Shown here piece by piece: positions 1-32,000 of a DNA stretch of 32,000 nucleotides (positions within the stretch are counted from its first letter, which is position 1; every line of letters starts with the position of its first letter). A program made the position numbers and the translations under genes. Source of the DNA: an uncultured Clostridia bacterium. Lineage in GTDB: Bacteria > Bacillota > Clostridia > UBA1381. The stretch is from NCBI GenBank assembly GCA_947623955.1, contig CANQIP010000010.1, positions 19,696 through 51,695 on the forward strand, in the 5' to 3' direction. The notes under the pieces were generated by a model. The model was not told the DNA's origin. It ran no database searches and saw only the letters and a program-made list of their open reading frames with translations.

Positions 1-700
1 ATGCCTATGGTGTGACCTGTCGCACCCATATCAAGTCCCATGTCGACGATTTCCGCCTCGGTAGTCGCGAAGTTATTACCGAGGTCAACCACCGCCGAGC
101 CGAAACGGTCAATACTCTTTTGTGACGTGTCCGTTACATTCAGGAAACGCGCCACTGCCTGCGCGCCCGACTCTCCGTGCAGATTTGTCGCGGTGTCGAG
201 CTGCGCCATTGTTTCGGTAAATCCTAAGATGTTCTCGGTCTGTACGCCTAACTGTCCGCCCGCCGCCGCGAGCTCGTTAAGCTCCGTTGTCGTCTTCGGG
301 ATTGCGTTACGTCCGTTTATGCCGGTGGTCGTCAGGTCGATAATGCCCTGCCGTATCTGCGCGAGTTGTTCCGGCGTGCCTTCAACCGTTTTCTTGACGC
401 CAGCAAAGCTGTCCTCAAAATCAATCGCAAACTTCGCCGACGCAGCGCCGCCTGCCGCGAGTGCAACAGCCGCGACCTGTATAGGCTTGGTAACGCTGTC
501 TATGCTTGCGCCTACACCCCGAAGCGCTTGACCTGTCATCTGCCAGTTACGCGCCGCCAGTTGTGCGGCGTTACCCATATTCCGACCGATACGCGTCGCG
601 TCCAGTGCCGATAATTGCGACTGTACACCGCTGACCGCGCTCGCCAGTTCAGAGGTGTCGGCGCTTATGCGCACAACCAGTTCAGCTATTTCATCTGCCA
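1..700 (-). CDS. Tail tape measure protein, N-terminal part (gene runs off the left edge)
   Basis: My minus-strand translation from ATG 700-698 (RBS GGGGGTGG upstream) stays open to position 1: MADEIAELVVRISADTSELASAV...FAIDFEDSFAGVKKTVEGTPEQL...LNELAAAGGQLGV... It has the tape-measure core pattern and sits directly after the chaperone pair. It is absent from the ORF track because there is no stop in the window. Confidence 0.85.
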
Positions 701-716
701 TACTGCCGCCACCCCC

Positions 717-926
717 TTACAGTCCGTAGAACATACGCAGGTGCGGATCATCGCCCGTATATTCCTGCGGTTCGTCGTCTTCACTGCCGTACAGCATATC
801 AAACAACCGTATCGGGTTTTGCCGTCCTACCTCGTCCGGTAATTTCCGAAAATACCTAAACATGGTAGTATATATGTCTTTTAGTTCACCGCCGCCGTGT
901 CCTCCGTCGGCGCTTCCGCGTTTTTT
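717..926 (-). CDS. Tail assembly chaperone -1 frame extension (gpT-like part of a G/GT pair)
   Basis: The -1 frame relative to ORF 881..1195 is open from 968 down to TAA 719-717 (...KKRGSADGGHGGGELKDIYTTMFRYFRKLPDEVGRQNPIRLFDMLYGSEDDEPQEYTGDDPHLRMFYGL*). It lies between the chaperone and the tape measure. Confidence 0.7.
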   Translation of the reverse strand, partial: KKRGSADGGHGGGELKDIYTTMFRYFRKLPDEVGRQNPIRLFDMLYGSEDDEPQEYTGDDPHLRMFYGL

Positions 927-1195
927 TCCGTCTTTTTCTTCAGCTCTGCCATATCGGCATAATACCAGTTAATGACGGTGCGGCACATATCCATTTTCTC
1001 GACTATGGCGGCATTCAAAACGTCCTGCGTCGCGTCCGTACCCTCGAACAGGTAATCGACCGCGCCGCCGCCCGTCATGCCTATACCCTTCGCGCCGCTA
1101 AGCTGCGCCTCCTGCACGCGGCACATAGCCTCGAAGTCCCACGTCTTTGATGTATACTTCTTTTTGTTGTATGTGAATGTCAATACTCTTTGCAT
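881..1195 (-). CDS. Tail assembly chaperone (gpG-like)
   Basis: 104-aa ORF with RBS AAGGAGAG upstream. It sits between the major tail and tape measure genes, has an acidic C-terminus and contains the slippery site. Confidence 0.75.
   Translation of the reverse strand: MQRVLTFTYNKKKYTSKTWDFEAMCRVQEAQLSGAKGIGMTGGGAVDYLFEGTDATQDVLNAAIVEKMDMCRTVINWYYADMAELKKKTEKNAEAPTEDTAAVN
920..926 (-). promoter_or_regulatory. Slippery heptamer A_AAA_AAC for programmed -1 frameshifting
   Basis: The minus strand reads ACG GAA AAA AAC GCG in the chaperone frame. The X_XXY_YYZ heptamer lies 13 codons before the chaperone stop and inside the overlap with the open -1 frame. Confidence 0.65.
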
Positions 1196-1230
1196 AGTAA
1201 ATCTCTCCTTTGATATAAATTAAAATTACA

Positions 1231-1256
1231 GGGGACACTAAAACTTTAGTGTCCCC
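1231..1256 (-). terminator. Hairpin/attenuator after the major tail gene
   Basis: GGGGACACTAAA..TTTAGTGTCCCC perfect 12-bp arms. On the minus strand it is followed by TGTAATTTTAATTT, and it lies 10 nt after the major tail stop. Confidence 0.6.
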
Positions 1257-1265
1257 ATTATGCTA

Positions 1266-1877
1266 TTATTCGCCGGCTTCCGGCTTCCAGTTCATGTCGG
1301 AGAACCATTCCGTCTCCAGCGTTTCTTTTGTTACCGTTTCCGGCAAATCCGTCTCGTCGATGTACTCATAGTACTGGTTATCGTAGTCACGCGCAACCGC
1401 CGTAAACGTCGCCTTTGCCGTCTGCTTTTCTGACGCGCCTGTTGACGGCTTTGTTTTGCCGCCGACGTTTGACGCGAACGAATACGATCCCTTGAAGTAA
1501 CGCACATAGCGGTAGGTGCCGTCCGATTTCAAAGTGCGCCACGCCACGCCGAAGTATTTTGTCGGCATATTTGTTCCGACGGTAACCAGACCGTTTTTCA
1601 TTTCCAGACCGCGCCACATCGCGTCTACCTCGGGCGGTATGTCCGCATTTGTGATGTCATGTCCGATGTTTTCAATGTAGGTATCAGCGACGTATGCGCC
1701 GTTATCCGCGTCAAATACGTCACTGCCGCCGCTGTCCGACGGTGCGATTTCCACCGTACCGCGCAGGCTGTACGCCTCGCCGTACTCCGCGCCCTCCGCC
1801 GTGTCCGACGTAAGCGGGAAAAATGTGTACTTGTCTACACCTATTGTAGGCAAGGGTTTTCTGTTTGTTGTTGCCAT
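1266..1877 (-). CDS. Major tail protein
   Basis: 203 aa. Position and sequence pattern (MATTNRKPLPTIGVDKYTFFPL...YGEAYSLRGTVEIAP...FDADNGAY) resemble phi13/TP901-type major tail proteins. Confidence 0.8.
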   Translation of the reverse strand: MATTNRKPLPTIGVDKYTFFPLTSDTAEGAEYGEAYSLRGTVEIAPSDSGGSDVFDADNGAYVADTYIENIGHDITNADIPPEVDAMWRGLEMKNGLVTVGTNMPTKYFGVAWRTLKSDGTYRYVRYFKGSYSFASNVGGKTKPSTGASEKQTAKATFTAVARDYDNQYYEYIDETDLPETVTKETLETEWFSDMNWKPEAGE

Positions 1878-1880
1878 TTA

Positions 1881-2237
1881 TTATTCCTCCTCATCTTTAT
1901 AAAAAATTGATTTGCTAAATCGCATTGTTTTGTGGTACACACCGCCGTCCGGCGGCATATCCCGCGAAAATTCGCGGTACCACCCGTTATTTTGCATAGC
2001 CGCGTCCACCTTGACTGCCAGCCGCGAACACTCTCCGCCGCCGCTGCCCCACACGTCCACAACCACCGTTGATACCTGCGCCTGTTCTGCGTTGTCGTAG
2101 CGCATACCCGTTGTAGTCGTCAACTCATAGTAGCTTATAATCGGCAAATTGTTAAATTCGTTCGGATAGTAATACGTAACCTTAACGCCGTCGATCCCGC
2201 CGAGGATTTCACGCACGATTTTATTTACATCAACCAT
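1881..2237 (-). CDS. Head-tail joining / tail completion protein (tentative)
   Basis: 118 aa, between the head-closure and major tail genes. Its start overlaps the upstream gene end. Confidence 0.55.
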   Translation of the reverse strand: MVDVNKIVREILGGIDGVKVTYYYPNEFNNLPIISYYELTTTTGMRYDNAEQAQVSTVVVDVWGSGGGECSRLAVKVDAAMQNNGWYREFSRDMPPDGGVYHKTMRFSKSIFYKDEEE

Positions 2238-2562
2238 TCACCGTCACCTCATTTAACATTATTTCATGCCCCGCGTCCCAGTCCGCGACGTAGACCACCT
2301 CGAAATACCGACCGCCGACGCGGAGCAGAGCGCCCTCTTTGATATTGCCGTTTGCCTTGCAGAAAAACCGCTTTTGACACTCCCGCGCCAACCCGTATTC
2401 AGCCTTTAACAGTTCACCGCTATATGGCTGTAAATCACCCGTTACGCGGTCGATTTCTTTAATGGTATACGTATTCTCGTAATCGTCGTAATCGCCTTTT
2501 TCAATGATTACCGCCTCTGTTTTCGCGAATATATCAAACACATCCGCATATTTTTCCAACAT
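2230..2562 (-). CDS. Head closure / head-tail adaptor protein (tentative)
   Basis: 110 aa in the syntenic position after the connector, with overlapping gene ends typical of this module. Confidence 0.55.
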   Translation of the reverse strand: MLEKYADVFDIFAKTEAVIIEKGDYDDYENTYTIKEIDRVTGDLQPYSGELLKAEYGLARECQKRFFCKANGNIKEGALLRVGGRYFEVVYVADWDAGHEIMLNEVTVNG

Positions 2563-2920
2563 CGGACGGCACCTTCCCTCTGCGGCATATAAACGGCTTT
2601 AAGCGGTCGTAATAATTCGTCAGGAAATCGCTGTCGGGCGTTTTACTGTCAAACGATACCGACCGCTGCCCCTCGGATATGCTCTTGACGATTTCCGGTG
2701 CGCTCTCACCGCCGTACCCTTTCGCGCGGTAAACATCCGCAGCGATAACCGGTACAAGGCTTTCAAGCGGACGCGGCAAAAAGCATATACGGCAATAGCC
2801 CAAGATCATCGCCTTTACGTCGTCAATCAAAAAGGACAAGAGCTCATCCTTGCTCTCGTCCGTTATCCCCAGCAGCATTTTCAACCTCTGCAGCACTTCC
2901 GTCTGTTTCTCCTGCTCCAT
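2534..2920 (-). CDS. gp6-like head-tail connector (DNA-packaging) protein
   Basis: The N-terminus EVLQRLKMLLGITDESKDELLSFLIDDVKAMILGY...YRAKGYGGES matches the gp6-like connector pattern. Confidence 0.7.
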   Translation of the reverse strand: MEQEKQTEVLQRLKMLLGITDESKDELLSFLIDDVKAMILGYCRICFLPRPLESLVPVIAADVYRAKGYGGESAPEIVKSISEGQRSVSFDSKTPDSDFLTNYYDRLKPFICRRGKVPSDVGKICGCV

Positions 2921-3056
2921 TCTTATCGTCGCCTTTCTTCCCGTCGCCTTTCTTCGTCGGCTTTACCTCGGTAAAACCCGAATTTTTGTACGCCGCTATC
3001 TGAATTTCATTCGTCAGCGTGATTGTTTCTTTTCCGCGTTTGAGCAACATCATCAT
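2844..3056 (-). CDS. Small hypothetical head-module protein
   Basis: 70-aa ORF directly after the capsid gene (ATGA-type overlap at 3053-3056). Its Lys/Gly/Asp-rich tail overlaps the connector start by 77 nt, so the true end is uncertain. Confidence 0.4.
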   Translation of the reverse strand: MMMLLKRGKETITLTNEIQIAAYKNSGFTEVKPTKKGDGKKGDDKNGAGETDGSAAEVENAAGDNGREQG

Positions 3057-3877
3057 TCACCTTCCTTTTTGTGGACGTAAATAGCCGCCTTCTTGTTGTT
3101 GAGCACGAACGCGTCGTAATAAACACGACCCTCAACGAGCCAGCCGTTTATGCCCGGCGGGTTGTCGTGGATTTTGTAATCGGACAGTTTAACCGGCGCG
3201 GGTGTCGCTATCTTATTTGTGATGATAAATAGCGTATTCGTCGGCAAGTAACTATCCGGCACAAGGATAAGCGGCACGCCGTCAATACCGCCGACTGTGC
3301 CTTTGAGTGCTATCTGCTGTGCCATGTCGCCCTGCTTTACGAAGGCGGGGTCGAGCTTGATTAACTTATAATACGATGCCGTAACATAAGCGACTCTGCC
3401 CGCAACCGGGATTTTCTTATTAGTCAGCTCTACCTGACCGTCGAGGAATACGTTATATGCGTTTTCCTTCGTCACGTCCGCCGTTGCGGTCTTGCCCGCG
3501 CCCGCCGCCATTTTCGCCAGACGGTAAATGTCGATTTCGGGGATGATAACCTCGTCAATCTGACGCTGCAGCGCCTGTCCTGCGCTGTTCGCCATCTGCG
3601 TATCGTCGTAATTGCCGCGGTCGATTGTAAACGTAAAGCTCCTGTCGCGTTCAAGCGTCATTTCCTGTACGCTGTTTTCCAATTCCGACGGCGTACCGTA
3701 ACGGCTTGAGCCGGTTCTCTCGTAGTCGTTCATTTCCGCTGTCGGAACACTGTAAACCTTTACCGTTTTAACGCCGATGAAGTCATAATCGTTGTTTACG
3801 GCGGGGGTCGTAACCGCGCCGATTTTAAAGCGTTCGTCGATTTTCGCCGAATACTTTTCTGCGTAATTGATTGCCAT
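3053..3877 (-). CDS. Major capsid protein
   Basis: 274 aa, MAINYAEKYSAKIDERFKIGAVT..., a typical N-terminus for a Firmicute siphovirus major head protein. It follows the scaffold gene. Confidence 0.85.
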   Translation of the reverse strand: MAINYAEKYSAKIDERFKIGAVTTPAVNNDYDFIGVKTVKVYSVPTAEMNDYERTGSSRYGTPSELENSVQEMTLERDRSFTFTIDRGNYDDTQMANSAGQALQRQIDEVIIPEIDIYRLAKMAAGAGKTATADVTKENAYNVFLDGQVELTNKKIPVAGRVAYVTASYYKLIKLDPAFVKQGDMAQQIALKGTVGGIDGVPLILVPDSYLPTNTLFIITNKIATPAPVKLSDYKIHDNPPGINGWLVEGRVYYDAFVLNNKKAAIYVHKKEGE

Positions 3878-3901
3878 GTTTTTTTACCTCTCTTTCTGGT
3901 T

Positions 3902-4444
3902 TTACATTCCGAATCCCGCAAGAAACGGATCTGTCGGCGGCGGTGTTCCGCCGCCCGTTTTGGGCGGTTTGCCCTTGAGCCGCGCATTTACCGCCTCCTC
4001 GATAGCCGCGTTCCAATCTTTTGTAAACGCGTCTATATTTGCCTTTGTTTCCTCCGCGTCCTTGCCGCAGACGAGTTCCGCGAAATTGTCGGAAACACCG
4101 ACCGCGCGGAGCTGTTTCGCCGCCTCATTCACGAGCATTTCATGGTCGAGCGCGGCTCTGTCGGCGTCAAATTTCTCGCGGTCGAGACGAAACTGCTCCT
4201 TCTCGCGCTCCTCTTTACTGAGCTTAGCGAGCCTTTCCGCCTCGGAGCGTTCCCTATCCCAGCCTTCTTTTGCCGCCTTTACCGCCGCCGCTACCGCCTT
4301 ATCGATGTCGGTCTGCGTAAATTTCTGCTCCGGCGCGGGCGGTTCTGTCGGATCTTCCGGTTCGCCCGGTGTGGGCGGTACGGGAGGCTCCTTCGGTTCT
4401 GCCGGTTCACCCGGCGTGGGTTCTGTCTTTGTAGGATCGTCCAT
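3902..4444 (-). CDS. Capsid scaffolding protein
   Basis: 180 aa with a Pro/Glu-rich N-terminus, then FTQTDIDKAVAAAVKAAKEGWDRERSEAERLAKLSKEEREKEQ coiled coil. It lies immediately upstream of the capsid gene. Confidence 0.8.
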   Translation of the reverse strand: MDDPTKTEPTPGEPAEPKEPPVPPTPGEPEDPTEPPAPEQKFTQTDIDKAVAAAVKAAKEGWDRERSEAERLAKLSKEEREKEQFRLDREKFDADRAALDHEMLVNEAAKQLRAVGVSDNFAELVCGKDAEETKANIDAFTKDWNAAIEEAVNARLKGKPPKTGGGTPPPTDPFLAGFGM

Positions 4445-4574
4445 AATTATTCTACCTCCTATAAAATTTTGTATAAAAATATGAGCGTTTCATCTTACCA
4501 CGCTCGAAGAATATTTAATTTTGCTACGTCATACCCTCACATCCTTTTCCCAATCGATTGGGATTTTTGGTATT

Positions 4575-4601
4575 ATAAAAGCACGTCCGAAAACGTGCTT
4601 T
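4575..4601 (-). terminator. Intrinsic terminator after gp10-like exon 2
   Basis: AAAGCACGT-CCGAAA-ACGTGCTTT. On the minus strand the stem is followed by TTTTATAATACC. Confidence 0.65.
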
Positions 4602-4611
4602 GTAAACTGTG

Positions 4612-4805
4612 TTAATTTATAAATCCGTTCTTAAACGCCTCGATTATTTGCGGGATGTTGTTTTTCAGTGCCGGAACGAGAAACGGCTGCGGCGCGTGTC
4701 CCGATGTGGTATAAAACCGACCGCCGCTGTAATACGTCCAATGTTTTTTGGTCGTGTGCGCGACGGACTTATCACCCTGCGCGCCCGTTCCAAATTCAAC
4801 ATATA
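4612..4805 (-). CDS. HK97-gp10-family head-tail/tail component, exon 2
   Basis: There is no start codon. The frame reads (L)YVEFGTGAQGDKSVAHTTKKHWTYYSGGRFYTTSGHAPQPFLVPALKNNIPQIIEAFKNGFIN*. The YVEFGT and PFLxPAL motifs are hallmarks of the gp10 family C-terminal half. Confidence 0.8.
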
Positions 4806-5012
4806 CATTTGTTATCGTAAAGGCTTTTTATCCTCTACTTCTTATAGTTTCCTATAAGTTCGGCGTACATCATAACAAAAAAGAACTTTAACCCAACAGT
4901 TCTTCTCTGTTTCGAGCACTCTTGGAGGGATTATATTTATTCACCCTCTACGCTCTACGGTGCTGTCCAGCCTTGCGCAATCTGGACAGTTACCTCGGTG
5001 TTGTCTTGATTT

Positions 5013-5810
5013 TCAAATATTTTTATTTGTTGTTGGTCTAAACAATCTTTCGCCGCGGTCACCTCGATGGTAGCGTCGAAATAATGTCGTTTTTGGTATC
5101 CCTGATAACTTTGCAGCCCTTGTTAGCGGTATTATTTCACCAGAATATTCCACCAAGTATTTTACGTTTTTTCTGTCCTCTCCCGGGTTTCGAAACAGCC
5201 TATTACCACGATCACCTCTATGATAGCGAGCATCAACTACCGATCTCGTCAATCTGGCTAATGCCGCAGCATCTGTCAAGCACATTTTTTCACCGTTATA
5301 ATCAACAATAATGTTGCTGCGACGGTTTCTACTCTGCGTGAAATTATCTGTCCAACGGCAATTAGAAGGTTCATAGTCTCCGCTATTATCAATACGGTCT
5401 ATTGATAAATCATCAGCATATCCGTTTAACATAGCCCAATCATAAAATGCTTGGAAATCATTTTTCCATTCATCGCACATCTTTATCCCGCGTCCGCCAT
5501 AGCTGTCATACCTTTCATTGTTGGAATTATAACATCTGCCTTTCATTCCTTGCCATTCATAGTAAATTCGTTTACCGCTCTGTTTATGTGAATGATTTTT
5601 TACAAGATTTATTCTATCCTGTTTTTTCTTCTCGCAACCGCATGATATAGTTTTTCCTTCTAACAACACATCACTGCGAATATTTTTCACGTTTCCACAA
5701 TCACATTTGCACTTCCAAAAGGAATGCTTTCCAGCAGTCGGTACAAATTCCAACACCGTCAGCCTACCAAATCGCTGTCCCGTAAGGTCTCTTCGGAATG
5801 ATCTGCTCAT
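5013..5810 (-). CDS. Intron-encoded homing-endonuclease-like DNA-binding protein
   Basis: 265 aa from MSRSFRRDLTGQRFGRLTV. It has the Cys cluster WKCKCDCGN...SCGC, then YGGRGIKMCDEW...LSIDRIDNSGDYEPSNCRW (HNH-like module without the usual His pair), then two C-terminal repeats ...RYHRGDRG(N/E)RLFR.P. The ATGA start overlaps the upstream stop. Confidence 0.6.
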   Translation of the reverse strand: MSRSFRRDLTGQRFGRLTVLEFVPTAGKHSFWKCKCDCGNVKNIRSDVLLEGKTISCGCEKKKQDRINLVKNHSHKQSGKRIYYEWQGMKGRCYNSNNERYDSYGGRGIKMCDEWKNDFQAFYDWAMLNGYADDLSIDRIDNSGDYEPSNCRWTDNFTQSRNRRSNIIVDYNGEKMCLTDAAALARLTRSVVDARYHRGDRGNRLFRNPGEDRKNVKYLVEYSGEIIPLTRAAKLSGIPKTTLFRRYHRGDRGERLFRPTTNKNI

Positions 5811-6085
5811 GCCTTCACCGCCTCCGGCATTTGCAATCCGCACTCAATCATTAAGCGCACTGCAGTTTGAAACCCTGTTATAAAGCCAAACTCTTCCATT
5901 GCCGCCTCACTGGTTGAAACAATGCTTTCTACCGTGTCAATATACATTTTTTCGCCTACCAGTTCTTTCAGACGCTCACCAACTTCATGCTGAACTTTCT
6001 CCGCCTTTTCCCATTCCAAACCGGTATTATTCTCGCCTGTTTCGCTAGTGTGTAAAAATATTTTTTTTATTTCCTTGTAATCCAT
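5807..6085 (-). CDS. Intron-encoded small hypothetical protein (92 aa)
   Basis: ATG 6085 is preceded by AAGGAGGA: MDYKEIKKIFLHTSETGENN...EEFGFITGFQTAVRLMIECGL. It is translationally coupled to the downstream ORF. Confidence 0.6.
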   Translation of the reverse strand: MDYKEIKKIFLHTSETGENNTGLEWEKAEKVQHEVGERLKELVGEKMYIDTVESIVSTSEAAMEEFGFITGFQTAVRLMIECGLQMPEAVKA

Positions 6086-6203
6086 TATAAAATCCTCCTT
6101 AAAAATTCTTGATTTCCCTCGGCGGATATGATATAATAGATTTATCATCCCGTGAGGGTTGAGTTTTATAGAACGTTGTTTTCGTTGGTAGCGGTGCAAC
6201 GTT

Positions 6204-6377
6204 CTATTTCTTTATTTCGACCTCTAACTTTTGTATCCCTCGACTAATAGCTTCAGTCTTATTAACGTCATTTTGCTCACAATAAGTATCAAGCGTTTGT
6301 TTATCTTTATCGCTTATTCTAATACTGATTTTATTAGGTCTTGGATTATCTGTCGGTCTTCCGGTTCTTGGACTCAT
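6204..6377 (-). CDS. Intron-encoded ribbon-helix-helix (CopG-like) protein, 57 aa
   Basis: Below the ORF-track size cutoff. RBS GTGAGGTG precedes ATG 6377: MSPRTGRPTDNPRPNKISIRISDKDKQTLDTYCEQNDVNKTEAISRGIQKLEVEIKK*. The basic N-terminus, beta strand (ISIRIS) and two helices fit the RHH pattern. Confidence 0.6.
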   Translation of the reverse strand: MSPRTGRPTDNPRPNKISIRISDKDKQTLDTYCEQNDVNKTEAISRGIQKLEVEIKK

Positions 6378-6404
6378 TTCATCACCTCACTTTTGTCTGG
6401 CATA

Positions 6405-6433
6405 ATTATATATTATTGCCCGACAAAAGTCAA
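6405..6433 (-). promoter_or_regulatory. Consensus sigma-A type promoter inside the intron
   Basis: The minus strand reads TTGACT-17 nt-TATAAT. It is overlapped by a 36-nt imperfect palindrome TTTGTCGGGCAATAAT-ATAT-AATTATGCCAGACAAA (6392-6427), a candidate operator. Confidence 0.65.
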
Positions 6434-6507
6434 GAGGTTTTTATAAAAATATTTAAAAATTTTAGATTTCACCGATTTTGCTCGATTTTTCATGCGCTAT
6501 ATGATTA

Positions 6508-6730
6508 ACGCATACTCAGAATTCGTTCCGATTACCGCGCTGTTGCCCTCGACCGTGCTTGTAATGCTGCCCTTTAGCCGTCCCGTACTATCTGGGCTGG
6601 GGCAATTCATCACCGCATCGGCGCGCACAACCTCACCCGCCATAGCGAGCGCGTTCTGTATCTTTCCGCCGCTTACAAGGTTCTGCAGCGCGTTTATAAC
6701 GCCGTCCACACCCTCAATACTTATTTGCAT
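6508..6730 (-). CDS. HK97-gp10-family head-tail/tail component, exon 1
   Basis: MQISIEGVDGVINALQNLVSGGKIQNALAMAGEVVRADAVMNCPSPDSTGRLKGSITSTVEGNSAVIGTNSEYA matches the gp10 family N-terminal half. The unspliced frame stops 3 codons into the intron (TAG 6499-6497). ATG 6748 or 6739 are alternative starts. Confidence 0.8.
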
Positions 6731-6750
6731 AACCCTCATTCCTTCCATGC

Positions 6751-6777
6751 AAAAAGCACGTCCGCTTGAACGTGCTT
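6751..6777 (-). terminator. Intrinsic terminator upstream of the gp10-like gene
   Basis: AAGCACGT-TCAAGCGG-ACGTGCTT followed by TTTTTGC on the minus strand. It has the same stem sequence as the hairpin at 4575-4601. Confidence 0.65.
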
Positions 6778-6792
6778 ATGCTGTATCTTTTA

Positions 6793-6951
6793 TTAGCTCG
6801 CTTTCTTCTCAGCCTGCAACCGCTGTTGTTTTTTTGCTATAACCTTAGCTTCAAGACGGGCAATTTCAGCGTCTAATTCCTCACTTGTCATGTTTTTGAT
6901 ATAATCAGGAATTATACCTCTGTCATCTGCGACAAATACTTCTTTTTCCAT
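6793..6951 (-). CDS. Small hypothetical protein (52 aa) coupled to the MuF-JAB gene
   Basis: Below the track cutoff. RBS GGGAGGTGG precedes ATG 6951, one nt after the MuF stop: MEKEVFVADDRGIIPDYIKNMTSEELDAEIARLEAKVIAKKQQRLQAEKKAS*. Confidence 0.5.
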   Translation of the reverse strand: MEKEVFVADDRGIIPDYIKNMTSEELDAEIARLEAKVIAKKQQRLQAEKKAS

Positions 6952-6952
6952 C

Positions 6953-8659
6953 TCATTCCACCTCCCAAAAATCTATATCACTGTTATCCTTCAATTTTGT
7001 CAAAGCCTTTATTTGTGCATCAAATTCAGAAAACCCTTGTTCTATGAATTTTTCGATATAAGCAGTATATAACGTGTTTTCAATATTTTCATTTGCGTTA
7101 TATCCAAAAATTTTACCGTTGTGACAAATAATAAAGCCTTGCTTATAGTTGTTTTTGTAACAAGCATTAAAGTCCGAAGCGCTTGGCGGCATACTATGTG
7201 GGTGTGTATGCAGAGCAATTATATTATCATGTCCTTTTAAGGCTTTCTTCATTGCTCCGGTATACGCAACCGCTCTTTCCGTTTGCTCATTTAAGGCGCT
7301 TATAATAACCTTTCCCGTATTGCCGTCAATCCAATACATATCCTCGTACAGCGTACCGCTTCTATGCTTTAGCATTTCCTTTGCCTTTGAATATAATACG
7401 CGGTTTACTTCATCGTTCGGTGTTAAATTGTCAAATTTACGCCGATAATTGCCGCTGTCGATATATGAGTTATTTATAAGCGTTGACTTGTTCCTTCCGT
7501 ATCTTTGGTTTTCGAGTGCCACCGTATCACCCCTCATATTCATTATATCATTTTTCACGGAATTGTCAACAGCTTTCGTCTTTTTCGTCCGCGCCTCTTT
7601 AACGTGCGTTTCCATAGCCGCCTTTTGTTCCGGTGTAAGGCTCGCCTGCCATTCCTCGAACGTCATATCGCCGTCAACTTTGTAATTTTTGCCCGTTGCG
7701 GGGTCGCGAGCGATACGCGTCTTTGATATAGCGTCCGCCATGATAGTTGTACAGCGGCAATTCGGGTGTATGGGCGGATAATTCACGCCCTCGCGTGCGT
7801 CGGTGACGTCAAACACCTTGCCATCCAGTCCGCCGCACGTCTCGCACGTCCGCTCCGACAGTGCCGCCACAAAACGGTATTTCTTTATCCCTATTTCGTC
7901 ATACGCCGCCTTTTGCCCCGTATTCATAAAATGCGCCGTTTCCGTCCGCACAAGCCGCGTAGTGGAATATAATACGCCGTCCGCGCCCTCGCTTTTGACG
8001 TATTCCTCTAACTGCGCCGCCATGCGGTTTACGCTGTGTCCCGCCATTATACCGGTAGTAACGGTGTTCTGTACCGCCTCGGTAAACCTGTCATTGTGGT
8101 TCCATATGCGGTCGCTGTAATTCGCGCCGTTCCACGGTTCTCGTAATGCCGCGTCAATCGCCCTCGTCGGCAGGAGCGAAAAATCTATACCGCAGTTTAA
8201 GCCTTTCGCGATATTATACACGTTCGTGTAATACGACTTCTGCAGCGTTCTCGTGTAAAACAGCTTATGCGCCGCAACCGCCGTATTTGCAACGCGTGTC
8301 ATTTCAGTGAGTATGCGCGACTTCACGCCCTCTAAGCGGCTTATTCGTGCGCCGTAAGCCTGCGCGTTTACCCTCGCGAGTATTTCCGCCCGCCGTTCGA
8401 TGTCCGTCGTTTCCTCGAACAGCTGCATAAGTTCGGCGTAGGTCTTGTCGCTTTCCGCCGCGTTCAGCAGCTTTACCGCCTCGCCCTCGGGAATGTCCAT
8501 AGCCACATACGCCGAGAACGTGTCGCGTATATCGGCGTTTATAGCCTCAATCGCCCGTTCATACTCCGCTATCGTTTCTTCGCTCAGCTTGTCCGCGCCG
8601 TTCTGTAATTCCTCTTCCAGTGCCGCCGCACGCGCCGCCCAATATGCTTTACTCCTCAT
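6953..8659 (-). CDS. MuF / SPP1-gp7-like minor head protein fused to a C-terminal JAB/MPN-like domain
   Basis: The N-terminal ~340 aa carry the MuF pattern (...RLVRTETAHFMNTGQ...ERTCETCGGLDGKVF...PPIHPNCRCT). The C-terminal ~170 aa carry ...YEDMYWIDGNTGKVII...NIIALHTHPHSMPPSASDF, a JAMM/RadC-like E...HxH...PSxxD signature (7172-7216). Confidence 0.8.
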   Translation of the reverse strand: MRSKAYWAARAAALEEELQNGADKLSEETIAEYERAIEAINADIRDTFSAYVAMDIPEGEAVKLLNAAESDKTYAELMQLFEETTDIERRAEILARVNAQAYGARISRLEGVKSRILTEMTRVANTAVAAHKLFYTRTLQKSYYTNVYNIAKGLNCGIDFSLLPTRAIDAALREPWNGANYSDRIWNHNDRFTEAVQNTVTTGIMAGHSVNRMAAQLEEYVKSEGADGVLYSTTRLVRTETAHFMNTGQKAAYDEIGIKKYRFVAALSERTCETCGGLDGKVFDVTDAREGVNYPPIHPNCRCTTIMADAISKTRIARDPATGKNYKVDGDMTFEEWQASLTPEQKAAMETHVKEARTKKTKAVDNSVKNDIMNMRGDTVALENQRYGRNKSTLINNSYIDSGNYRRKFDNLTPNDEVNRVLYSKAKEMLKHRSGTLYEDMYWIDGNTGKVIISALNEQTERAVAYTGAMKKALKGHDNIIALHTHPHSMPPSASDFNACYKNNYKQGFIICHNGKIFGYNANENIENTLYTAYIEKFIEQGFSEFDAQIKALTKLKDNSDIDFWEVE

Positions 8660-10004
8660 CGTCGTCTACACTATACCGCCGCCTGTCGCCCTTTGCCGCC
8701 GCAGCCGCGAACGCTTCCGACTTTTCGGCGGCTTCTCTTTTCACAAGCTCCGCTTCTTCAGCCGCGTCGGATATAAACGGCAGCTGTTCGAGTAATGTTT
8801 CGGTTGATACAACCTTCGTCAGATTATTTACCATTTGCGATATTTCCAACTCGTTCGCCGGCAGATTACGCGTAAATACAACGTCAATCCTATGTATCGG
8901 CACAGTCGCCATCGCGCCTTTAAGCGACAGGAAATTTATATACAATCCCAGACGGCTCTTTAACCCCTTTGCAATCTGCCGCTCCTTGTTTTTGACGCTC
9001 TGCTCAAATCCCAGTAGCTTGTATTTTATCGCAACTCCGCTTAAATTGTTGCCGAAGCTCTCATCTGTCAAATCAGGCACAAGCGAGAAACGGTGTATAT
9101 CGTCCTTCAAATTGTTACGCAAGACCTCAATGTCGCTTTCCTGCATGATTTTTGACAGGTATTGCGCAGACGCGCCCTCATATCCCATAAGGATTTTTTC
9201 TTCGCGCAGCTTTTTAGCTTGGTCGCTGTCGATGTCGAGATTTACCAAAAATAAAAACGCGTCCACAAACTGCTCTTTGTCGTTCACTCTATCCGACATG
9301 AGCGTATTGTACGCGTCTATCGCGGGTATAAGCTGCTCAAAATCGCCCTGCTTTTCGCCGTTGTTACAATACTCGATAAGCGGCACGCTGCCGAAATAGT
9401 GCGGCGTTGTGTCCGTACACTCCATATTGTCAAAGCTATTCCGCCCCGTAAAGGTGTATATGTCGTTTGCGTCGCACACGATACATTCCGTACCTGTGAC
9501 TGTTCCGTCGAGGTCGCGGCGTTCAAAATAATAAACGCCGAACAGCGGAGTATGCCGGCAGTCGTCGCCGTAAACAACAAACGTCCTATCCGGCGGCAGT
9601 ACCGCGCTTTCGGGCGCGCTGTTCTCGTTCGCGTACACGTATTCATACGCCCGCCCGTAAATGCTGACATTTTTAACGATTTCGCTGTCCACGCTCGCGA
9701 TGTCCTGAATAAGATAGTTATTCTTCAATGCCTCGATGTCGTATTCCTCTGACGCGGCATACGTTACGGGGTTGCCTATCAAATACGATGTTGTCATGTC
9801 CGTTATGTAACGTGCGTGATTCAACACTATTTTCGTGTTCGGACTGTCGGGCGATACGCGCCGGCGGTTTAATATCGTATGTCTGCCCGCGTAGTAGTCG
9901 CGCAATCGTGCATACCTTTCCGCCGCGCCGCGGTGAAGCTGTATCAGCTTTGCCAAAATTTCAGCCGTAATGCCGTCCGCTATTATGCTTTTGTCGATTA
10001 TCAT
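8649..10004 (-). CDS. Portal protein (SPP1 gp6-like)
   Basis: 451 aa between TerL and MuF, with an acidic C-terminus and the typical N-terminal ...YARLRDYYAGRHTIL... pattern. Confidence 0.85.
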   Translation of the reverse strand: MIIDKSIIADGITAEILAKLIQLHRGAAERYARLRDYYAGRHTILNRRRVSPDSPNTKIVLNHARYITDMTTSYLIGNPVTYAASEEYDIEALKNNYLIQDIASVDSEIVKNVSIYGRAYEYVYANENSAPESAVLPPDRTFVVYGDDCRHTPLFGVYYFERRDLDGTVTGTECIVCDANDIYTFTGRNSFDNMECTDTTPHYFGSVPLIEYCNNGEKQGDFEQLIPAIDAYNTLMSDRVNDKEQFVDAFLFLVNLDIDSDQAKKLREEKILMGYEGASAQYLSKIMQESDIEVLRNNLKDDIHRFSLVPDLTDESFGNNLSGVAIKYKLLGFEQSVKNKERQIAKGLKSRLGLYINFLSLKGAMATVPIHRIDVVFTRNLPANELEISQMVNNLTKVVSTETLLEQLPFISDAAEEAELVKREAAEKSEAFAAAAAKGDRRRYSVDDDEE

Positions 10005-11269
10005 ATTCCAAACTCCTTCCGCGAATATATCTTTGCTTTTCTCATTGTAATCTCGTCCTCTAACGCGTACCGCGCCGCGTCAATAGTGTGATTATCCTTG
10101 TCGGGATATTCCGCCTTGAAGCCGTCGTTCCCGTCCGGTTCAAGCGCATAGTTATAAAATTCCTCGAACGTATGCGGACACCGCGCACTGTCAATTATAA
10201 TTTCCTCAAGCGACTGCAAAAATTTAATACCGTACTCCACGCTGTCAGGGCCTTTTTTCGCGCCGCGTACACGTAACCCGTACCCGCGTAATTCAGCGAT
10301 TGACTTAGGCTCTGCGCTGTCACATATAATTGGCTGGCTGTATGCGCGTTTTGCGTTAATCATTTCCGCCGCACGCCTGTTTGACAATCCCGTTTTGTAT
10401 ATCTCGTCGAAGATATATAACCGCCGCCGTTTTTTGTCGTAGTGCGCGACGATATACGCGAACGGGTCGGACGCGTAACCGAAATCGACGCCGCGCTTTA
10501 TGTGGTCAAACGCCGCTATTTCCTCGTCGGTTATACGCCGCTGTGTAATGTTTGTGAATACCTCGCCGCCCGTGCCTGTCGCATAGCCGAGATATTCATG
10601 CTCGTATAATTCCGGTTTTGTTTTTTTCAAGTGCTCCGCCTCCCTTATAAAATCTTTACCCAGCCACTCAGCCGGAACGTCAATATATGTGCTGTGATGT
10701 ACGATCCTGTCTTTCCGTTCCGTCAACGCCTCTTTGTTTACCCAGTTGCGCTTTGACTGCGGCGGGTTATACGAATAAAACACTACAAACCCATTACCGC
10801 CGCGCATTAGCGATTGATTTATGGAGCGTATCTCCGCCATGCCGCCAAACTCGGCTAATTCCTCGTACCAGATGTATTTGATATACCCTTTCTTGACCTT
10901 TGTCGATTTCAATTTCTGCGGCTTATCCGCCCCGCGAAATAAGATGCGCTGTCCCGTAGGCAAATAGACAAGCTCCATAGGACTTAATTTCTCCTGCCAC
11001 AAATGCGACGCGCCTAATTTGTCAATCGCCCACAATAGCTGATTATACACGCTGTCGCGCAGATTGTCCTTTACCTTGCGTATCACAACGGCGTTTGCCG
11101 CCGCGTCGCCCATTATTCCGAGTATTATCATCACCGACACAAACGACGACTTTGTACTTCCGCGCCCGCCTTTAAGCCAGTAGTGCGTGTGGGCGTTTTC
11201 CGTTACGTCGTAATATAAATCATAAAACGAAGGAGCGATAACGTCAGTCAGTCTTTCCAACGTTATCAC
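10001..11269 (-). CDS. terL: Terminase large subunit (PBSX-type)
   Basis: 422 aa with Walker A YWLKGGRGSTKSS, Walker B-like IWYEELAEF, and a nuclease half with DSAEPKSI. Confidence 0.9.
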   Translation of the reverse strand: MITLERLTDVIAPSFYDLYYDVTENAHTHYWLKGGRGSTKSSFVSVMIILGIMGDAAANAVVIRKVKDNLRDSVYNQLLWAIDKLGASHLWQEKLSPMELVYLPTGQRILFRGADKPQKLKSTKVKKGYIKYIWYEELAEFGGMAEIRSINQSLMRGGNGFVVFYSYNPPQSKRNWVNKEALTERKDRIVHHSTYIDVPAEWLGKDFIREAEHLKKTKPELYEHEYLGYATGTGGEVFTNITQRRITDEEIAAFDHIKRGVDFGYASDPFAYIVAHYDKKRRRLYIFDEIYKTGLSNRRAAEMINAKRAYSQPIICDSAEPKSIAELRGYGLRVRGAKKGPDSVEYGIKFLQSLEEIIIDSARCPHTFEEFYNYALEPDGNDGFKAEYPDKDNHTIDAARYALEDEITMRKAKIYSRKEFGI

Positions 11270-11696
11270 CCCTTCGAGGTATGTCGTTTATGATTGTAAC
11301 GGGTTCTATTCCCTCAATTTGTGTTTTGTCGGTAAACATACCGTAATACTTGCCGAGCATTTCCGCCGCTTTGAGCCTGTCCTTTGCCGACGGTAAGCCC
11401 TTTCTGAATGTTTGTATGCCCTCGCCGACAAATATAGGGATATTCTCGACCTCATTTTCGCCGCGCATTACCTCGGTCAAAAACTCTATGACCTCGTTGC
11501 GCTCGGCGGTCTTTTCCTCGTGCTGCCGTTCGTCCCATTCCTTGACGGCTGCCGCGACGTCCTCATCGTGTAACAGCTTGTACGCCCTCTGCTTTGCGCT
11601 CCCCGGCGCATATCCGGCGGCAGCAGCGGCGCGCGCTCCGTTGCGGTCGATTATGTATTCATCAAAAAATCGCTTTTTCTTCCCTGTCAGCGCCAT
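11244..11696 (-). CDS. terS: Terminase small subunit
   Basis: 150 aa, MALTGKKKRFFDEYIIDRNGARAAAAAGYAPGSAKQRAYKLL, an HTH pattern typical of small terminases. It overlaps the terL start. Confidence 0.85.
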   Translation of the reverse strand: MALTGKKKRFFDEYIIDRNGARAAAAAGYAPGSAKQRAYKLLHDEDVAAAVKEWDERQHEEKTAERNEVIEFLTEVMRGENEVENIPIFVGEGIQTFRKGLPSAKDRLKAAEMLGKYYGMFTDKTQIEGIEPVTIINDIPRRGDNVGKTD

Positions 11697-11829
11697 TTTG
11701 CCGCCCCCTTCCGATTGAAAGATAAAAGGATTACCTCATTCCGCCGCCGAACGTGTTTTTTTCAATTATCGCGCGCGTGCGTATACGCGGCGAGGTAGTC
11801 CAAAGTAGTCCACTACACAACAAAAGTCC

Positions 11830-11869
11830 GGCGCGGGTTGAAACCCTTTCGGGAAAACTCGCCCGCGCC
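11830..11869 (-). promoter_or_regulatory. Stable stem-loop in the late-operon leader (terminator-like)
   Basis: GGCGCGGG...CCCGCGCC 8-bp outer stem with an inner CCC-GAAA-GGG (minus strand). It is followed on the minus strand by GGACTTTTGTTG and lies between the putative late promoter and terS. Confidence 0.45.
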
Positions 11870-11935
11870 GATGAAAGGATTTTCGCGCCGATTGCGCTCA
11901 TCTCTCATAATCTCTTTATACTTTTCCCATTTTGA

Positions 11936-11969
11936 ATTATAACACAGAAAAAACGGACAAAACGGACAA
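11936..11969 (-). promoter_or_regulatory. Putative activator-dependent late promoter
   Basis: The minus strand reads TTGTCCGTT-TTGTCCGTT (tandem 9-mers, 11952-11969), then TTTTCTGTG, then TGTTATAAT (extended -10, 11936-11944). There is no -35 at proper spacing. Confidence 0.45.
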
Positions 11970-11995
11970 CTTTTAAAATTTTGCAAAAAAATTTG

Positions 11996-12024
11996 TTGTA
12001 ATATGGTTTTTTGTATGATATACT
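11996..12024 (+). promoter_or_regulatory. Promoter for the small-peptide transcript
   Basis: TTGTAA-17 nt-TATACT with TG at -15/-14 (TGATATACT). Confidence 0.5.
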
Positions 12025-12106
12025 GATTGTGCCGTAAGAAATTACGGCGGGTAACATAGGAGCGGCGGCGGCTGTTCCGACACTCTCAGTAAAGGGGGTG
12101 TCAATC

Positions 12107-12181
12107 ATGGATATTGGTATTTTAATTAGACTGATTGAATTATACATAATTCTTGAAATAATAAAGAATATCAAAAAATAA
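12107..12181 (+). CDS. 24-aa hydrophobic/amphipathic peptide (candidate type I toxin-like or membrane peptide)
   Basis: RBS AAAGGGGGTG is 6 nt before the ATG: MDIGILIRLIELYIILEIIKNIKK*. A 76-nt leader contains GCCGTAA-GAAA-TTACGGC, and a terminator follows immediately. Confidence 0.4.
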   Translation: MDIGILIRLIELYIILEIIKNIKK

Positions 12182-12208
12182 GCCGCCCCATCTCGCAAAT
12201 AGGGCGGC
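12182..12208. terminator. Bidirectional terminator hairpin
   Basis: GCCGCCC-13 nt-GGGCGGC flanked by an A-run (12173-12178) and TGCGTTAGTTTT. On the minus strand it gives a stem plus TTATTTTTTG after the late-activator gene. Confidence 0.65.
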
Positions 12209-12271
12209 TGCGTTAGTTTTATACTAACTTTTGCTGAACTTGCGGAACGGTCAAAACCGCTCCTTTGTTAT

Positions 12272-12694
12272 CTACAATATATCATATTTCTTTTTTTTTG
12301 TCAATAATTTTCCCAAAAATCTGTCATGCCTTTTTCGCGTTCCGTCCGCGCTATTCCCGCCGCCGACCTTAAACGCGATCCACTGCCACGACGGGCGCAC
12401 CTCGCCCTCTATGTACCGCATACGAAATATCCGCCGCGTAAGGCTGTCCTCGATACCGTCAACATACCTTTCAACTTTCCGCCGCTGTCGCTGCAGCTTG
12501 TTACGCCGCGCCAGGAGCATGTTGCTGTATTCGTTCTTTTCAAGCCCCGCGACACTCATCGAGTGCTTTGTGTACGGAAATTCAGCATCCGAACCGCTCA
12601 CGGTGTCCGTAACCGTATTTTCTTTTATCCTCTCTTCCGTTTCACGTATCTCCGCGACCACGGAGCGATACTGTTCCAATTCCTTTTTAGTCAT
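12272..12694 (-). CDS. Late-gene transcriptional activator, sigma-70 region-4-like (ArpU/RinA-type position)
   Basis: Start MTKKELEQYRS with RBS AAAGGAGTG. The C-terminus ...LTRRIFRMRYIEGEVRPSWQWIAFKVGGGNSADGTRKRHDRFLGKL is region-4 HTH-like. It lies just upstream of the terminase genes. Confidence 0.7.
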   Translation of the reverse strand: MTKKELEQYRSVVAEIRETEERIKENTVTDTVSGSDAEFPYTKHSMSVAGLEKNEYSNMLLARRNKLQRQRRKVERYVDGIEDSLTRRIFRMRYIEGEVRPSWQWIAFKVGGGNSADGTRKRHDRFLGKLLTKKKKYDIL

Positions 12695-12803
12695 TTCCGC
12701 ACTCCTTTTCATCAACGCAAATTACGGCACGCACCGCGCACCTCAAAAAAATATATTTAATCCCCACCTTACTACGCTAACACAAATCCTTCGGATTTGC
12801 TCG

Positions 12804-13577
12804 CTACAACACGCGGAGCGTGTTGTTCACATCCGGCGGAGTCTCTCTCACCTTAATCAATTCGTATTCCTGATATGTAAATCCATCCAAATCGGGAAAA
12901 CCTGTAAACAGCGTTCCCTTCGCTATCTCGTACCTGTACCCGTATTCCTCGCACTTCGGCGGTTTCGGGTTCTCGCGTATCGCGCTCATCGGCACGACGC
13001 GCTTTATAACCTTCGGCTTTCGCAGATTTCGCGAGTGACCGAATTTTTGATATGTCAGGTCCTTATGTTTGCCGCCGTCCAAAAAATATTTAATCAGGTT
13101 GCCGCTTTCCATGTCGGTTATCTCTTTCGGATCTGTTACAATTCCGTATTCTTTCCAGTAGTTGAGCAGCATTGATATAATCTCGGGGCTTGTGTTGCGG
13201 ATTATCAGATGATGATGTGGGCGTATCGTGTCGGACGCTTCTGTCACCCTATACCATACAAACGGTATATTCTTCCTTTTCAGCCGCTTTTGCATTTTGC
13301 TTAAAACCTTGCTGAGTATTTTATCTGCTTTTTCCGGCTCATGCCATTTTTTATATGTCAGCGTTACCCAGTAATCGCCCAAATCAAAATTTTCATAACA
13401 GTCATGCTTGATTTTTAAATATGCCTGACGCGCATTCCTTTTTTTCTTTCCCTCGCCCGTTGCGCATAAACGGACTCCCCTCTTCTTTTTGGAATTTGAG
13501 GGGTTATAATAAAAACATTTCGTACGGTAAACAAACTCCCGATGTTTTGTTGGTACACGCGTACATAAAACAAGCAT
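12804..13577 (-). CDS. HUH rolling-circle replication initiator (Rep)
   Basis: 257 aa with motif 1 WVTLTY, motif 2 RPHHHLII (HUH) and motif 3 LIKYFLDGGKH (catalytic Tyr). RBS GGAAGGAGAGGG. Confidence 0.7.
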   Translation of the reverse strand: MLVLCTRVPTKHREFVYRTKCFYYNPSNSKKKRGVRLCATGEGKKKRNARQAYLKIKHDCYENFDLGDYWVTLTYKKWHEPEKADKILSKVLSKMQKRLKRKNIPFVWYRVTEASDTIRPHHHLIIRNTSPEIISMLLNYWKEYGIVTDPKEITDMESGNLIKYFLDGGKHKDLTYQKFGHSRNLRKPKVIKRVVPMSAIRENPKPPKCEEYGYRYEIAKGTLFTGFPDLDGFTYQEYELIKVRETPPDVNNTLRVL

Positions 13578-13639
13578 TTTTCCCTCTCCTTCCTTTTTGG
13601 TTTTTGTCTATAATTTTAGCCTACAAAACAAGGTTTAAA

Positions 13640-13656
13640 GCGGCGCGTTCCGCCGC
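13640..13656. terminator. Terminator hairpin between the early genes and rep
   Basis: GCGGCG-CGTTC-CGCCGC with T-rich tracts on both sides (ATTTTT on plus, TTTAAACCTTGTTTTG on minus). Confidence 0.5.
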
Positions 13657-13687
13657 ATTTTTAAAACCTTATTTATATAGTAGAAAC

Positions 13688-13945
13688 TCACTCGCTCCGT
13701 AGTAGTTCGCGCTGCTTTTCGACCGCCTCGTCGCGGCTCATGTTGCCGTCTTTTACCGCGATATATACATCGCATAGGTGTATTATAATGGCATACTCCA
13801 CGTCGGTGTACTTTCCGCCGCTGTAATACGTCTCACATTCGGCGACGTATTTATTAACGTCGTCAATAAACAGATCCGACAGACGATTAGCCGCCTGTTT
13901 CAACTGCGCTATGCGTCGGGCGTCCACTACTGCTTGTCCTTCCAT
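13688..13945 (-). CDS. Hypothetical early protein (85 aa)
   Basis: ORF with coding-like composition. Its start overlaps the upstream stop. Confidence 0.5.
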   Translation of the reverse strand: MEGQAVVDARRIAQLKQAANRLSDLFIDDVNKYVAECETYYSGGKYTDVEYAIIIHLCDVYIAVKDGNMSRDEAVEKQRELLRSE

Positions 13946-14082
13946 AACAGCCGCGTCGCGCCTGCTTTGCTGATAAGCTGATAATACTCGTCCGTTTCTT
14001 TGACTATGTACCAGTTTTCAGGCTTTAAGCCGTGCGATGCAACAAATATTTTCTGCTGCCTCGTTAAATTTCGTTTTTGCAT
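13927..14082 (-). CDS. Small conserved-looking phage protein (51 aa)
   Basis: Below the track cutoff: MQKRNLTRQQKIFVASHGLKPENWYIVKETDEYYQLISKAGATRLLWKDKQ*. It overlaps the next start. Confidence 0.45.
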   Translation of the reverse strand: MQKRNLTRQQKIFVASHGLKPENWYIVKETDEYYQLISKAGATRLLWKDKQ

Positions 14083-14096
14083 ATTCGCTCACCGCC

Positions 14097-14279
14097 TTAA
14101 TTCCAGCGCATACACTTGTTGACCGCCATTTTAAGTTCCTCGCCGTCAACCTTGTACTCCTTGCCGTCCGCCTCGATGATAACCATGCTGTCGTTGTTCA
14201 CGTCGTTCTTAACGCGGATAGGATCTCCTCCCACGACCGACCGTTCCTTTATCGTGCATACCACATCAATGTTTTTCAT
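14097..14279 (-). CDS. Hypothetical early protein (60 aa)
   Basis: The MKNIDVV start is preceded by AAAGGAG at 8 nt. Confidence 0.45.
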   Translation of the reverse strand: MKNIDVVCTIKERSVVGGDPIRVKNDVNNDSMVIIEADGKEYKVDGEELKMAVNKCMRWN

Positions 14280-14293
14280 TTTTCTTGCTCCTT

Positions 14294-14485
14294 TCATTTT
14301 GGTATAACGCCCACCATCACAAAATCAGGTATAAATCCCTCGTCACAACTAATACGACCTGCAATTTTATAACCTTCCTCTTGAAATGACTTTATCATTT
14401 TATTGTTATCTGCTGCCACAACAGGACATAGTGTGCCCGGCTCCGGTGACTGATACTGCACAATCACATATTTTTTATTCGCCAT
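14294..14485 (-). CDS. Hypothetical early protein (63 aa)
   Basis: The MANKKYVIVQYQ start is preceded by GGAGGTGG. The longer track ORF start lies inside the MazG gene. Confidence 0.45.
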   Translation of the reverse strand: MANKKYVIVQYQSPEPGTLCPVVAADNNKMIKSFQEEGYKIAGRISCDEGFIPDFVMVGVIPK

Positions 14486-14915
14486 TTTCCGCCACCTCCG
14501 TAAATCCGTCCGCAAATAACCGCAATCTAAGGCGCAAAATTTTCTCGCGCACAAATTCGTCAAATAAGTCCGGCTCACCGAAAAGCTGTATCATCTGTAA
14601 CAGCACAATATATACGTCCGCCATTTCCTCGACAATCGCCTTTTCGCACTCTCGCACATAATTAACTTGACAGCCGGATTTTTGTGCGCGTCGCTGTTTT
14701 AGGAACGCTTTTGTCAACTCTGACATTTCTTCAATCATCATATCGACTTGCGCATCGCCGCCGTATGTAGTGAGGGCTTGCGTCAATACGCTTGTATCGA
14801 CCGTCGGTATACCCATGTCCTCGTAGTCGGCTAATTGGTCAGTCGCCTCTTTAGTGTTGTAATATTCAATGACTTGCGCGTTCCCGCGCTCGTCACGCTC
14901 TGTTATTCTGCTCAT
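14475..14915 (-). CDS. MazG-like nucleotide pyrophosphohydrolase
   Basis: MMIEEMSELTKAF...AIVEEMADVYIVLLQM carries the paired EExxE/EExxD helices typical of the all-alpha NTP-PPase fold. Confidence 0.7.
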   Translation of the reverse strand: MSRITERDERGNAQVIEYYNTKEATDQLADYEDMGIPTVDTSVLTQALTTYGGDAQVDMMIEEMSELTKAFLKQRRAQKSGCQVNYVRECEKAIVEEMADVYIVLLQMIQLFGEPDLFDEFVREKILRLRLRLFADGFTEVAENGE

Positions 14916-15487
14916 GCCTCGTCCTCGCTTTCCGCCGCGCTCGGCTCTTTAATTTCCATTTGTCCGCCCGCGTCGAAAAACGCCGCCTCTTCCGATGCGT
15001 TTAGTCCAGTAAGCAGATCGGCGGCATACGCTGACAGATTATTCAGATTGACGCGCATGGGGTTAATAAATCCAACCGTAAATACATCACGCATAATAAA
15101 CAATGTATCACTCCCGAAAAAATATCGTTTGTCACGAAATTCGTCGAAAATATTGAGTAATTCAGATTTTACAAAGAAAATACGTCTATCGACAAGCATA
15201 AACGGCTGAATAACCGTCCCACTCGGCAATTCAATAGCATTTTCCAGTGGCACAGCGTCCTCAAAGTCCGTTACATTCGAAAACTCGGCGGGCGGGAAAA
15301 TGTATTTGTCGCGTTCATCGTCGCTGATACCGATCGCCGCCGCACAGTCCTCCGCCGTCCAGTCGTCAACATCGGCGTCGATAACTCCCGCAACACTGCC
15401 GTCGGACAAATAATCATAATCACCGTAAGTGAATATTTGTATATGTTTGTTTTTCTTGCATTGTTTCAGCATTTTTGATAATATCAT
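14912..15487 (-). CDS. Hypothetical early protein (191 aa)
   Basis: The MILSKML start has RBS GGGAGG and an ATGA overlap with the upstream stop. The C-terminus is acidic. Confidence 0.5.
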   Translation of the reverse strand: MILSKMLKQCKKNKHIQIFTYGDYDYLSDGSVAGVIDADVDDWTAEDCAAAIGISDDERDKYIFPPAEFSNVTDFEDAVPLENAIELPSGTVIQPFMLVDRRIFFVKSELLNIFDEFRDKRYFFGSDTLFIMRDVFTVGFINPMRVNLNNLSAYAADLLTGLNASEEAAFFDAGGQMEIKEPSAAESEDEA

Positions 15488-22076: not shown

Positions 22077-23552
22077 ATGCCAACAATCACGCCTGACGCA
22101 TATCCCGACGAGGCGTACAGCAAAATTGCCGCCGCGTATATACGTGTATCGACCGACGACCAGGTGGAATACAGTCCCGAATCACAAATAAAAGCAATCA
22201 GCGAGTACGCAAAGCGTAACGGCTACCTTCTGCCGCGCGAGTACATCTTCGTCGATGAAGGCATAAGCGGCAAGACAGCGGACAAACGTCCGTCGTTTAT
22301 GAAAATGATAGGCACTGCAAAAACCAAGCCAAAGCCGTTTGACGCTATTTTGTTATGGAAATTCAGCCGTTTCGCCCGTAACCGCGAGGACAGCATTGTT
22401 TATAAATCTATGCTGCGTAAACAGTTGGGTATTGAGGTCATTTCCATTTCCGAGAACCTCGGCGACGATAAAATGTCGATACTTTTCGAGGCTATGATAG
22501 AGGCTATGGACGAATACTACAGTATAAACCTTGCCGAAGAAGTAAAGCGCGGCATGACGGAAAAGGCAAAGCGCGGCGAGCCGTGCTCGATCCCGCCGTT
22601 CGGGTACAAAATGGTCGAACGCCGGCTTGTACCCGTCCCCGAAGAGGCTGATATAGTACGCCGCGTATTTAAGTGGTACGATGAGGGCGCGGGTATGCTG
22701 CGAATTGCGAAAAACCTAAACGCCGCAGGAGTGCGCACACATCGTGGAAATAAAATCGAAAACCGAACCGTTGAATACTGGCTGAACAATCCCACGTACA
22801 ACGGTAAAATTCGTTGGACTCCGACCGGCAGCACCGACCGCAACTATCATAACCCCGACAGCATGATTGTGCAAGGTGCGCATGAAAAAATTATAGACGA
22901 CGCGCTATGGGAAAGGGTGCAGGTACGAATGAAAGAGCAAAAGGAAAAATACCGCAAATGGTACACGCCGCGCAGCAGTATAAGCCACTGGCTCGTCGGA
23001 CTGGTGCATTGCGGCATATGCGGCGCGCCGGTTGTAAACTGCCGCGGTTATATGTATTGTAACGCCCGCGCTAAAGGAACTTGTACCGGCAACGGCGGCG
23101 TGAAGGTGACACAACTTGAAGAAAGCGTCTTAAAGCAGCTTGAGAACTTCGCCGACGGCAAGATTGATATTGTCAGCATTGCCGCCGCGAATGATGAACC
23201 GACAGACACGTCCGTATATGATGCGCAGCTCCGCCGTGCGCAAATACGTATGGCGCGTGTGAAAGAGGCTTACGAGAACGGCGTTGATACGCTCGAAGAG
23301 TATAAGGAAAATAAGGCGAAAATCCAAAACGAAATAAACAGTATAACAGCCGAAATGAAAAAGCAGCCCACCCGCACAAGCAAGCGTGAAAATGTCGATA
23401 ATCTCAAAAAGACCGTTAAAAACTCTTTGTCGGCTCTTAAAGATGAAAGCCTGTCGGCTGTTGAAAAGAACAAAATTGCCCGTGAATTTATATCGGATAT
23501 TATCAAAACCGGCGACGACGGCAAGACGTTTATCGTATCATACAGAATATAA
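22077..23552 (+). CDS. Large serine recombinase (integrase)
   Basis: AAAYIRVSTDDQ catalytic Ser motif, resolvase domain, recombinase domain, Cys cluster CGICGAP...CNARAKGTC and a C-terminal coiled coil. ATG 22077 lies 10 nt after AAGGAG. Confidence 0.9.
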   Translation: MPTITPDAYPDEAYSKIAAAYIRVSTDDQVEYSPESQIKAISEYAKRNGYLLPREYIFVDEGISGKTADKRPSFMKMIGTAKTKPKPFDAILLWKFSRFARNREDSIVYKSMLRKQLGIEVISISENLGDDKMSILFEAMIEAMDEYYSINLAEEVKRGMTEKAKRGEPCSIPPFGYKMVERRLVPVPEEADIVRRVFKWYDEGAGMLRIAKNLNAAGVRTHRGNKIENRTVEYWLNNPTYNGKIRWTPTGSTDRNYHNPDSMIVQGAHEKIIDDALWERVQVRMKEQKEKYRKWYTPRSSISHWLVGLVHCGICGAPVVNCRGYMYCNARAKGTCTGNGGVKVTQLEESVLKQLENFADGKIDIVSIAAANDEPTDTSVYDAQLRRAQIRMARVKEAYENGVDTLEEYKENKAKIQNEINSITAEMKKQPTRTSKRENVDNLKKTVKNSLSALKDESLSAVEKNKIAREFISDIIKTGDDGKTFIVSYRI

Positions 23553-23553
23553 A

Positions 23554-23600
23554 AATCGGTATCAATCCCGCATAAATCGGGTATTGATACCGATTTTATT
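23554..23600 (+). terminator. Terminator after the recombinase gene
   Basis: AATCGGTATCAATCCCG-CATAAAT-CGGGTATTGATACCGATT followed by TTAT. Confidence 0.75.
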
Positions 23601-23877
23601 ACTTTCCGTACAGAGGGCCGAACGGTGAACTCGCCGCGTCGGTAAGGTATCTATCACAGCGTTACACCATGCCCGACAAGGTAAGCAAGGGTCTTTTGAC
23701 GGACATAGGTACATCAATCGTCTAATGCTACGGTGGACAAGTATAATATAAAATTGGCTGAAACTGTAGTCGTAGAGCGGTTTAAGAAGTATGGCACACA
23801 AACGGAAGGCGACACACGGAAAATAAACAAAGGCGATGAAATTGAAGTCGGAATAAAGCTTTATACATAAAATATAG

Positions 23878-23907
23878 ACACTGTATCATTTTGGTACAGT
23901 GTTTTTC
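23878..23907 (+). terminator. Hairpin plus T-run just upstream of repA
   Basis: ACACTGTA-9 nt-TACAGTGT followed by TTTTT. It follows a short open frame ending at TAA 23868-23870. Confidence 0.5.
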
Positions 23908-23922
23908 ATTGGAGGGAATAAG

Positions 23923-24834
23923 ATGCAATTAGATTACTTCTATGGCAACGAAGCGGAGCAGTTTACGTTTTATCGTATTCCAAAGCTGCTCGTAACGTCG
24001 CCGCAGTTCAGACGCGTATCGGACAGCGCAAAGCTGCTGTACGGACTGATGCTCGACCGCATGAGCCTATCCGTTAAAAACGGTTGGTTTGATGAACAAA
24101 ATCGGGCGTACATATATTTCACGGTCAACGACATTATGGAGCAAATGCTATGCGGAACGGAAAAGGCGACAAAGCTCGTTGCGGAGCTTGATTGTGTCAA
24201 GGGAATTGGTCTTATCGAGCGCGTTAAGCAAGGTCAGGGCAAACCCGCGAAGGTTTATCTGAAAAAGTTTGTTGATACACAGCGGAATTCAAGGTTTTCG
24301 GAAACCGAAAGTCAAGACTTCGGGAAATCGAAAGTACAGACTTTCGGAAATCGAAAGTCAAGAGTTTCGGCAATCGAAAGTGCAGACTTTCGGCAACCGA
24401 AATGTAATGATAATAATATAAATAATACTGATTTGAACGAAATCAATCCTATCAATCATAGCAATACGAGATGGATTGACAGATACAACAAAACAATCGC
24501 TGAAATCAAGGAACAGATTGAATACGACAGCTTAATAGACGATAACGATACGGAGATAATCGACAACATCGTAAACGTCATGGCGGACGTTATGCTTTTG
24601 GACGAGCCGTACTATACGATTGAGAGCAAGAGCATACCCACCGAATTGGTGCGGATTCGTTATCGGCAGATTACATATAGCAATTTAGAGGCATTTTTGT
24701 TGGAGTTCAGGGAGGTGTATTACAAGATACACAATACAAAGGCGTATCTTACGACGGCGCTGTATAATGTGGCACTGACCGCGAGTACAGCGTTGACGAA
24801 CAGAGTTAATAACGATTTACGGGGAGGTGAATAA
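23923..24834 (+). CDS. RepA_N-family replication initiator
   Basis: MQLDYFYGNEAEQFTFYRIPKLLVTSPQFRRVSDSAKLLYGLMLDRMSLSVKNGWFDEQNRAYIYFT... matches the RepA_N pattern. RBS GGAGGG. Confidence 0.8.
   Translation: MQLDYFYGNEAEQFTFYRIPKLLVTSPQFRRVSDSAKLLYGLMLDRMSLSVKNGWFDEQNRAYIYFTVNDIMEQMLCGTEKATKLVAELDCVKGIGLIERVKQGQGKPAKVYLKKFVDTQRNSRFSETESQDFGKSKVQTFGNRKSRVSAIESADFRQPKCNDNNINNTDLNEINPINHSNTRWIDRYNKTIAEIKEQIEYDSLIDDNDTEIIDNIVNVMADVMLLDEPYYTIESKSIPTELVRIRYRQITYSNLEAFLLEFREVYYKIHNTKAYLTTALYNVALTASTALTNRVNNDLRGGE
24296..24405 (+). repeat. Five 22-24-bp iterons inside repA (candidate oriV)
   Basis: Units start at 24296, 24318, 24342, 24365 and 24388. Each is TTTCGG-N3-4-CGAAAGT(C/A/G)(A/C)AGA(C/G)-like and contains a TTTCGG..CCGAAA mini-palindrome. 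Confidence 0.7.
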
Positions 24835-24835
24835 A

Positions 24836-25654
24836 ATGAGCAAGGTAATAGCTGTTGCTAATCAAAAGGGCGGCGTTGGTAAAACGACTACTGCGGTTAA
24901 TCTTGGCATCGGACTTGCTAACGAAGGTAAGCGCGTACTGCTCGTGGACTGTGATCCACAGGCGGATTTGACGAAAAGCCTCGGTTATGAAAATCCCGAC
25001 GATATGGACGTTACGCTATCGACGGTGATGCAGAAGGTTATCAAGGAACAGCCGATAGAAAACGGCTTTGGCATCCTGCGCCACGCGGAAGGTGTTGATA
25101 TAATGCCCTCGAATATTGAGTTATCCGGCATGGAAACGGCGCTTGTCAATATTATGAGCCGCGAACGGGTATTGAAGGAGTATATCGGTCAGGTCAAGGA
25201 TAATTACGATTATATTCTGCTTGACTGCGCTCCGACGCTCGGTATGCTGACGATAAACGCGCTGACGGCGGCAAATGAGGTAATTATTCCCGTGCAGGCG
25301 CAATTTCTTCCGGCGAAAGGTTTGGAGCAGCTTATGAAAACGGTTGCGAAAGTGCGGCGGCAGATTAACCCGAATTTGAAAATTGGCGGCATACTGCTGA
25401 CTATGGTCGATAACCGTACCAATCTCGCGAGGAATGTTTCAAAGGTCATACGCGATACATACGGCAGAAATCTGAATATTTTTAAGACGGAAATTCCATC
25501 GTCAGTGCGCGCAGCCGAAACTTCAGCGGCAGGAAAAAGTATTTTTGCTTACGATAAGAGCGGCAAAGCGGCTGAAGCATACAAAAATTTGACAAAGGAG
25601 GTGATAAACAGTGGCAAGGCAAGGAGTAAACATCGGTCTGACATCATACGATGA
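24836..25654 (+). CDS. parA: ParA/Soj-family partition ATPase
   Basis: Deviant Walker A NQKGGVGKTTT. The ATG follows GGGGAGGTG. Confidence 0.9.
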   Translation: MSKVIAVANQKGGVGKTTTAVNLGIGLANEGKRVLLVDCDPQADLTKSLGYENPDDMDVTLSTVMQKVIKEQPIENGFGILRHAEGVDIMPSNIELSGMETALVNIMSRERVLKEYIGQVKDNYDYILLDCAPTLGMLTINALTAANEVIIPVQAQFLPAKGLEQLMKTVAKVRRQINPNLKIGGILLTMVDNRTNLARNVSKVIRDTYGRNLNIFKTEIPSSVRAAETSAAGKSIFAYDKSGKAAEAYKNLTKEVINSGKARSKHRSDIIR

Positions 25655-26531
25655 TATTTTCAAAGCGGACGATAGCCGAGATATGGACGAAATACGTTCC
25701 GTTCCGCTGTCGGAGCTAAAGCCGTTCGAGGAACAGCCGTTCAAGGTACTGCTCGACGAGAGCATGGACGAATTGGTTGACAGTATCAAGGAAAGCGGCG
25801 TACTATCCCCTATTATCGCACGACCGCATAAGGACGGCGGCTATGAGATATTATCGGGGCATAGGCGCGCAAAAGCTTGTGAACTTGCGGGGATTGAAAA
25901 TGTTCCCGTTATCGTGAAAAATCTTGACGACGATACGGCGACGATTTTGCTTGTGGACAGTAATCTGCAACGAGAGAATATATTGCCGAGCGAGAAAGCG
26001 TATGCGTATCGGCTGAAAATGGAGGCATTAAAACATCAGGGAAAACGAACTGATTTAACTTGTGACCAAATTGGTCACAAGTTAGAAAGTAAAAAAAGTA
26101 TTGATATTGTAGCTGATAATGCTCCTGACAGTCGTAACCAAATTCAGCGATATATTCGCCTAACGGAACTGATAGATCCGATAATGAATATGGTTGACGA
26201 GAAAAAATTACCGCTCAATGCTGCGGTGGAATTGTCGTATCTCGGTTCGCGGGAGCAGGCAGAGGTTGTCAAAGCGATAAACAGTGAGGAAACGCCGCCG
26301 TCTATCGAGCAGGCGAAAAAGCTGCGGCGGTTTTCCGAGAACGGACAGCTTAACGATAATGTCGTACTCTCTATCATGCAGGAGCAAAAGCCGGAGAAAA
26401 TCCGCGTCGTACTCAAAGAGGACAGCCTGCGGAAGTATTTCCCTAAAAGCTATACTCCGAAGCAGATGGAGGACACAATAAAGAAATTGCTTGAAAAATG
26501 GGCGCGCAGTCGAAGCGAACCTGAAAGATAA
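25611..26531 (+). CDS. parB: ParB/Spo0J-like nuclease-fold partition protein
   Basis: ParB N-terminal box ILSGHRRAKAC. GTG start after AAGGAGGTG, overlapping the parA end. Confidence 0.85.
   Translation: MARQGVNIGLTSYDDIFKADDSRDMDEIRSVPLSELKPFEEQPFKVLLDESMDELVDSIKESGVLSPIIARPHKDGGYEILSGHRRAKACELAGIENVPVIVKNLDDDTATILLVDSNLQRENILPSEKAYAYRLKMEALKHQGKRTDLTCDQIGHKLESKKSIDIVADNAPDSRNQIQRYIRLTELIDPIMNMVDEKKLPLNAAVELSYLGSREQAEVVKAINSEETPPSIEQAKKLRRFSENGQLNDNVVLSIMQEQKPEKIRVVLKEDSLRKYFPKSYTPKQMEDTIKKLLEKWARSRSEPER
26056..26084. promoter_or_regulatory. 29-bp perfect palindrome inside parB (candidate parS)
   Basis: TAACTTGTGACCAA-A-TTGGTCACAAGTTA, 14-bp perfect arms. Confidence 0.5.
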
Positions 26532-26533
26532 GA

Positions 26534-26571
26534 CCGATATTTCTTGATTCTAAGAGGTATCGGCTTTTTTT
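26534..26571 (+). terminator. Terminator after parB
   Basis: CCGATA...TATCGG followed by CTTTTTTT. Confidence 0.5.
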
Positions 26572-26584
26572 ATTGGAGGTTGTA

Positions 26585-26800
26585 ATGGAACAAAATCAGG
26601 GATATGTGATATTTCAATCCGAGCGTATCGGCAAAAAGCGCATTGTGGTGGGTTTTAACGAGAACGCGCCAAGTCCTTATGTGACGTGGAAGCATGACGA
26701 GGACAAGGGATATTATTGGGGGCATTACTTTGGGAATAAACGCCGCGCGATGAGAGACTTCCGAAAGCGTGTGCGCGACGAAAAAGGCGAAGAAAGGTAG
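26585..26800 (+). CDS. Small conserved-looking ICE protein (71 aa)
   Basis: ATG 5 nt after GGAGG: MEQNQGYVIFQSERIGKKRIVVGFNENAPSPYVTWKHDEDKGYYWGHYF... Confidence 0.55.
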   Translation: MEQNQGYVIFQSERIGKKRIVVGFNENAPSPYVTWKHDEDKGYYWGHYFGNKRRAMRDFRKRVRDEKGEER

Positions 26801-26802
26801 GA

Positions 26803-27018
26803 ATGGATATGGCATCGAGCAGAAGTCCCGATATAAACTATAACGCGAGCGGTTATCTCGATCTGACCGCGCGCGATGCAATAATAAAAGCTGACAGAAT
26901 GTTATCAAGGAAACGCAAAAAACAACTTGAAGATAAATTACATGAAATAGCGCACGAGAACGGATTTTTCATATCCGGTGAATTTACTTTGGTTGAGATA
27001 GAGGAAGGTGATGAATAG
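26803..27018 (+). CDS. Small hypothetical ICE protein (71 aa)
   Basis: ORF tightly packed after the previous gene. Confidence 0.5.
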   Translation: MDMASSRSPDINYNASGYLDLTARDAIIKADRMLSRKRKKQLEDKLHEIAHENGFFISGEFTLVEIEEGDE

Positions 27019-27194
27019 TGTATGATGATTGTTTTGCAAAAATTCAGATTAAGAAATGCAGAGTTTTAAAGCAAATGCTTTGCAAAAACGGCGAGTGTCC
27101 GTTCTATAAAACGAAGAAGCAGTATGAAGTCGAGCAGGAAAAATATCCGCACAGAGATAAAATAGCGGGCGGAGGTGACAAAAATGGAACGTGA
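27018..27194 (+). CDS. Small Cys-rich protein (58 aa, GTG start)
   Basis: Below the track cutoff. RBS GAGGAAGGTGA precedes it: (M)YDDCFAKIQIKKCRVLKQMLCKNGECPFYKTKKQYEVEQEKYPHRDKIAGGGDKNGT*. It has four Cys and overlaps both neighbours by a few nt. Confidence 0.4.
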   Translation: MYDDCFAKIQIKKCRVLKQMLCKNGECPFYKTKKQYEVEQEKYPHRDKIAGGGDKNGT

Positions 27195-27807
27195 CGAGAA
27201 GCGTATGGCGGGCGGTTATGAGATAACTCATGCCATTCATATCGGCAATACCGAGATTGTTATGGGCGAAAATCCCAAAGCTCCCGAAGATGAGCGGTAT
27301 ATGGTAGCCGATTACAAGGAAAAGGGAATACTTGCTCAGTATGTGAATTGCTGTGCAAGCGATGATTTTATCGAGCTTGCCGAAGTGTTTGCCGAGAGAT
27401 TGACGGAGCAGATACGACAAATCAAGAAACAGCGTGATAAAACATTATGCGGGAAAAAACCGATTGACCGAAACGAAGGCGCGCTGCTGCCTCTTGCAGA
27501 CGACATAAAGGGCAAGGTTATTGTAATAAATGCAGATTGTCTGAGACCTGAATATAGGTCGCCGATAAATCAGCTTTATCTTGCCAACAGCGGCAACGGC
27601 ACAAGTATGAACGCTCGCGGAACGGCGGTTTACTGTACCAACCTCTACGATAAAAGCGATACCCGCATGGAAAGGTATGATATTCTCGGTATAATCGAAC
27701 CGGAGAATTTACCCGAATGGGCTAAAAGGGGCTTGGACGAGATACAGACTAAGCGCGCGCAAGCCGAAAACAATAAGAAAAAGAAGAAATCGGAGGTTGA
27801 ACGGTAA
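27184..27807 (+). CDS. Conserved-looking ICE-associated hypothetical protein (207 aa)
   Basis: ATG 6 nt after GGAGGTG, with a Lys-rich C-terminus. Confidence 0.55.
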   Translation: MERDEKRMAGGYEITHAIHIGNTEIVMGENPKAPEDERYMVADYKEKGILAQYVNCCASDDFIELAEVFAERLTEQIRQIKKQRDKTLCGKKPIDRNEGALLPLADDIKGKVIVINADCLRPEYRSPINQLYLANSGNGTSMNARGTAVYCTNLYDKSDTRMERYDILGIIEPENLPEWAKRGLDEIQTKRAQAENNKKKKKSEVER

Positions 27808-27809
27808 TT

Positions 27810-28853
27810 ATGGATAAGGATATACGCTTTATTGACAGCAATTACAGAGATTTGTTCTATATCCCCGATGGCGGCGAGATAACCATACAGCACTCATATG
27901 ACGGAAAAACGACAAAGTATCAGTGCAAGTATATAGATGATACGCATTTTGAGTTGATGTCCGAAAATAATTCATACGGCAATGTTTATCATATATGCCA
28001 GTTTGCCGAAATTATGGAGCGTAACGGAGATGTCTATAAGCCTGTTATACACGGTGAATATAAGCTCGAAACGCCTGTGCCGGAGGAAACGGAGTTTGCC
28101 GCTTCACGACACGATGCGGGGAGTCTGTGTGCTTTTGCGGTCAATTTTATACATGGCAACAGAATGTCCATAGACGGTGCAAGAAAAAACGGCAGTTTTG
28201 ACACGGGCGAGTTTAACAAGGAATTTCTTGATGTTTTTAACTATTTCCGTGTCCAATCGGAAACGCCTATATTAAAAAATCCTGCCGCCATAGACGAAGT
28301 GTGCGATACGGTTGATTCTATCATAAAAGACAGCCACGACAGCAAGACTAATATTTTTAAGGTTCAGACCGAAAAACATACGTACTATTTATCTTGTTTG
28401 AGAGCCGGTCATAATTTTAGTGAGCATTATGTCCATATATATTGCTACGATACCGCGGAACTCAATCGTTACAAGGATGTGAAATTTGTTGAACAGACCT
28501 ATGGCAATATTGAAGCTGATAAGTTTTTCCGCATAGACGGCGGATTTATCGAGGAATACTACAATCCCGACGCGACGGCGGGCGGTCAGCTTGTATATGT
28601 GAATATTTCGGATGATGTTATCAAAGAAGCGGCAGAATCAAAGGAGAATATGAAGGACGTAAACTTATTCTTTTCACATCTTGCGGCATACGGGCGGGAA
28701 ACTCTGCTTGATGCCGGGGATATGGGTTTTCGCGGCGAAGTTGATGATTTTATGAATACCAAAGCTGATTTTGAGGGTTGCACCAAAAAGAGCATGAACG
28801 GCATATTAAAGGCGGCGGGCGTTAAAATCAAGGATAAGGACATAGAGAGGTAG
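27810..28853 (+). CDS. ICE-associated hypothetical protein (347 aa)
   Basis: Long ORF, tightly spaced in the same operon. Confidence 0.55.
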   Translation: MDKDIRFIDSNYRDLFYIPDGGEITIQHSYDGKTTKYQCKYIDDTHFELMSENNSYGNVYHICQFAEIMERNGDVYKPVIHGEYKLETPVPEETEFAASRHDAGSLCAFAVNFIHGNRMSIDGARKNGSFDTGEFNKEFLDVFNYFRVQSETPILKNPAAIDEVCDTVDSIIKDSHDSKTNIFKVQTEKHTYYLSCLRAGHNFSEHYVHIYCYDTAELNRYKDVKFVEQTYGNIEADKFFRIDGGFIEEYYNPDATAGGQLVYVNISDDVIKEAAESKENMKDVNLFFSHLAAYGRETLLDAGDMGFRGEVDDFMNTKADFEGCTKKSMNGILKAAGVKIKDKDIER

Positions 28854-28860
28854 ACAGGAT

Positions 28861-29256
28861 ATGATAACGGCTAATATAAATTTCTTATCGCAAAGCGCGG
28901 ATATTGATTTATCCGAGCCGCCTGCGGAGGTTCAGAAGCAATTGCAGCATATCGGTGTTCTGACCGTTCCGAGCCTCATTATGCTCGATAACGCCCGAAC
29001 GGTAAAGATAAATCTGACCGCCGATGATATGACAGGCGAAAATATATTGAAAATTATCGACCGTAATAAAGACACTTTAGGCGCGGTAAACAAGCTATGC
29101 GGATATGTACGGCGCATGGATTACCGCGATGACGCGGCGTTCAGCGAGAAACTCGAAAACGGCGAATATTCAACACTCGATGAAGCATTAAAGGCTGCGG
29201 AAAAATTAAAGGAACAGCGCAGGATAAAAAATAAGCGTCAGGATATGGGGAGGTGA
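28861..29256 (+). CDS. ICE-associated hypothetical protein (131 aa)
   Basis: ORF in the same operon, immediately upstream of the giant ORF. Confidence 0.5.
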   Translation: MITANINFLSQSADIDLSEPPAEVQKQLQHIGVLTVPSLIMLDNARTVKINLTADDMTGENILKIIDRNKDTLGAVNKLCGYVRRMDYRDDAAFSEKLENGEYSTLDEALKAAEKLKEQRRIKNKRQDMGR

Positions 29257-29261
29257 CGACA

Positions 29262-32000: not shown

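Follow-up and report, generated by a model that had tools for sequence, protein, structure and literature searches.

A probable mobile group I intron with a three-gene cargo splits an HK97-gp10-like prophage gene

The window, as we call the whole stretch of 32,000 nucleotides that was analysed, carries on its minus strand an HK97-gp10-like gene whose two halves are parted by a 1702-nt insert (6507-4806). The elements of this split gene are listed in the order in which they are transcribed.

6508-6730, minus strand: first exon (exon 1) of the HK97-gp10-like gene, encoding MQISIEG...GTNSEYA and, at its end, one base of a Leu codon
4806-6507, minus strand: the 1702-nt insert, read here as a group I intron, with an in-frame TAG stop at 6499-6497
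4612-4805, minus strand: exon 2 of the HK97-gp10-like gene, the UA of the Leu codon, then YVEFGTG...NGFIN, with the stop TAA at 4614-4612

Exon 1 starts at 6730, in agreement with full-length homologues such as P0001, and ends with ...GAG TAT GCG T at 6508; exon 2 opens with TA TAT GTT from 4805. The frame upstream of YVEFGTG contains no ATG, GTG or TTG back to a TAA, and exon 2 has no ribosome-binding site. Joining the exons yields a 417-nt CDS for a 138-aa protein reading ...SEYALYVEFGT..., with a predicted ligated RNA junction ...GAGUAUGCGU|UAUAUGUUGAA... and, in the spliced protein, the junction-spanning peptide SEYALYVEFGTGAQGDK. The mechanical list of open reading frames shows a truncated 83-aa ORF at 6748-6497. 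The G+C content of the insert is 39.0%, lower than that of exon 1 (55.2%), exon 2 (48.5%) and the whole window (46.7%). The 3' end of the adjacent Mu-F-like gene is also low in G+C (33-40%). An earlier note on this DNA had described the split gene with the coordinates of both halves and of the insert, the missing start codon of the second half, the restored frame and its length, the lower G+C of the insert and the truncated ORF that ORF-based annotation would report; all of these proved correct.

The spliced protein matches PF04883 (E=1.1e-8), and the gene is read as one for neck/tail completion in a prophage. Its uninterrupted homologues are 136-139 aa long and share up to 93% identity across 100% of its length. 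At the intron-less locus L002 the flanking genes are the same, and the CDS of 417 nt, equal in length to the spliced one, reads ...GAGTATGCGCCGTATGTTGAATTT... across the site. The exons differ from L002 by 17 synonymous and 9 non-synonymous codons with no frameshift; this bias and the preserved frame indicate selection on the exons. Comparison of the junction with intron-less gp10 homologues, as the earlier note had advised, revealed a continuous ...EYAxYVEFGT... in related phages and not two separate genes. The insertion point, EYA|xYVEFG, lies in the most conserved motif of the gp10-like family.

Near its 5' end the insert contains a guide sequence, CATATAGCGCAT at 6503-6492, which is complementary to the ligated junction AUGCGU|UAUAUG, as had been recognized from the letters alone. 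U6508.G6497, at the 5' splice site, is the sole non-Watson-Crick pair of this duplex. Including a flanking U.G, P1 and P10 form 13 contiguous pairs, a run matched in 3 of 20,000 trials in which the first 40 bases of the intron were shuffled.

6491-6514, minus strand: P1 hairpin, UAUGCGU (6514-6508) with GCGCAUG (6497-6491), U6508.G6497 at the 5' splice site
4800-4805, minus strand: P10 target, the first six exon 2 bases UAUAUG, pairing with 6503-6498

The P10 guide, CAUAUA at 6503-6498, is situated in the P1 loop, and the last intron base is G4806 (omega-G), which had also been pointed out. A search for the best P1/P10 combination, blind to reading frame, returns exactly the junction 6508|4805. 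The P1 guide covaries with the exons in L001, ROSA, phiCDKH02, L026 and L042; in L001, ROSA, phiCDKH02 and others, the exon sequences differ and the guide changes match. P10 shows a compensatory change in L001, where an exon U became C and the guide A became G. In intron-bearing alleles the codon split by the intron (UUA, UCA or AUA) provides the U of the U.G pair, and in the intron-less allele it is CCG.

Besides P1, P10 and omega-G, helices P3 to P9 were modelled within the insert.

6480-6485, minus strand: P3 5' strand UCGAGC, after J1/3 (GAAAAA), pairing with 4917-4912; 6 of 6 pairs covary
6470-6475, minus strand: P4 5' strand UCGGUG, pairing with 5000-4995
5004-6466, minus strand: P5, the stem closing L5, UCU (6466-6464) with AGA (5006-5004), extended by AUUUUU/GAAAAU
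4995-5000, minus strand: P4 3' strand CACCGA, pairing with 6475-6470
4959-4994, minus strand: P6 and P6a, GGU (4994-4992) with ACC (4961-4959), then CUGUCCAG (4989-4982) with CUGGACAG (4970-4963), loop AUUGCGCAAGG
4949-4955, minus strand: P7 5' strand G(A)GCGUA with A4954 bulged, putative guanosine-binding helix, pairing with UACGCC (4867-4862)
4925-4948, minus strand: P7.1 hairpin GAGGG/CCCUC with a 14-nt loop, UGAAUAAAUAUAAU; 5 of 5 pairs covary
4912-4917, minus strand: P3 3' strand GCUCGA, crossing P7 to form a pseudoknot
4874-4911, minus strand: P8, 14-bp hairpin (4911-4898 with 4887-4874) with a U-run within the stem; all 5 counted pairs covary
4862-4873, minus strand: J8/7 AUGAUG (4873-4868) and P7 3' strand UACGCC (4867-4862); Rfam aligns the homologous L011 bases to J8/7 and P7'
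4806-4858, minus strand: P9, P9.1 and the tail GAUAACAAAUG, which closes with omega-G 4806

P2 is absent and J1/3 leads directly to P3; J3/4 is AAAA (6479-6476) and J4/5 is AA (6469-6468). The 5' part of the ribozyme consists of P1, P3 and P4, and the ORF-bearing stretch lies wholly in L5, a loop of 10-40 nt at the same position in members of the family without ORFs. Two candidates for P2 were considered, the long-range stem UCGGUG/CACCGA and a local AUCGA/UCGGU hairpin. Since P3 (UCGAGC/GCUCGA) covaries at all six pairs, the long-range stem is P4 and the ORF site is L5, and the local hairpin was dropped. P4 is paired in 100% of cells; only its outer pair varies (G-U, G-C, A-U), most of the helix being invariant. 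In P6a, 8 of 8 pairs covary, and the GGU/ACC pairing was added by RNAalifold. P7 is invariant in all 26 sequences compared and shows no covariation, in part because the search pattern itself fixed its 5' strand. The ROSA and phiCDKH02 copies found by BLAST share this P7.1 loop letter for letter. P9, CUUAUAG-GAAA-CUAUAAG at 4858-4841, is the GAAA-capped 7-bp stem previously noticed in the 3' region; 4 of its 6 pairs covary, as do 6 of the 7 pairs of P9.1 (GUAGAGG at 4838-4832 with CCUUUAC at 4823-4817). An alternative pairing of CGUAGAG in the P7 region with the 3' strand of P9.1 was rejected, as phiCDKH02 breaks it and keeps the local P9.1 hairpin. P8 was also considered as a terminator and rejected: its U-run pairs within the stem, and the terminator scan calls none on the minus strand.

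Covariation was evaluated over 52 pairs in 26 family members, with slid partners and 500 shuffles as controls. Overall, 96% of cells are paired, compared with 31-43% in the slid controls; double (compensatory) changes occur in 36 of the 52 pairs, and none of the 500 shuffles reaches any of the measures. Every pair covaries in P3, P6, P7.1 and P8, with 96-99% of P3 and P8 cells paired. RNAalifold independently recovers P3, P4, P5, P6, P7.1, P8 and P9.1. The P3-P9 core on which the earlier note had made its reading depend could thus be built, with strong covariation across a large family. The covariance-model search that it proposed would have looked negative, as the Rfam group I model stays below threshold. 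No group I match came from scans of the whole window, of the insert or of its 3' 260 nt; RF00028 (gathering score 50 bits) had no match in the window either at that score or at E<=10, not even in a search of the 3' core by E-value, and at that score it detected no family member in ten loci carrying them. The ORF-less member L011 obtains 16.8 bits (E=0.05) against the gathering score of 50, and RF00028 aligns it with the helix assignment modelled here, including P3, J3/4, P4, J4/5 and P5. The gathering score bears on detection and says nothing about mechanism. The snoRNA and sRNA matches in these scans scored low and were regarded as chance.

To the same family belong at least 120 copies, a lower bound that counts IMG/VR viral loci matching one exact 26-base pattern; many carry no ORF, and ORF-less relatives as short as 227-270 nt share the core. 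A profile of the family used with nhmmer finds a single copy in the window, the present intron. The same intron occupies the same site in the S. aureus phage ROSA and the C. difficile phage phiCDKH02, both deposited as complete phage genomes with the intron in the gp10-like gene, and its 3' core is 75-79% identical to their copies. Elsewhere, annotators treat exon 1 as a separate gene (P0119, ROSA ORF049, phiCDKH02_37). Joining the exons restores the motif (E/D)YAx(Y/L)V(E/N)(F/Y)G in at least 14 of the copies. The same ribozyme also splits TerL, NrdD and dUTPase genes, where predicted splicing restores ORFs recognisable by Pfam. An automatic P1/P10 caller run over the family restored an open frame in 32 of 69 copies, compared with 24% for random junctions, so that the predicted splice sites of many copies in other genes are provisional; its calls were used only for gp10-site copies and a few checked genes. 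The earlier note had regarded the find as unusual. It is less so than the note implied: the lineage is abundant, and its ROSA copy had already been matched (PMC2504315). Our literature search returned no paper pairing 'group I intron' with 'HK97 gp10'. The intron is a new member of an already known, large phage intron lineage, and only its cargo is out of the ordinary: three genes served by a promoter inside the intron.

This cargo of about 1.45 kb in L5 comprises the predicted promoter, a strong one, a putative ribbon-helix-helix (RHH) repressor gene, a 92-aa ORF and a putative HNH-type endonuclease gene.

6389-6433, minus strand: sigma-70-type promoter TTGACT-17-TATAAT (6433-6405), 11 of 12 matches, in a 42-nt palindrome (6389-6430, inverted repeat I1)
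6204-6377, minus strand: cargo ORF1, 57-aa ribbon-helix-helix/CopG-like repressor; PHROG 876 'transcriptional repressor', E=8e-14
5807-6085, minus strand: cargo ORF2, 92 aa, its stop overlapping the ORF3 start (ATGA)
5013-5810, minus strand: cargo ORF3, 265-aa HNH-annotated endonuclease, putative homing endonuclease; PHROG 374 'HNH endonuclease', E=4e-74

ORF1 also has weak RelB and DUF6290 matches, its Pfam and NCBIfam scores falling below the cut-offs. ORF2 is rare: a search of 5.8 billion proteins yields just two clusters of homologues, and its DUF6809 match is weak; Pfam, NCBIfam and PDB searches were uninformative. ORF3 has no Pfam or NCBIfam match and no PDB relative, and its relatives occupy L5 of gp10-site copies. 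The internal promoter is conserved in L001, and a similar leader, AAAACCTCTTGAC, is present in L127 and Javan326. The 42-nt palindrome over the promoter is a likely operator, through which the RHH repressor probably regulates its own synthesis. In the related phage L127, a promoter, an RHH gene, a homologue of ORF2 at 78% identity and an HNH gene at 49% identity stand free between terL and portal. Streptococcus phages carry a related promoter and RHH module between genes; in Javan326 and MismyG it lies between the minor capsid and scaffold genes. We tentatively suggest that the intron swallowed a complete free-standing endonuclease operon, which would make it a repressor-controlled moron within a late gene, expressed from the prophage independently of its host gene; we hold this to be less likely than not. 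If true, the RHH protein would keep the endonuclease low in lysogens, ORF2 would be accessory or host-directed, and the locus would offer a snapshot of homing endonuclease genes shuttling between a free-standing and an intron-borne state.

All sequence-level predictions of the group I interpretation were borne out, namely continuous homologues, a core, covarying P1 and P10 and an omega-G. We consider it very probable that this insert, in an HK97-gp10-like head-tail gene of a prophage, is a group I intron that is mobile and of subgroup-IA type. Upon transcription of the late operon, the ribosome would halt 11 nt inside the intron, at its in-frame TAG, and the RNA would fold into P1, P3, the P4-P5-P6 domain, P7 with P7.1, P8, P9 and P9.1. 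An external guanosine bound in P7 would then attack after U6508, held by the U.G wobble in P1. Exon 2 would be aligned by P10 and ligated to exon 1 after omega-G4806, giving the 138-aa product. The ORF3 endonuclease presumably cuts intron-less gp10 alleles, leading to homing.

Three other explanations were weighed. The gene may be dead, a free-standing HNH or moron cassette having left two pseudogene fragments beside RNA elements that are incidental or the remains of a decayed intron. The homologous free-standing operon of L127, the intergenic module of the Streptococcus phages and the lack of an Rfam intron match in the window would fit such an event. However, the cassette sits precisely within L5 of a complete ribozyme with every helix intact, the exons are undamaged and their differences from L002 mostly synonymous, the guide fits both exons, and the same arrangement is found in the complete genomes of ROSA and phiCDKH02, which makes a dead gene quite improbable. 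Still harder to credit is a split protein assembled from two halves that are each translated on their own, RNA splicing playing no part. Annotators do call exon 1 separately, as listed above; yet exon 2 lacks both a start codon and a ribosome-binding site, and the interruption lies within the motif that the family conserves best. We regard this as highly improbable.

The remaining alternative accepts the group I fold and supposes that the intron splices only in vivo, helped by a protein cofactor or a host chaperone. The very large L5 insert and the missing P2 speak for it, and 1.45 kb of translated cargo together with the lack of P2 could slow folding. Nothing in the sequence demands a cofactor, however, and the shortest ORF-less relatives keep the same core; we judge this dependence unlikely, though less so than the two preceding explanations. 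The mobile group I intron remains our preferred reading.

In the td intron of phage T4, the I-TevI gene lies in P6a and has its own promoter within the intron, and I-TevI represses at an operator overlapping this promoter. The present intron likewise has an endonuclease gene in a peripheral loop, its own promoter and a predicted operator overlapping it. In contrast to T4, where the endonuclease itself is the repressor and its ORF is in P6a, the cargo here occupies L5, and its endonuclease gene follows an RHH gene distinct from it. The free-standing HNH cassettes or morons of L127, Javan326 and MismyG are intergenic and need no splicing, whereas here the operon lies in a ribozyme loop within a CDS.

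Group I introns of subgroup IA are known from phages and prophages of low-G+C Gram-positive bacteria, among them those in terminase and tape-measure genes of B. cereus prophages and the S. aureus phage ROSA element (Tourasse & Kolsto 2008, PMC2504315). The ROSA element is listed there among the BLASTN matches for the catalytic RNA of a B. cereus prophage terminase intron, in a table whose ROSA entry gives no host gene (PMC2504315). The present intron shares with these its lineage, its helices and the early in-frame stop typical of phage group I introns (PMC2504315), as well as a position in the best-conserved part of a phage gene and the placement of an HNH-type ORF in a peripheral loop. It differs by the absence of P2, by three cargo genes instead of one, and by a prophage host that is Clostridia/Oscillospiraceae-like, judged by homologue names. 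In subgroup IA2, domain 7 is described as containing a pair of hairpins, P7.1 and P7.2, and P9 is extended (P9.0, P9.1, P9.2) (PMC4227781); here there is one hairpin between P7 and the P3 3' strand (P7.1, 4948-4925), and P9 and P9.1 only, so we call the intron IA-like with no finer subgroup. IStrons combine a group I intron with an IS200/IS605 element, the transposon cargo following P9.2 at the 3' end (PMC4227781). They too unite an IA-type ribozyme with multi-gene mobile cargo whose insertion is made harmless to the host gene, but the present intron carries an endonuclease operon, placed in L5. Introns are also known in the major head gene of Lactococcus phage Tuc2009 and in capsid and tail genes of Cluster J mycobacteriophages (PMC3706429). 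As in these, a late structural gene is interrupted by a group I intron, which in some cases carries an endonuclease gene and which annotation based on ORFs does not reveal; the comparison concerns gene arrangement, and the target here is an HK97-gp10-like head-tail protein.

These results leave the knowledge of group I catalysis unchanged. As ORF callers report an 83-aa ORF and an orphan fragment, and the Rfam group I model stays sub-threshold, the lineage is systematically missed, and head-tail, terminase, NrdD and dUTPase genes are mis-annotated as truncated, ROSA ORF049 and phiCDKH02_37 being published cases. That the same endonuclease operon occurs in two states, enclosed in an intron loop and standing free between genes, is relevant to how homing endonuclease genes enter and leave introns.

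The HK97-gp10-like gene of the prophage, located between the minor head protein and scaffold genes, is interrupted.

Genes around the interruption (all on the minus strand)
10004-8649: portal gene, late module
8659-6953: Mu-F-like minor head protein gene, late module, after the portal gene
Between the Mu-F-like and HK97-gp10-like genes: 52-aa ORF
6730-6508: exon 1 of the gp10-like gene
6507-4806: group I intron
4805-4612: exon 2 of the gp10-like gene
4444-3902: scaffold gene, downstream of the gp10-like gene
3877-3053: major capsid gene, after the scaffold gene

The gp10-like frame runs from an ATG at 6730 to ...GAG TAT GCG T at 6508 and then enters TA ATC ATA TAG, whose stop codon occupies 6499-6497. 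The gene restarts at 4805 (TA TAT GTT GAA TTT GGA...) and ends with a TAA at 4614-4612; no start codon for this second half occurs between 4805 and the closing upstream TAA in the same frame. These are the exon ends proposed in an earlier note on this DNA, which had also described the second half as devoid of its own start codon. The note had predicted that naive annotation would report a truncated 83-aa ORF, and the mechanical ORF list indeed represents the gene only by an 83-aa stump. The insert is poorer in G+C than its flanks, as had been remarked (39.0%, against 55.2% in exon 1 and 48.5% in exon 2). Ligation of the exons at 6508/4805 gives a 417-nt coding sequence, and the spliced protein matches PF04883 above cut-off. 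The 3' end of the Mu-F-like gene (568 aa) has an intron-like G+C content, down to 33-40% at 6900-7350, and the C-terminal ~150 aa of its product may be a separately acquired extension.

A search among 5.8 billion proteins returned 131 relatives of the spliced protein. Most have 136-139 aa and span 96-100% of it, with identities of up to 93%, and the relatives carry an unbroken ...N(V/S)EYA-x-YVEFGTG... motif with P, Q, I, V or A at position x. The top match, P0001, is located in the intron-less locus L002, which has the same neighbours as the window (Mu-F-like, 52 aa, gp10-like, DUF4355 scaffold, capsid). The coding sequence there also measures 417 nt; relative to it, the window exons show 17 synonymous and 9 non-synonymous codon differences and no indels. 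This comparison, which the earlier note had called for, upholds the restored frame and indicates that the gp10-like gene is normally continuous. One 112-aa protein (P0108) tracks the gp10 family as far as YVGFGTGSK and diverges after it, which suggests that its gene, too, is interrupted or frameshifted a few codons 3' of the window intron site. Another, of 129 aa (P0115), joins the gp10 C-terminal half to an unrelated N-terminus.

Within the intron segment CAUAUA-GCGCAUG (6503-6491), the CAUAUA part pairs with UAUAUG of exon 2 to form P10, while the guide pairs with UAUGCGU of exon 1 to form P1. The 5' splice site is marked by a U6508.G6497 wobble, and G4806 is the final intron base (omega-G). 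Together P1 and P10 make 13 contiguous pairs; when the first 40 intron bases were shuffled 20,000 times, 3 shuffles reached this length. A frame-blind search maximising P1+P10 returned exactly the 6508/4805 junction, with an intron of 1702 nt. The splice sites are those read in the earlier note, which had placed the guide at 6503-6492.

A 77-aa stump ending in ...EYALI (P0119) pointed to another intron-bearing locus, L001, where a gp10 gene 79% identical to that of the window holds an insert of 1655 nt, laid out in the same way. In its P10, exon 2 begins with C for U and the opposing guide base is G for A, a compensatory change. Compared with phage genomes by BLASTN, the window region gave matches over the 3' 200 nt, with 75-79% identity, in S. 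aureus phage ROSA, in other staphylococcal phages and in C. difficile phage phiCDKH02. Both ROSA and phiCDKH02 show the order truncated gp10-family ORF, HNH gene, ribozyme match. With slashes at the splice sites, junction and guide read GCGAU/...AACGUAU-GUCGC...G/AUACGUU in ROSA and AUAUGCCU/...AUG-GGGCAUAU...G/CAU in phiCDKH02. A terminal G closes both introns, whose 5' splice sites carry the U.G wobble; splicing is predicted to rebuild DYA-I-YVEYGTG or EYA-S-YVEFGH. This behaviour (U.G, terminal G, restored motif) is shared by no fewer than 14 distinct copies within gp10-like genes. The split codon of intron-bearing alleles provides the needed U (UUA, UCA, AUA); in the intron-less allele, this codon is CCG. 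In the published genomes of ROSA (L003, NC_007058, locus 1461-2893) and phiCDKH02 (L004, locus 1280-2835), the annotation treats exon 1 as a short protein of its own (ORF049 and phiCDKH02_37, respectively) and leaves out exon 2 and the ribozyme. The gp10-like gene of locus L049 has a family member a few codons further 3' (...WVEYGTGI/...), not at EYA/x, so that the intron lineage has a second homing site within the same motif.

Family members were found in IMG/VR by one exact 3' pattern of 26 specified bases (P7 5' strand plus P7.1 loop), which is present at at least 120 loci. Many copies have just 70-110 nt between P3 and P7 and are therefore ORF-less; the helix assignment rests on these copies.

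Group I elements of the window intron (all on the minus strand)
6514-6491: P1
Between P1 and P3: J1/3, GAAAAA; P2 absent
6485-6480: P3, UCGAGC
Between P3 and P4: J3/4, AAAA
6475-6470: P4, UCGGUG
Between P4 and P5: J4/5, AA
6466-6464 with 5006-5004: P5, closing L5
5000-4995: P4', CACCGA
4994-4959: P6/P6a
Between P6 and P7: J6/7, GUA
4955-4949: P7, G(A)GCGUA
4948-4925: P7.1
Between P7.1 and P3': CAAGAGU
4917-4912: P3', GCUCGA
4911-4874: P8
Between P8 and P7': J8/7, AUGAUG
4867-4862: P7', UACGCC
4858-4841: P9, GAAA loop
4838-4817: P9.1
After P9.1: tail GAUAACAAAUG, omega-G at 4806

The P3-P9 core, on which the earlier note had made its group I reading depend, could be modelled in a MAFFT alignment of 26 members (4 with L5 ORFs excised and 22 natural ORF-less copies). 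Paired cells amount to 96.0%, against 30.9-43.2% after the 3' partners have been shifted by 1-3 columns; two-sided changes occur at 36 of the 52 pairs, and covariation scores 0.603 (0.179 in shuffles). None of 500 shuffles attained any of these measures. All pairs of P3, P6a, P7.1 and P8 covary and P4 is nearly invariant. P7 is invariant, partly since the search pattern fixed it, and its support therefore consists of its capacity to form and analogy only. RNAalifold, which is unable to draw the pseudoknot, independently yields P3, P4, P5, P6 (plus GGU/ACC), P7.1, P8 and P9.1.

Covariance-model searches of the kind suggested in the earlier note were negative: RF00028 had no match on the 2.7-kb region of the window, on the 261-nt 3' core at E<=10 or on the whole window at gathering score. 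Nor did it match any family member at gathering score in ten loci that contain them, its sole match there being a different, canonical intron adjoining a family member (L024, 5716-5990, 63.7 bits). As RF00028 misses the family at gathering score, the suggested check would give a misleading negative. On the ORF-less member L011, RF00028 in E-value mode reached 16.8 bits (E=0.05) and placed P3, J3/4, P4, J4/5, P5, P4', P3', P8, J8/7 and P9 on the same bases as the manual assignment. The low score is probably due to the P7.1 insertion and the divergent P7 (GCGUA/UACGC). At L024, a viral contig, the second intron lies ~120-270 nt downstream of the family member (5449-5600); the pair is closely spaced and possibly shares one gene.

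Judged by P1/P10 junctions, the same ribozyme splits several types of large-terminase gene as well as NrdD and dUTPase, and the predicted splicing yields long ORFs with Pfam matches. Further interrupted genes resemble tape-measure proteins by motifs only, with no Pfam match. An automatic junction caller found an open frame in 32 of 69 copies against a null of 24%; this caller is crude, so splice sites beyond the checked cases are provisional. One viral contig (L071) has two copies of the core pattern, at 869-899 and 5695-5725, ~4.8 kb apart.

Loop L5 of the window intron holds three genes and their promoter.

Cargo of L5
6433-6405, minus strand: promoter TTGACT-17-TATAAT, 11/12 matches
6389-6430: 42-nt palindrome with the promoter inside (inverted-repeat search)
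6377-6204, minus strand: ORF1, 57 aa, PHROG 876 'transcriptional repressor', E=8e-14
6168-6207: 11-bp perfect inverted repeat with 18-nt loop, between ORF1 and ORF2
6085-5807, minus strand: ORF2, 92 aa, good ribosome-binding site
5810-5013, minus strand: ORF3, 265 aa, PHROG 374 'HNH endonuclease', E=4e-74

Further matches of ORF1 to the ribbon-helix-helix (RHH) type are weak. ORF2 has no annotation and just two homologue clusters among the 5.8 billion proteins; its end overlaps the start of ORF3 (ATGA), which has no match in Pfam, NCBIfam or PDB. The repeat at 6168-6207 may serve as attenuator, processing site or second operator; in L001 a hairpin of other sequence stands in its place. Relatives of ORF3 fill L5 of gp10-site copies (43 loci), and the RHH gene is intron-borne only in the window and L001. 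A homologous promoter-RHH-ORF2-HNH operon stands free between the large-terminase end and the portal start in L127 (130-1511), with a similar AAAACCTCTTGAC promoter leader, an omega-type RHH gene, and ORF2 and HNH genes respectively 78% and 49% identical to those of the window. In the Streptococcus phages Javan326 (L125, 2480-3892) and MismyG (L126, 2480-3924), a related promoter and CopG/RHH module precedes a small ORF and a KilAC antirepressor. The module lies at the equivalent position of the genome, between minor-capsid and scaffold genes, and no ribozyme sequence was found around it. The cargo of the window intron is thus composite and is also in circulation outside introns. The N-terminus of the L127 portal is similar to that of the window portal.

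The modelled group I architecture is complete, with a matching guide, and host gene and cargo are intact. By established group I chemistry, guanosine would attack after U6508 and the exons would be ligated after G4806, guided by P10, to give a 138-aa protein. Early in-frame stops in phage introns halt ribosomes before the core (PMC2504315, PMC3984707); consistent with this pattern, ribosomes would stop at the in-frame TAG 11 nt into the window intron. Transcripts from the internal promoter lack P1, P3 and P4, are therefore unable to splice and would serve cargo expression only. Homology and position suggest that the RHH protein may be autoregulatory and that the HNH protein may drive homing into gp10 alleles that lack the intron.

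For phages of low-G+C Gram-positive bacteria, structural genes with group I introns are documented. Examples are the Tuc2009 head gene, tape-measure, terminase and tail-tube genes of B. cereus prophages, staphylococcal phage tail genes, and mycobacteriophage capsid and tail genes (PMC2504315, PMC3706429, PMC4124061). For the catalytic RNA of a B. cereus prophage terminase intron, 'Staphylococcus bacteriophage ROSA' is given among the BLASTN matches, its host gene not being named (PMC2504315). The kind of intron, and even the lineage, is thus already known. What is new is the host phage, the explicit recognition of EYA/xYVEFG in gp10-like genes as a site of recurrent homing, the family size and a cargo of three genes that brings its own promoter. 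The window intron has one hairpin in domain 7, whereas subgroup IA2 is described with two, and we call it IA-like without subgroup assignment. The observation made in the earlier note is confirmed and its group I interpretation supported; the main value of the finding lies in annotation and in the evolution of homing-endonuclease cassettes.

Follow-up and report, generated by a model that had tools for sequence, protein, structure and literature searches.

A three-gene endonuclease cassette with a putative autorepressor in the peripheral loop of a predicted group I intron in a phage gp10-like gene

Phage mobile introns are usually described as a ribozyme that carries a single endonuclease gene. 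In the window, the whole 32,000-nt stretch of DNA from an uncultured Clostridia bacterium that was analysed here, we detected an HK97-gp10-like gene (tail completion / Neck1) that is interrupted by an element with its own promoter and three genes. This raises the questions of whether the element is an intron, where its cassette came from and what such an arrangement may do. The gene is laid out as follows.

6508..6748, minus strand: exon 1 of the HK97-gp10-like gene, ending ...GAGUAUGCGU
4806..6507, minus strand: group I intron by anatomy and covariation, 1702 nt, with the predicted 5' splice site after U6508 and G4806 as last base
4620..4805, minus strand: exon 2 of the gp10-like gene, opening UAUAUGUUGAAUUUGG..., stop codon at 4620-4618

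Exon 1 matches Pfam HK97-gp10_like (4.4e-05) and phrog_5 (1e-9), and an ATG at 6730 (MQISIEG) may be its true start. We found no in-frame start codon of its own in exon 2. Joined in frame, the exons encode a 143-aa product whose junction reads ...SEYA-LYVEFGTG..., which re-creates the conserved EYAxYVEFGTG motif; the gp10 of the related phage locus L129, which is without the intron, reads KEYAAYVEFGT at the corresponding site. Joining also raises the Pfam HK97-gp10_like score from 24.8 to 36.2 bits, with a match that spans the junction. Homologous introns occupy the identical site of the gp10-like gene in the phages ROSA, BE28 and phiCDKH02.

The RNA elements of the intron, all on the minus strand, are the following.

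6492..6513, minus strand: P1, exon AUGCGU (6513-6508) with GCGCAU (6497-6492), read from the sequence
6479..6485, minus strand: P3 5' strand UCGAGCA, partner 4918-4912
6470..6475, minus strand: P4 5' strand UCGGUG, partner CACCGA 5000-4995
6443..6460, minus strand: P5 5' strand of an 18-nt A/U helix, partner 5026-5009, 94% complementary
5009..5026, minus strand: P5 3' strand, overlapping the final codons and stop codon of the endonuclease gene
4912..5000, minus strand: intron core, with the P4 3' strand (5000-4995), P6/P6a hairpin (4994-4959), P7 5' strand (4953-4949), P7.1 hairpin (4948-4925) and P3 3' strand (4918-4912)
4874..4911, minus strand: P8, a 14-bp stem of 4874-4887 with 4898-4911
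within 4806..4867, minus strand: P7 3' strand UACGC (4867-4863), P9 with GAAA loop (4858-4841), P9.1 hairpin (4838-4817) and terminal G4806, read from the sequence

Covariation was counted over the 29 pairs of P3, P4, P6/P6a and P7.1, and P7, P8, P9 and P9.1 were judged by inspection. Over the counted helices, 98.6% of cells are paired and 22/29 pairs show compensatory changes; none of 500 shuffles was as good, and slid controls were about 40% paired. Compensatory changes occur in all seven pairs of P3 (40 sequences), in 9/11 pairs of P6/P6a and in 5/5 pairs of P7.1. P4, in which 99.6% of cells are paired and one pair has compensatory changes, is the UCGGUG/CACCGA helix (6475-6470 with 5000-4995) that had been proposed to close the cassette into one loop; it is real and covaries in 40 relatives. 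Adjoining P4, the P5 helix shuts the cassette loop more tightly than P4 does: the duplex comes to -14.4 kcal/mol, compared with -2.6 +/- 1.4 in shuffles, 0 of 2000 of which equalled it. The core (4912..5000) is 75-79% identical to introns of Staphylococcus and Clostridioides phages, and for the helices in 4806..4867 compensatory differences are visible by inspection against the relatives L001, L002 and L003. Inspection likewise places a P1 wobble, U6508.G6497, at the 5' splice site. The intron of one diverged relative, L136, also has the P1 wobble, the terminal G and the P5 pairing.

No Rfam model matched the window, whether at the gathering threshold or at E <= 10, and none matched four ORF-less relatives of the intron; the family seems to be absent from Rfam models or too distant from them. 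Because no Rfam family matches, the designation group I rests on anatomy and covariation, by which the intron is a group I intron and predicted to be self-splicing. The Rfam result, together with the ability of the cassette to exist free-standing (see below), agrees with a reading in which there is no intron and a mobile endonuclease cassette has broken gp10, so that the gene survives as a pseudogene or as two halves that are translated separately. We consider this highly improbable in the face of the strong covariation of the RNA core, the position of the P1 U.G wobble and terminal G exactly where the in-frame join restores EYAxYVEFGTG, an exon 2 without start codon and the ORF-less members of the RNA family, which interrupt many other genes. 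A by-product of the analysis is a large phage intron family, of at least 120 members, that Rfam does not detect.

P8 contains an inner hairpin (GAAGAACU/AGUUCUU) followed by UUUUGUU. The original prediction had read this 14-bp stem and U-run as a separate cassette terminator; the stem and U-run are present, but they are the intron helix P8, possibly with both roles. Relatives have a hairpin of other sequence at the P8 position, and a U-run at P8 occurs in 18/35 ORF-bearing versus 1/34 ORF-less intron variants. A simple terminator scan did not call the P8 of the window, and the equivalent in ROSA was scored as terminator-like. P8 may also end transcription that starts at the internal promoter.

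The cassette lies in loop L5, between the two P5 strands, and contains the following features.

6405..6433, minus strand: internal sigma-A-type promoter, TTGACT-17-TATAAT (11/12, top match in the region)
6389..6430, minus strand: palindromic operator, presumed; arms 6389-6409 and 6410-6430 of 21 nt each, 81% complementary
6204..6377, minus strand: gene for a 57-aa ribbon-helix-helix (RHH) protein, Arc/CopG-like
6144..6215, plus strand: predicted countertranscript of about 70 nt, with predicted ends
6109..6137, plus strand: predicted antisense promoter, TTGATT-17-TATAAT, with extended -10 (TGATATAAT; 10/12, TG present)
5807..6085, minus strand: gene for a 92-aa acidic (pI 4.7) helical protein, a distant DUF6809 relative
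5013..5810, minus strand: gene for a 265-aa HNH-like homing endonuclease of the phrog_374 / 'PVL ORF-50-like' family

Thus laid out, the locus is what the original prediction described, an intron whose peripheral loop carries a promoter, an RHH gene, a 92-aa gene and a coupled HNH-like gene, and all features that it listed exist where it placed them on the minus strand. Across more than 100 members of the intron family, L5 is either empty (65-105 nt) or carries one endonuclease gene, of varied families. RHH or 92-aa genes were found in the window alone among about 110 sampled members, which bears out the suspected rarity of the gene combination; a three-gene L5 is found only in the lineage of the window and in L136, which lies outside this sample and came to light through the endonuclease search. 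In L136, a second in-intron copy, the promoter, operator, RHH gene and overall layout are conserved, and an unrelated-looking 65-aa ORF takes the place of the 92-aa gene. Nearly all homologous introns thus lack the small ORFs altogether, and L136 does not. The introns of ROSA (ORF019) and BE28 (Staphylococcus) and of phiCDKH02 (Clostridioides) share the gene, site and core of the window and have an orthologous endonuclease in L5 with 39-46% identity. ROSA also has an internal promoter and the P8 U-run. Unlike the window, all three have a single ORF and no RHH gene, 92-aa gene or antisense promoter. These introns are unannotated in their records, where the gp10 halves are listed as separate CDSs. 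In the literature, we found no description of a group I intron that contains an RHH gene.

The cassette is not specific to introns. In the related loci L007 and L129, a promoter, an RHH gene, a homologue of the 92-aa gene, a gene for a 220-aa endonuclease and a terminator stand free between the terminase (terL) and portal genes; the same junction in the window is empty. The L129 homologue of the 92-aa protein is 80% identical, and window and L129 share 84% identity across 6165..5675, declining beyond. Within the endonuclease the ancestry changes: residues 1-30 are like the L129 copy (23/30), residues 61-90 are like intron endonucleases (19-20/30 versus 8/30 for L129), and the 3' half and intron core share about 74% identity with phage BE20. 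The cassette is therefore a mosaic, and a recombinational origin is likely because the 5' end of the endonuclease gene, the 92-aa gene and the upstream spacer match the free-standing cassette of L129.

The consensus promoter at 6433-6405 is present as predicted and is conserved in L136, L129 and modules of Streptococcus, Clostridioides and Fusobacterium phages. The palindrome overlapping it was also correctly recognised; with its arms at 6389-6409 and 6410-6430, it covers the -35 edge, spacer, -10 and start site. That of L136 is near-identical, and Streptococcus phages have a differently sequenced palindrome at the equivalent position beside a diverged RHH gene. The profile search that had been suggested for the 57-aa ORF gave phrog_876, 'transcriptional repressor' (8e-14), weak Pfam scores below cut-off (RHH_1, E 0.17; DUF6290, E 0.03) and a weak RelB-type match in NCBIfam (E 0.007; 16.6 bits, cut-off 50), and its phage homologues are annotated as CopG or transcriptional repressor. 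We presume from these features that the protein is an autorepressor and that the palindrome is its binding site. RHH homologues precede Ant, Rha or Bro-KilAC genes in Streptococcus, Clostridioides and Fusobacterium phages, and the promoter, RHH gene and convergent antisense promoter and terminator together are, as judged from their sequences, a module that normally drives antirepressor genes. As the promoter, operator, RHH gene and layout are conserved in L136, L129 and other genera, these signals are beyond chance. An immI-like module of RHH gene and antisense unit is widespread in phages of Firmicutes and Fusobacteria.

The predicted antisense promoter points toward the RHH gene and has a counterpart at the equivalent position in 8/9 related modules, seven of them with the full TGATATAAT. 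The RNA that it would produce consists of a small 5' hairpin, a 12-bp terminator hairpin (6168-6207) and UUUCUUUAUUU, has a fold of -25.5 kcal/mol (z = -4.2) and is antisense to the RHH gene at its 3' end and to the spacer. The shape of two hairpins and a U-run is predicted in 8/8 related loci with differing stem sequences. The predicted start (about 6144) lies about 44 nt upstream of the Shine-Dalgarno (SD) sequence of the 92-aa gene (6100-6094), and the predicted countertranscript falls short of the ribosome-binding site (RBS) of that gene. Folding of the spacer puts the SD and AUG of the 92-aa gene within a predicted hairpin, and in three lineages the second gene has a sequestered SD; selection on this RBS hairpin, rather than on a -10 element, could account for the conservation of AUUAUAUCA. 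A T4-style read-through RBS trap, in which 6446-6434 would pair with 6097-6085, has weak support (P about 0.2 in the window and L136, zero in L129) and was set aside as a main claim.

The portability of this module, which drives varied cargo genes, agrees with the idea that the front end is a hitch-hiking remnant of an immI-like antirepressor module whose cargo was replaced by the endonuclease, the RHH and 92-aa genes being retained merely for their promoter and RBS, with nothing specific to the intron or to homing. At its 3' end the small ORF has a conserved DNA sequence, GGCGGTGAAGnnATGAG, that doubles as the SD region of the endonuclease gene, the second gene of L136 looks unrelated, and sister introns manage without RHH and 92-aa genes. 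We nevertheless find the idea unlikely: both small genes are under purifying selection, with a dN/dS of 0.09 for the RHH ORF (versus the L136 copy) and 0.30 for the 92-aa gene (versus the L129 copy), and the operator, antisense promoter and antisense terminator are intact in both in-intron lineages.

The 265-aa protein (pI 9.7) is a typical representative of a very large family of HNH-like phage endonucleases (phrog_374, 4e-74; 7535 homologues at E <= 1e-10) and an ortholog of the sister-intron enzymes. The features that the original prediction saw in it are all present: an N-terminal CxCxC...CxC cluster, an IDRID...NCRW motif without His and two C-terminal repeats, which are direct DNA repeats 153 nt apart and form two beta-hairpin/HTH modules in the model. 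The structure prediction that had been called for succeeded in part. The AlphaFold model of the endonuclease (pLDDT 92) contains a beta-beta-alpha unit at 136-160 (strands 136-139 and 151-154, helix 156-160), and the model of the 92-aa protein is too weak for fold comparison. In BFVD, the endonuclease has 158 matches at E <= 0.001, some named HNH endonuclease. Foldseek found no significant match to it in PDB, probably owing to the elongated multi-domain model. A marginal profile alignment (E 0.024) places VVDHKDGN..N.RWV..EN of I-HmuI from Bacillus phage SPO1 (PDB 1u3e) on TIDRIDNN..NCRW..Q..N of the window in the beta-beta-alpha unit, with His75 of I-HmuI opposite Arg139. Both are modular phage intron endonucleases with a C-terminal helix-turn-helix, and the window enzyme differs in its Arg for the catalytic His, its N-terminal Cys cluster and its duplicated C-terminal module. 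Arg139 is invariant in 54 relatives, and the positions of Asp138 and Asn162 are retained; with Arg in place of the catalytic His of I-HmuI, the cleavage activity is putative. Site-specific cleavage and homing are predicted on indirect grounds, namely identical copies of the endonuclease in two phage backgrounds and the presence of its family in many introns. Comparison with antirepressors found no relation. The family constitutes an abundant HNH-like group without the canonical catalytic His.

The 92-aa ORF is coding, as had been proposed, because its dN/dS is 0.30. Its product has 2 close homologues in 5.8e9 proteins and 11 at E <= 0.001 in 1.8e9 representatives, with no match by tblastn in GenBank phages or in an IMG/VR scan. 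It scores 16.9 bits against DUF6809 (Pfam PF20648; cut-off 27), and the remote relatives P0131 (31.6 bits) and P0128 (25.9 bits) tie it to that family. The model is helical and of low confidence (pLDDT 62), and a PDB fold search was uninformative. BLASTP gave no alignment with the second protein of the Streptococcus modules, the neighbourhoods of DUF6809 relatives are phage early regions with no linkage to nucleases, and we found no paper that mentions DUF6809. The stop codon of the 92-aa gene overlaps the start of the endonuclease gene as ATGA, in line with the proposed translational coupling, and a small upstream ORF coupled to an endonuclease recurs in L129, L136 and L137.

These last observations can also be taken to suggest addiction, TA-like or defence cargo comparable to omega-epsilon-zeta or to a colicin DNase with its immunity protein, in which the RHH protein would be the regulator and the acidic 92-aa protein an antidote to the basic nuclease, and the unit, expressed in the lysogen, would stabilise the prophage or attack superinfecting phages. 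Gene order and sizes (57, 92 and 265 aa) fit such systems, as do the ATGA coupling and the opposite charges (pI 4.7 versus 9.7); the RHH protein of the free-standing copy weakly matches Omega_Repress, ParD, HicB and CopG-antitoxin models, that of the window weakly matches RelB, and an intron endonuclease acting in phage-phage competition has precedent (PMC11620839). Yet PADLOC returned one weak, sub-significance match (mad1, E 0.015) and family searches no toxin match, the homing-type nuclease family sits in introns without a partner in about 35 relatives, DUF6809 relatives occur in phage early regions without nucleases, RHH homologues normally control antirepressors, and the 92-aa model is too weak for fold comparison. 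We judge this reading improbable. Expression in the lysogen, as for morons, defence or TA-like cargo, had been deduced earlier from the strong promoter; the regulatory anatomy points instead to tight shut-off after a burst, the design of immI.

The explanation that we prefer, and regard as fairly probable, is a composite selfish element, consisting of the intron and an imported endonuclease cassette of the burst-then-repress kind. The P5 loop would be a docking place for homing endonuclease genes, as in related introns, and a resident phrog_374-family gene would have recombined with a homologous free-standing cassette and imported its front end: the sigma-A promoter with palindromic operator, the RHH autorepressor, the convergent countertranscript unit of about 70 nt and the DUF6809-like gene. 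On entry into an RHH-free cell, the promoter would fire and give a brief burst of the 92-aa protein and endonuclease with no need of late transcription. The endonuclease would cut gp10 alleles that lack the intron or the cassette in phages or prophages sharing the cell, and the element would be copied into these alleles by repair, and the build-up of RHH protein would then close the promoter. The countertranscript and the hairpin on the 92-aa RBS would hold down leaky or read-through expression, and the low expression would shield the DNA of the lysogen and the folding of the intron. P8 and its U-run probably reduce the read-through of internal transcripts into exon 2. The data show the intron, the gene families, the mosaic ancestry and the conserved regulatory signals; the repression, antisense RNA, timing, cleavage and other protein activities, role of the 92-aa protein and all RNA ends we infer.

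Intron endonucleases of T4 have internal promoters, autorepression and RBS hairpins (PMC2988022). T4-type introns and the window are alike in a peripheral-loop endonuclease gene, an intron promoter of its own, an overlapping operator and an RBS hairpin. In T4 the endonuclease represses itself, whereas the window has a separate RHH gene, a predicted antisense RNA and a second small gene; its promoter is of the host vegetative type, that of T4 middle or late, and its enzyme is HNH-like with Arg for His, that of T4 GIY-YIG.

In P22, the immI region with mnt, arc, sar and ant lies within the late operon (PMC2629481). The window resembles this 'ant moron' in a strong promoter with overlapping operator that leads first to a small RHH repressor gene, in a short countertranscript between RHH gene and cargo (in the window as sequence signals only) and in the location of the unit inside a late structural operon; antirepressor cargo is found in relatives of the window module. 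It differs in having no detectable homology to Arc, no Mnt-like second repressor that we could see, an extra small ORF, a cargo of 92-aa protein and endonuclease instead of an antirepressor, and an intronic position. P22 sar reaches the ribosome-binding site of the cargo, which the predicted antisense RNA of the window misses. On plasmids, pMV158 CopG with RNA II and pIP501 CopR with RNA III pair an RHH or other small repressor with a countertranscript located between the repressor and the downstream gene; cargo and replicon differ from the window, and the comparison is an analogy only.

A bolder reading, which we consider unlikely, is that promoter, RHH gene and countertranscript are a portable 'burst-then-silence' controller traded among selfish phage genes, antirepressors and homing endonucleases alike, that an intron has captured it here, and that the 92-aa protein is a dedicated partner of the His-less enzyme. 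If true, this partner would be an inhibitor, immunity protein or activating subunit of an HNH-like enzyme, and the intron would be a self-regulating two-component nuclease system, possibly a weapon against related superinfecting phages.

The intron with its cassette is selfish DNA of a well-known kind, in an unusual form. Compared with the T4 model, in which the endonuclease controls its own expression, it represents a different solution: an intron loop that also houses a repressor gene apart from the endonuclease, a predicted antisense RNA and an accessory protein. The mosaic ancestry indicates an origin by recombination between the endonuclease gene already resident in the intron and a cassette that stood free. 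The locus offers a way to test what keeps intron endonucleases from harming the lysogen or disturbing splicing, and whether regulatory parts pass between free-standing and intron-borne endonuclease genes.

The minus strand carries every gene in this part of the window, and the genes leading up to the interrupted gp10 gene are the following:

11269..10001, minus strand, terminase
10004..8649, minus strand, portal
8659..6953, minus strand, Mu-F-like minor head protein
between the Mu-F-like gene and the 83-aa ORF, minus strand, 52-aa ORF
6748..6497, minus strand, 83-aa ORF, first part of gp10, with a match to the HK97-gp10-like family

The 83-aa ORF aligns with the first part only of the HK97-gp10-like (tail completion/Neck1) family, and the remaining family sequence (VEFGTGAQGDK...PQPFLVPALKNN...) is found at 4805..4620 in a frame without a start codon. 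Joining U6508 to U4805 gives ...GTNSEYA-LYVEFGTG... and raises the Pfam match from 24.8 to 36.2 bits, with an alignment that spans the junction and reaches the end of the model. In the related prophage L129, gp10 is uninterrupted (...KEYAAYVEFGT...). A gp10 site lacking the intron would read GAGTATGCGT-TATATGTTGAATTTGG. Two terminator-like hairpins of almost the same sequence (AAGCACGU...GGACGUGCUUUU), at 6752-6777 and 4577-4600 on the minus strand, flank the split gene, one just 5' of exon 1 and the other just 3' of exon 2, where none is expected by chance, and gp10 in L129 lies elsewhere, between the portal and Mu-F-like genes. Because of this hairpin pair and the different position in L129, the gp10 gene may itself be a movable module. 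Within 4000-7500, G+C is 35-44% in the intron and cassette versus up to 50-60% in the neighbouring structural genes, which fits a foreign origin of the insert.

The sequence between the exons has the usual helix order of a group I intron. P1 is formed by AUGCGU (6513-6508) and GCGCAU (6497-6492) and places a U.G wobble at the splice site; the terminal base is G at 4806. Its 3' core (5014..4790) is 75-79% identical by blastn to cores at the same site of the same gene in the Staphylococcus phages ROSA and BE28 and the Clostridioides phage phiCDKH02. Searching IMG/VR with the core pattern CCGTAGAGCGTA-N5-TGAATAAATATAA-N6-CAAGAG recovered at least 120 contigs (loci L009-L128), apparently with introns in many different genes, going by the flanking sequences. 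In an alignment of 40 diverse members covering the pairs of P3, P4, P6/P6a and P7.1, 98.6% of cells hold standard pairs and 22 of the 29 pairs show compensatory changes; none of 500 shuffles was as good, and slid controls were about 40% paired. Compensatory differences are visible by eye in P7, P8, P9 and P9.1. Neither the window nor ORF-less relatives matched an Rfam model, even at E <= 10, so membership of group I is based on anatomy and covariation. On these grounds the element is a group I intron, predicted to splice, and belongs to a large family missed by Rfam; it is very improbable that there is no intron here at all. Two copies of the core pattern occur about 4.8 kb apart on one viral contig (L078, 869-910 and 5695-5736); a single phage can thus carry several members of this family.

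The helix UCGGUG/CACCGA, proposed in the original prediction to close the cassette into one loop, was borne out and corresponds to the intron helix P4. Adjoining it is P5, an 18-bp A/U helix (6460-6443/5026-5009) with a duplex energy of -14.4 kcal/mol versus -2.6 +/- 1.4 kcal/mol when shuffled (0 of 2000 shuffles as good). Since P5 closes next to P4, everything from the promoter through the endonuclease stop codon is inside loop L5. Among about 110 family members, P4 and the core are 65-105 nt apart in the roughly 45 without an ORF, 640-1260 nt apart in those with a single endonuclease gene, and 1518 nt apart in the window, the longest of all; matches to the ribbon-helix-helix (RHH) or 92-aa protein were found only in the window. 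The L5 gene mostly encodes the same HNH-like family (about 35 loci), with GIY-YIG (L011 and L092), LAGLIDADG (L039 and L072) and classical HNH (L107) enzymes in others. Because at least four unrelated endonuclease families occupy the same loop, L5 has undergone repeated, independent invasions.

The 14-bp stem at 4874-4911, read originally as the terminator of the cassette, sits at the position of P8, where the hairpins of relatives differ in sequence (for example L002, 3095-3124). Its U-run belongs to the outer stem, and the sequence could also form a shorter inner hairpin with UUUUGUU after it. Counted over distinct P8 variants, runs of at least five U were present in 18 of 35 ORF-bearing introns versus one of 34 ORF-less introns (Fisher 5e-6, uncorrected for phylogeny). 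In ROSA, P8 has been called terminator-like and the internal promoter is TTGATT-17-TATAAT. The description "promoter to terminator" is therefore fair for ORF-bearing members generally, with the terminator being a part of the ribozyme rather than a separate element.

The 265-aa protein, a putative endonuclease whose start codon overlaps the stop codon of the 92-aa gene (ATGA), is a member of a very large family of phage proteins: it matches phrog_374 (4e-74) and has 7535 homologues at E <= 1e-10, with BFVD matches named HNH endonuclease, PVL ORF-50-like or AP2 domain. The sister-intron endonucleases share 39-46% identity with it. In a confident predicted model (pLDDT 92), the CxCxC...CxC cluster lies in an N-terminal sheet, residues 136-160 form a beta-beta-alpha unit, and there are two beta-hairpin/HTH modules. 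Most family members (about 210 aa) have a single such module, and the second in the window arose from a 153-nt tandem duplication (5037-5075/5190-5228 and 5131-5153/5284-5306). The top solved relative in profile searches, with a marginal E of 0.024, is I-HmuI; in that alignment an invariant Arg139 stands in place of the catalytic His, and both the Asp and the Asn position are retained. The junction GGCGGTGAAGnnATGAG, where a small upstream ORF ends and the endonuclease Shine-Dalgarno and start codon lie, is kept in three lineages (window 5805-5825, L136 1452-1472 and L137 113-133) with different upstream ORFs. A coupled leader ORF may, from these sequences, be a general trait of this endonuclease subfamily.

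As an independent unit, a related cassette stands free between terL and portal at two loci (L007 and L129) of a rabbit-gut Clostridia genome bin; the portal protein of this bin is closely similar to that of the window over much of its length. The terL/portal junction of the window is empty, with no cassette. The free-standing version has the promoter-upstream stretch ...TTTTATAAAAACCTCTTGAC... and the spacer in common with the window, a different RHH protein (88 aa, Omega-repressor-like), a homologue of the 92-aa protein (80% identical in L129 and 78% in L007) and a 220-aa endonuclease followed by a clean terminator. Identity between the window and L129 is 84% over 6165-5675, a stretch made up of the spacer, the gene for the 92-aa protein and endonuclease codons 1-45, and drops beyond. 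Endonuclease residues 61-90 match intron endonucleases at 19-20 of 30 positions versus 8 of 30 for L129, and the 3' half of the gene and the intron core resemble phage BE20. The simplest reading of this mosaic is that a resident intron endonuclease gene recombined with a free-standing homologue. The identical element is present in 14 metagenome contigs, among which two different head genes lie upstream of it. Locus L136 represents a diverged second lineage whose intron site, promoter, operator and RHH gene are the same and whose second ORF (65 aa) is different and has a C-terminal SE..E..F..GF motif in common with the 92-aa protein; its endonuclease is 67% identical to that of the window and likewise ATGA-coupled.

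Homologues of the 57-aa RHH protein occur in Streptococcus phages (MismyG and Javan prophages), Clostridioides phiCD211 and Fusobacterium phiFN37 and Funu2, with the MSPRTGRP start, TTGACT promoter and palindrome at the same place as in the window. These phage modules consist of the RHH gene, an 80-120 nt gap, in some cases a small ORF, and an antirepressor-type gene (Ant, Rha or Bro-N/KilAC), and several are inserted among structural genes. The conserved module of the Streptococcus, Clostridioides and Fusobacterium phages, which runs from promoter and palindrome through the RHH gene and the antisense promoter and terminator to the antirepressor gene, is represented by L005 (3000-3400), L004, L141, L138, L139 and L140. 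An antisense promoter (TTGAnn or ATGACA, 17 nt, TATAAT) is present in the spacer at eight of nine loci, seven with the full extended -10 TGATATAAT, and in the window it lies at:

6109-6137, plus strand, antisense promoter

The element TGATATAAT occurs five times in the window versus 0.35 expected, the other sites being 6897-6905 (+), 7542-7550 (-), 13173-13181 (+) and 25096-25104 (+). At all eight loci the predicted antisense RNA has a small 5' hairpin and then a 10-16-bp hairpin followed by a U-run; this second hairpin comes immediately after the stop codon of the RHH gene, its stem sequence varies by locus and its loop often contains AACUUUGGUCGG. In three lineages the predicted fold of the sense spacer places the Shine-Dalgarno and AUG of the second gene in base-paired regions. 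P22 immI combines the Arc autorepressor, the sar antisense RNA and ant as a moron within a late operon (PMC2629481), and the window similarly has an RHH gene, a predicted antisense RNA and cargo. Unlike in immI, the predicted antisense RNA stops short of the ribosome-binding site, a Mnt-like gene was not seen, and there is an additional small ORF. The internal promoter, presumed autorepression and predicted RBS hairpin all have counterparts in the intron endonucleases of T4 (PMC2988022).

The 57-aa protein matches phrog_876 "transcriptional repressor" (8e-14) and, weakly, RHH models, and dN/dS against the L136 copy is 0.09. For the gene of the 92-aa protein (acidic, pI 4.7; helical in a low-confidence predicted model) dN/dS is 0.30, indicating purifying selection. 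We regard it as unlikely that the front end carrying these genes is a hitch-hiking remnant. The 92-aa protein is rare, with two close homologues in 5.8e9 proteins and 11 proteins at E <= 0.001 in 1.8e9 representatives. Remote relatives tie it to DUF6809, found in phage early regions beside cI/Cro-type, ORF6N or DUF6291 genes; nuclease neighbours were not seen around these relatives. That the cassette encoding it serves as an addiction or defence system also seems improbable.

A large serine integrase, a DnaD-like loader, ParA-/ParB-like partition proteins and two DNA methyltransferases are encoded at 22068-23552, 23899-26531 and 15864-18431. The element looks temperate and possibly phage-plasmid-like from its gene content, and a lysogenic state is plausible given the integrase and ParA/ParB genes. 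The strong promoter had been taken to imply expression in the lysogen. The way the cassette is regulated speaks against a constant level of expression there and for a brief burst when the DNA enters a cell, with tight shut-off afterwards. Our preferred reading, which we consider fairly probable, is a mobile intron whose homing endonuclease is under a captured immI-like module. There are known introns that have an endonuclease, an internal promoter and autorepression. What is new here is an intron loop that combines a separate repressor with a predicted antisense RNA and an accessory gene, and whose recombinational ancestry can be traced.
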